A stretch of DNA of 63,350 nucleotides, the filler included, from Octopus bimaculoides (Eukaryota): assembly GCF_001194135.2 (NCBI RefSeq). It is 5 parts of 4 records of this genome, joined end to end, with 100 filler letters (N's around TTAATTAATTAA, not from the genome) between each part and the next. Parts side by side here need not be neighbours in the genome. Positions count along the whole stretch, not along the records: positions 1 to 20,048 come from NC_068987.1; 4 more parts are not named here. One strand, given 5' to 3'. Positions 1 to 63,350 of the stretch are shown piece by piece (position 1 is the stretch's first letter; each line of letters starts with the position of its first letter). The position numbers and the translations under genes are program-made. Below the pieces are notes generated by a model. It was given only the letters and a program-made list of their open reading frames with translations. It searched no databases and had not been told where the DNA came from.

Positions 1-158
1 CCCTATAAACTTGCGGATCGGCAAAAGAGACCGATAGAATGAGTACCAGATTTTAAAAAAATATAAGTACCGGGGCGATTCATTAGACTAAAAATTTAAG
101 GCGGTGCCTTAACATGGCCGCAGTCTAATGACTGAAACAAGTAAAAGAATAAAAGAAT
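1..158 (+). mobile_element. SINE family A, 3' part
   Basis: cggcaaaagagaccgatagaatgagtacc...catggccgcagtctaatgactgaaacaagtaaaagaat matches the 3' ends of copies at 17700-18100, 45205-45535 and 58657-58990. Confidence 0.75.
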
Positions 159-759
159 ATAGATAGGTTAAAGTAGAAAGGAAATGCAAACAATTTGGTT
201 GGCAAGGCTTGACAGAGACATTTAATTTAATGTACCTATATAATGAAAGGTAGTGATAGGCTCTGCCAGCAGTTTTTGGGATATTCCAACTTTTGGAACA
301 TCGTGTCGAGCGAAGACTATATCAGAAGAGGTTTACTTCTACGCAAGTAAGAATGTAGGAACATTAGTTTTGGGGTTCAAAATGCAGCTGGGTTTAAAAA
401 ACGAGTTGTAGTTTGATTTTTTTTTTTCAAATATATCAAAATGCTATACCGGTTTAAATAATTTTAGGGTTTTTTGGGGATAAATAAAATTAATGTAAAA
501 GTTTAAAAGGAAAGTAACTGTACAAATAAAACGATCAAAAATTCAAATATCCATGCAGATTCAAATATTCAATAAATTTCACAGGAATAGAAAATAGTAT
601 AAGTTCAAATATTCGATAAATTTCAACATAATAATACATGATTGAGAGTTCAGTAGGTTTGAAAGCAGTAAATTATATTAGCAATTAGATACGATGAAGA
701 AATGAAAAAAATTTTTTGTCGCGGAATCTGAAAGAGAACTATTCATCGTTTGTTTTACA

Positions 760-836
760 GTACGGGCGGCAAATTTTTTCCCACTAGAGTTCCAGACCCC
801 AGTAATGAACTCATTTGCATACAGCCAATCAGAGCT
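760..836. repeat. Left arm of inverted repeat flanking the PLA2 cassette (octamer + CCAAT)
   Basis: Reverse complement matches 1816-1890 (57/63 nt in the core by eye). ATTTGCAT at 813-820 and GCCAATC at 824-830. Confidence 0.8.
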
Positions 837-880
837 CATCTCGAAAATCTACATATTGTGTACTACTATAGTACAGCCAG

Positions 881-1201
881 TCAGACATAGATTGTGTTTA
901 GCGAAAATAGCTCCTGCTGATAGTAAACCGATGGGTGGGGGCCTTGTTTGGCAGCGTACTCGATAAATTCTTTGTCCGCTTCCCAAGTATCTTTATGAGG
1001 GTCGGTATAATGGAGGTCATGAACTTTTGCTAGTCTGTCTAGCTCGTTGATGGGATCAGCATCGAGCTTAGATAATATGTGTGTGCCTGCTCCTAGGTAT
1101 TTGTAGCCAGGTGGATGTAATTCGTACGTGTTCTCTTGGACTTTGAGTAATTGTTCTTCTTTATCGTGTGAGGTCCTTTTATCACGTCTGATCGGAGGCA
1201 T
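881..1201 (-). CDS. Parvovirus-VP1u/Polinton(adintovirus)-type phospholipase A2 domain protein (endogenous viral element; C-terminus probably frameshifted)
   Basis: 106-aa ORF containing YELHPPGYKYLGAGT (Ca-binding loop, consensus PGYxYLGPG), INELDRLAKVHDLHY (catalytic HD) and ADKEF. A 1-nt shift near 930-942 would continue it as PIGLLSAGAIFAKHNL, resembling PLA2X C-termini. Confidence 0.85.
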   Translation of the reverse strand: MPPIRRDKRTSHDKEEQLLKVQENTYELHPPGYKYLGAGTHILSKLDADPINELDRLAKVHDLHYTDPHKDTWEADKEFIEYAAKQGPHPSVYYQQELFSLNTIYV

Positions 1202-1213
1202 GGAAAATTCTAA

Positions 1214-1318
1214 AATGACGATGGCAATGGCTACATTGATATTTATATAGTGGCAACTCTTACTTCCAGCGAAAGCACTTTTTCCAAGGCCTCCTCGCCT
1301 ATCCCCCCCGCCCCCACA
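1214..1318 (-). promoter_or_regulatory. Pol II core promoter of the PLA2 ORF (GC box, TATA, Inr)
   Basis: Minus strand has GGGGCGGGG at about 1305-1316, TATATAAATA at 1249-1240 and TCATT at 1218-1214. The putative +1 (1216) lies about 31 nt from TATAAA and 15 nt before the ATG. Confidence 0.55.
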
Positions 1319-1815
1319 GCAATTAAATTTAATTCACCCAGCTGTGAGTACAGCATGACAGGTCTCACATAAGCACCACATTTCCTGCTCCACCATCCTC
1401 ATAGATCCATCGAGTACTATCTCTAAATGGAGCTAACATTAGGTACCTATGCTCAGATTGAGATTAGTGATACTGCATGTATCTATTGATATGTGCAAGG
1501 AAGGTGCAATACGACTCAACGTCATATCGATTACGATGTTTCCAGATCAACACCAACATTTTAAATTAGAAATGTACAAAATCTGCCAAAAAAATTAGGC
1601 AACTACGCTCATTTACATTTTCTAGTAAATTACGCAAATTAGCAAAACTTATGGCATCATCGGTGAGCAGCTCTCCATTCACTTTATAAACTAAATTTCA
1701 CATTTGTCACTCTTATTAACCCGTTTAGAACAGTTGGATTTTGCTATAACGCACACTTTCCACTGAACTTAACCAGAGTATTTTCGTGACTAGGTGGACA
1801 CTAGGTTGATAGTTA

Positions 1816-1890
1816 AGCTCTGATTTGCTGTATGCAAATAAGTTCATAACTGGGATCCGGAACTCTCGTGGGAAAAAAAATTTCGCGTAC
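1816..1890. repeat. Right arm of inverted repeat flanking the PLA2 cassette
   Basis: agctctgatttgctgtatgcaaataagttcataactgggatccggaactctcgtgggaaaaaa; ATGCAAAT at 1832-1839. Confidence 0.8.
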
Positions 1891-2601
1891 GGCAGAAACT
1901 TGAATTGTTTCAAGCCGATATTGCTTTGTATGTATAGGTTTTAAGATACAGAATCAAGTCCTGATTAGTTATTAACTTTATGACGTACGCCATTTGTTTT
2001 TGTCTACCTATAGCTATCTGAGTGGCCGACTGCCGGAGTATGTCATTTGTTTATCAAATGTTCGGGTCACATTTTGTTTCGGCAACAATCCAGTGTTCTG
2101 GCTGCGAGGGGACCTCACTTGTTTGTCAACTCCTTTGATCACTTGTTTTTGTCCAGTGCTCTGGCTGATTGATTTTCTGTGCCCGTCATTTGTCTTACAA
2201 ATGTCTTGATCATTTTTGTCAGTCAAAAGCAAGTGACGTCGTTGATTTAATAACTACTGAGAACTTAAACCCATATCTTAAAACCTACACATACAAAGTA
2301 ATCTCGGCTTAAAACTGTTCAAATTTCATCGTTCCTGTTGACTGATTTCCTTAAAATTTGTCGGCTGAACGTTTCAAAGCACCATTCGTTTCTCTTTTTT
2401 TTCCCCTGGTCGAAATCAGACTTTTAATTCGTCTGCCGAACAGCTAAGGTACAGAGATGCANNNNNNNNNNNNNNNNNNNNNNNNNNNNNNNNNNNNNNN
2501 NNNNNNNNNNNNNNNNNNNNNNNNNNNNNNNNNNNNNNNNNNNNNNNNNNNNNNNNNNNNNNNNNNNNNNNNNNNNNNNNNNNNNNNNNNNNNNNNNNNN
2601 N

Positions 2602-2639
<38 letters not shown>

Positions 2640-2640
<1 letters not shown>

Positions 2641-2797
2641 GACGGGGTTCTTTCAGTTTCTGTCTAAGACATTCACTCACATGACCTTGGTCGGTCGAGG
2701 GCTATAGCAGAAGACACTTGCCCAAGGTCCCTCGCAATGGGATTGAACTCAGAACCATGTCGTTGAGAAGAAAACTTCTTACCAGACAACCATGCAC
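2640..2797 (-). mobile_element. SINE family A, 5' part (tRNA head + CORE-like segment)
   Basis: Reverse complement of ...ggttctgagttcaatcc...accttgggcaagtgtcttctgctatagcc...gaaactgaaagaaccccgtc. Confidence 0.75.
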
Positions 2798-3426
2798 GTG
2801 GCAATGCTTTACATATGCTCAGGCACGTTTAGGATCGATGTAGCTGGAAGTGGGTAGCTACCTTTAAAGATGGATCCTGCTATCTTTAAAGATGGATCCA
2901 GATGGAGCGAATAAGCTGACCTCTTCTACTGGACAAATCCTTGTGACACTGGCACGACTAAACTGAGAAAGGTACGAAAGCGAGTGTTTGGTAACATAAA
3001 AATCCAAATTGCCCGTTCAAAATCTAATATGTGTCTGTTCTGGAATGCAGTAGCTATGAGTGACCTTAGCCTCTATGTCTCTTGGTATCACACAGCAACC
3101 TGGAGTACAGCCAGTTGTCATATCATCTGCAATGGTTTAGCCTATTCTTCTCGTTTGATTATATCCAGCTGTTTAGAATGTGTAGATTAGGACTGGGACC
3201 CTCATTGTAAATCACACCAAAAAAACCTCCTATATGGAGGTGAGTTTAACCCCAAAGAGCACACTGAAATAGTTACAAACACAATTTTAAAACACCATTC
3301 TTTTCATTATTGTTGTATTTCGGGATGGTCATTTTTTTGCCTAATGAACACATGCACTATATATTTCTTCTTCACTCGTTTATGACTGTTCTTATTTTAT
3401 TATTTTAACTCTTGACCATTGTCCGG

Positions 3427-3459
3427 AAATATTTCGTCACACATCTGTGACCTCTTCAG
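3427..3459 (-). ncRNA. Degenerate hammerhead-ribozyme motif (PLE pLTR-type)
   Basis: Minus strand reads CUGAAGA-g-GUCAC[agatgt]GUGAC-GAAA-UAUUU. Stem II is intact; stem I pairs poorly. Confidence 0.45.
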
Positions 3460-3573
3460 CGATACTTTTTTTTTCATTTTCGTTTGTTCTTGCTCCACTT
3501 GCTCCATTCTCTTCTTCTTAGATGTGCATCCTTATGTGCGCAGGCGTTTGTGTCCGTGTTTGTTTGTTTGTGT

Positions 3574-3604
<31 letters not shown>

Positions 3605-5184
3605 CGTGCGTGCGTGTGTGTGTAAGTATGTGTGTATGCTTGTGTGTGTGTATCATAGTTTTTAGCAGCAGTGTGGCCTTCCCCTCAGCCCCATCCTCTC
3701 ACCATGTTGTTACTGCTGCTGTCCTAAGACCCAAAAATTTGGTACAGTTCCTGTTTTCCTCTATGTATGTGTGTTCGCTCATGCTGTTGCCACCGTGGTA
3801 GTTGTTGTTGTTTCTGTTCTTATTGCCATCGCTGTNNNNNNNNNNNNNNNNNNNNNNNNNNNNNNNNNNNNNNNNNNNNNNNNNNNNNNNNNNNNNNNNN
3901 NNNNNNNNNNNNNNNNNNNNNNNNNNNNNNNNNNNNNNNNNNNNNNNNNNNNNNNNNNNNNNNNNNNNNNNNNNNNNNNNNNNNNNNNNNNNNNNNNNNN
4001 NNNNNNNNNNNNNNNNNNNNNNNNNNNNNNNNNNNNNNNNNNNNNNNNNNNNNNNNNNNNNNNNNNNNNNNNNNNNNNNNNNNNNNNNNNNNNNNNNNNN
4101 NNNNNNNNNNNNNNNNNNNNNNNNNNNNNNNNNNNNNNNNNNNNNNNNNNNNNNNNNNNNNNNNNNNNNNNNNNNNNNNNNNNNNNNNNNNNNNNNNNNN
4201 NNNNNNNNNNNNNNNNNNNNNNNNNNNNNNNNNNNNNNNNNNNNNNNNNNNNNNNNNNNNNNNNNNNNNNNNNNNNNNNNNNNNNNNNNNNNNNNNNNNN
4301 NNNNNNNNNNNNNNNNNNNNNNNNNNNNNNNNNNNNNNNNNNNNNNNNNNNNNNNNNNNNNNNNNNNNNNNNNNNNNNNNNNNNNNNNNNNNNNNNNNNN
4401 NNNNNNNNNNNNNNNNNNNNNNNNNNNNNNNNNNNNNNNNNNNNNNNNNNNNNNNNNNNNNNNNNNNNNNNNNNNNNNNNNNNNNNNNNNNNNNNNNNNN
4501 NNNNNNNATATATACATAAGGTAAAATACAAATATCCTGAAGAAGGGGTCTTCATCTCAAAATATATGTATGTGTATATGTGTGTGTGTGTGTGTTCCAT
4601 ATGGATTCGAAAATTGAGTTGTCTCTTTTGACGCATGAGTTATTAAAAGATTCAGTAATCTTTCGGCTACTAAATAAAGTATGTTTTTTGCACAACTCTT
4701 TTTTACTACAAATAACCTCGAAAACGAGGTCGGATCGCACAATTTTGAGGTCTTTAGCAATATGAGAAAATGTTTAAAATATATGAAGTTTTACCAGGGA
4801 ATGAAACTTCGAAGATACACCGTTAGCTTTATTAGTATTATTTAGTAGATAATCTTTTAATATGGAGTATGTTTGTCTGCGTTTTTGTTTAGAACTGGTG
4901 TAGCAGACCCATCGCATAAAAAAAAAAATTTTTCTTCTTGAAATACTGTAAATCTGTGTCTTTCTTCTGACGAAAGGGTGTGTTTTAAGAGAGATTTGAC
5001 TACTATTTGTAATAGCACAAATTACCACAGAGACACCTCTGTATGTGCGCTTTGTTGTGGTGAAAAAAATACTTTTTCTCAAAATATTCTGCACAATAAT
5101 TTTTAAAGAAATCTGGTCTTCTTTTTATTAGGTGCAAGCGAACGTGACCTTGGGGAAGAAGCACAAAGACACACACGCACATGG

Positions 5185-5366
5185 ATATATCTATACATAT
5201 CTGACGGTCTTCTTTCAGTTTCCGTCTACTAAATCCATTCAGAAGGCTTTGGTCGGTGTGTAGCTGTAGCAGACGACACATACCTAAAGTATCTCTCAGT
5301 GGGACTGAACTCGGAACCAGGTGTTTGGGAAGCAAACTTCTTATAACACAGCTACGCCTGCGCCTA
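5185..5366 (-). mobile_element. SINE family A, 5' part
   Basis: Reverse complement of the head (gtggaagtttgcttcccaaacacctggttccgagttcagtcccactg) and body (ccaaagccttctgaatggatttagtagacggaaactgaaagaagaccgtc). Confidence 0.7.
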
Positions 5367-5394
5367 TAATATATGCATGTGTATGTGTGTTATA

Positions 5395-6025
5395 TACAGA
5401 TACATGTATTTATATGTATGTCTGTGTATGCATGTGTGTATGTATGTATGTATGTATGCATGTATGTATGCATGTATGTATGTAGGAATGAATGCACTTA
5501 TGTACGTATGTATAAATGTACGTACGTACGTATGTACGTATGTACGAATGTATGTATGTATGTATGTATGTATGCATGCATGCATGTATGTACGCATTAT
5601 GTATGAATGCATTTACATACGTATGTATGAATGTATGTAGGTAAGTTTGTATGTATATATGTATGTACGTATGTATGTATGTATGTATGTATGTATGTAT
5701 GAATGAATGCACTTATGTACATATGTATGAATGTACTACGTACGTATATTTGTATGTATGCACGAATGTATGTATATATGTACGTATGTGTGAGTATGTA
5801 TGTATGCACGAATGTATGCATGTACGAATGTACATATGTATGTGTATGTATGTATGTATGTACGTACGTACGTACGTATGTATGTATGTACGTATGTATG
5901 CACTTAAGTACGTATGTATGAATGTATGTACGTACGTTTGTATGTATGTACGTACGTACGTATGTATGTATGTATGTATGTATGTATGTATGTATGTATG
6001 TATGTATGTATGTATGTATGTATGT
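5395..6025. repeat. Long degenerate (TATG/TACG)n microsatellite
   Basis: About 630 bp of tatg/tacg/catg units. Confidence 0.95.
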
Positions 6026-7014
6026 GAAATTCCACTGAAAGTCTGTTCTATGTAAGTGACATACGAGACTGCAAGAATGCTTTCTATATTTTATTATTTT
6101 ATTCAACTTTGAGCCGTTGTTAGAGGTGAATGGTGTGTGTGGAGCGTTTTGTAATGTGCGGTTGGTGGCTGGAAGGTGACTTTTGATTGGTGAGGAACTA
6201 GGTGTGAGGGTACAACTGCACAGTTTCGAGTGCTAAATACATATTAGATAGGTAGATGGATACTTTAATGCTTTCGCTGCTCCAGAACAGAAAGAGCATT
6301 GCAACCCTCAGGTACCAGCAAAGTTGAAGCTCTTATCACACACATACACACGCACACACACACACGCACATAAACACACACAGAGACACGCACATACGCA
6401 CATACACTCATATACGCACGCACATACTCGCTCATGTCGTCACTTTCCAAACGCGCGCACGTTTTTATCATTTCTACGCTGCCATGTATGTAGAGCCGAG
6501 AAGTGTATCCAGATACATCACGAATTCATGCCCAGACACAAACGAGCATACATACNNNNNNNNNNNNNNNNNNNNNNNNNNNNNNNNNNNNNNNNNNNNN
6601 NNNNNNNNNNNNNNNNNNNNNNNNNNNNNNNNNNNNNNNNNNNNNNNNNNNNNNNNNNNNNNNNNNNNNNNNNNNNNNNNNNNNNNNNNNNNNNNNNNNN
6701 NNNNNNNNNNNNNNNNNNNNNNNNNNNNNNNNNNNNNNNNNNNNNNNNNNNNNNNNNNNNNNNNNNNNNNNNNNNNNNNNNNNNNNNNNNNNNNNNNNNN
6801 NNNNNNNNNNNNNNNNNNNNNNNNNNNNNNNNNNNNNNNNNNNNNNNNNNNNNNNNNNNNNNNNNNNNNNNNNNNNNNNNNNNNNNNNNNNNNNNNNNNN
6901 NNNNNNNNNNNNNNNNNNNNNNNNNNNNNNNNNNNNNNNNNNNNNNNNNNNNNNNNNNNNNNNNNNNNNNNNNNNNNNNNNNNNNNNNNNNNNNNNNNNN
7001 NNNNNNNNNNNNNN

Positions 7015-7067
<53 letters not shown>

Positions 7068-7256
7068 ATACACACATATACATACACACACATGCTAAGT
7101 AAAATGGGGAACTTAAAGAGTGTTACTGATGACATTGAAAATAAGGAGAAATTCTATTGAGTCACAAGTGAATAGTTACACACCACGCAGATACATACAT
7201 ACATACATACATACGCATATACCCACATACATACATACATACATACACATGTATAT

Positions 7257-7993
7257 AAGAGGTCTGAACAATAAGTATCCGGACTGTTGCTATAGTAACA
7301 AAGCTAAAGCACTTAGGGTGAAGCCGCTTGGTAAAAATTGACCTTGAATTCTGCACACTAAGTTTTAACGTACTAACACACTTCTACTGTTTACAGCATT
7401 GCTTGGTAGGAAGGTGTGTAGCGTGTAATCGTTGCATTGACCATAACAGAAAGTTGTCATGGCGATACCAGCTCAGAGCCCTACACAAAGTTGCAGAAAG
7501 CGTATGGAGTGGAGTGCATGAGCCTCACAGAAGTGTACGAGTGCTTCAGACGTTTCCAAGATGGCCGAAAAAATGTCGACATTGAGGAACGTTCTGGGAG
7601 ACCCGCACCCAGAAGATCTGAGAAAAATATCGCAAATGTACGTACACGTGTGAGGGAAAATCGCCGAATCACTATCCGTGAGTTATCAGAGGATGTGCAG
7701 ATTAGTTACGATTCAGTTCATCCATTATCACTGAAGATTTGGGTATGAGACGCGCGTCTGCCAAGTTTATGCCAAAACTGCTTTCAGATGACCAAGAAGG
7801 TGCTCAGGTTTCAGTTGCTCAAGAGTTCTTTGATTGTGTCGAGAAGTATGAAAATATTTTGAAAACTTTGTATAGGCCGCTGAGCAGGTCAATCTGTGTC
7901 AATCTGTGTCAATCTGTGTCAAGCGGCTTCACTCTGCGTGCTACAGTTTCGTTACTATGGCAACAGTCCGGATACTTGTTGATCAGACTACAT
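7257..7993 (+). mobile_element. Internally deleted mariner-type transposon
   Basis: About 40-bp TIRs (ggtctgaacaataagtatccggactgttgctatagtaac / gttactatggcaacagtccggatacttgttgatcagac) in TA context. Transposase N-terminal HTH remnants: VYECFRRFQDGRKNVDIEERSGRP, NRRITIRELSEDVQIS, MRRASAKFMPKLLS. Confidence 0.9.
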
Positions 7994-8053
7994 ATATAAT
8001 TCAAGGTGTATTCCGTTAATAGAGCTCGTTCGCCCTTAGAATTACCAAATGTC

Positions 8054-8111
<58 letters not shown>

Positions 8112-8128
8112 TAGATAGATATGATGTA

Positions 8129-9352
8129 CATAGACATGACAGAAGTAAATAGACAACCCTATAATCATTAAGATGTATTTAAATTTTAAATTATACATAC
8201 AAATTATTTATTAATAATTATAATGTGAATATTTGATATTCAGTAGACATGCTCTTTATATTTTCCAATGCAAGGACCCTATTAGGCATGTTACTGATCA
8301 GATGCCGAATATTCTCTTGCGGAATTTCTTGCCAAGTTTCATGCAGTAATCTCAAAAGATCTGGCTTTGAAGATGCTGTCCTGTCCATTATGTCCCAGAG
8401 ATGTTCAATAGGGTTCGTATCTGGTGACTGACTTGGCCATGGAAGCTTTTTAATGCCATTCTCATCCAACAAATCTTGGGTCATTTTAGCCGTGTGTCAA
8501 GGAGCCCCATCTTCCATAAAGAGTCTTCTTTAATCATTTCACCACCGGAGAAGATTGTAAGGAGCCCTTTCTGCAATATGGACGCATATTTATCTAACTT
8601 TATGTTTCTCTTACTCGCCACCAGCTCTGATCAACCATTGCTCCAAATTGCTCCCCAGTCCATCACAGAATAGCTGCCGTATTTCATTGTTGGCTGCAAT
8701 CTTTTCACATCAAATTCTTGATGGTAGAGTCTCCAGACCCACACTCGACCACTGCCAGGAAATACAGCAAATTTGAACTCATCAGAGAATATGACAGTCC
8801 CAATGCTAGTGGCCTCTTCACCATCTCACTGGCCCAATCTTTTCTCCGCTTGATGTTGGCTGGTCGAAGAAATGGTTTCCTTCTTCTTGTTCTGCCATAG
8901 TAACCAAGTTTGTGGAGATACCTGACAGCTGTTGTGAGACTGACATCAACTTGCTCTGCTATGTCAGAGGTCTTGCAATGAGGATTATCCTCCACACTTC
9001 TTTTAGCAAAGAGAAGTGTCCTGCCATAGGGCTCTGGTTGATCTGGGCAAGGTGATGTGAACTCCTTCTCCTCTCATGTGAATTGCACAATTACTCTATT
9101 AACTGTAGAAAGTGGGATCCCAAGGTCTTCTGCGATTGTACGCTATGTCCACCTTCAGAATAACCCACAATACAGCCTCTTTGAAATTCAGACAGTTCCA
9201 AGCCTTCTTTTGTACATGACATGATTAAACAGTCATATATAGAACCTGAAGCATAAAAATGTCAATTAATAAAAAAATATATACCTTTACAAGTTAGAAT
9301 AAACGTATAACGATGTTTTATGGGGTGTCTATTTACTTCTGTTATGTCTTTG
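8129..9352 (-). mobile_element. Tc1-family transposon (decayed, 1224 bp)
   Basis: TIRs catagacatgacagaagtaaatagacaaccc / ggggtgtctatttacttctgttatgtctttg with TA flanks. Frameshifted transposase: YLHKLGYYGRTRRRKPFLRPANIKRRKDWA and LPWPSQSPDTNPIEHLWDIMDR. Confidence 0.92.
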
Positions 9353-9360
9353 TATGTATG

Positions 9361-9776
9361 TCATTATTCAGTTTATTTCAAGATTTCTTGAAAGAACCGG
9401 TTTCTAATCTAGATTCAAGGTTCCTTCAGTGGAATTTCAACATTAACAGCGGGGTATTTTTGTATGTATGTATGTATGTATGTATGTATGTATGTATGTA
9501 TGTGCAGATTTGTATGTCTTATATATGTATTCTCATGCATATAATTGCATATTTAGACATGCTCATATATATTTAAATGATAAACCTCTGGAAATGTTTA
9601 CAGATATTTACAGTTCCAGTGATGGACTAAATCTGTAATCTTCGAATTAGCTTTCTCCTTTCTAGTTTTGAGACGCCTAATTTCTCAAGACTGGTATTTA
9701 GGCAGTGCGCTATATACCCCAGTGCCCCAATAATTGTAGGTATAAACCTGAATTTGTAATCTGGATAGAGTAACTG
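9361..9776 (-). mobile_element. 5'-truncated R4/Dong-like RLE non-LTR retrotransposon, copy 1
   Basis: QLLYPDYKFRFIPTIIGALGYIAHCLNTSLEKLG...LQI then a 3'UTR with an internal (CATA)n and AATAAA. Flanked on both sides by (TATG)n. Confidence 0.8.
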
Positions 9777-9826
9777 TATGCATGTATGTATGTATGTATG
9801 TATTATGTACGTACGGACGTATTTAC

Positions 9827-9857
<31 letters not shown>

Positions 9858-10223
9858 TGTATATGTATGCATGTATATGAATTCATTCCCTAAAAAAGAA
9901 CAAACCAAGCAAATCCGGGTTCTCCGAATAGAAAATCTTTAGAAATAACTTTTCAAAGTGGTTTAATCGCACTGCTAACGCATGTGGAGCGTAGTTATCA
10001 AGCCTTTGATATTCTTGGCAGTGTATTATGGCAGCAAAACGAAATACTGTAGCCCTGTCAGCAATTAATTACAAATTCTATCAATCAGTCTTTTACAGTT
10101 AAAATGTGTAAAACGTTCAGGAAATTCCGTATATGAGTTTACCATGCTAAACATGAAAAACGTAATATGCCCGATGGACTCGCTCCATGTGAATTTTCTG
10201 TGCACGGACCCATTGCATATAGA

Positions 10224-10275
<52 letters not shown>

Positions 10276-10490
10276 CTGCATACTAAAGTCGAATACATAT
10301 CCACCACACAAATACAAGTTATCCATCAGCAGAAACATGCGTATAAACACACTTCAATCGATTCAGACGACCAAAAGTACTCATAACTGAAACATAAGAG
10401 ACTAGCCAGCTTGAATAAATCTTTAGCATAAAGAACACTTACATACATGCATACATACATACATACATGCATACATACATACATACATAC

Positions 10491-10545
10491 CTTTCGAACC
10501 TCCAGCTTCTATATCCAGATTACAAATTTACATTTGTATTAATAA
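10491..10545 (+). mobile_element. Short fragment of the same RLE family
   Basis: (CATA)n followed directly by ctttcgaacctccagcttctatatccagattacaaatttacattt (FRTLQLLYPDYKFTF). Confidence 0.55.
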
Positions 10546-10971
10546 TGATTGTGCATTTGATTTTGTGAGTAAATACCTAACTGACAGTCCAGATAAGCTT
10601 TGATATTCAGGAAAAAAACCCCCAACCAACTGACTCCCACATTACAAATACAATTTATAAGTGGAACAGTTAAAATATGCAAGACTTTTCTAAAGTTTAA
10701 AATGTGATATTGATTTTGTTATTTACATTCCAAAGACGTAGCTTTGTATCTTTGTTAGAAAGAATTCCCTTCCTCAGAGAAAGAATCTAAATAATTTAAA
10801 ACAGAAGAGAACATACATACACCTCATAAGATCCAAAAGGTACCTGAAAAAATTCCTCAAAGAAATATCAAACACTTGAATACATCTCGGCAAATCTTAA
10901 CTCGAGCGGGCTGTGATGTCTTAAAACACTACTTAAAAGATTATTGTAAGTGGCCTACGTTAATAATGACT

Positions 10972-11206
10972 TCAAGTTTTGGCACATGGTCAAAAATTTC
11001 GGGGGAAGGGTTAAATGGGTAACATCGACCCCAGCTGAGATTTATTTTATCGACCCCAGTGTTCAACTGGTACTTACTTCATCGACTCCGAAGGATGAAA
11101 GGCAAAGTCGACCTCGGTGGAATTTGAATTCAGAACGTTAGAGACGAGAGATATACCGCTAAGCATTTCACCCGACGTTTTAACAATTCAGCTAGCTCAC
11201 CGCCTT
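10972..11206 (-). mobile_element. SINE family C (tRNA head + MetaSINE-like central domain)
   Basis: Reverse complement of ggcggtgagctagctgaattgtta...ttctgaattcaaattccaccgaggtcgactttgcctttcatccttcggagtcgatgaagtaagtaccag; more than 10 copies in the window. Confidence 0.75.
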
Positions 11207-11259
11207 ACGGCTGACGGTAACAATGGCCAAAATCTTAGTCATCAAAGTATGTATGTATG

Positions 11260-11787
11260 TCATTCAGTTTTATTTCAAGATTTCTTGCCAACAGAGAAAG
11301 AATCGGTTTCTAACTTAGATCCAAAGCTCCTTTATTGGAATTGCAACATCAACAGTGTATGTATGTATGTATGTATGTATGTATGTATGTATGTATGTAT
11401 GTATGTATGTATGTATGCATGTATGTATGTATGTATGCATGTATGTATGTATGTATGTATGTATGTATGTATATATATATGTATGTATGCTGTGTTCTAT
11501 GTATGTATTCTCATGCATATAATTGCATATCTAGACATGCTCATATATACTTAAATGATAAACTTCTGGAAAGTTTTACATATTTTTACAGTTCCAGTGA
11601 TGACTTGGATTTGTAGTCTTCGAATCAGCTTTCTCCTTTCTGGTTTTGAGAAGCCTAATTTATCAAGATTAGTATTTAGGCAGTGTATTATAAATCCCAG
11701 TGCCCCAATAATTACAGGTATAAACCTGAACTTGTAATCGGTATAGAGTAGCTGTAGATTCCTCAGTAGGTTCAGAGTAGGTACTTT
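11260..11787 (-). mobile_element. 5'-truncated R4/Dong-like RLE retrotransposon, copy 2
   Basis: Colinear with 9361-9776 (LLRNLQLLYR.YKFRFIPVIIGALG...; same 3'UTR). (TATG)n at 11248-11259 and 11788-11811. Confidence 0.8.
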
Positions 11788-13153
11788 TATGTATGTATGT
11801 ATGTATGTATGTTTTCATGCATGTAATAGTTTCATATTAAGTGCATACATTGCACAGCGCAAACGGTTACCTGCAACTATCCTCTCGTCAGGTGAAGAGA
11901 AGTCGCTAGTGAATCGTTTTGAAATTTGAGACGAAGAGCTTCGATTGTTAGGAATGTGGAGGGATGTGTCGTTTTCCTTTTTTGGAATTGTGTAAGTGGC
12001 TAAGTCGTTGATGTACGATGAAATTACCTGACTGTTTACACCAGTGTTTCCTAACTTATTTTCCCCCAGGCCCCCACTATAACTTTCCAGAAAAATGTAT
12101 GCCCCACCGGCGGATGGAAAAAAAATATAGGCTCAACAAGGAGATCTAGGATTAACCATAAAACAAGATGGATGGATGATATCCATATCTCTGTTGGTTA
12201 CGTTCTGGAATCCAGCCGGAAAATCTAATGACATTTGTTTCTGATAGGACTCTATGGAGGAGGTACCTGAGGACTCTACTCGCACGATCCTCCCAAAAAC
12301 GGTAGACGAAGAGGATGGATGGATGGCGGGAAGGATGGATCGAGGGAGAGAGGGAGAGAGGGAGGAAGGGGTGGATGGATGGATAGATGAAGTATTAAAA
12401 AATGTAGCGAAACCATTATTAAAAAATAAGATTTGCAGAAGACTGAGTCTTCAGTGACGTTTATACCATATTGTAAGTATAATATAAACGAAATACTGCG
12501 TGTAATTGAAAGGTATCTATTGTCTCAGCTAGGTAGAAAGGTAGGCGGAGAAAGTTACTTTTGTCGTTATTGTTGTTTAACCCTAGGTCGACCGTATTTG
12601 AGTAGATCAATGTTTATGATCAAAGATATTCCAGCTAGCTCCTAACTGTTTAGAAACAAAACTACATTATCCAGTGTATCTTCCATTAGAAAAGATAGTA
12701 GTGAATGATATAATGGAGATTTGGGCTGCTATTTCTAGTAAGTCAAGCAACTATGTTCAGGCTACTTCATTGGCTCAGAGCAGAGTAAGAGTCAAAGCAA
12801 AATTGGGTATCGAAACCACAAATTCAAAGATGAGCAGTGGTAGGTGTTATTACTATTATACAGCGTTGGTGCAGAGAAAATCCAACTAATCGATAAAAAC
12901 CTGTGACCTTCACCCTACAACAAAAAGTGGAACGCTCTTGTCTCGCCTAGGAAATTTGATGTATGTTATTGTTACGATGGTGTATCCCCGCATCAGCTTT
13001 GATTGAACCTTCCAGGCGTGACTCAAGAACATGTTGCTTTTGCTTAGTTTAGAGGCCTCATGCATACTCCGACTTGAAATGGTTGCTCGTAAGGAGAACA
13101 GTGTGAAACAGTCAAGACATGTTGTATTCTGAGAGGTAACATTTATCTCCACT

Positions 13154-13366
13154 AAGGTAACGAGCAGGCAGAATCGTTAATACGCCAAGTGAGATGCTTA
13201 ACATCACTTCGTCCGTCTTCATGTTCTGAGTTCAAATTCCACCGAAGTCGACTTTTCTTTTTATCATTTCGGGGTCGATAAAATAAGTACCAGGTGAGTA
13301 CTGGGGTCGTGTAATCGACTTACGTGCTGCCCTGAAATTGCTGGCCTTGTGCCAAAATTTGAAATC
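13154..13366 (+). mobile_element. SINE family C
   Basis: ggcagaatcgttaatacgcc...gttctgagttcaaattccaccgaagtcgac...tttcggggtcgataaaataagtaccagg...tggccttgtgccaaaatttgaaa. Confidence 0.8.
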
Positions 13367-13744
13367 GGTATTTATACCCACTTAAGTGTGGCTGTTCTGT
13401 TAGAACAAATTATACTGCGGTAGATACCTCGAGAGAAACTCTCATGTTGTATTCTCTCCTCTGCCCTGTCTGTTTATGTGCATTTGTTGTTGAAGTTGCT
13501 ATTTATCCCCGAGAGATCACTGACCAAGCGACTTAATATCACAGGTGCTCCAGCCTGGTTATCCTGTTTTTTTTCTATTTTGTATCAAATCTAGAGAGTT
13601 TGGGACTGAATCACTCAATGTACCTTTGTAAAAAGACCAATAAGAATTAATTTAAGGATGGTCTACCTGCTATTTTTCGCATGTCAAGCAACCATATAAT
13701 GGTTCCTTCATATACTCGTTTGTAAGCCTGTACTTTCTGGTCGT

Positions 13745-14144
13745 ATGGAGGCGCAATGGCCCAGTGGTTAGGGCAACGGACTCGCGGTCATAAGATCGCG
13801 GTTTCGATTCCCAGACCGGCCGTTGTGAGTGTTTATTGAGCGAAAACACCTAAAAGCTCCACGAGGATCCAGCAGGAGATGGTGGCGAACCCCTGCTGTA
13901 CTCTTTCACCACAACTTTCTCTCACTCTTACTTCCTGTTTCTGTTGTGCCTGCAATTCAAAGGGTCAGCCATGTCACACTGTGTCACGCTGAATATCCCC
14001 GAGAACTACGTTAAAGGTACACGTGTCTGTGGAGTGCTCAGCCACTTGCACGTTAATTTCACGAGCAGGCTGTTCCGTTGATCGGATCAACTGGAACCCT
14101 CGACGTTGTAAGCGACGGAGTGCCAGCCAGCCAGCCAGCCAGCC
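13745..14144 (+). mobile_element. SINE family B (tRNA-derived), full length with 13-bp TSD
   Basis: A box tggcccagtgg, B box ggtttcgattccc, (CCAG)n tail. TSD actttctggtcgt at 13732-13744 and 14145-14157. Confidence 0.9.
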
Positions 14145-15039
14145 ACTTTCTGGTCGTGAGTGAAGCGGAGTCGGGAGATTTGGCTTCCATCTACGTGTAA
14201 CAGTTGCTGTTTATATGCACATACCTGAAATAGAGTCGAAGGTTTATTCTGAAGTCGTCAATCTTGCAGGTAAACTTATTTTGGTTGTGGGTGTTGGATT
14301 TATTATTATCACCTTGAAATATCTTGTGTTATCTTCTTTAGTGTTGTGTGACCCGCTCTTCTTAGTAATACCACGAAGTAGGGAAAGGTGGTGTGGGTGA
14401 GGCATAGGAATCTGCATTTTAAAGGAGGAGGTGGATTGCTAAAAAAAGAAATATTCGTATTATCTGATACACCCTGAGATTTGATTTTATCTAAAATATT
14501 CCAGACTTAAGGAGTTTCAAATTTCCAAAATGTTTCAAAATTTTCTTTTTAGATGTTTTAATATAGACATATCAATTTGATAAGTGACTCAGTTGAAATG
14601 TAGAATAGACGTAATTCTAATTAGAACGGTTTACATAGAGAAACATATAGCCTTTAGATAATTTTAAGAGAAATTTACCATTAATTTAGGCACGAGACAT
14701 AAAAATAAATGTTTTTTTTTTCACTGAAAAGAGAAAAATGTATGTGATCTCGTTACGTTCAGTTAATTATCATTAATATAACATGTTCCATATCTTTTCT
14801 TATTAATTTATTACAAGAGCAATGTTCAACAACTGGATATGTTTTATTAATTGCCTCATATACTTAAATGCGGTTTAATGAAATAAATTAGATTGTCTGT
14901 TACAAAGTGAGGGCAGCAACCTCTGCGGAAACGGTGAATCATGAGATTAAATAACTTGGGATATTTACTGTCGTCCCGTTATATCTTCAGTTCAAATCTG
15001 TAATCCATTGCTGTAGCCTTACCAAATATTCATTAACTA

Positions 15040-15450
15040 TTCAAAATGCCATGCACTTTGAATTAAAGACCCGGTGAGGTTAACTTCGTCTTTCATTCTT
15101 TCGGGGTCGATTAATAAAGTACCAGTCCCGTACAAGAGTCGATTTCTCTTTTTCTTTAGATTGTACATGTTCTTTAAAGTCTTGTCACGTCGTGCATACA
15201 GAGTACAGATGTTTGAGGAATCCTCAGCCACTAATACGCTAATCTCACGAGTAGGAAAAGTACAGGATGATAGAATCGTTAGCATGCCGGTCAAAAGCTT
15301 AGTCACATTTCTTACGGCTTTACATTTTTAGTTCAAATTCCGTCGAGGTTGGCTTTACCTTTCATCCTCTCGGGGTCAATAAAATAAGTACCCATTGAGC
15401 ACTGAGATTGATCTAATTAATTAGCCCCAGCTCCTAAAATTTCAGGCTTT
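15040..15450 (+). mobile_element. Two degenerate SINE family C copies
   Basis: cattctttcggggtcgattaataaagtaccag (about 15093-15124) and ttagttcaaattccgtcgaggttggctttacctttcatcctctcggggtcaataaaataagtacc (about 15329-15391). Confidence 0.6.
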
Positions 15451-16966
15451 GTGCATAAACAGAAAGAAAACTTTTACGAGTAGGAATTCAGTTGCGCGAA
15501 CAAATGAATGCTCATCGCCGACATCGATTGAGTGACAGTCGATAAAGTTGACTTTTTCTTTCATCTCTCCAGGTTCGATAAAATAAATACCAAAAATTAA
15601 GGTGCTTGGTGAATCAACAATGCCCTTTGTTTCTTGCTAACCCTTTAAATATTCAGTAATTTGCCGAAAGTATGCCGAGAGACGGATGTCGTTTATAAGT
15701 GATGCTGGTTGTTTTACCATATTTAGAAGGGATAAAATTCCATTTTTAACATCAGTATTTCCTGGCATAAAAGTCGTCACTATCTTGCCAAATCTTGCTT
15801 GATTTCACAAGGGATTTAGGGGCCTCTAAAGTGTATAAGTCAACCTATCTTTTTTTATTGTAAATTTTAGTCTGAAAAATTCGACTTGCATGTTGGAAAA
15901 TAAGGTATTAATTTTCACGATATTTTTGCAGCCAGAATAACATGTCAAAAAGATTAATTAGTGTAGCTAATGGTTAATTAGTCAGGATGACATGCCCACA
16001 CATTAATTAATGTCACTAAAGGGTTAGCCAGACTGAGATATATGCTCAAACATTTATTACGAGTAGTGTGTCTAAAGAGTTAAACTTGCATTTCTATATT
16101 TAAATATCATTTGTCATAATTAATTTTATAATTATTATTGTTTGTTTTTCTTCTCTCTCGACTTGCAACCATTATTTACAAATTATTTGGCAGACCCACA
16201 AATATCCTTGATACTCCATCAAAATGAAATAACAATAGCAAAATCACAAAAAGAAACAAAGAACTAATAGAAAATAATCAGGAACAACAAATAAAGCAAT
16301 TTTTTTTTTTTTTCAGATAATTCTTTCGGATGCTGTCTTTTTTATTTTTTTTTATTTTACATCGAGTAGCTGTAACATTTTGCATGTAGCGGCAACAGAA
16401 CCACTTCGAATATATGAGAAGTACTGAAAGATGGATTTTACCCGAAAGTGTAGAGACTTGGTAATTGGTCAGTGTTGTAGTATTTTCTTATCCAGAATAA
16501 GAAATATTGTCTCTGGGATGCAGTCTTAGCTATGTTATATAAGTATGGTTACCAACAACGATAAACGGAGATTGTGAGGTTTAACATTTAAAATGACTTT
16601 GAGGATTTTAGCTGCTTGCTGTTCCATTCTAGAGATAGTGAAGTGCAATATTGTTTCTTTGATATGATATGAATTTCTGTTTCTGTACTGTTGGTGATAA
16701 AGTTATATCTAGAATGGGGAATGTTTTCGAGGTGTACGTTTATGGAAGTCGTGCAGGTTTGACGTGAAACATCTTGGTGACATGTGGATTACGTCTGTAT
16801 ACGGAGGAGGAGGAGGAAGTTACAAAATAATGTTATCCCAGAAGTTACAGGATAATGTTATCCAGAAAACGGAAATCTAGTTTGGTTACTTGCAACAAAG
16901 TTAACTCTACTAAAGACACCCAAGAACCAAATGAATGCTGAGTCGGACTGTGTATTGTGCCTACTC

Positions 16967-17224
16967 CAGTGGTTCGGAAGCAAGGTTCACATAACCCTTG
17001 GGGGTCTATATAAAATTTAGCTATTAAAATGTATGTGCAATAATTCGGTTATACTCTTACAATACGCAAAATATCTTAGTTCTTTTTTTTTTACAATTCC
17101 CAATGATATTTAATTATATAAATATAATAGGTCTTTTGAAAAACTTTAAATGACTATTGAGGTCAAGTAGAGTAAAATAGGAATCAAAGGGATCCTCGAG
17201 CAAAAAGTGGTTGAGTACACCTTG
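16967..17224. mobile_element. Possible degenerate hAT (Charlie-like) MITE
   Basis: Begins cagtggttc...ataacccttgggggtc and ends gggatcctcgagcaaaaagtggttgagtacaccttg. This resembles CAGTGGTTCTCAAC-type termini, but the TIR match is poor. Confidence 0.3.
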
Positions 17225-17320
17225 TCTACTCTTACCTCCTTAAAAGAAACAATAGTATTTTAGCGTAGCATCAGAGACTGGAGAGGTTATCTTACTAGAC
17301 TTTTCTGACCTTTGATTCTA

Positions 17321-17447
17321 CAGGGTCTCCACAAAGTCTGGGTAAATGGAGTAAATAATATCATAACATAAACAATTAAATATAAGAAATAATGATTTCT
17401 TAAAGTATGTGTTAATCCCCATGTACCCAGACTGTGTGGATACCCTG
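17321..17447. mobile_element. 127-bp Tc1/mariner-type MITE
   Basis: TIRs cagggtctccacaaagtctgggta / tacccagactgtgtggataccctg with TA on both sides. Confidence 0.85.
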
Positions 17448-17699
17448 TATATCTTAAAGTATAAAAAAATAACTCGTTGAAAATTCATTCTTTTCTCTAC
17501 TAATTTACGCAGCAAAAGGTGTAGCGAAACTGAACTCTTGACTGTGCTGACAGTTTTTGTTACTCTTTGGGGTGACACACTGTCGCCAGTTTTAGGGTCT
17601 CATAGTAGGACTTGAACATAATATTGCCATCTTATGAAACAATATTGGAATGGTAGTGGTAGTGTTGGAAGTGGTGGTCGTATTGGTGGATGTGATAAT

Positions 17700-18100
17700 G
17701 GAAGATTGTTACCTAACCTCATAGTTTCGGGTTCAGTCCTAGCGCTTGGCACCTTGTGCTAGTGTCTTCTACTATAGCTGTGACCAAAGCCTTGTAAATG
17801 GATTTGGTAGACGGAAACTGAAAGAAGCCCGTCGTATACATATGTGTGTGTGTGTGCGTGTGTGTGTGTGTGTGTGTGTCTTTATGCCAGTGCTTGTCTT
17901 CCACCAACGCTTGAGGACCGGTGTACGTGTATTTACATCTCCGTAACTTAATACTTCGGTAAAAGAGACCAATAGAATAACTTCCAGGCTTCAAACAAAA
18001 CAAAAAAAGGTTCTAGGGTTTATTCTTTCGACTAAAATTCTTCAAGATAGTGCCCCAGCATGGCCTCGGTTTGATGACTAAAACGAGTAAAAGATAAAAG
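17700..18100 (+). mobile_element. SINE family A with internal (TG)n
   Basis: gggttcagtcc...ggcaccttgtgctagtgtcttctactatagc...agacggaaactgaaagaagcccgtcg-(TG)n-...gactaaaacgagtaaaagataaaaga. Confidence 0.8.
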
Positions 18101-18419
18101 ATCTTATAGCACTCACGCTACCAAAATTAATGAGATGTTTCTATGGTACTTATTTACAGGTAAGTGGACTGTGTAAGTAAAAAATAAGTCTTGGTATCCA
18201 CGATTTTCGTTTTTTTTTTTTTCATTGGTTTTAGTCGGTGTACCAAAGTGATCAACAAGGATTTGCAAAACTCATTGTAATGACAGAGTAATCTTAGCAC
18301 AATATATACAAGCTTCACACACACACACACGCATACAAGGTGCCGCGCTGCGGGATCATAATAGAAATCAAGTGATTATGACGCAAATATCTTAACCAGA
18401 CGATTAAAGGTGTGCTTCT

Positions 18420-19618
18420 ACTTAATACGGTGGTTTCCTATTTAGGTACAAGGCAAACAATTTTGAAAGGATGGAATAGTCGAAATTAAAACCAACACCG
18501 AAAAGATGAAAGGCAAAGTTGACCTCGGTACGATTTGAGATCAGAACGTAAAGAGTCAGAACAAATACTGCAAAGCAATTGTTCCAATGCCTTGACGAAT
18601 CTACCAGCCTCACCCCCACCTATGGTTTCACATTCTGGCATAAGGCCAGCAAGTTGGTGGGATTGGGGGAGAGATTAATAGATTACACCGACCCCAGTGC
18701 TCAACTAGTTTTTATATTATCAACTCCATAAGGATGAAAAGCAAAGTCGACCTCGGTGGAATTTGATCCCAGTTGGCAAAGCAGAAAGAAATGCCTTTAA
18801 GCAGTTTGTCCGGCGCAGTAACGATTCTACCAGCTCGCCGCTCCTTCTACTTTACATAATCCTGTTTTATTTTGGCACAAGGACAGCAGTTTTGAGGGAA
18901 GCGGTATGTTGATTACTTCGGTCTCTAAGGTTCAGCCGGTACATATTTTATCGAGCCCGAAAAAATGAAAGGCAAAGTCAACATCTGCAGATTTAAACTC
19001 TGAAAGTGAAAAGTCGGAAGAATTTTTGATAAATTTTCAGATTAACACCCGCACGATTTTCACTAGGGTGTTAGGGTTAGAGTTTTAGGGTTAGGATTAG
19101 GGTTAGGGTTACGGACGGAATTTCCTAACCCTAACCTTAAAACCCTAACCCTAACCCTAAAACCCTAACCCTGACTCTAAAACCTTAACCGTAACACCCT
19201 AGTGAAAATCGTGCGGGTGTTAATCTGAAAATTTACCGAATTTTTGTTCGACGCGCTAACAACACAGTCAGCAGCCTCCCTCTACTTTATAAAATGGTTT
19301 CAAATTTTGGCACAAGGCCAGCAAGTTTGCGGGAAGGGGTAAGTCGATTTCATCGACCCTAATGTTCAATTGGTTCATATTTTATCGGCTCCGAAAGAAT
19401 GAAAAGCAAAATCGACCTCGGCGAATTTTGAACTCAGAACGCGAAGAGGATAAATCGATTACATTGGTCCCTAGTGTTCAACTGATACTTATTTAATCGG
19501 CCCCAAAAGGATGAAAGACAAAGTCAACCTCGACGGAATTTGAACTCTGAAAGTAAAAAATCGGAAGAAATGCCAAACAGCATTTTGTTCGACGCACTAA
19601 CGATTCTACTACCTCGCC
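18420..19618 (-). mobile_element. Cluster of about 5 same-orientation SINE family C copies
   Basis: Repeated gatgaaaggcaaagtcgacctcgg...tttgaactc module at about 18505, 18733, 18965, 19400 and 19510. Confidence 0.75.
19028..19237. mobile_element. 210-bp foldback MITE with inverted telomeric (TTAGGG)n/(CCCTAA)n arms
   Basis: Perfect 44-bp TIR (19030-19073 / 19192-19235). TSD gaattttt(g) at 19020-19027 and 19238-19245. It interrupts a SINE C copy. Confidence 0.88.
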
Positions 19619-19995
19619 GCATTCATCTACTTATTATAATAAAAGCAAAAAAGATGCATCATTCGTTGGCGAACTTGCCAAACCACAAGTGAAAATTGCA
19701 GTTCAGCCATACTTTACCAAAATAACTGACAACGTCGTCACACCTAACACAAATTTGCCCCACAAAACACGACAAACAGGATTTTCTCAGCACGTGTGTA
19801 CAATCCCAGCTTTATCATTGGCTGCCTTTGTTTAGTATTGTCGCTGATTGGTAGACGAGCAGAAAAACTAATTTTTTGGTTAACATAGGTATAAGCATAT
19901 TACATACATACATACATACATACACACACATACATACATACATACATACATACATACACATATGCATACATTCACATGCAATAATCCACACGCTC

Positions 19996-20048
<53 letters not shown>

Positions 20049-20319
20049 NNNNNNNNNNNNNNNNNNNNNNNNNNNNNNNNNNNNNNNNNNNNTTAATTAA
20101 TTAANNNNNNNNNNNNNNNNNNNNNNNNNNNNNNNNNNNNNNNNNNNNGTGTGTGTGTGTGTGTCTATGTGTATTTGATTTCCGCTTGTTATGTTCTTTT
20201 TGTCCTACTTTTTGATTTCTCTACGCGGTACACTGTACAACCTGTTGTTTACTTTGTTAAAAGATGTATTCCTTGAATATTTGTACGACTATTACCCTCG
20301 CTTTTCTCCCTTGTTTTTT

Positions 20320-20358
<39 letters not shown>

Positions 20359-21376
20359 TCCCCTCGTTCCGCAGTTCCTCTGCCCTCTTCTACTCTTTCC
20401 CTCTCCTTCCACGTGATCGTTGTCCGGCTAAGACAATGTCGTCCTTTTTCGATTACCCACCGTTCAGGCAAGTTACTTTCGTCTGCTCTCCCACTTGGTC
20501 TGCTAAGATTTTTCATTTTTACTCTTGCGCCAGCTTACTACGTTTGTCTGATTGTCAAAAGACCGTTTCTGTTATTTATGTTGTAATTATTTTCCTTTTT
20601 GTTGTATAGCCGAAAGGCGTTTTGTTGTACGTGTATAATTCTAGCATTCTCGTTTTTGTTTCTGTTCTTGTTTTCTTCTTGTACACAATCGTTTGCTTTT
20701 TCAAGAGGCTTAAATGCTTTTAGCACCTGCTGGATTCGAAAAGTCTCGGTATAAAGGGATGCAAAACAATAATGACTTTCCAGAAACCGACTAAAGTGGA
20801 AATCTGCTGCGAATGGCCCGTATGGCCCGTGTCTCTTGTTTCCGTCCTGTTTGCCGTTCGTTATGTTATCGTCTGTTTTCCGTATGTTGTGTCGACCCCA
20901 GGACTTATTCTTTGTAAGCCTAGTACTTATTCTATCGGTCNNNNNNNNNNATACATACATACATATATTACACACACATATAGATATACAGAGAGAGAAG
21001 GAGAGAAAGAAAGAGGAAAAGAGAGAGAAAGGGGAGACCGATAAGTAGATAGACATGTTTGTATGGTCAGGCATGCCTGTGTGGTAAAAAGTTCTCTTTC
21101 AAAAGACATGGTTCCGAGTTCATTTAAACTGCATGATACCTCTGACAAATGTGTTCTATTATAGTCTCTAATGGAGAAAATTTTGCGCGTGCATTTGGTA
21201 TGTTGAAACCTACAATATATATACCATTGTTAACAATTATATATCCGCTATATCGGAAATCTACAATGGTTCCATAATTCCCGTCTCGCTATAAATTTGG
21301 AACCCTGGTAATCCGTACAGCTCTCACCCAGCGTACCTAGTTGTTTAGAACACTTGTGAACTAAGCCCGCATATTT

Positions 21377-21460
<84 letters not shown>

Positions 21461-21897
21461 TGTGAGTGTGTGTGTGTATACGTGTGTGTGTGTGAGTGTG
21501 TGTGTGTATTATTATGCATCTATCGTTATTCTTTCTGTTTAAATAATTCTAGATACACACACACGCACACGCACACACATACACACACGCACACATATAT
21601 ACATATACATACACACATGTATAGATACACACATATATATATACACACATACACACAGAACAGATATAAAGATAGATAACTACATACACACACACATACA
21701 TACACACATATAGACATACACACAGAACAGATATAGACAGACATCTGGACAGAGACACAGAGAAGTCAGTAAGAATGAGAGCGAGGACATTGTAATAATC
21801 ACTTTTCTCTCTCAGTCCCTCTTCGGATGAGTGTTTATTTTCGCATATATTTATATACATACCTATTTATTTATGTGTATGGCTATGTGTGTGTGTG

Positions 21898-21964
<67 letters not shown>

Positions 21965-22289
21965 GTGTCTGTGTCTGTGTGTGTAGATATATATGTTAAT
22001 GTTTTGTCTGTACGTCAAATTTTATATAAAAAGAAATTAACTGAAGGATTTCTCTATACTTTTTAGTGGGACATATTTATTAACTCTTACAGTAAAAAGG
22101 TTAACAGTGGCTTCGAATTCCCGCTTACTCTCATCACAGTGTACATAAAACATATACATATGTAGAAACTATCTCTCCTGTTCCATACAAACAATGCTAT
22201 AATTACCTATGCAGTAATGAAAATATATCATACAGAAATGCTGTAAATAAATAGAGTGACCCGAGAAAAATATGTGACTTAGAAATATA

Positions 22290-23920
22290 TGGCAGTCGGG
22301 GGTCCCATTTTACAAGAAGATAATATCCTCATATGTATTTGTAGCACCAGTGCTGATACTAATATTTTGGAATACTTGATTGGTCTATAGAGAAAATCCA
22401 CTCCATGGGTATTAAAATCCAGGAGATCCTGACATCATCTGTTCAGAAAAAGTGATATGAAGTGCTCTACCTAAGAAGCGACGGAATAGGTGGAGGTTTG
22501 ATATCAATACAGACCACCTTCGAGTGTTGAACAGTAACTCTTAAACGGTACCTTCTAAGCAACTGCAACAGCTAAACAACAACACCAAAAAGTATATAGA
22601 CTTGACGCTGAAAGGCGAGAACAATATCCTACGAGTAAGCAGTGAGCTCCTCAGGAAATATTCACTTTCTGACGACCTCCCATACAACCCCAAAGCGGCT
22701 GGATTGATACAAAAAAATGACCAGGACATGAAACACACAGCATACCAAAAAAGAACATGCATTTGTATGTTTCCTGTAGATTTGAAGATGCCACTAATAT
22801 CGACTCGAAGTGCTTCCTTTCTTTTATTCGCACAGTTACATTACATCACAGTTCGAAGGTTTTACGCTTGCAATCCAAGAGCAACTGCTACCTAACAAAT
22901 GCCTAAAGAACAAAAGAGACAGTGATGCCATTGAAAACTCAAGATGCAACAGGAATTCTTGATTATGTCACATTTCTGTGTAAGACATCACACATGAAAT
23001 CAGAAGCAGTCGAAAAATGTCATCGAAGCACTATCCCTGAATGCGACATGATGTTGTATTAAAACAATATGAAATTCCATCCTATGAAGTGTCTGCCATA
23101 GGATCCATAGGATAAATAGATAGACTCCTTGCGTTACTGAAAACATGCATAAAACATCACCATAAACAATATCAGTAGAACAAATCTACTAAAACTTCCA
23201 CCAAGCACAAACATAACAGGCCGCTTGCAGTTGCTTGGGACAGACAAGTATTTGTACGTACTGTCATAGAGGCCAGCTGCCCTACTAATGTGAAAAATCT
23301 CTTAAAAAGTCAAATAAAAAGATCGTAAATACGGATAACTGCTTCGAATCCTTCATATTTTTATACTCAGAATATAAACAATCACAGTGGAGGCGCAATG
23401 GGCTCACGGTCATAGGATCGCGGTTTCGATTCCCAGACCGGGCGTTGTGTTTATTGAGCGAAAACACCTAAAGCTCCACGAGGCTCCGGCAAGGGATGGT
23501 GGTGAACCCTGCTGTACTCTTTCACCACAACTTTCTCTCACTCTTACTTCCTGACTCTGTTGTGCCTGTAATTCAAAGGGTCAGCCTTGTCACAATCTGT
23601 GTCACGCTGAATATCCCCGAGAACTACGTTAAGGGTACACGTGTCTGTGGAGTGCTCAGCCACTTGCACGTTAATTTCACGAGCAGGCTGTTCCGTTGAT
23701 CGGATCAACTGGAACCATTGACGTCGTAAGCGACAGAGTGCCAACAACAACAACAAGCAATCACATTTACACTAATAATAAATGGTGGATTTGGATTGTT
23801 AGTAAATGTCTAGGTCACCATCTTGAAAGGCTGGGATTTTCAGAAATAGAAATCAACCATTACAAATATAATTTGTAAGCAGAATAGTAAAAGTATGCAA
23901 GATTTTCCTCAAGTTCAACA
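22290..23920 (+). mobile_element. Decayed R4/Dong-like RLE retrotransposon ORF (C-terminal half), interrupted by a SINE B
   Basis: Frameshifted motifs LYLRSDGIGGGLISIQTTFE, RHDVVLK, KHNRP, VIEASCPTNV, LLRILHILYSEYK, KCLGHHLERLGFSEIE and VCKIFLKFNM*. Confidence 0.75.
23387..23757 (+). mobile_element. SINE family B with 8-bp TSD
   Basis: ggaggcgcaatgg...gtgccaacaacaacaac; TSD caatcaca at 23379-23386 and 23758-23765. Confidence 0.88.
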
Positions 23921-24339
23921 TGTGACATATCTTTTGTTATTTGCATTGCAACGATGAGGGATGTATTTCTGATAGAGACCAGCTGCTTCATTCTAGGAAG
24001 AATTACTAAAAATAGATGACAACTTACTTACATGCACTGACACGCACACACATTCACATTATGTGTATATGTATACACACACACACATAAATACACACTC
24101 ATACACATATACACACACATGCACATATGCATCTATGTATGTATGTATGTATGTATGTATGTACGTATGTATGTATGGTCTCAATGATTCTCTACTGTTT
24201 ATATGGTTATATCTGATAGAAACATGTCTCCCTTTGTGTTCATTGCCTCAATTGTAAGCAAAGAAAAAAATAACAAACATAACGTTAAAGACAACAATAA
24301 TGATCGCAATAGTAACATCAAAATATCAACATTAAAATC

Positions 24340-24381
24340 AACAATAATAATAACAACAACAACAACAACAACAACAACAGC

Positions 24382-24444
<63 letters not shown>

Positions 24445-24445
24445 T
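24340..24445. repeat. (AAC)n/(AAT)n microsatellite
   Basis: Direct reading. Confidence 0.95.
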
Positions 24446-25526
24446 TATTTAATTGCTATACAGACATCTAATAATATTAGATCATCGTAAAAACAACAAT
24501 GGAACGTAATACAATACAATATGAAATTGTCAAACAAATGATACTTGAGTAGATAGCAATACTTACCTACACCTACATATATATATNNNNNNNNNNNNNN
24601 NNNNNNNNNNNNNNNNNNNNNNNNNNNNNNNNNNNNNNNNNNNNNNNNNNNNNNNNNNNNNNNNNNNNNNNNNNNNNNNNNNNNNNNNNNNNNNNNNNNN
24701 NNNNNNNNNNNNNNNNNNNNNNNNNNNNNNNNNNNNNNNNNNNNNNNNNNNNNNNNNNNNNNNNNNNNNNNNNNNNNNNNNNNNNNNNNNNNNNNNNNNN
24801 NNNNNNNNNNNNNNNNNNNNNNNNNNNNNNNNNNNNNNNNNNNNNNNNNNNNNNNNNNNNNNNNNNNNNNNNNNNNNNNNNNNNNNNNNNNNNNNNNNNN
24901 NNNNNNNNNNNNNNNNNNNNNNNNNNNNNNNNNNNNNNNNNNNNNNNNNNNNNNNNNNNNNNNNNNNNNNNNNNNNNTATATATATGTTGCGTCTGTGCG
25001 TGTTTGTTTCGCACATCACAAAAATACTATATAGACTTGAAACATTTTAACATTAGACTTTTGTTTTGTACAGTAACAAACAAAACATTAAGCATAGATA
25101 TATATATGGATATATATGTATGTATAGTTGTTTTATGCACACACATACCACTCACAGACTCATATATATATATATCAAAATAAATAGCAACAGATGGATA
25201 GTGTGTCAATTTCCCAAAGCTGTTTCCGTCGAATTTCTAATTGATTGATGGAAGTACTACCAATGCGACATGATGTACTAAAACGGTTTAGAACCCAGAT
25301 ATATCATGGACCGTACATTTAGTTCAATGTGCGTTTCTTGATTAGCCTCAGGGCTATTGATATACTCAGTCGGGTACAGTTAATCGTATACATAACCTGA
25401 ATATCTTTCTGCCTCTACTTCGGTACCCGCATATGTATTCCTCTATTTTTGTTGTGTACACATTTTATTTTTCGACCCGACCCGGTGCATTACCATTAAA
25501 GTGCCTGATTCACTTGAATCCTGATC

Positions 25527-25565
<39 letters not shown>

Positions 25566-25865
25566 CTTCGGATTTTTTTAATATGCTAGACCACTGGTTN
25601 NNNNNNNNNNNNNNNNNNNNNNNNNNNNNNNNNNNNNNNNNNNNNNNNNNNNNNNNNNNNNNNNNNNNNNNNNNNNNNNNNNNNNNNNNNNNNNNNNNNN
25701 NNNNNNNNNNNNNNNNNNNNNNNNNNNNNNNNNNNNNNNNNNNNNNNNNNNNNNNNNNNNNNNNNNNNNNNNNNNNNNNNNNNNNNNNNNNNNNNNNNAT
25801 ATATATCTGTGTGTGTGTGCGTACATTAATGTATATGTATATATCTTCCCCAACGTCAAATGACC

Positions 25866-26605
25866 CGAAGGCTTCATGCTCTCAGGAATGACTCATTGTA
25901 AACAAGCACAGGTGGAGTCCCTACTCAACCTCACCAATGCCCTATTCATGGACCAAGTTGTACTCAGACCAACTAGGGCGAATAACATTTTGGATCCTTG
26001 CTTCGTGAACATTATGGACAGCGTTCATGATGTGAAAGTGACGCCGACATTAGTCTCGGATCACAACATAATAGAGCTGTCTATATTTGGGCCGAAAGTA
26101 GCCAGAGACATACAGCCTAAAGGAAGCACCCGAAATCTCTCCAGTCTGAACTTCCACAAAACAGATTAGAAATCGATCCAAAAAGAGATCCTCAAACAGG
26201 ACTGGCCAATATGTATCTCCACACCAGACACTGGCATGAAACTAGAATATTTCATATATGTTATGGAAGCAAATGCCAGAACTATGTCCCAGAGCACAAG
26301 GCCAGAACAAATAGGAACAAGATTCCAAGTGAGAAGAAGATCCTCATGAGACGATTGACGAAGTTTGCAAATCGACTCATCCAACAGCACAAAAGTAGCG
26401 AAAGGTCCCGCCCCAAAACAACACTGATGGAGATTGAAAAAAGCCTGCAACAATCCTATGTGAGGGAGAGAGCAGACAAAGAAGCCTGGGTTATGAAAAA
26501 CATTAAGTCAAACCCAAAGGCCTTCTTTCATTACGCGAAAGAAACAGCCTCAGTACGCTGCAAGCTAGGACCCCTCTTCTAAAAGGATGGTTCCCTCACA
26601 AATGC
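25866..26605 (+). mobile_element. CR1/L2-like LINE fragment (end of APE endonuclease + linker)
   Basis: QVVLRPTRANNILDPCF...VSDHNIIEL...NFHKTD; KAWVMKNIKSNPKAFFHYAK...KLGPLF..KDGSLT. Confidence 0.85.
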
Positions 26606-26754
26606 AAAGAGGTTAATTGGTTAATTTCTTTTTCTGAAAATCCAAGCTCATTCAGACTGATAGTTGGGCATTTACTTACAAAACCAAGTGCTCAAATTAC
26701 TATTGATTGGTTTGTTGGTTAGTTGGTTGGTTGGTTGGCTGGTTGATTGGTTAT

Positions 26755-26845
26755 TTGGTAGGTAAGTAGGTAGGTAGGCAGGCAAGTAGGTAGGTAGGTA
26801 GGTAGGTAGGTAGGTAGGTAGGTAGGTAGGTAGGTAGGTAGGTAT
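26755..26845. repeat. (TAGG)n microsatellite
   Basis: Direct reading. Confidence 0.95.
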
Positions 26846-27334
26846 TCCTGTTCCGTTGGTTCAGCTATTGAGTGAATGACTATTCTTCACTGAAAAGGTC
26901 CCAAAACACTGAAACATGCCCGTATTCGCCAGTAATTCTATTAAAGATTAGACTACATTTCTCACTGCAATAATTATTTCCGATTCTGAAATTATGACTG
27001 ACTGGATCTTTATCATATCAGCTTATTCCTTCTTCGATTTTGTTTTTCTGTTTCATTTTCAGTTGTCACCCTTACTTTTGTTTGGTTTAGTGTCGAATTG
27101 TTCTATAACACTTATATTCTATTCTGTAAGAATGTAGATGCAATCAGTTATCTTGCTCTCTACATGAGATATGTTGGCACTTACTGCAATGCATACATGC
27201 ATGCAATCACGTATATATAAGTAACTGTCGGAGTAAGCAAATTTAGGCAGATCAAGCCTTGCTTATTCTTACATTTACTTCTATACCCGCTCATGCGGAG
27301 AATATCTTATTTGCATCTATGAACTATATATATC

Positions 27335-27700
27335 TTTTACTTGTTGCAGTCATTAAACTGCGGCCATGCTAGGGCACCACCTTGAAGGGTTTTAGTCGAA
27401 CAAATCGACCCCAGGACTATTTTCTTAAAGCTTAGTACTTGTTCTATTGCTCATTTCTGCCGAACCGCTAAGTTGCGGGGACGTGAACACATCAGCACCA
27501 GTTCGCAGGCCCCGATGGACACACACACACACAATTACGAGCTTCTTTCAGTTTCCGTTTACCAAATCCACTCACCGGCTTTTGTCGACCCGAGGCTATA
27601 ACAGAAGTAACTTGCCCACGGTACCACGCAGTGAGACTGAACCTAGAACCATGTGGTTGGGAAGCAAGCTTCTTAACACACAGCCTTGCCTGTGCCTATA
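27335..27700 (-). mobile_element. SINE family A, near full length
   Basis: Reverse complement of the family A head, CORE-like segment, (TG)n, body and gactgcaacaagtaaaaga tail. Confidence 0.82.
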
Positions 27701-29037
27701 TATGTATACTTAAACATATATGTATACTTACATATAGTTTTGTGGATGTACGATTCTCCTTTTGTTAAGGTTACAAAATAATGTAAAGAGCATTCCTAAC
27801 GCGGTGTTGATTTATAAAACTATTCAATATACTTTATAGTGTATAATGGTTACATAACGAAATACCACGTGCCTACAAGTCATTGATATACAATTCTCCA
27901 TCTTTATTTTAGCGTCTTAAATATACACGCTGTATACCGAATAAAAGCCAAAGAAGAGAATTCAGGATTCACCCATCGGGGGAAATAATGTGTAATTGTT
28001 TACTACAAAAAATTTCCCGTTGTTCCATATCACTCAATATTATTAGCCAGAGCCTGAATCATACTAGTGTTCTTGTAAGATACCTACCCAGAATTCATAT
28101 CCCAATCCCTTTACACTATACATGCGTATATATATATATATATATATACATGTGTGTGTGTGTATGTGTGTATGTGTGTATGTATATATAAATGATTCTA
28201 TGTAGGAATAAAATCAATTTTACATGTGTGTGTGTGTGTATGTGTGCGCGTGTACGTATATATGTACGAATCTATATAACTTTCGTGTACAGGCAATTGA
28301 CACTGCGGGGCAATCCCATCGTCGGCTATAGAACGGAAAACACACTGAATTTTGGCATTTTGCCCCCAATGTAGTTCTTTCCAGCAGTTCTAAGCAGAGT
28401 TAATGCTACTAAGGAATGTTCAATTTCCTTTGGCATGCATACAAGTTCGATTTTCTTGTTCTTTTCTGTTGTATACGCAGTGAGCTTTGATATTTCTTTT
28501 CCTTTTCTTTTTGCATACAACTGCATCACAATGATTACAGTAGTATATTTTTTATTTTATTTTTTCTTTCCTCTGCACTTCAGTTATCGTAATACATCGT
28601 GAATCTAGTCACTATCTCATAAGAACAACTTGAAAAGCCATTCTCATACTGCATATGATTCACTAAGTCCTTCATAGATTAGACACTTCCTTTCATGGGA
28701 CAAACTATTTAACAATCACAACTTATTTATTATGTCAAGTCAAGCCTTGCTTGTTATGATACTTGGGAATAACTTCATAATTGCAATATGGCTAGGGAGC
28801 ATGAAGCCTCTCTCCAACTTCTTCCACGCCTTTTACTCATTATCACTATCCAGACATTGATATCTTAACTTACTTTTATTTATGCTTCTACGTTGTCTTT
28901 CTTTGCACTCCATGTGAAAAAGAACCGGTGAATGTCTTTGCATCAATAACGACGAATTACTGCTTCGTTCGCTTACATGACTGAACAGCTCTTAGTAAAT
29001 CTATCTTGAATAGTGAGCAAGAGGTGACATGAATATT

Positions 29038-29260
29038 GATTTCAAATTTTGGTACAAGACCAGCAATTTCGGGGCGGCAGGTAGGGAGAGTCAGTCGATT
29101 ACATCGACCTCAGTACTCAACTGGTACTTATCTTATTGACTTCGAAAGGATGAACAGCAAATTCTGCCTCGGCGGAATTTGAATTCAGAACGCGAAGACA
29201 GACGAAATGCCGCTGAGCATATCGCCCGGCGTGCTAGCGATTCTGCCAGCACACCGCCTT
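29038..29260 (-). mobile_element. SINE family C
   Basis: ttttggtacaagaccagcaatttc...aaggatgaacagcaaattctgcctcggcggaatttgaattcagaacg...ttctgccagcacaccgcc. Confidence 0.8.
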
Positions 29261-29887
29261 TAGGGTAACATGAATATTGTCCAAGTATTCTCTAGTGGAG
29301 CTTAGCATCCACATTTATAACTTTCAATGGTGCCATTTCATCATAACCATTTACACTTGGCAAACTGTGAAACTGCATTCTTGACAAATATTTTCAGTGA
29401 TAAGCTCCTTAGCTTTGCTCCCCTTTATACATTGGTTCCCTTATTCCACTGGTTTGTTAATGATCTTCTTTTACATAGCGATTCTCTCTGCTCAGAATAT
29501 TTCAATTAACCTTTCTCGTCTGCCGTGATATTCAGCCAATTCACTTCCGATCACGTGTTTCATTTCTGATTAGCTGTCGCCATGTCAACCACGTTTCTCA
29601 AGCCTTATTTCCCACCAGTCACTACTTGTAGTTGGATCGGACGATACAAAAATTGGGAGGGGAATGAATCAGTAGTAGCTGGTCGCTATAAGTTTCCGCT
29701 GTTTTGAACTCTTAGCAATGTGAATGGGACCTTAGTTTTCAGAAGTACTATACACCTAATTCACCCGAAGCAGATACTTTGTGAAAAAAACGAACAAAAG
29801 AATTACTAATATAGGCTTCACGAGTTTTGCATTCTTTTCCCCGCCCTTCCTTTCCTCTCATTTTTATGCAGCATGAATTATTTAGCA

Positions 29888-29944
<57 letters not shown>

Positions 29945-29945
29945 A

Positions 29946-31175
29946 CAAGGTGTGTAAGATATTTGAAGATAGATTTATGTTTATAAAAAAAAAAGATATA
30001 TAACAACACATAATAACGTTATTTATCAAAAAATGCTATGAGGATAAAAATAGACCTTTTCTATAATGTTATTCAATAAAGCCACCTTCAGCTTCAACAA
30101 CTGCTTCTATATGAGATCTAAATCATCTACATACGCGAATCAAGTGGTCCTAGTTTACTTTGAACATTACTCTGACTATGGCAGTTTTCAAAGAATCTTT
30201 GGTGTTATGGGCGTGTTAATTGACCTCTCTCTCAACAACGCTCCAATGGATTGAGATCTGCGGAATTAAGAGGCCAAATTTTAGGGGTTATGTGATCATA
30301 AAATTTTAAGCCACATTCCTGTGTTACTAGAGCCATGTGTGATAGTGCAGAGTCTTACTGAGACACATATAGCCAGCCATTGCATAAACTGTCTATCCAG
30401 GGCTTAACAATTATTTCCAGGACCTCAATGTAGGCGGCAGCGTTAACTTTAAGGCCTTGCGGAAAGAAGTAATGAGGCATCACATGACCGTCATTGCTGA
30501 CAACCCCTAAAACCATGACATTTACAGGAAATCTTTTATGCATAACACTTGGAACTTCAGAATGGTCTGCACATAGCCATCTATCATTTCTTCTGTTAAC
30601 TTTTTGAACATGGTCGAAGTTTTTCTCGTTTGAGAAAAATCAAATCAAATCTTCTGCTGAATTTTTCAGTTTAAGAGCCTTTTAGATCTGATGCAGTGAT
30701 TTTTTTGTTTTTCTGACAAATTGACCTTTCCTCAACAATAAGACATATCTGATGTCTTCATGGGCAACATTTCTCACTGTTCCTTCTGACATATGGAGAT
30801 CTTTTTCAATTGACCTCATAGACTTTCTGGGATTATAATCAGTGGTGTGTTGAACTTGCTGGATATATTCAGGTGTTCCGCTGATTTCAGAACGTTTAGA
30901 ATGCTTTTCATGCTTTGATACTGGTGATACGTTTCCATCTTTAGTCTCTACCCACTTACAAACTTTGTAGACGAAAAATATGGCAACTTTTAAAAGTCGA
31001 GATATTTCTAAATCGCTATGCTCAGCTTTTATAACCCCAATAACAGCATGTCTCTTCATTTCTTGAGTAACTGAGAGTCTGCCATTTTTATTTTCTGAAA
31101 CAAAGATTATACAGAGTTAGCAAAAAATGCAGCAATGACCCCAAAAACGTGTCCTCAAATACCTTAACTACCCTA
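29946..31175 (-). mobile_element. Tc1/mariner superfamily transposon, maT(DD37D)-like, decayed
   Basis: NPRKSMRSIEKDLHMSEGTVRNV, FSNEKNF, VMVLGVVSNDGHVMPHYFFPQGLKVNAAAYIEVLE and WPLNSADLNPLE; TIRs caaggtgtgtaagatatttga / tcaaataccttaactacccta. Confidence 0.85.
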
Positions 31176-31498
31176 TATATATNNNNNNNNNNNNNNNNNN
31201 NNNNNNNNNNNNNNNNNNNNNNNNNNNNNNNNNNNNNNNNNNNNNNNNNNNNNNNNNNNNNNNNNNNNNNNNNNNNNNNNNNNNNNNNNNNNNNNNNNNN
31301 NNNNNNNNNNNNNNNNNNNNNNNNNNNNNNNNNNNNNNNNNNNNNNNNNNNNNNNNNNNNNNNNNNNNNNNNNNNNNNNNNNNNNNNNNNNNNNNNNNNN
31401 NNNNNNNNNNNNNNNNNNNNNNNNNNNNNNNNNNNNNNNNNNNNNNNNNNNNNNNNNNNNNNNNNNNNNNNNNNNNNNNNNNNNNNNNNNNNNNNNNN

Positions 31499-32780
31499 CA
31501 ATACTGGGTCCTTATGTGAGATGGAGAAGACGGTATCTATGGTATTATGCAGTGCCGTCCTGTTCGGTGGTTGGTATAGCTTTTAATTCCAAAGCTGGAA
31601 GCTAGACCTTCCAGGATCTTCCAAATGTATATCACTGCATGCCTTTCTCGCCTTCTCGCCTTCTCGCCTTCTCGCCTTCTCGCCTTCTCGCCTTCTCGCC
31701 TTCTCGCCAGGAAGTAGAAGTTCAGTTCTTGTAGCCCTTCCCAGTAACTTATCTGTTTCTTTGTGTATTAGCGTTGGATTGCTTCAGGTTCTGCCACCAA
31801 TTTGACGCTCTATGGCAACCACAGTTCGGAGCAGTAATCCAGACAACTGAGGACAAGGTATCCTTATTTCTGGTTCTGAATGATCTAAGGATCAAACCAG
31901 CTACTCGTCTGCACAGTGTTGCCATCCTAGCAATATGCACATGAAATGTTGCATCACTACTCATGTGAATTCCCAGGTCAAGCACCGATTGTAACTCTGA
32001 GATTGCACTGCACCCTGGTCCTATGTATTCAGATTGTAATCTGTTTGTGGGTCGATATCAGAGTGCTTGAAACTTAGCATTGAACTTCATGTTATTTTCA
32101 TCCGCTCATTTATGTATTGCATGCAGTTCATTTTGTAGTTTTACTATGTCATCAAGATCCTCCACTGCTTGGGATAATTCTGTATCATCAACGTAGCTGG
32201 TGAGAGTGGCTGGCTGTACGACTGATGGCATGCCTGAGAGAGTCACTACAAACAGTAGTGGCCCCAGTACAGTTCCCTGAGGAACACCGTTGCGGATTGA
32301 TGTCTCCCCAGATACAGCACTATTGGCTGCAATTGTCTGACTTCTGTCCTTTAAAATGTCGCACAACGACTCTCCTAGTTTTCCAGTGATACCAAAGTCG
32401 CGTAGTTTGTAACATATCATCAAAGTTTTTGGCAAAGTCGATTCACATTTGTGTGGCTGAGCTGCTGTTTCAGTACCCAATCGTAATCTTATAGTAACTG
32501 TGTGAGGCAGCTCTTTCCTAGGCTGAAACCATGTTGTGTGTTTGTGAGCAAGTTATTCTTTTCTAGGAACGTGATCACTCTCCTTCAGACAATGCGTTCC
32601 ATGACCTTGCTAACATGTGAAGTTAGAGATAGGCTTGTGATTTTTAGCATCTGCTCTGCTTTCTCCTTTATGAATAGAGCATATGATATCTTCATTTAAC
32701 TGTTTGGGAAGTTTTCCACATGCAAGGAAACTTTGAAAAAATACCTGCAGTGGTTTTGCAAGAGCTTTCTTGTTTGCAGT
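31499..32780 (-). mobile_element. CR1-like LINE reverse-transcriptase fragment
   Basis: KALAKPLQVFF...CSIHKGESRADAKNHKPIS, GVPQGTVLGPLLF, YVDDT, AVIYIWKILEGL and HRTGRHCIIP. Confidence 0.9.
31643..31708. repeat. 8-bp tandem (CCTTCTCG)n inside the LINE ORF
   Basis: About 8 consecutive units. Confidence 0.9.
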
Positions 32781-33689
32781 GTCCTGTACCCAGATATGCA
32801 CCTATATATATAGGTAGACGTAGGTATGCACATACCTGTACGTATATGTGCATATACTCATTTATTACTTGTTTCACATGATTGAACGCCTGCGTCATTC
32901 CCTGTAAGCAATTTTGAACTTTATATTTTCTGACTCGACTCAATCTATCTCTATCTCTATAACTTTTCCCCCTCTCGTTCTTCCTTCTGTTACTACTACG
33001 TATCTCTCTCTTTACCCCTCTCGTTCTTCTTTCTGTTACTACTATATCTCTCTATTTCCCCCTCTCGTTCTTCCTTCTGTTACTACTATATTTCTCTCTT
33101 CCTCTCTTTCTCTCGTTGCTCACCTATTTTCTACTTCCTTCCCGTTTCTCCCTCTACCACTCTCTCTTCCTTACCCATCGTGGTCACATGTGTCCACGAA
33201 CTAATTCTTTTCTTCCTTGGCTATCGTCAAGAAAACACGCCAACTACTTCGTCCCGCTTCCAGTTCGTTGATTCACAGCGTTCCACATACACAATTTTTC
33301 AATTCTGGCCGTATAGCCTCTTCCGTCTGTTTTCCTGTCTTGTTTTCTTTTCCGTTTGTTTTCCTGTCTTGTTTTCTGTCCACCACTACATTCCTCCACG
33401 GTACAGTTTAATTTGTGCATACAAATTTAATTTGTGATCCATGGGAAGAGCCATTTTAACGATGCGTCCTGCCCTACTCTTCGAAACGCCTGTGTTAGAG
33501 TGGGGTAGCTGATGAAGGAAAAATGTTCTCTATGTGGCCTGTGTGTGTTCTGTACTCTGGTTATTATTATTTTTTGTCTACGTTTTGTTTGCAATGTCCT
33601 GTACCCAGATATGCACCTATATATACAGGTAGACGTAGGTATGCACATACCTGTACGTATATATGCATATACTCATTTATTATTTGTTT
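32770..33689 (+). mobile_element. About 920-bp unit bounded by 105-bp direct repeats, with a permuted HHR-like motif (PLE/retrozyme-like)
   Basis: 32770-32874 is nearly identical to 33585-33689. Internal 3x ~45-bp minisatellite at about 32965-33090; GAAAC at 33483 and CUGAUGA at 33509. Confidence 0.5.
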
Positions 33690-34180
33690 TATATATATAT
33701 ATATATATATATTGATGNNNNNNNNNNNNNNNNNNNNNNNNNNNNNNNNNNNNNNNNNNNNNNNNNNNNNNNNNNNNNNNNNNNNNNNNNNNNNNNNNNN
33801 NNNNNNNNNNNNNNNNNNNNNNNNNNNNNNNNNNNNNNNNNNNNNNNNNNNNNNNNNNNNNNNNNNNNNNNNNNNNNNNNNNNNNNNNNNNNNNNNNNNN
33901 NNNNNNNNNNNNNNNNNNNNNNNNNNNNNNNNNNNNNNNNNNNNNNNNNNNNNNNNNNNNNNNNNNNNNNNTTATATACATGTATACATACATATATAAT
34001 TATATACATATATAATTATACACATATATAATTATATACATATATATACGCATACATATATATATATGTGCACATACATGCATATATATATATGCGTATC
34101 TACACATGCACATACACAAAACACACACACATACACATATATAAATATATCTGTAATGCATATATTACGTAAATATGTAC

Positions 34181-34211
<31 letters not shown>

Positions 34212-34273
34212 TGTATGTATGTATGTATGTACGTATTTATGTATGTATGTATGTCTTTTATATATGTACGTAT

Positions 34274-34607
34274 GGATTTAGGTCTTTTAGTCTTAAACAC
34301 TTCGGTCTAATGTGCTATAGTCTAAAGAACTTCGGTCTAAAGTGACTTTTGTATAAATACACTATAGTCTAAAGACATTTTGTCTGGATACCCTTTCGTA
34401 GAAAGACATTTTTGTCTAAACTCACTTCGGTCTAATAACTATTTTGTCTATAGAATCTTTAAAAAATGTAAAAGATCTAAATAACTATACTCTAATAACC
34501 CTTTTTGATTTTAGACGAAAATGCTCAGACGAAACTGCTTTTAGACCAAAGTGTCTTAGACAAAAGTGGTTTGGACCAAAGTGTTTTAGATCAAAGTGCT
34601 GTATCGC
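34274..34607. mobile_element. Foldback element with tandem sub-repeats in its arms (MULE/FB-like)
   Basis: Left arm units cacttcggtctaa, right arm units ttagaccaaagtg. TSD gtacgtat at 34266-34273 and 34608-34615. Confidence 0.75.
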
Positions 34608-34983
34608 GTACGTATATATTCCTTTTTTCCCTTTCTCTCTCCTTACCTCTGTGCTTACACAAAATATATAACATATTGGGAGTTTGCATGTCAAACATGA
34701 AGTAATATGTGAATGGCGATTTGTCAAAACAGGTGAAGATTTAAATAAAAGATGAGAACTTCTAGCGTATAAACCGGTATATACCAAATATGTATGATCG
34801 TTGCTGTTCTGTTAAACTGTCATATCCCCAAATTTGGGCAAATGCGTGTTTTGTTTTTCAATATTTATTTTTGCTTGCGACAGCTGGTTCTTTTGGTCGA
34901 ACTCTCGTGTCTCCAGCAGTCATTTTGGCATAATAGCAACGAAAGTATTTCTGTGTCTACATTCACAACCACCCCAATACACT

Positions 34984-35046
<63 letters not shown>

Positions 35047-35454
35047 CTTCTCACGGACGTGCTGTTACATCGGCTGCGAAGGTAAACGTTTATTTGACCT
35101 TTTATTGTCCACATTTTGTTGGAATTTTTTAATAATTTTGTTGCGAAGCACCTAGGCTTCATTTGTGTGTATTTTCTCCGCACAGATGACTTGGTGATGA
35201 TACCGAGTTATCTAGGACAGAGAGTGACCAAAGTTATAATAAAAAATGTGCCATCGGAGGTGGACACCCAATGGCTGATANNNNNNNNNNNNNNNNNNNN
35301 NNNNNNNNNNNNNNNNNNNNNNNNTTAATTAATTAANNNNNNNNNNNNNNNNNNNNNNNNNNNNNNNNNNNNNNNNNNNNAATCCTCCTCGTACTGATTT
35401 CAACTTAGATCGCGGAGAATTTCAAAAAATCCTACAATGGCGACTAACAACATG

Positions 35455-36313
35455 CATATACGTTTCCCGACTGTTGCCATACTAACAAAGCTAAACTACG
35501 CAAACTAATGCCGCGCGGCATAGTTAAACCTTGAACGCTGCTGTGCATGTTTTAACGTCCTAGTTAACTTTCGTTGCTTACAGTAGAGCTTGGAAGGAAG
35601 GTGTGTAGCGTGTGACTATCGCATTGAGCATGACAGAAAAAGCTGAGCAGAGAATCGTCATCAAATTTTGCAAAAGGCTTGGCGATACCTGCTCAGAGAC
35701 TTACGCAAAGTTTTCAAAAGTATTCATCGTTCTGGACACATCAAGATCTTCTGGAACTGAAACCCGAGTGTCTTTTGGGGAAACAAAAAGCAGTTTTGAT
35801 ACAGTATTGGCATACACACGTCTCATACTGAAATCTTCAGTGATAATGGATTGAACTTGACAGTAACTAATCTGCACATCCTCTGATAACTCACGAATAT
35901 TGATTCGACGATTTCCCCTCAGAGCTGCACACACATCTGCGATGTTTTTCTCAGTTCAGCTGGTTGCGGGCCTCCCGGGATGTTCGTCAATATCGACATT
36001 TTTTCGGTCATCGTGGAAACGTCTGAGCAGCTCATACACTTCACTCGATACACTTTCCGCAACTTTGCGTATGCCTTCAAGCAGGTATCGCCATGACAAC
36101 GTCCTCTGCCTTGGTCAATACGACGATCGCACGATGCACACCTTCATTCGAAGCACTGCTGCAAAATAGCGGAAGTGTGCTAGAACGTTAAACCTCAGTG
36201 CGCATGAACAGCAGATGTCGTCAAGGTCAATCTTTGCCAAATCAATCTTTACTCTGCTTGGTTTAGCATTTTAACTACGGCAACAATCCGGATACTTATT
36301 GAGGAGACTTCGT
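35455..36313. mobile_element. Two convergent mariner 5' halves (same family as 7257-7993)
   Basis: Plus strand 35455-35720: degenerate TIR + MTEKAEQRIVIKFCKRLGDTCSETYAKF. Minus strand 36313-35725: TIR + NRRINIRELSEDVQISYCQVQSIITEDFSMRRV. Confidence 0.78.
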
Positions 36314-38124
36314 ACATAGTTAAAAATGACTTACATAAATACGAGGTAGATAGAGACACAATAATACCTATGCGCACGCACTTTGTCATCACGTTTCACT
36401 AAGTATGGTACTGGCACTATTCCTTTTTTTCCATGCGGAGTGACACAGAAATGGTAGCGTCGCTTTGAAACTAGTAACAAAGACAACTCGGCGAAAGAAT
36501 TGTGAATGGGAAAACAAAGACCAACGTTCACTAAAGGAAGATTTCAGTATTTTAATCTTTACGTTTGCAATATTTCCTGCCATCAATATATGAATGCTAG
36601 ATATAATTTTAAATACACACACGGTCGTGCAGGCACGCGCACGCTCTCATACACACACACATATCTATTCTTATATATTTGTGTACGTGTGCGTATATAT
36701 ATATATATATATATATACATNNNNNNNNNNNNNNNNNNNNNNNNNNNNNNNNNNNNNNNNNNNNNNNNNNNNNNNNNNNNNNNNNNNNNNNNNNNNNNNN
36801 NNNNNNNNNNNNNNNNNNNNNNNNNNNNNNNNNNNNNNNNNNNNNNNNNNNNNNNNNNNNNNNNNNNNNNNNNNNNNNNNNNNNNNNNNNNNNNNNNNNN
36901 NNNNNNNNNNNNNNNNNNNNNNNNNNNNNNNNNNNNNNNNNNNNNNNNNNNNNNNNNNNNNNNNNNNNNNNNNNNNNNNNNNNNNNNNNNNNNNNNNNNN
37001 NNNNNNNNNNNNNNNNNNNNNNNNNNNNNNNNNNNNNNNNNNNNNNNNNNNNNNNNNNNNNNNNNNNNNNNNNNNNNNNNNNNNNNNNNNNNNNNNNNNN
37101 NNNNNNNNNNNNNNNNNNNNNNNNNNNNNNNNNNNNNNNNNNNNNNNNNNNNNNNNNNNNNNNNNNNNNNNNNNNNNNNNNNNNNNNNNNNNNNNNNNNN
37201 NNNNNNNNNNNNNNNNNNNNNNNNNNNNNNNNNNNNNNNNNNNNNNNNNNNNNNNNNNNNNNNNNNNNNNNNNNNNNNNNNNNNNNNNNNNNNNNNNNNN
37301 NNNNNNNNNNNNNNNNNNNNNNNNNNNNNNNNNNNNNNNNNNNNNNNNNNNNNNNNNNNNNNNNNNNNNNNNNNNNNNNNNNNNNNNNNNNNNNNNNNNN
37401 NNNNNNNNNNNNNNNNNNNNNNNNNNNNNNNNNNNNNNNNNNNNNNNNNNNNNNNNNNNNNNNNNNNNNNNNNNNNNNNNNNNNNNNNNNNNNNNNNNNN
37501 NNNNNNNNNNNNNNNNNNNNNNNNNNNNNNNNNNNNNNNNNNNNNNNNNNNNNNNNNNNNNNNNNNNNNNNNNNNNNNNNNNNATATATATGTGATATTA
37601 AATTACTTCTTATTCAACATGGCAACTGCATTTGTCTTGCTTATTGGATGTGGCATTACTTAAGTTTTCAGTTATTCTCTTCATTTGTGTTTTATGTTTC
37701 ACAAAATCAATTCAGACTACTCGCTTTATCTTTTTAATTACGTACTTGGTCGTGTTGCGTCTAATATATATATTTTTTTGTTACAGTTCTCTACGTTTCG
37801 TTGTAAGAATTATTTCCTCTTCTTCCAACTCCTTCATCTTCTTCATGAAATGTTTGCTCTTTTTTTATTTTTTATTTTTCTACATTTACATCTTCAATTT
37901 TCTGCATGGATTACGTCATTTAGTACGAGATTAAACTTTTAGATAGTTCCGTTTGTCAAGCTTGGAGATTTCCCATGGGTGAGATTAAACGATTAAACAT
38001 TACTTAAAACAAATGCGTGTATGTATGTATATATGTATGTATCAATTAATCTGTGAGTGTGTGTTTATGCATTTTTGTATGTATGTTATTCTGTATGTTC
38101 TTATATACGTATTTGCATCGAAAC

Positions 38125-38167
<43 letters not shown>

Positions 38168-38235
38168 TATGAAGATGTATATGTTTCGATATGAATACAT
38201 ATATAAGTACAAACACAATTACGTATACATATGCA

Positions 38236-38279
<44 letters not shown>

Positions 38280-39964
38280 GATTTAAATACATATATATNN
38301 NNNNNNNNNNNNNNNNNNNNNNNNNNNNNNNNNNNNNNNNNNNNNNNNNNNNNNNNNNNNNNNNNNNNNNNNNNNNNNNNNNNNNNNNNNNNNNNNNNNN
38401 NNNNNNNNNNNNNNNNNNNNNNNNNNNNNNNNNNNNNNNNNNNNNNNNNNNNNNNNNNNNNNNNNNNNNNNNNNNNNNNNNNNNNNNNNNNNNNNNNNNN
38501 NNNNNNNNNNNNNNNNNNNNNNNNNNNNNNNNNNNNNNNNNNNNNNNNNNNNNNNNNNNNNNNNNNNNNNNNNNNNNNNNNNNNNNNNNNNNNNNNNNNN
38601 NNNNNNNNNNNNNNNNNNNNNNNNNNNNNNNNNNNNNNNNNNNNNNNNNNNNNNNNNNNNNNNNNNNNNNNNNNNNNNNNNNNNNNNNNNNNNNNNNNNN
38701 NNNNNNNNNNNNNNNNNNNNNNNNNNNNNNNNNNNNNNNNNNNNNTATATATATACATATATATATGTAAGAATGTTTTTATGCATGTAATTATGCCAGA
38801 GTTTGTGCGTGAATAGTTGTAATTGTGAGTGTGTGTGTCTGTGTGTGTATCCGTGTGTGTGCATGTGTGCTTGTGCGTAGCACAATGTTTACAGGGTAAT
38901 TCAATGCTGCGACTTCCCCGGAGGGAATTTTACGAGCTGTCATTCTGCAGGCCGTCAGAAAATGAGCTTATGTTCTTTACTTAACTACACATTTTTTTTT
39001 ATTTGTTTCTGAAGTCCATAACTGTAATATATATATAAATAGATAAAGAAGAGAACAATATGTGAAATACAAAGCGAAGCGAAACAAAACCAGCAAATTC
39101 AAACCCCCAACTCCAACCATTACCAGCAGCAACACCGGCACCTGTGCCACCACCAACTACAAAATGTCATGAACGATGCAGAAGATTGAAGGAAAATGAA
39201 AGAAAAAATATCAAACTGAAAGGAAAAGAGACATTTTCCAGCAATTACTCCGACTAGTTATCTTTCTGCTCAAGTACATTCACTTCAAACTGGAATCAGG
39301 AAAGTAGACCATGCTGACTATTTCTTTTTAAGCTGACATTCTTTGCAGTTCGAGGCAATCAATTTTCTGCGTACGTCATACTTCTTAAAGGAAAAGAAAA
39401 AAATTCTTCTACCATAATAATTGTTTCTTGTTTGCTTAAAAAAAGACGGAACCATAAACAAACACAATACAGAAATAAAAAAAGAAAAAACTGCTCACAA
39501 CTAAAGTATTGACAAATTATGCATCTCCTGCTTAATTAAAACAATACCAGGCCATTTTGTGAAAGACGTAGATTAAGCGTAAGATGGTGGGAAACAGTCT
39601 GAGCATTCAGAATCGTAATGAAACGGGAATATTTCTTGGTTATGTGTTCTGCATGTGGAACATATAGTTAAGGAGTTAAGAGAAGCTTTGTTACGTAATC
39701 AAGTGAACCAAACATATTTTAGATTAATTGAAATATAATTAGCTTGACACGAACCAGTAGGGTTGTTATGTTTATTATCAAGAAGTAATATTTAAGGGTA
39801 AACGGGCAGGCGAGTCGTGTATTATTTCGACATATTTCTTGGTTTTGAATATTGATTGATCTCATGATCCACCACCATAGCGTAAGGTAGATTGTTTCAT
39901 TCAAGTCCATGTATAGCAAGATCATTTTTCATTATGTCACTTATATTATTTATATAATTCATGT

Positions 39965-40160
39965 AGTAAGGGTGCATGGCCTAGTGTTTCTGGTGTTGCA
40001 TTCAAGATCGCTAGATCGTGGTTTCAATTCTTGGACCGGGTGAATGCGTTGTGTTTTGAGCAAGACACTTCCTCTCACGTTACTCTGCAATCACTTCGAA
40101 ATCTGATGTGTGGTGCACCATACAGGTTACGACAACCTGATGGAAACAGTTGGGTAATGT
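39965..40160 (+). mobile_element. SINE family D (tRNA head + V-SINE-like segment), partial
   Basis: catggcctagtg...gtggtttcaattcttggaccggg...ttgagcaagacacttcctctcacgttactctgc. Confidence 0.5.
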
Positions 40161-41340
40161 ACAGCACAACTTTGTATTTCTATAAACAAGTTAATTGTAC
40201 CGGTTCTTCGTCAGAATTACTGAACCGCTCTTCTCGGACTACAAGAAACTGCCATCATTATAATAATTCATGTCATTCGTCCAATTTCTAGATCATACCT
40301 TGGGAAACTTTCTTACGAGAGGAGTCTACACTGACTCTAAATGACTTCTTATGAGTCCACATTACTAAATCAAATTGAATAACCAGTTGAAACTATTATC
40401 ATATAAGATATACTTATTGATAAAATCTTTAAGAAATGTTTACAAAATATGGAATTTCAAAATATAATAGGGCCCACTTCAGTCATGCCTGACTTCGGGT
40501 TCTGGAACTGGAAAATTCCTCTCCTAGTCACAAGTAGATTAAAAGCGTTTTATGGAAGAATGTCCACGCATTCAATGCTGCCTTCTAAACGTCTCAGACA
40601 TTTTCGAAAAAGAAGGCCAGATCGATGCAAAATGGTACTTGTGTCTCTGCACGCGTCACCGTAAGAACACAAAGAGACTGGAAAGATTTGTCTGATAAAT
40701 AACAGTCTTGTAATCCATCACTCGGGCCAACGGATTGAGATTTTTATGGACCACCACAAAAGTGAAAGCTAAAAGCGACGCGATGAGATTTGAGCTCGCA
40801 GCGCAGTGTTCGCCTGTTCTCTGATGCTTCTTCGTGTCTCCAAATCTTTTGTCAGTTCGGCGTAAACGCGCGCGCGCGCACACACAGACACAAACACGCA
40901 AGCATGCGCACTAACTTTTTATTTAACTTTACGAATTTGAAAACCCAATTGAAATTAATTTAAATAAATAATTACAAATGCTAATGAAGAAATATAAATA
41001 GGTGCTTCTGAAATTCGCAATTAGTTGAAAAGATAGGCTTCAAATTAAATTAAAACCACAAAAATACGTTTCACTGAAAATACATGTTTCTCCTCAAACA
41101 CTACACTGGCTGAAGAAGATTCCAGCTACCCTGGCTACATTCTAGATTTTTCTTCTCTTCTATATATATCTTCCCCAAACCTCTGGCAGCATCTTAATAG
41201 ATGTTTAAGTAGGTTTAATGCGATAGAAAATTGGAATAATAACTTGTAATTACAGTTCTATATTTAAGAAATGGGGAATTATGTACATTATTTACATTAT
41301 TTACATTTGACGGATATTTGTCCTAATCTTCTTGGAGGTT

Positions 41341-41387
41341 AACACAACGTTTCGGCTGATATACCCTCCAGCTTTCATTAGGTGTCT
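41341..41387 (-). ncRNA. Minimal type I hammerhead motif, core mutated (CUAAUGA)
   Basis: acac-CUAAUGA-a-agcug..cagcc-GAA-ACGU-U-gugu. Confidence 0.65.
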
Positions 41388-41478
41388 TGGGAAAATTTCG
41401 AACCTGGGCATATGGCGTAGTAGTTAAGAGCGCGGGCTACTAACCCCAAGATTCCGAGTTCGATTCCAGGCAGTGACA

Positions 41479-41555
<77 letters not shown>

Positions 41556-42456
41556 NNNNNNNNNNNNNNNNNNNNNNNNNNNNNNNNNNNNNNNNNNNNN
41601 NNNNNNNNNNNNNNNNNNNNNNNNNNNNNNNNNNNNNNNNNNNNNNNNNNNNNNNNNNNNNNNNNNNNNNNNNNNNNNNNNNNNNNNNNNNNNNNNNNNN
41701 NNNNNNNNNNNNNNNNNNNNNNNNNNNNNNNNNNNNNNNNNNNNNNNNNNNNNNNNNNNNNNNNNNNNNNNNNNNNNNNNNNNNNNNNNNNNNNNNNNNN
41801 NNNNNNNNNNNNNNNNNNNNNNNNNNNNNNNNNNNNNNNNNNNNNNNNNNNNNNNNNNNNNNNNNNNNNNNNNNNNNNNNNNNNNNNNNNNNNNNNNNNN
41901 NNNNNNNNNNNNNNNNNNNNNNNNNNNNNNNNNNNNNNNNNNNNNNNNNNNNNNNNNNNNNNNNNNNNNNNNNNNNNNNNNNNNNNNNNNNNNNNNNNNN
42001 NNNNNNNNNNNNNNNNNNNNNNNNNNNNNNNNNNNNNNNNNNNNNNNNNNNNNNNNNNNNNNNNNNNNNNNNNNNNNNNNNNNNNNNNNNNNNNNNNNNN
42101 NNNNNNNNNNNNNNNNNNNNNNNNNNNNNNNNNNNNNNNNNNNNNNNNNNNNNNNNNNNNNNNNNNNNNNNNNNNNNNNNNNNNNNNNNNNNNNNNNNNN
42201 NNNNNNNNNNNNNNNNNNNNNNNNNNNNNNNNNNNNNNNNNNNNNNNNNNNNNNNNNNNNNNNNNNNNNNNNNNNNNNNNNNNNNNNNNNNNNNNNNNNN
42301 NNNNNNNNNNNNNNNNNNNNNNNNNNNNNNNNNNNNNNNNNNNNNNNNNNNNNNNNNNNNNNNNNNNNNNNNNNNNNNNNNNNNNNNNNNNNNNNNNNNN
42401 NNNNNNNNNNNNNNNNNNNNNNNNNNNNNNNNNNNNNNNNNNNNNNNNNNNNNNNN

Positions 42457-42508
<52 letters not shown>

Positions 42509-42510
42509 GA

Positions 42511-42566
<56 letters not shown>

Positions 42567-42627
42567 ATAATAATAATAATAATAACAACACCTTAGTAGT
42601 GAGAACCCAGGTTCGAAATTTCCCCAA

Positions 42628-42672
42628 GACACCTGATGAAGGCTGGAGGGTGTATCAGCCGAAACGTTGTGG
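42628..42672 (+). ncRNA. Minimal type I hammerhead ribozyme motif (PLE type)
   Basis: gacac-CUGAUGA-a-GGCUG[gagggtgtat]CAGCC-GAA-ACGU(palindromic stem III)-U-gug. Confidence 0.8.
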
Positions 42673-43534
42673 TAATAACAAACAAGATGAGGACAAATAT
42701 CTGTCAAATGTAAATAATGCAAAGAATGAACTTGCAATTAGAAACATCCTTTATATTTTTCAACCACAATTCTGTCCTACCGATTACTCAACATAATGCC
42801 TCCCGTTTTAGTTTTGAGTAATACAACTTGTTTCTGTCATTCTATTTTATACAACACTATTTTATACCAAGAAAATATAACCAGTTCCTCGTAATATTCT
42901 TTATATTCATTTACTTATCTCTAGGAACTTATGCTCAATTGAGTAGATTAAAAAGTGAACATTTTATATTTGTGTCTTTACTTAGGTCACTAAAGTACGT
43001 AGAATGGAATAGCCTCGACTGAGTTAGGAGGTCATATGGCGCTACTTTCGTGTACGGAGTCTACCACGTGTTCATCAGTTGCCATGATCGATAATTTTAT
43101 TGAGAATTGACGTAATCGTGTTCTGCCGTTTATCTTTAGAAGTAGATCAATGGCTCCCTATTTAAATAGATCAATATATTCAAATGAATAAATCTAAGTA
43201 TGTTATTGATATTTTTTTCATCATATGTAGAGAGAGATGAAACGAAGATTATTCCTTCTCCTTTCAATGTGAAGATCATAACGGAGCTTTAACATTCGAA
43301 GTTTGTGGAACGTATCAGAAATGTGGCTTATAGGAAATAATTATAACAGAAATACAACCCATGGACGCGGACCCCAGATCCCTTCAGCTTATCATGTAAT
43401 TTACTGTTATTGCCGTTTAGTTTAAGATAAGCTCTAATAAAGCTGTTCTATGGTTGAATGGATTCCGAACGGAAACATGCTGTACGTATCATGTAGTCCA
43501 CATTGATAGATCTGACAAAATCTCTGCAAGACAA

Positions 43535-43917
43535 TGGCAGTCCGTCCGTTACGACGACGCGAGTTCCAATTGATCCGATCAACGGAACAGCCTGCTCGTG
43601 AAATTAACGTGTAAATGGCTTATCATTCCACAGACACGTGCACCCTTAACGTAATTCTCGGGGATATTCAGCGTGACACAGAGTATGGCAAGGCTGGCCC
43701 CCTTTGAAAATACAGGTACAACAGAAACAGGAAGAACGAGTAAGAGAAAGTTGTGGTGATAGAGTACAGCAGGGTTCACCACCACTCCTTGCCGGAGCCA
43801 CGTGGATCTTTAGGTGTTTTCGCTCAATAAACACTCACAACGCCTGGTCTGGGAATCGAAACTGCGATCCTATGATCGCGAATCTGCTGCTCTAACAACT
43901 GGGCTACTGCACCTCCA
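43535..43917 (-). mobile_element. SINE family B
   Basis: Reverse complement of the head ggaggtgcagtagcccagtt... through the tail ...ggatcaattggaactcgcgtcgtcgtaacggacggactgcc. Confidence 0.85.
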
Positions 43918-44121
43918 CTGTAAGACAGTAGGTTCTTATATTTGAGGGTAAATTGTGTGCTATTTCCGGTAGGTGGAGTGACTATATGCAGCCATTCTCA
44001 TCCGCTTATCTACTGCATCGTAAAAATACAATGTTCATTGCAACACCTTTATATGAACAAGTGTTCATGGTGCTAAATAACATTATCACTTAAAAGAAGA
44101 ACTAACTCATTAAAGCTGGGA

Positions 44122-44157
<36 letters not shown>

Positions 44158-44282
44158 GCGTGCGCGTGTGCGTGTGTGTGTACTTGTATGTGTATTCGTC
44201 TTTGCGTGTATTCCTGCGCGCGGAAGTGTTTTTGCATGTCTCCGTCTCTGTGGCTGGTTTTACGTTAATCTGTTCAAAAGGA

Positions 44283-44472
44283 AGCGTTTGTGTTTATCAC
44301 CCCGCCATGCTTGAGAACCGATGTTGGTGTGTTTACTTTCCCGTAACGTAGCGGTCCAGCATAAGAAACCGACGGAATATGTACTAGGCTTACAAAGAAT
44401 AAGTCCTGGGTTCGGGTGCTACAACATGGCCGCAGTCAAATGATTGAAACAATCAATGCAATAAAAGAATAA
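44283..44472 (+). mobile_element. SINE family A, 3' part
   Basis: gcttgagaaccgatgttggtgtgtttactttcccgtaac...ggcttacaaagaataagtcctggg...catggccgcagtcaaatgattgaaac. Confidence 0.75.
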
Positions 44473-44506
44473 ATGAATATATATATATAGTGAGAGAGAG
44501 AGAGAG

Positions 44507-44561
<55 letters not shown>

Positions 44562-45204
44562 CAAATAGATAGATATACATAAATACACACGTATTACATT
44601 ATTAAGTTTAGTAGATTAGATGTAAAATTCTGTTGAAATAAATGATTTCTAAAGCGAGAAATTAACCTTGTTCCCATCTCTCCATACCTAATAAGTAATA
44701 CGAACATGTTTTGTTATAAAGCAGAAAAGCAGAAAATTCATTGGTATATTTTATGAGGCATTTAAATGATTAATGGTTCTTAAATACATTTGCATCTCAT
44801 TGAATGAAAGTAATAGTCTTTTAAAGATAAAACACAAACAAACAACAAAACAATTAGATTCTTGATCTGTGAAAAACGAATGCGGCAAACACGTGATGTG
44901 ATTGTTCCAGTGATCCAGTTAAGCTGCTATGAAAAAGAGCGTACACACGACACATTTAAGAGTAGAATGTAAATCGTGATAATAGGTTAAGAAGGGTTAA
45001 TAGCTCCATTCTTTCAAAGACATTGGTCAGCAAAGAAGCGTTGAATTGATTTCCACTATCTGCAGTTTATTGTAGATGATCAACTTTTAAAAGATCTAGG
45101 TCGTGGTTGGGAACGTTAATTAGTTTACTTTGAATTAGAGATCACTTGTACAAGACTGATGACATACAAAAGTTCAGTTTGTATAGGTACATATGTATGC
45201 CTGT

Positions 45205-45535
45205 ATGTGTAGGAGTGGCTGTGTAGTAAGTAGCTTGCTTACCAACCGCATGGTTCCGGGTTCATTGCCACTGCGTGGCACCCTGGGCAAGTGTCTTCTA
45301 CTATAGCCTCGAGCCGACCAAAGCCCTGTGAGTGGATTTGATAGACGGAAACTGAGAGAAGCCCGTCGTATATATGTGTATATGTTTGTGTGTTTGTGTT
45401 TGTCTCCCCACTATCGCTTGACAACCGATGCTGGTTTGTTTACTTCCCCGTAACTTAGCGGTTCGGCAAAAAAGAGACCAATAGTACTAGGCTTACAAAG
45501 AATAAATCCTGGGGTCGACCTGCTCGACTAAATAA
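45205..45535 (+). mobile_element. SINE family A (3' end in gap)
   Basis: ggagtggctgtgtagtaagtagcttgcttaccaaccgcatggttccgggttca...ggcaccctgggcaagtgtcttc...ggggtcgacctgctcgactaa. Confidence 0.88.
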
Positions 45536-46877
45536 NNNNNNNNNNNNNNNNNNNNNNNNNNNNNNNNNNNNNNNNNNNNNNNNNNNNNNNNNNNNNNNNN
45601 NNNNNNNNNNNNNNNNNNNNNNNNNNNNNNNNNNNNNNNNNNNNNNNNNNNNNNNNNNNNNNNNNNNNNNNNNNNNNNNNNNNNNNNNNNNNNNNNNNNN
45701 NNNNNNNNNNNNNNNNNNNNNNNNNNNNNNNGAGGGCGTGCACATGGAACGTTTTAGCTTTATGCTTGGTAAAAAGAGAGTATTTTTAACCATTTGAGTC
45801 ACGCTCTTCGTTAGAAAGGAAAACGGAAAAGTTCAGAGAGGAAAAAAAAAATCACCAACTGCACGTGTGTGGATACGTATATGATATGTGTATGTGTGCA
45901 TGTGAGCGTCTGTGAGAATGTGTGTGTGTGTGTGCGTGTGTGAAATCCATTCTTCGGCGCTGTTCTGAATACCTTGTGCACCTACTGGTGAAAACTGAGA
46001 TTAGCACCAGACTAGCCCGACCAAAATAAAAAATATTATAAATCGTTACTATGGTAATAAGTCTTCTTTCTTTCGACAGCCAACACTAAGCACACACACA
46101 AACGCACAAATACAAACACACACGCACGCACACACAAACACACACACAAACACACACGCAAATACGCACGCACGCGCGCGCGCAGGCACACAAACATATA
46201 TATACAACCACACACACACGTATACACGCACACACGTATACACACATATGTATGACGAGAAGAGCGGAGAAACTGCAATGAAACCAAAACAGTGACAGAA
46301 AACAGAACTGGTTGGTGTGATCGTGCTGTGGCCTGATGTGCCGCTTGGCACGAGGAGAACTAACTGTGTCACTAATTAAAATATTTTCAATATTTCCTAT
46401 GCGAGGAGTATGAGTTGGGCTACATCTGTTTGAGTCACTCTACATTCTTATTTAAAAAGAGAATTGTGTTAATGAAAGTAGCTTTCTCTTCGACGATAAT
46501 CACTTCAGTATTGTATGAATGATTAAGGAGCTTCGCATTTGTATTCCTGAAAGTGCAGTTAACTTCTTGTAATTTGAATAGTTTATTTGGTCTTAATTAT
46601 CTTATAATATTGGTGCAGCTGTAACTGAGATTCAAGTTACTTCTATTGAATTTATGTCTTTATAGACAATTTATGAGGGCATGTCTATTTAGGAACATTG
46701 TAGCAACATTAGACATAACGTTTAAGAAATGCGTGAATCTGATAATTTTAAGGCATAAATTATTATAATTGCATGACATAGTTTATTGGTATATATCTTG
46801 TCTTATTAGTAACTAGCTCCTACATTATTTACATTATTTACATTTGACGGATATTTGTCCTCATCTTGTTTGTTGTT

Positions 46878-46923
46878 AACACAACGTTTCGGCTGATATA
46901 CCCTCCAGCCTTCATTAGGTGTC
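46878..46923 (-). ncRNA. Hammerhead motif, core mutated (CUAAUGA)
   Basis: Same layout as 42628-42672 with G5>A. Confidence 0.65.
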
Positions 46924-47130
46924 TTGGGGGNNNNNNNNNNNNNNNNNNNNNNNNNNNNNNNNNNNNNNNNNNNNNNNNNNNNNNNNNNNNNNNNNNNNNN
47001 NNNNNNNNNNNNNNNNNNNNNNNNNNNNNNNNNNNNNNNNNNNNNNNNNNNNNNNNNNNNNNNNNNNNNNNNNNNNNNNNNNNNNNNNNNNNNNNNNNNN
47101 NNNNNNNNNNNNNNNNNNNNNNNNNNNNNN

Positions 47131-47192
<62 letters not shown>

Positions 47193-47295
47193 TCACTGCC
47201 TGGAATCGAACTCGGTGACCTGAATAATAATAATAGTAATAATAACATCCAAAAATACATTAGGAATGAGAACCCAGGTTCGAAATTCCCTCAAG

Positions 47296-47340
47296 CCACC
47301 TGATGAAGACTGGAGGGTATATCAACCGAAACGTTGTGTT
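47296..47340 (+). ncRNA. Hammerhead motif, core intact, stem II with two mismatches
   Basis: cac-CUGAUGA-a-GACUG..CAACC-GAA-ACGU-U-gugu. Confidence 0.65.
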
Positions 47341-47659
47341 AATAAACAAGATGAGGACAAATATCCGTCAAATGTAAATAATGTACATAATTGCTCATCT
47401 CTTAATATAGAACTGTGACTAGCTCATTCATAGTCTATTATAGTACGATGTATCATTTTCAAATATTTGTTATTCGATGACAGAGTAGATATTCTTTCAC
47501 AGGTATCCTTAGTCAGGTATTTGAAATTAAAGGTGTTTGGCAAAATTTTATGTGTGTGTGTGTGTGTTTATCCGTAGTTTGGTCGCTAGGTTTCTAATGG
47601 TATTTGGTTGAACTAAAACAAATACTTTAGAAAATTGTCTAATTTATTCTTATTAGTAA

Positions 47660-47830
47660 GGTGACGAGCTGGGAGAATCGTTACCATGCCGAGTGAAATG
47701 GTTAGTGGTATTTCACCCATCCTGATTTTCTGAGTTCAAATTTCGCCGAGATCAATTTTGCTTTTCGTCCATTCAGGGTCGATAATATGTGCCAGGTGGG
47801 CTTTGGATTCGATGTAATCGATTTAATTAC
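47660..47830 (+). mobile_element. SINE family C (degenerate)
   Basis: ggtgacgagctgggagaatcgtta...ttctgagttcaaatttcgccgagatcaattttgcttttcgtccattcagggtcgataa. Confidence 0.65.
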
Positions 47831-48495
47831 TCCTGTGTATGACTGAGTATAACAACTGCACCACTCTGCGAAGCCATATGGTGCCAGTGTGGCAGAGTAG
47901 GCTCATCAAATCATTATGAATTCAAGCTCAAGTTTATAGCCTCCACATCATATATATATATATATATACTCTTGTCTCTGTATTTGTAGGAAAGATTGCA
48001 TTTATGCTTCAATGTAAATATGTATATAATCAAATGAATAATAACAGACGATGGATAATTGTCAGCTCATTACAGCTTTGTATGCTAGTAAATGTATATG
48101 TATATGTATGTACGAACGCGCAAGCATATATTCATGTATGCACAGATGCATCGACAGAGAGACGGAGATATGGAACCAAGCATGGGTGCAAGCGTGTATA
48201 TAAATATATACACTTATATAAATATATATAACCATTCCTATATAATTATGTATATCCATATATAAATAAGTATATATGAATGGTTGAATCATACATTTAG
48301 AAAGGAGTGTATGAATAAATACTTGGGCTTATTTTCGAATTACGATAGAACGCAAATCGACAAATAATCGTATAATATTATATAAAACTTGTACATAAAA
48401 CGTGGTTCAGTTCTATATTTAAGAGATGAGGAATTATTTACATTATTTACATTATTTACATTTGACGGATATTTGTCCTCATCTTGTTTGTTGTT

Positions 48496-48542
48496 AACAC
48501 AACGTTTCGGCTGATATACCCTCCAGCCTTCGTCAAGTGTCT
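48496..48542 (-). ncRNA. Hammerhead motif, core mutated (UUGACGA)
   Basis: Same layout with C3>U; shares the GAC variant with the plus-strand copy at 49102. Confidence 0.65.
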
Positions 48543-48548
48543 TGGGGA

Positions 48549-48946
48549 AAGAGAGGAATTGCTCAGTGCCTAAAACACCGAGCAAAGAATATAAGTAGCG
48601 ATCGTGATACCCACCACGAGGAAATGATCAAGCTCAGTAACAATCTATTAAGAAACAACTACCCCAAGAACATACTATCTACTCCAATTATGAAGAAAAG
48701 AGAGGATGAAACCAATAAACTGTCTACAGTCTGTCTACCCTATGTGAAAGGCCTCTCCGAAAAGATACAAAAGACATGCGGCCCATATGACATCNNNNNN
48801 NNNNNNNNNNNNNNNNNNNNNNNNNNNNNNNNNNNNNNNNNNNNNNNNNNNNNNNNNNNNNNCTTCGGCTAAAACCACCAACAGAAGAGAATATGACCAA
48901 AATCTGCGTGTACTCCATCCCATGCAGCTGTGGTAGGTTATACGGG
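48549..48946 (+). pseudogene. Penelope-like ORF fragment (RT thumb/linker to start of GIY-YIG endonuclease)
   Basis: KRGIAQCLKHRAKNISS...RNNYPKNIL...LPYVKGLSEKIQK...(gap)...KICVYSIPCSCGRLYG. Confidence 0.85.
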
Positions 48947-49019
48947 CATATGACGTAGTGGTTAAGAGCGCGGGCTACTAACCCCAAGGTTCCGAGTTCG
49001 ATTCACGGCAGCGACCTGA
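48944..49019 (+). mobile_element. tRNA-derived Pol III head of the HHR-SINE (also at 41406-41481)
   Basis: GGGCATA (positions 1-7), A box TGRCGTAGTGG, anticodon-like ggct-act-aacc arm and B box GAGTTCGATTC. Confidence 0.75.
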
Positions 49020-49096
49020 TTAATAATAGTAATAATAATAATAATAATAATAGTGACATCGTTAGGAATGAGAACCCAGGTTCGAAATTTCCCCAA

Positions 49097-49142
49097 GACA
49101 CCTGACGAAGGCTGGAGAGTATATCAGCCGAAACGTTGTGTT
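49097..49142 (+). ncRNA. Minimal type I hammerhead ribozyme motif, apparently intact
   Basis: gacac-CUGACGA-a-GGCUG[gagagtatat]CAGCC-GAA-ACGU-U-guguu; stem I is gacac/guguu. Confidence 0.85.
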
Positions 49143-50794
49143 AACAACAAACAAGATGAGGACACATATCCGTCAAATGTAAATAATGTAAATAATAAAA
49201 AACGTGGTTGTTATAAAATATTAGATTAACAGAATACACGAATATCTATTCAGCTTCAGCTTAGCCATATTTTCTCTCACTCTTCAATAATCAAGTTTTG
49301 CTGCTGGCTATTTGACTCTTACCTTGAAATGCAGTGAAAATAATAGTATTATATATCTTGATCGCTGCATCGGAAAGGAATTCACTCTTGATTGGTCTAC
49401 TAATTTGACTTCCAATTCATTCAGGTCACTGGGTCAATATCGGATCAAGATTGCGTCCTGAAACACGGAAGAAGAGAATTTAGATGCGTAGAAATAATAT
49501 CATAACACGAGCACAAACACACGTGCGCACATACATACACACACACATACACACAGAGGCAAACACACACACACGCAAACACAAGACGAGCACATTCACA
49601 CACACACACGCGTATTACACACAGGCACACACATACGCACACGCACGAGCACATACACACACGCGCGCATANNNNNNNNNNNNNNNNNNNNNNNNNNNNN
49701 NNNNNNNNNNNNNNNNNNNNNNNNNNNNNNNNNNNNNNNNNNNNNNNNNNNNNNNNNNNNNNNNNNNNNNNNNNNNNNNNNNNNNNNNNNNNNNNNNNNN
49801 NNNNNNNNNNNNNNNNNNNNNNNNNNNNNNNNNNNNNNNNNNNNNNNNNNNNNNNNNNNNNNNNNNNNNNNNNNNNNNNNNNNNNNNNNNNNNNNNNNNN
49901 NNNNNNNNNNNNNNNNNNNNNNNNNNNNNNNNNNNNNNNNNNNNNNNNNNNNNNNNNNNNNNNNNNNNNNNNNNNNNNNNNNNNNNNNNNNNNNNNNNNN
50001 NNNNNNNNNNNNNNNNNNNNNNNNNNNNNNNNNNNNNNNNNNNNNNNNNNNNNNNNNNNNNNNNNNNNNNNNNNNNNNNNNNNNNNNNNNNNNNNNNNNN
50101 NNNNNNNNNNNNNNNNNNNNNNNNNNNNNNNNNNNNNNNNNNNNNNNNNNNNNNNNNNNNNNCACACGCACGCACACATACACACACACACGCACACGCA
50201 TACACACACGCACGCATACACACACACGCACGCACACGAACATATAACAAAGCTACAGGTACAAACACATTCAAATAAATAAGAAACACACACGACTATG
50301 AAAATGCGAACGAATGCGCATTCATGCACAAAGGCGAACGCTCACCTACACAAACACAACTACAAACACACATATACATACAGCCATGCAAAGGTATACA
50401 CTTGCAAAGATGACGGCAGAATGGGATTCGAAAGTGATCTGGTTACTATTTGTAACAGGTCACGTGAAAGTGCAGCAGCTCCCCATTGGCTAGGATATAA
50501 CTTTGAATGACATTATGTCAGTAAGAAGTACAAAACACCTTTTCATAATCAAACACACACACACACACACACACAAAGCCATAAACGATGAAGATCTTGT
50601 GTAAATCACTTCGACGCACGCGCAATAAGTACGCTGCAATGTGTTGGAAAGAAATAAAGTTGAAGCGTTTAGGGAAGATAAACAGGGCCATAAGCAGGTA
50701 GATTAAAGTAATGGTAGATTAACGCAAAACAAAAGGAGCATACTCCTTTATGTGGTCACATTGTGAGGAATAGAATTATGCCTGCATGTATGTG

Positions 50795-50854
<60 letters not shown>

Positions 50855-51834
50855 NNNNNNNNNNNNNNNNNNNNNNNNNNNNNNNNNNNNNNNNNNNNTT
50901 AATTAATTAANNNNNNNNNNNNNNNNNNNNNNNNNNNNNNNNNNNNNNNNNNNNCGGAGAACATGGGCGCGGCAAAAGGGTCATCCACACCAAGACGCCG
51001 GTGTATTATAGTGGACGGGGCCACTCATCCCGAATCATCGCGCTCATTGGGATGCTCCGGTTTTTATAGTGGGCAGCGCCACCGCCGATTTTCTACGAGG
51101 CTCCGAACGACCGAACAGAGGATCAAGTAGGGTCCCGACATTCATGGACAGGATCACGCGTCCAGGGGGTGAATCCATCCACCTGTGGGATTGGCTGCTA
51201 TCCCTCGATGCACGGATCATAACCGCACCTAAACGCCCGTTGTTTTCAAGTGGCCGGTGCCACCTTGCACCGAAGGCTGCGCGCTTGCGTACTGAGGTCG
51301 ATCTAATTGACTGGCGCCCTCCCCAAAAATTTCGGGTCTTGTGCCTACAGTAGAAAAGAAAAGAACATTTGCATAGGTGAAGTGATGGGTGTTTAATTTG
51401 TGACAGCAAATATTTAAAAAACTAGATGTCATTCACACTGCTAAGCACTCAGCCATGAAGAAGTTAGTTGTAGTGGTTGTAATAGTAGTAATGGTGATGG
51501 TAGTGGTAGTAATAGTAGTAGTAGTGCCTAGACAGTAGGTCGATGGTCCAGTAACTTAGCCTCAACACGTGTTAGCCATTGTGCCTTCTTTAGTTGACCG
51601 TAAATATTCTAAAATGTTGTAAATCCTCTTTCAAACACAAGAAATGACCTAAATACATGGCTGAAAATATGAATACATACATAATATATATATACACAAA
51701 TATATATGTATGTAACAGGCTGAAACTTCAAAGTCACTGTCAACAATATTTTTGTTTAAGAATAAAACTTGTAACCTACAAAAGTATAGAGTAAACCCTC
51801 AGATCAATGTAAAGTTGCTTTTATAAATAAAGAT

Positions 51835-52135
51835 AAAAACATCATCATCATCACCATCATCATTATCATCAAATATCTTCATCATTATCATCATCATCAT
51901 TATCTTTGTAATGCCCCATTTTCTTTGGTTGCATGTGTCAGAGGAATTCATTAAGGCAGATTTTTCTATGGCCAGATGCCCCTTCCTGTCAGCAACCCTC
52001 ACCTGATTCCAAGGAAGGTAATATTTCCTCATGGCCAGGAAATGTTTTCACAACAGATTGAAAATGAAGGACACCATCTGCATAACAGTGATGCTCATTT
52101 ACGACTATCGCACAATGTCAAGACAAGGGGACACA
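51835..52135 (-). mobile_element. SINE-like repeat with RTE-type 3' tail and (GAT)n
   Basis: Minus-strand gggttgctgacaggaaggggcatctggccatagaaaatctgcc resembles the RTE tail at 54935-54975 and ends in (GAT)n. Confidence 0.55.
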
Positions 52136-52190
52136 AACATACACATTCCACTTGCTAAATCCACTCACAAGGCTTTGGTCATCCAAAGGC

Positions 52191-52241
<51 letters not shown>

Positions 52242-52310
52242 ATATAAGCTGAGTGAAGACGCAGTTCATTTACATATCCGTGGCCACTTGTATAGTTATG
52301 CCAGGAGTAC

Positions 52311-52379
52311 CGACACTGATGAAGGCAATAGGTAATGTCTTTTTATTACTTTAAGCCCGAAACATGATCATGTATGTGG
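52311..52379 (+). ncRNA. Hammerhead motif, second family, with 12-nt palindromic stem III
   Basis: aca-CUGAUGA-a-GGC..GUAAU[gucuuuu]AUUAC..GCCC-GAA-ACAUGAUCAUGU-A-ugu. Confidence 0.75.
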
Positions 52380-52544
52380 TTAACTGGAGTTTTGGTTCAT
52401 TTTCTTTCTTTTACTAGCCTTTTATGTAGTGTGTTTCTCTTGGAGAACTTATAGCAGTAATAGTGTCTCTTGACGTCTATTTTTCAGTGTGCGGTGAGGC
52501 ACAAGCCAAACCCTTGTTATCATTATATATATATATAAGGATTT

Positions 52545-52770
52545 ACTTTTCATGATGAGATAAAAAAAACCAAGGCTGTGTATATTTTAGAACATTTATA
52601 AATATGTCTTACAGCTGTTTCCAGGATATTTATTATATCCCTTCATCAGAGACGGTGTGAGGGGATGGTTAAGCAATAGTTAATTTAGATAAGATAGGAT
52701 ATAGAAAGTGAATTGGAGGAACGAAAATAGATGTGAGATATGCAGGGATATTGTATTTGTAAAGCCATTG

Positions 52771-52806
<36 letters not shown>

Positions 52807-54350
52807 ATTGCTTGCCATGAATACAAGGCCTCATTCCTTTTGCATCTGATTACTTAGATAGGACTACTATCATAAAATTCTGTAAGTACAGCACTATCCA
52901 TTTTAAGATTAATCTCTGACATCTAGAGAATTGAGGAATTTAATAAAACTTTTATATTCTCAGATAAAATGAAAATTCTATATGAAGAAGAGAAAGACAT
53001 TTACAATCAACTCCTATTTATTGACTTAAAGCTAAAAAACACTAACTTTATATGCATGAAAAATAATCATAGTGCATACCATAGACTTGAGTGTTTAACT
53101 AAACATGAAGTGTATTTCACCCTCAAAGACCATAAGGAAAATATCCCCTTTAATCCAAAATAAATCAACCTCGCTAAAAATGAAATCAGATTAATTAGCA
53201 AACTGATTTTTTAAATAATATTAACAGTGGAATTATGGAAGTCATTAATTTCCAGCTATAGGAAATCTGCAGCACCATGACCAATTTGGTTTAAATTATT
53301 AGTAATAAAAATGAGTGCAAATTCAATCAATTTGATATCATTGAATGTTATCCTTCCATCTCTAAATCATTACTTACAGGCACTCTGATCTTTGCCAAAA
53401 CATACAATACTGTAAATTACTATAACAGAAATTACTACGCAAGCCAAGAATCTCTTATTCTTTTTAACTCCTCCCTGAATTAAAAAGAACAGACAATTCT
53501 ACTGGTTCGTTTAGTGTCAGTATGGGATTGTTCAATAGAGCAGAGACATGTGACTTGGATACAATTAAAAAGAGATTCACAGCTATTGGCCTATGTAGAG
53601 TTCATTGGTTTGCCTTATCATGACACACTAATGACCACATATTAAGTATATTTAGAAAAGAATTAATTAGAGCTTCAACAATTTCAGTTTTAAAATAACA
53701 ATACTCACAAATAACAATATTCATGAGTGCGGTAATGTTTTAGAGCTTTCAGTCAATCTGTACCTAGGAAGTATGGTTCCAGTCTATGTTGGAGGAACAC
53801 TAAGGTGTCCCTGCCAGAGGGCAATACTGGGCAAAGCTGTATGGAAGACCAGCAGTTGCCCAAGCAGCAAGTCCCCCATCTCCATGCAACTGGTATCACT
53901 CAACAGAAGGTCAAGGACAAATAAAGCTTGGCACCAATCTTATTACAGGTATTACCAGAAAGGAACTAAAGACAATGTCAGTATGCCTGAGTGACTCTAA
54001 CTCTGGATTTGTCATTGATGAAACTGACCTAGTTATTGGTACAACCTTCTTTTTTTTATTGATGCTAGAAGGATGAAAGGATAAGTTGAACTTGGTTGGA
54101 TTTGAATGCATGACATTTTATCTGATATGCTAACGATTTTGCCACCAGCTGCTCTAACATTTGACCTCAATACAGATAAGCATAAACTATATAGGAAACT
54201 AAGCAAAATGCTCAAATATGTCAAAAAATTCTTGTCACTGTTTGTAGTTTTCAAAAACCTAGCCAAAATTGTTAATGGACAAACCTCTGAGGTATTGTCA
54301 ACTAAAAATAGCTTCAATGTAGCTGATCCCAACAATAATGCCCAGGTTCT
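52545..54350 (+). mobile_element. Decayed Penelope-like element (probably Neptune-type RT) with inverted pLTR at the left, interrupted by SINE fragments
   Basis: VYFTLKDHKENIPFNPK.INLAKNEI, KNECKFNQFDIIECYPSISKSLL, FSVSMGLFNRAETCDL, GLCRVHWFA (decayed GLYRDDGLA), FKITIL and FDLNTDKHKLYRK...KNSFNVADP. Confidence 0.82.
52606..52653 (-). ncRNA. Hammerhead motif, third family, in a PLE pLTR
   Basis: gucu-CUGAUGA-a-GGGAU[auaauaaau]AUCCU-g-GAA-ACAGCUGU-A-agac. Confidence 0.75.
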
Positions 54351-54552
54351 CTCATGGTAAATAATGTAGTATTCTTTATCCCCACTTTAAAGCAGGAATA
54401 AATATAACCTTTTGGTATTAAAAATGCTTCTGTCAGTATTAGCTGCATGTTGTAAAAGAGAAGTAGATTTTGGTTTGTTTGTCACATCTATTATAAGGAG
54501 GAAATGAAGGGGATGAATTAACATATACATCACATTAACATATACATCACGA

Positions 54553-55077
54553 GGGAACCCGTGGAAGAGGTAGGCCCAGGAAGACCTGGGCTGAGGTGGT
54601 GAGGCAAGACCTTCGTACATTGGGCCTCACCGAGGCGATGACTACGGACCGAGACCTTTGGAAATGGGCTGTGCGTGAGAAGACCCGGCAAGCCAAGTAA
54701 GATCGTTGCCAGTGCCCCTGGACTGGTTCTTGTGCGGGTGGCACATGAGATGCACCATTTTGAGCGTGGCCGTTGCCAGTACCGCCTGACTGGCTCCTGT
54801 AGGATTTTCGAGCGAGATCGTTGCCAGTGCCCCTGGACTGGCTTGTGCGGGTGGCACATAAAAGACACCATTTCGAGCGTGGCCGTTTTCGTGCGGGTGA
54901 CACGTAAAAGCACCCACTACACTCTCTGAGTGGTTGGCATTAGGAAGGGCATCCAGCTGTAGAAACTCTGCCAAATCAGACTGGAGCCTGGTGTTGCCAT
55001 CCGGTTTCACCAGTCCTCAGTCAAATCGTCCAACCCATGCTAGCATGGAAAGCGGACGTTAAACGATGATGATGATC
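54553..55077 (+). mobile_element. 5'-truncated RTE-clade LINE (ORF end + 3'UTR + (GAT)n tail)
   Basis: RGRPRKTWAEVVRQDLRTLGLTEAMTTDRDLWKWAVREKTRQAK*, then tandemly repeated UTR modules and ...ggacgttaaacgatgatgatgat. Confidence 0.85.
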
Positions 55078-55138
55078 ACAACGTATCTTTAGAAGAAGGG
55101 GAGAAGAAAAAGTTGTTCTTGACAGAGAAGTACAGTGA

Positions 55139-55176
<38 letters not shown>

Positions 55177-55574
55177 TAAAAGTACAGAGAGAGAGAGGGT
55201 TTGTGTGTGTATTGTGTGTTAAAGATAGATAGATAGGAAGTGTTGTCATCATAGTAACTAACAAGTTTTGATTAAAAATGTGGGTATTTAAAGTGCAAGT
55301 CTGTCAACACAACACAATACTGACTTCAGAAAAAGACTATATGTTTGTATATAATATATATAGTTATGTTTTTTGGTTGTTTGTGAGTGTGTTTCAGTCA
55401 CTTTAAAAAAAAGACTTTCAATTTGAACAATTTATGAAAGTACATTCATGATTAATAAATATTCTAACTGCCAGCATAGCAACAGGCAACAACCTAGTTA
55501 CATATTTGTGAGTGAGTGTGTGTGTGTGTGTGTGTGTGCACGTGCGTATTTATGTACATATGTATGCATGTATA

Positions 55575-55733
55575 CACAAGTCTGTGTGGTAAAAAGTTTG
55601 CTTCCCAGCCAAATGGTTTGGGATTTCAGTTCCACTGCATGGAACCTCGGGAAACTGTCTTCTACTACAGTCACAGACTAACAAAAGCTTTGTAAGTGTA
55701 TATGGTGGATAGAAAGTGAAGAAGCCTGTTGCA
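55575..55733 (+). mobile_element. SINE family A, 5' part (degenerate)
   Basis: gtgtggtaaaaagtttgcttcccagcc...ttcagttccactgc...gtcttctactacagtc...gaagaagcctgtt. Confidence 0.6.
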
Positions 55734-55753
55734 TATATCTATCTATCTATCTA

Positions 55754-55791
<38 letters not shown>

Positions 55792-55815
55792 CCTATCTAT
55801 CTATTTATCTATCTA

Positions 55816-55876
<61 letters not shown>

Positions 55877-55883
55877 ATGTATG

Positions 55884-55928
<45 letters not shown>

Positions 55929-56286
55929 ATATACACACATGTGTATGTACATCTGTGTGTATGTGTGTGTGAGAGTGTGTATGTGTATGTGTGTGTGTGT
56001 GTGTGTGTAAGTCTTTTACTGTCTCATGCCTTGACTTCACAAGATATATATATATATATACATATATATATTCATACATATAATATACATAATACAATAG
56101 GAAAATAGAAACCTTTTGGTATCATTTATATACACCTATCTATATCTATATCTACACACATGCACACATATACATATATATAGTTAAATGAAGAAAAGAA
56201 AATGGGGAGTTGAAAGTTGATAATTATTTATTGTTAACAAATTGGTAATCTTTACTTCTTACAGCCATTTCCATTAGTTCTCAATA

Positions 56287-56324
<38 letters not shown>

Positions 56325-56412
56325 GCACATATATATATGTAATGTAACCTCGTGGGCATCGGTACCATTTTCCTCTTTCTCCGTTCTTCCATTCTCCGAA
56401 CTTTCCATCTTT

Positions 56413-56439
56413 CCGACGAAGGGCTACGCCCGAAACGTC
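56413..56439 (+). ncRNA. Degenerate hammerhead motif, fourth family
   Basis: CCGACGA(U4>C)-a-GGGC[uac]GCCC-GAA-ACGU-C; canonical GUC triplet, but stem I is broken. Confidence 0.55.
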
Positions 56440-56538
56440 ATACACTCTCTCTTTCCTTTCCTGAGCGTCCAATAATACTATCCATATCACGTCCTCACTT
56501 TGTTGTTTTTTTGTTTTTTTGTTATTGTTTTTTTAAAC

Positions 56539-56570
<32 letters not shown>

Positions 56571-57672
56571 CACAAGAATGTATATATGTAGTAAACTAGA
56601 ATTTAAATCATATACATATATATTTATTTATCTATCTANNNNNNNNNNNNNNNNNNNNNNNNNNNNNNNNNNNNNNNNNNNNNNNNNNNNNNNNNNNNNN
56701 NNNNNNNNNNNNNNNNNNNNNNNNNNNNNNNNNNNNNNNNNNNNNNNNNNNNNNNNNNNNNNNNNNNNNNNNNNNNNNNNNNNNNNNNNNNNNNNNNNNN
56801 NNNNNNNNNNNNNNNNNNNNNNNNNNNNNNNNNNNNNNNNNNNNNNNNNNNNNNNNNNNNNNNNNNNNNNNNNNNNNNNNNNNNNNNNNNNNNNNNNNNN
56901 NNNNNNNNNNNNNNNNNNNNNNNNNNNNNNNNNNNNNNNNNNNNNNNNNNNNNNNNNNNNNNNNNNNNNNNNNNNNNNNNNNNNNNNNNNNNNNNNNNNN
57001 NNNNNNNNNNNNNNNNNNNNNNNNNNNNNNNNNNNNNNNNNNNNNNNNNNNNNNNNNNNNNNNNNNNNNNNNNNNNNNNNNNNNNNNNNNNNNNNNNNNN
57101 NNNNNNNNNNNNNNNNNNNNNNNNNNNNNNNNNNNNNNNNNNNNNNNNNNNNNNNNNNNNNNNNNTATATATATATATATGCACACACACAAGAATGTAT
57201 ATATGTATGTATATTTACATATATGCATAATTCATTAGGGGTTTGATTTATCTACACCAGTGACTCAGTGAACTCAATAAAGAACTTCTTCGTATATTAT
57301 TGGTCACTACATTCTAAACTATTTCGTATGACACGAAGGAACGTTGAAAAATGAAATAGCAAACCTATATACATCACTGTTCATGGTAATGGAATCTCAG
57401 ACATGTGAAAGTAGATAGATTTCCATGCTTGGTTACAAGCAGTTCTTTTTTTGGACCAGCGCCAAGCTGTGGAGATGTTTACCAGAATGAATAACTATCA
57501 AGCTGTACAGATGTTAAAGGATGGAAAGATATTTTGTGGCTTAAGGGAAATTATAGACCTTTTGATTTGTGCATGTGTGTGCTTCTCTCTGTGTGTGTAT
57601 GTGGGTGGTGTATATGTGTGTGTTTCTTTATGTGTCACTGTGTATGCGTGTGTATTTGTGTGTGTATGTGGT

Positions 57673-57705
<33 letters not shown>

Positions 57706-57709
<4 letters not shown>

Positions 57710-57900
57710 TCATCATCATCATCTTCGTTTAACGTCCGCTTTCCATGCTAGCATGGGTTGGACGATTTGACTGAGTACTGGTGAAACCAGATGGCTACAC
57801 CAGGCTCCAATCTGATTTGGCAGAGTTTCTACAGCTGGATGCCATTCCTAACGCCAACCACTCAGAGAGTGTAGTGGGTGCTTTTACGTGTCACCCGCAT
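57706..57900 (-). mobile_element. RTE LINE 3' tail
   Basis: Reverse complement of 54895-55077. Confidence 0.85.
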
Positions 57901-58018
57901 GTATACATATATACATATNNNNNNNNNNNNNNNNNNNNNNNNNNNNNNNNNNNNNNNNNNNNTTAATTAATTAANNNNNNNNNNNNNNNNNNNNNNNNNN
58001 NNNNNNNNNNNNNNNNNN

Positions 58019-58287
58019 TAACGTAGTTCTCGGGGGATATTCAGCGTGACACAGAATGTGACAAGGCTGACCCTTTGAATTACAGGTACAACAGAAACAG
58101 GAAGAAAGAGTGAGAGAAAGTTGTGGTGGAAGAGTACAGCAGGGTTCGCCACCATCCCCTGCCGGAGCCTCGTGGAGCTTTAGGTGTTTTCGCTCAATAA
58201 ACACTCACAACGCACGGTCTGGGAATCGAAACCGCGATCCTATGACCGCGAGTCCGCTGCCCTAACCACTGGGCCATTGTGCCTCCA
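58019..58287 (-). mobile_element. SINE family B, 5' two-thirds (rest in gap)
   Basis: Near-identical to the reverse complement of 13745-14010. Confidence 0.88.
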
Positions 58288-58656
58288 CTATCTTTTACGT
58301 ATAACATGTAAAAAGAAACAATGCTTGTGCTATGTTCACGATTGCTGAAGTTTTCATCATTCAGGTTTTCATTCACAAAATTATATATACTACGACCATA
58401 AGCATGTATTGCTCATGTGTTATGTTTGTATTTCTCGGCGCGTTTGTTTGTGCATACGTTCAATGACTTCAAGATGTGTATGTTTCATATTACATGTGTG
58501 CCTTGTAAATGTGTGTGTGTGCGCGAGAGAGAGAAAGAGAGAGACAGTGCTTGTGTGTATGTGGTTCACTATGTTTGTCTGTACGCGTTCTCTGTTAAAT
58601 ATATGAGTGTATGGTGTATGTCTTAGCGTAGTGTGTATGCCTAATATGTGTTATAG

Positions 58657-58990
58657 ACGCCGGCGTGGCTGTGTGGTAAGAAGCTTGCTTTCCAAGCACA
58701 TGGTTCCGGGTTCAGTCCCGCTGCGTAGCACTTTGGTCAAGTATCCTCTACTATAACCTGTATATGTGTGTGTGCTTCTATGTGTGTGTGTGTGTGCTTC
58801 TGCGTGTGTGTCTTCGTGTCTCTGTTTGTCCCACCCCATCACCGCTAACTTAGTGGTTCGCCAAAATAACCGACATAATAAGTACCAGGCTTAAAAAGAA
58901 ACATATGAGTCCTGGGATCGATTCGTTCGACTAAAAGGTGGTGCTCCAACATGGCCTCAGTCCCATGACTGAGTCAAGTAAAATAATAAA
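58657..58990 (+). mobile_element. SINE family A
   Basis: gcgtggctgtgtggtaagaagcttgctttccaagcacatggttccgggttcagtccc...catggcctcagtcccatgactgagtcaagtaaaa. Confidence 0.8.
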
Positions 58991-59527
58991 AGCCTTGAGG
59001 TGTTTAATATTTAATTATAACATTTAAATACAATGAAACAGGGGAGAAAAGAAACAAAAATTTGTTGGAGGTTAAAGCAGCAGAAGGTGGAGGGGCAGGG
59101 GACGATGGACCACATACCCCAGGACAGATGATGTGCTCAGCCACGCCCCGTGGTAATGGCCAGCGACACTCGCTGCAGGAGCCACTCTACATCACGGTGC
59201 TCATTTCTCCTTATTTTGCGGAGGAAATCGATAGCATGGGGGACCTAGAACACCTGGAGTCTTGACGGCGACTGACACAGACTGATAGCAGCCGACCAAG
59301 CCCCTTTATTTATTGATTTCTCTCGAGTGCTTTTGTATGTGTTTATGTGTTTCTTCATCTGTTTCCGTCTGCATCTCCGAATATGTCATGTGTGAGCTCG
59401 CGCGCACATCAGCGTTTTCGTACGTATATGTGTGTCGTATTACCGTGCGCCAACGTTTCGGTTTTCCTTCCCCCTTTTCTTATCATCTGTTGTCAGTAAA
59501 GGCGAGAAGTTTCCGTAACTTGTTTAT

Positions 59528-60005
59528 ATTTGTTGCTGCTGTTGTTGTTATTGTTGGCACTCCGTCGCTTACGACGTCGAGGGTTCCAGTTGATCCGATC
59601 AACGGAACAGCCTGCTCGTGAAATTAACGTGCAAGTGGCTGAGCACTCCACAGACATGTGTACCCTTAACGTAATTCTCGGGGGAGATTCAGCGTGACAC
59701 AGAGTGTGACAAGGCTGGCCCCTTTGAAATACAGGTACANNNNNNNNNNTCGGTGTGATTCAGCGTGACACAGTGTGACAAGGCTGGCCCCTTTGAAATA
59801 CAGGTACAACAGAAAAAGGGAGAAAGAATGAGAGAAAGTTGTGGTGGAAGAGTACAGCAGGGTTCGCCACCATCCCCTGCCGGACTTCGCGGAGCTTTAG
59901 GTGTTTTCGCTCAATAAACACTCACAACGCCCGGTCTGGGAATCGAAACCGCGATCCTATGACCGCGAGTCCGCTGTCCTAACCACTGGGCCATTGCGCC
60001 TTTAC
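59528..60005 (-). mobile_element. SINE family B with 11-bp TSD
   Basis: TSD aacttgtttat at 59517-59527 and 60006-60016; (AAC)n-like tail. Confidence 0.88.
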
Positions 60006-60496
60006 AACTTGTTTATGTAATATGTAATAAAATCCTAGCCTCAAAAATGTACGATTCTCCCTTATTTTTATTTTTATTATTTTTTTTCTGGTTTTTAAGT
60101 GATAGAGCTCCGAATTGGAGTATGCACGCTAAAAACGTTGCGCACATCTACAAACTGAACGTACGTGCGTGTATGTGTGTAGATATCTGTATATATGTAG
60201 GTGTTCTTATATTGTTTCACTGTATGTTCCGTAACTTAGTAACTCAAAGAAAAGAAAAAAAGAAAAGAAAACGAGTACTGGACTGAAATATGTACAGGGT
60301 CGTTATGCTATGATCGACAAAATCTTAATAAGACATCACCTCGGGAAAGGTCGCAATTTAGTAACAAGAAAAAAAAAAGGGAAAAAACAGAAAATGTGAA
60401 AGAAAAAATCAAGGAGAATAATAAAATATTGTTTCCCATACCTTGAAGCACCCTTGCGCGGAAAGTTCAAATGAGTAAATGAAAATGATAAAAACG

Positions 60497-60572
60497 ATGA
60501 TGATGATGATGATGATGATGATGCTGATGATGATGATGATGATGATGACGATGATGATGGTGATGATGATGA
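60497..60572. repeat. (GAT)n microsatellite
   Basis: Direct reading. Confidence 0.95.
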
Positions 60573-60902
60573 TCTATTATTTGCTGTTATGTTATTCTTA
60601 ATATCAAAACCATTAAACTAGAGAAGTAAACTAGTTCAAAAAATTTCCTTGAAGTTGTATTTGCCTGTGCGTCGTGTATTTTCATGTGCATGTCTTCTCG
60701 CAAATAACACGTCTCCTCCACCTCGGTCATCGATATATGTACACACACACACGCACACACACACACGCACACACACACACACACCACAAACATATATACA
60801 TATGCATATATTTGCACATATATATACATCTGTTCGTTTATTATATATGTGTGTGAATGTAGTATATATCTAAGTGTGTATACAAACGTGTGTGTCTGTG
60901 TG

Positions 60903-60935
<33 letters not shown>

Positions 60936-61289
60936 NNNNNNNNNNNNNNNNNCACACACACACACCACAAACATATATACATATGCATATATTTGCACAT
61001 ATATATACATCTGTTCGTTTATTATATATGTGTGTGAATGTATCTAGGTACGTTTATGTTTGTGCGTGAATACGTATATAACGAATGTGCGTACGTATGT
61101 GTGTGTTCGATTGTTTGCGAAACAGCTTGCAGATGGACAGCAATACAGCTGCTCAAGGGAAAGTGCTGGGGGGGGGGGAGATAGAGATTTAGCGAGATTT
61201 CTAACCTAAGTCTCAACAGATTGGTTCTGAATATTCTGATATATGCAATATAGAGATATATATACTATATATGCAGTTATATGTGTGTA

Positions 61290-61370
61290 AGTGTGTGTGC
61301 GTTGTGGCATTGTGTGTGCGTTGTGGCATTGTGTGTGTGTGTTGTGGCATTGTGTGTGTGTTGTGGCATT
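61290..61370. repeat. Minisatellite, 4 x ~19 bp (gtgtgcgttgtggcattgt)
   Basis: Direct reading. Confidence 0.85.
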
Positions 61371-61585
61371 GATTGCGGTCATAGTGAGGTGAAAGAAATT
61401 TGTTGTTAGAAAATGGTGACGGTTAGGATGATCGCTGGTGTTGGCTGTAGTGGATATAGTAAAAAAGCAATAGAATCATTTTCTTCCGTCAAAAGAATCC
61501 TTTATTTAATCTTAACTTCAAAGTTTCACACATATATACTGTTTAATAAGCACAGTATATACTTTTATGAGCTACTAAAAGTTTC

Positions 61586-61683
61586 ATGCGATGAAAACGA
61601 CTCAGACAGCATTTTATAACACATCTGGTCCCTTCACGCAATCCTCGGGCTATAAAATGCTGTTTGAGTCATTTTCATTGCAT
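61586..61683. repeat. 98-bp hairpin (33-bp arms, 32-nt spacer)
   Basis: atgcgatgaaaacgactcagacagcattttata / tataaaatgctgtttgagtcattttcattgcat; 3 mismatches. Confidence 0.85.
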
Positions 61684-62252
61684 CAATACTTATCTCTCAC
61701 CAAGATGGAGTATTTTCTTCCTTCTTTTTTTTTTTAATCTTACCTTCATGGACCAGTATTCTATATATTCAGCCGAACTGATACACTCTCTCAAACTGAA
61801 ATGTAAATACCCGCACTTAAAAACATATTATGCCACCTGAGGAGTCTTCTTTGCACTGTGCGCATCTGGTGTTATTGCTCCGTTCCACGCCCACTAGGGA
61901 ACAGTGCATAATGGAGACGAAACAATTGTCTTGATAACAAATTGCTTTTTGGTACACTCCGTTTTCTCTATTAATCTTTAATATATACCATACGTGCACC
62001 TAGGAATCACTGAGAGTTGATCCAACGATGAATGCAAAGTGTCGCTGATGACACCTGATAGCCATAAGTGGCAAACATAATCCGCGAACACACGATTTAC
62101 TCTGAAACAAGGTTTGGATACTGCGCTTAATGCAGTATCCGTTAACTTAATCCTTTAACTATAAAATCGATTACTTGGAATAAAAGTTCTCAAGTTTGTG
62201 GTGGTCCAGCATGTGCGCAGCCCAATGTCTGAAACAAGTAACATAAAAACAT

Positions 62253-62322
<70 letters not shown>

Positions 62323-62623
62323 NNNNNNNNNNNNNNNNNNNNNNNNNNNNNNNNNNNNNNNNNNNNNNNNNNNNNNNNNNNNNNNNNNNNNNNNNNNNNN
62401 NNNNNNNNNNNNNNNNNNNNNNNNNNNNNNNNNNNNNNNNNNNNNNNNNNNNNNNNNNNNNNNNNNNNNNNNNNNNNNNNNNNNNNNNNNNNNNNNNNNN
62501 NNNNNNNNNNNNNNNNNNNNNNNNNNNNNNNNNNNNNNNNNNNNNNNNNNNNNNNNNNNNNNNNNNNNNNNNNNNNNNNNNNNNNNNNNNNNNNNNNNNN
62601 NNNNNNNNNNNNNNNNNNNNNNN

Positions 62624-62668
<45 letters not shown>

Positions 62669-63042
62669 GTATATATATATTTCAGAATGAGATAAACGGA
62701 TACTGCATAACTGCACAATACCCCTTAGGTAATCCCAATAACCTTATAAATCTACATTTCAACTCTTAATCCCTATCTAATTCCTCACTCATGCTCGAAT
62801 ATCACAACCATCTAATTATAGTCGTGTGTATATGCGTACATGCATATGTGCGTGTATATGTGTGTGTGTGTGTGTATGCGTGTATGTATGAATGTATGTA
62901 TGTATGTATGCAAGGTATATATACCTGCATGTACAGGGGTGATAATACATACAGATACACGTATATACGGGTGTGCATGTGTACATATACATATGAGTAC
63001 GAGTTGTATATGCAGATATTGATATTCATAAAGATCTGTATA

Positions 63043-63076
<34 letters not shown>

Positions 63077-63179
63077 CATGTCTAATATATACATACATAT
63101 ACATCTTCACATATATATTTTCTTATACTACCAAGCACTGACCTGTCCAACCACCTAATCTATATTCCTAAATTCCATG

Positions 63180-63314
63180 CTACTACCCCAACCACATAGT
63201 TCCGAGTTTAGTCCCCACTGCGTGGTAATTCGGCCAAGTGTCTTTTACTATAGCCTCGGGCCGACTAAAGCCTTGAGAGTTGATTTGGTAGATGGAAACT
63301 GAAAGAAGCCTGTC

Positions 63315-63320
<6 letters not shown>
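63180..63320 (+). mobile_element. SINE family A, 5' part
   Basis: ccacatagttccgagtttagtccccactgcgtgg...caagtgtcttttactatagcctcgggccgactaaagcc...gaaactgaaagaagcctgtcg. Confidence 0.8.

Positions 63321-63350
<30 letters not shown>

What the first reader, a model, noticed from the sequence alone, without database searches (positions are those of the whole stretch)
849..1201. Endogenous viral PLA2 domain (Polinton/adintovirus- or densovirus-like) with intact catalytic motifs
Seen: ELHPPGYKYLGAGT...PINELDRLAKVHDLHY...ADKEF in one open frame. Shifting frame at the G-run (about 930-942) gives IGLLSAGAIFAKHNL, ending at a stop at 849-851. Established: this sPLA2-like domain is the endosome-escape module of parvovirus VP1u and also occurs in Polinton/adintovirus (PLA2X) proteins. 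Inference: the ELH...GT context and the C-terminus favour a Polinton/adintovirus origin, and a stand-alone ATG-initiated ORF fits PLA2X better than a capsid N-terminus. It is the only clear non-transposase, non-RT protein in the window.
Basis: partly seen in the sequence, partly recalled or inferred. Interest (0 to 1): 0.75.

Follow-up and report, generated by a model that had tools for sequence, protein, structure and literature searches.

The report
Broken parvovirus capsid fragment in octopus
This is a short, broken leftover of the front end of a parvovirus-type capsid gene (its phospholipase A2 domain) in an octopus-like genome; such viral fossils are a known kind, and it did not come from a Polinton/adintovirus.

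Summary
A 106-codon ATG-initiated ORF at 881-1201 (minus strand) matches the viral PLA2 family PF08398 above Pfam's cut-off (E 2e-8). It keeps the calcium loop, the His-Asp dyad and the distal Asp. The domain's last helix continues in a second frame that ends at the stop at 849-851.

The favoured origin, Polinton/adintovirus PLA2X, is not supported. The nearest relatives (52-55% identity) are N-termini of parvovirus-like VP1 proteins. Two come from Octopus vulgaris and O. bimaculoides. Their loci carry a capsid body and a Parvo_NS1 gene. Several start with the same first residues as this ORF, so the ATG is the VP1 start codon.

Verified Polinton-borne PLA2 proteins score lower. None of their neighbouring genes is in the window. 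No pX-like domain is present.

The window's copy has one frameshift, lacks the capsid body and has no NS1 nearby. It sits in non-coding DNA of an octopod scaffold. It is most likely an inert endogenous parvoviral fragment: a new member of a known kind, of low to moderate interest.

Two things stay open. A 68-nt inverted repeat brackets the fragment. The related loci all place VP upstream of NS1 on one strand.

The parts
849..1201 (-). Relic of the 5' end of a parvovirus-like VP1 gene (the VP1 unique region with its PLA2 domain). It is a broken gene with 1 frameshift, no in-frame stop in the retained part, and a 3' truncation: the capsid body is missing.
   Evidence: ORF listing. Pfam PF08398 at E 2e-8. 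phmmer best E 2.5e-15. Collinear second-frame match to P0001, P0002 and P0016. No capsid-body or NS1 similarity anywhere else in 1-20048.
959..1123 (-). PLA2-like domain core as matched by the Pfam profile (ORF residues 27-81). It holds the Y-x-G-x-G loop, the His-Asp dyad with Tyr, and the distal Asp.
   Evidence: profile positions 2-60 of 80. (conserved columns). (alignment to dependoparvovirus VP1 residues about 39-83).
1242..1249 (-). TATA-like box (TATATAAA) that starts 48 nt upstream of the ATG. It may be a leftover of the viral VP promoter. This is inferred, not shown.
   Evidence: Read directly. TATA-like motifs lie 25-70 nt upstream of the VP1 ATG in L001, L002, L006 and L008. The upstream alignments are not better than shuffles.
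774..841 (.). Left arm of a 68-nt inverted repeat that begins 8 nt beyond the end of the viral remnant. Its origin is unresolved.
   Evidence: arms 88% complementary, 969 nt apart. (63 nt at 90%). (the 21-nt core occurs only at these two places in the window, 0 expected by chance).
1811..1878 (.). Right arm of the same inverted repeat, about 610 nt upstream of the ATG.
   Evidence: No copy in IMG/VR or in any fetched locus.

Best explanation
Window 849-1201 (minus strand) is an endogenous parvoviral element: a roughly 350-nt leftover of the 5' end of a VP1 capsid gene from a densovirus-like parvovirus lineage that has entered octopod genomes more than once. In the virus, this N-terminal region carries a secreted-type PLA2 domain that is exposed during entry and breaches the endosomal membrane (established knowledge for Parvoviridae VP1u). 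In the host genome the copy has lost everything downstream of the PLA2 domain and carries one frameshift inside it. It has no replication gene nearby. It is therefore most likely an inert relic, at most transcribed.

Shown: the domain identity, the parvovirus-type relatives and their gene neighbourhoods, the breaks, and the octopod host.

Inferred: germline integration of a fragment (or of a genome later deleted), loss of function, and that the TATA box upstream is the old VP promoter.
For: - Domain: PF08398 above the gathering score. All 123 exhaustive-search hits carry it.
- Nearest relatives are VP1 N-termini. P0001 (55% identity over 62 aa, 81 bits) lies on L008 with a capsid body and an NS1 fragment downstream. 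P0016 is in Octopus vulgaris chromosome record OX597831.1, followed by capsid body and an NS1 N-terminal fragment. P0008 is from O. bimaculoides. P0004 carries the densovirus AdSDV_VP1 domain. P0007 sits directly behind a 408-aa Parvo_NS1 gene. P0020 lies on a 4.9-kb contig with a 472-aa Parvo_NS1, E 1.7e-19.
- A profile of these relatives hits solved parvovirus VP1 chains at E 1.8e-15, and the alignment runs into the capsid body.
- A neighbour-joining tree of the domain puts the window in a 7-leaf clade with P0001, P0002, P0004, P0008, P0016 and P0057. That clade sits inside a 22-leaf clade holding all the context-verified parvovirus-type sequences.
- Fold-search hits in BFVD are all but one (an entomopoxvirus PLA2-like protein at rank 10) Parvoviridae VP1/capsid proteins among those that carry a name.
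- The N-terminus is collinear with the Octopus copies from residue 1.
- The window lacks capsid body and NS1, and the flanks are non-coding in all frames.
- Host: a 380-nt stretch is 91.6% identical to the O. vulgaris locus, and about seven copies of a ~165-nt interspersed repeat are shared with it.
Against: - The PLA2 core alone separates parvovirus-type from Polinton-type proteins only modestly: 64-81 bits against 52-62 bits.
- Bootstrap support on the 70-column domain is weak. The window falls near context-verified parvovirus-type sequences in 56 of 100 replicates and near Polinton-type ones in 3.
- Integration is not proven by a read-level junction. The gap-free stretch that holds the fragment (1-2461) has only one weak match to octopod DNA (100-157, 80% over 61 nt). 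The clearly octopod repeats lie beyond an N gap.
- The ORF still has its ATG, a TATA-like box, no stop in 106 codons and 10 of 11 conserved residues. Recent insertion or some retained use is therefore not excluded.
- The inverted repeat that brackets it is unexplained.
Confidence: 0.8

Rival explanations
1. It comes from a Polinton/adintovirus PLA2X gene: a stand-alone virion accessory gene of a large dsDNA element.
For: Adintoviruses encode PLA2-like genes (PMC8502044). Polinton-borne PLA2 proteins were recovered by the search: P0012/P0135 on L010 with rve, Pox_A32 and a DJR-like gene, and P0127 on L009 with rve. They are 46-57% identical to the window's PLA2 core.
Against: They score lower than the parvovirus-type relatives, and none matches the second-frame piece. 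PLA2X is defined by a C-terminal pX-like domain, which is absent here and in the nearest relatives. In P0012 the PLA2 lies at the C-terminus, behind a 300-residue DUF8207 region. Here it starts about 27 residues after a Met that is shared with VP1 relatives. No other Polinton gene matches the window. The tree places the window with the parvovirus-type sequences.
Confidence: 0.06
2. The fragment has been co-opted: a small viral-type PLA2 (or PLA2-like peptide) is expressed by the octopod from the retained TATA box and ATG.
For: The ATG is intact, 106 codons run without a stop, a TATA-like box lies 48 nt upstream, and catalytic residues are kept. Uninterrupted PLA2-bearing ORFs are annotated in O. 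vulgaris and O. bimaculoides.
Against: One frameshift cuts off the last conserved helix of the domain. No identical or near-identical protein is on record among 5.8 billion clusters or 153 billion gene positions. There is no signal peptide-like start and no polyadenylation signal directly after the stop. The AlphaFold model is only moderately confident, with mean pLDDT 62 and the tail below 50.
Confidence: 0.07
3. The viral piece is cargo of, or inserted into, a host mobile or foldback element. The 68-nt inverted repeats at 774-841 and 1811-1878 would be that element's arms, and the copy reached this site by transposition rather than by direct viral integration.
For: The arms bracket the fragment closely on the 3' side, 8 nt from its end, and are far beyond chance. 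A second foldback, 1895-2327 (z -8.8), lies next to the right arm. In the O. vulgaris locus the viral pieces are likewise flanked by host repeat copies in opposite orientation.
Against: No further copy of the arms was found in the window, in 20.8 kb of O. vulgaris, in the relatives' loci or in IMG/VR. No target-site duplication is visible next to the arms. No eukaryotic genome collection was available to count copies.
Confidence: 0.15
4. It is an exon of a cellular secreted PLA2 gene.
For: There are weak phmmer hits to snake-venom PLA2 chains (E 0.07-2). Seven of the 123 relatives also touch PF05826.
Against: The ORF has no cysteine at all, whereas cellular secreted PLA2s are disulphide-rich (established knowledge). 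The only Pfam family above threshold is the viral-type PF08398. No splice-compatible coding sequence lies in the flanks.
Confidence: 0.01
5. It is not integrated: reads from an exogenous virus or a contaminant were scaffolded into the assembly.
For: The fragment-bearing stretch is separated from the clearly octopod part of the window by an N gap at 2462-2601.
Against: About 850 nt on one side and 1250 nt on the other are contiguous with it, AT-rich and non-coding. They show no similarity to the relatives' virus-like contigs. The gene is broken and truncated, unlike the uninterrupted ORFs of L002. A weak octopod repeat match lies at 100-157.
Confidence: 0.03

Closest known systems
PLA2 domain of the parvovirus VP1 unique region (Pfam PF08398, formerly Parvo_coat_N)
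   Same: Same profile family above threshold. Same loop, His-Asp-Tyr and distal Asp residues. Same position about 30 residues from the VP1 start.
   Different: Only the domain survives here. One frameshift lies inside it, and no capsid body or NS1 follows. One highly conserved loop residue is Ala instead of the majority residue.
Endogenous parvovirus-like copies in Octopus vulgaris (P0016, record OX597831.1 at about 6.79 Mb) and O. bimaculoides (P0008)
   Same: Same host group. Same N-terminal start, collinear from residue 1. Same domain.
   Different: Identity is only 32-40% at the protein level and about 64% at the DNA level within the domain, so these are different insertions or lineages, not orthologues. 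The O. vulgaris locus keeps a capsid body and an NS1 fragment.
Parvovirus-related sequences and endogenous densovirus-like elements reported across invertebrates, including molluscs (Francois et al. 2016, PMC5013282)
   Same: Same kind of object: fragmentary NS1- or VP-derived sequence in an invertebrate genome, with the PLA2 motif as the most conserved VP part.
   Different: That paper does not name an octopus or any cephalopod (0 occurrences). Two full-text searches found no paper on octopus endogenous parvoviral or densoviral elements.
Adintovirus/Polinton PLA2X (Starrett et al. 2021, PMC8502044)
   Same: A homologous PLA2-like domain, 46-57% identical in the core to verified Polinton-borne examples.
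   Different: No pX-like C-terminal domain, no Polinton neighbours, lower scores, and a different domain position.
Acheta domesticus segmented densovirus VP1 family (Pfam PF25662), through relative P0004 from Nymphon striatum
   Same: P0004 is among the four best hits (45% identity over 73 aa, 67 bits) and joins the window's clade.
   Different: The PF25662 capsid part has no counterpart in the window.

Membership tests
Parvoviridae VP1u PLA2 domain (PF08398) | Profile match above the curated gathering score | tested here: met
   34.8 bits against a cut-off of 23.9, E 2e-8, residues 27-81
Parvoviridae VP1u PLA2 domain (PF08398) | Calcium-binding loop Y-x-G-x-G | tested here: met
   Y35-L-G37-A-G39 in the ORF. 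Both Gly columns are at least 90% conserved among 123 sequences. Position 38 is Ala instead of the majority residue.
Parvoviridae VP1u PLA2 domain (PF08398) | Catalytic His-Asp dyad with following Tyr, and the distal Asp | tested here: met
   H61, D62, Y65 and D76 are all present in columns conserved at 90% or more
Parvoviridae VP1u PLA2 domain (PF08398) | Sits at the N-terminus of a capsid protein with a jelly-roll body downstream | tested here: not met
   No capsid-body similarity in 1-848 or elsewhere in the window. The feature is met in relatives P0016/L001, L002, L006, L008, P0004, P0022 and P0030. The window copy is truncated.
Parvoviridae VP1u PLA2 domain (PF08398) | Linked NS1 (SF3 helicase, PF01057) gene in the same element | tested here: not met
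   No NS1 in the window; the best tblastn E is 0.026, which is not significant. The feature is met at the relatives' loci L001, L002, L006, L007 and L008.
Parvoviridae VP1u PLA2 domain (PF08398) | Phospholipase activity | not testable with these tools
   Sequence and a moderate-confidence model only (pLDDT 62)
Adintovirus/Polinton PLA2X | C-terminal adenovirus pX-like domain (as defined in PMC8502044) | tested here: not met
   No PF05829 hit in the ORF or in the nearest relatives. Caveat: the window copy is truncated.
Adintovirus/Polinton PLA2X | Neighbouring Polinton genes (pPolB, rve integrase, packaging ATPase, double-jelly-roll capsid) | tested here: not met
   tblastn with all genes of two verified Polinton-type contigs hits only the PLA2. 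The other ORFs of the window are Tc1/mariner relics.
Adintovirus/Polinton PLA2X | Closest homologues are Polinton-borne | tested here: not met
   Polinton-borne P0012 and P0127 score 52-62 bits against 64-81 bits for NS1-linked or VP-bodied relatives. Tree.
Cellular secreted PLA2 | Cysteine-rich disulphide scaffold and a cellular PLA2 profile | tested here: not met
   0 Cys in 106 residues. No cellular PLA2 family in the Pfam scan at E<=10.
Endogenous viral element | Virus-derived sequence contiguous with host DNA | tested here: met
   The fragment is contiguous with about 850 and 1250 nt of non-coding, non-viral DNA. The scaffold carries octopod repeats, one at 91.6% over 380 nt. Caveat: an N gap at 2462-2601 lies between the fragment and those repeats.
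Endogenous viral element | Degraded relative to the viral gene | tested here: met
   1 frameshift, 3' truncation and no partner genes
Endogenous viral element | Vertically inherited (orthologous copies in related species or fixed in the population) | not testable with these tools
   No eukaryotic genome collection was searchable. The exact-protein look-up found nothing.

The most novel reading that the evidence does not exclude
The fragment is one of several octopod germline copies of an undescribed cephalopod-associated parvovirus lineage. In that lineage the capsid gene, with its own TATA promoter, lies upstream of NS1 on the same strand. To my knowledge this gene order occurs in no classified parvovirus: monosense genera run NS then VP, and ambisense densoviruses use opposite strands. 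The order VP1(PLA2), capsid body, NS1 is seen in four divergent loci: L001 from O. vulgaris, L002/L003, L006 and L008. L003 shows 1278 nt upstream of VP1 without any NS1 3' end, which argues against a head-to-tail tandem. The window itself cannot show the order; it only belongs to that clade, with weak bootstrap support.
Probability: 0.3. Interest if true: 0.55.

Novelty: new member of a known kind. Interest (0 to 1): 0.25.

Why it matters
As a single locus it matters little. It adds an octopod example to the long list of endogenous parvoviral fragments. It also corrects an attribution: a viral PLA2 domain on its own does not indicate a Polinton. Its wider value is as a pointer. Octopus genomes hold several mutually divergent VP1u-bearing copies, and the better-preserved relatives outline a parvovirus-like lineage with no named close relative in the searches run here and an unusual gene order. 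A descriptive survey of cephalopod assemblies could document that lineage.

Tried and rejected
- The word-indexed protein search with the ORF alone found nothing. The exact-protein look-up found nothing.
- PHROGs gave no hit.
- The Rfam gathering scan and tRNA scan of the whole piece gave nothing, so there is no evidence for a tRNA-derived SINE at the arms.
- DNA comparison of the flanks and inverted-repeat arms with all fetched loci showed similarity only inside the PLA2 domain. An exact-pattern scan of IMG/VR for the arm core gave 0 hits.
- IMG/VR relatives of the protein are distant (27-44% identity), mostly on contigs of about 3.3 kb, and were not pursued.
- A test for a conserved viral promoter or leader upstream of the ATG found local alignments no better than shuffles (p 0.013 to 0.80). 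Only the presence of a TATA-like box is shared.
- A search for a terminal hairpin upstream or downstream of the fragment found none. The bacterial-type promoter/terminator scan is uninformative here.
- The weak NS1-like tblastn hit at 12977-13189 (E 0.026) was rejected. The ORF there has no Pfam match.
- The PDB fold search with the model gave nothing usable. The BFVD hits have weak E-values (best 6e-3) because the model is only moderately confident.
- The NS1 of L002 searched for named relatives returned only unnamed assemblies. The SRA run numbers of the related contigs are not mentioned in any searchable paper, so their host species stay unknown.

Full report
**1. The observation**

It is the only ORF of 90 codons or more in the piece that is not microsatellite translation, N-run or transposon relic.

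Against Pfam it matches PF08398, the 'Phospholipase A2-like domain' of parvovirus coat proteins. The match is E 2e-8 and 34.8 bits against a curated cut-off of 23.9, over residues 27-81, which is nt 959-1123.

An exhaustive phmmer search of 1.84 billion cluster representatives returned 123 proteins at E<=1e-3, the best at 2.5e-15. Every one carries PF08398. Eleven columns are at least 90% conserved in that set. The window has the majority residue at ten of them: both loop glycines, His61, Asp62, Tyr65, Asp76 and others. It has Ala at the eleventh, position 38. So 'intact catalytic motifs' is fair.

The reading frame that ends at the stop at 849-851 contains a 16-19-residue stretch that is 58-75% identical to what follows the PLA2 core in the three nearest relatives. 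It lies collinear with the first piece and in one particular frame. I count one frameshift and no in-frame stop in the retained part. After the second piece all similarity ends.

**2. What the relatives are**

The best hits are short proteins with the PLA2 at their very N-terminus.

| Relative | Similarity to the window ORF | Source or context |
|---|---|---|
| P0001 | 55% over 62 aa, 81 bits | Contig L008, with capsid body and NS1 fragment downstream |
| P0002 | 54%, 76 bits | Short Logan contig |
| P0004 | 45% over 73 aa, 67 bits | Nymphon striatum; carries PF25662, 'Densovirus VP1 protein' |
| P0007 | 52%, 64 bits | Directly behind a 408-residue Parvo_NS1 gene |
| P0008 | collinear from residue 1 | Octopus bimaculoides |
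| P0016 | collinear from residue 1 | Hypothetical protein on Octopus vulgaris chromosome record OX597831.1 |

The similarity figures come, the sources.

Among the 11 relatives aligned, five begin with the same three residues as the window's ORF and three share its first four. The window's ATG is therefore the start codon of this protein family, not a secondary start of a free-standing gene.

**3. Genomic context of the relatives**

Five loci show parvoviral neighbours.

- P0020 lies on a 4.9-kb assembly contig (L002). It is followed on the same strand by a 354-residue ORF and a 472-residue ORF that matches Parvo_NS1 at E 1.7e-19.
- L006 is a 72%-identical relative of that contig with the same layout.
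- P0001's contig L008 has the PLA2 ORF, then sequence similar to the 354-residue ORF (E 3e-40), then an NS1 fragment (E 4e-22).
- At the O. vulgaris locus L001 the PLA2 (10046-10288) is followed by capsid-body similarity up to 11740 (E 2e-39) and an NS1 N-terminal fragment at 12489-12647 (E 7e-8).
- P0007 sits directly behind a 408-residue Parvo_NS1 gene. Its 72-kb contig also carries a HECT-domain gene, so it is a eukaryotic host contig.

A profile of the relatives hits solved parvovirus VP1 chains at E 1.8e-15, with the alignment continuing into the capsid body. A moderate-confidence AlphaFold model of the window's ORF (pLDDT 62) finds, among BFVD matches that carry a name, all but one Parvoviridae VP1/capsid proteins. 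The exception is an entomopoxvirus PLA2-like protein, and the E-values are weak.

**4. Test of the Polinton/adintovirus reading**

Starrett et al. define PLA2X as a PLA2-like domain plus a C-terminal adenovirus pX-like domain (PMC8502044). Two proteins from the same search are Polinton-borne and served as controls.

- P0135/P0012 (410 aa) has the PLA2 at the C-terminus, behind a DUF8207 region. Its contig L010 also carries an rve integrase, a Pox_A32 ATPase and a DJR-like gene.
- P0127 (312 aa) has a faint pX signal. It lies on L009 next to an rve integrase.

They align to the window's PLA2 core at 46-57% identity but score only 52-62 bits, and they have no match to the second-frame piece. None of their other genes matches anything in the window. 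No pX domain is found in the ORF or in its nearest relatives.

A neighbour-joining tree of 136 domain sequences places the window in a 7-leaf clade with P0001, P0002, P0004, P0008, P0016 and P0057. That clade sits inside a 22-leaf clade holding all the context-verified parvovirus-type sequences. Bootstrap support is weak, as expected for 70 columns: 56 of 100 replicates put the window near parvovirus-type sequences and 3 put it near Polinton-type ones. The balance is clear but not overwhelming from the domain alone. The N-terminal collinearity and the gene neighbourhoods carry most of the weight.

A cellular secreted PLA2 is excluded. The ORF has no cysteine and no cellular PLA2 profile match.

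**5. What is left in the window**

tblastn with the capsid-body and NS1 ORFs of the relatives finds nothing in 1-20048 apart from the PLA2 piece. The 848 nt downstream and the DNA upstream are stop-riddled in all frames. Nucleotide similarity to the relatives (59-64%) is confined to the domain. Supported viral sequence therefore spans about 849-1201.

A TATATAAA box starts 48 nt upstream of the ATG. The relatives also have TATA-like motifs 25-70 nt upstream of their VP1 ATG. The upstream alignments are no better than shuffles, so a retained promoter is only an inference.

**6. Host**

The window shares a 380-nt stretch at 91.6% identity with the O. vulgaris locus, and about seven copies of a ~165-nt interspersed repeat at 75-82%. 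The host is therefore an octopod. The fragment-bearing stretch (1-2461) is separated from those repeats by an N gap. It has only one weak octopod match of its own. Read-level confirmation of the junctions would be welcome.

**7. Mechanism**

In the virus, the VP1 unique region is tucked inside the capsid and is exposed in the endosome. Its PLA2 activity then lets the particle escape. This is established knowledge for Parvoviridae. The Pfam family, the conserved residues and the PDB alignments tie this sequence to that module.

In the octopod genome the piece is cut off from the capsid body, is frameshifted within the domain, and has no replication gene. The most likely present state is an inert endogenous viral fragment. 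I put about 0.8 on 'parvovirus-type VP1u relic, non-functional'. Co-option, Polinton origin and contamination each stay below 0.1.

How the fragment got its present shape is not shown. It may have integrated as a subgenomic piece, or a longer insertion may have been deleted later.

**8. Unexplained structure around it**

A 68-nt inverted repeat, 88% complementary and extendable with indels by about 14 nt outward, brackets the fragment at 774-841 and 1811-1878. The left arm starts 8 nt beyond the end of the viral remnant. Its 21-nt core occurs nowhere else in the window, with 0 expected by chance. It is absent from IMG/VR and from every fetched locus.

Immediately beyond the right arm lies a 433-nt foldback at 1895-2327. 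It has arms of about 111 nt at 77% and three ~72-nt direct repeats in the loop. Folded as DNA it gives -74 kcal/mol and z -8.8.

In the O. vulgaris locus a similar-looking inverted repeat around the NS1 fragment turned out to be copies of a host repeat that is also present elsewhere in that locus. The simplest reading here is likewise host repeats or a foldback element into which, or next to which, the viral DNA landed. Without the host genome this could not be tested.

**9. Comparison with what is known, and novelty**

Parvovirus-derived sequences in invertebrate genomes and transcriptomes, molluscs included, have been described (PMC5013282). That paper and a review of aquatic parvoviruses do not mention cephalopods. 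Two full-text searches found no paper on octopus endogenous parvoviral or densoviral elements.

The object is thus a new member of a known kind.

The more interesting by-product concerns the better-preserved relatives. They show VP1, capsid body and NS1 in that order on one strand in four divergent loci, with no sign of a head-to-tail tandem. The P0007 lineage has the canonical NS1-then-VP order. The NS1 of L002 has no named close relative in the protein collection.

The near-complete virus-like contig L002 was handled only gene by gene, by reference. An early notebook entry holds a short degenerate motif pattern copied from an alignment. It is flagged in the notebook and not used here.

Noticed in passing
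window 774-841 and 1811-1878: A 68-nt inverted repeat (88% complementary) brackets the viral fragment. Its core is unique in the window and absent from IMG/VR and from all fetched loci. No target-site duplication was seen. Its origin (host repeat, foldback element or transposon arms) is unresolved.
   Followed up: partly
window 1895-2327: A 433-nt foldback with arms of about 111 nt (77%) and three ~72-nt direct repeats (2042-2217) in the loop. The single-strand DNA fold gives z -8.8. It looks like a MITE or foldback element and directly abuts the right arm of the inverted repeat.
   Followed up: partly
L001 10001-12650; L002 533-4338; L006 254-3416; L008 228-2655: All four related parvovirus-like loci have VP1(PLA2), capsid body and NS1 in that order on one strand, with VP upstream. 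To my knowledge this order is not used by classified parvoviruses. L003 shows 1278 nt upstream of VP1 without an NS1 end, which argues against a tandem array. L007 has the canonical NS1-then-VP order.
   Followed up: partly
L001 9508-9830, 11817-12042, 12954-13264 and 1568-2173: In the O. vulgaris locus the viral pieces are interleaved with copies of one host repeat in both orientations. This creates an inverted repeat around the NS1 fragment, a possible analogue of the arms in the window.
   Followed up: partly
window 13746-14123; also 11049-11210, 13163-13322, 15272-15417, 18500-18580, 18670-18841, 19340-19447, 19451-19620: Interspersed repeats shared with Octopus vulgaris: one 380-nt stretch at 91.6% identity and about seven copies of a ~165-nt SINE-like unit at 75-82%. 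They identify the host as an octopod.
   Followed up: partly
window 7437-7999 (+) and 8218-8995 (-): Decayed Tc1/mariner transposase relics. One is Mos1-type (HTH_48/HTH_32). The other is Tc1-type (HTH_Tnp_Tc3_2 at E 1.5e-10, plus a DDE_3 fragment).
   Followed up: partly
window 19124-19195: An interstitial telomere-like array, 3.6 copies of a 20-nt unit built from CCCTAA repeats.
   Followed up: no
window 5413-6025, 9461-9503, 9775-9876, 11356-11508, 19901-19971: Long (TATG/TGTA)n tetranucleotide arrays, the largest with 155 copies, plus CA/GT and CT dinucleotide runs. They produce the long spurious ORFs in the listing. N gaps lie at 2462-2601, 3836-4507 and 6556-7014.
   Followed up: no
L009 and L010: Polinton/adintovirus-type contigs with PLA2 genes. 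L010 has DUF8207 plus a C-terminal PLA2, next to rve integrase, Pox_A32 ATPase and a DJR-like gene. L009 has a PLA2 with a faint pX signal next to rve. They were used as controls.
   Followed up: partly
L002 316-372: A 57-nt imperfect palindrome (about 85%) lies 160-215 nt upstream of the VP1 ATG of the virus-like contig. It may be part of a terminal hairpin. No counterpart exists in the window.
   Followed up: no
L011-L028 (IMG/VR): Eighteen viral contigs, mostly about 3.3 kb, encode distant PLA2 relatives (27-44% identity). Their size suggests small parvo-like or hybrid ssDNA genomes.
   Followed up: no
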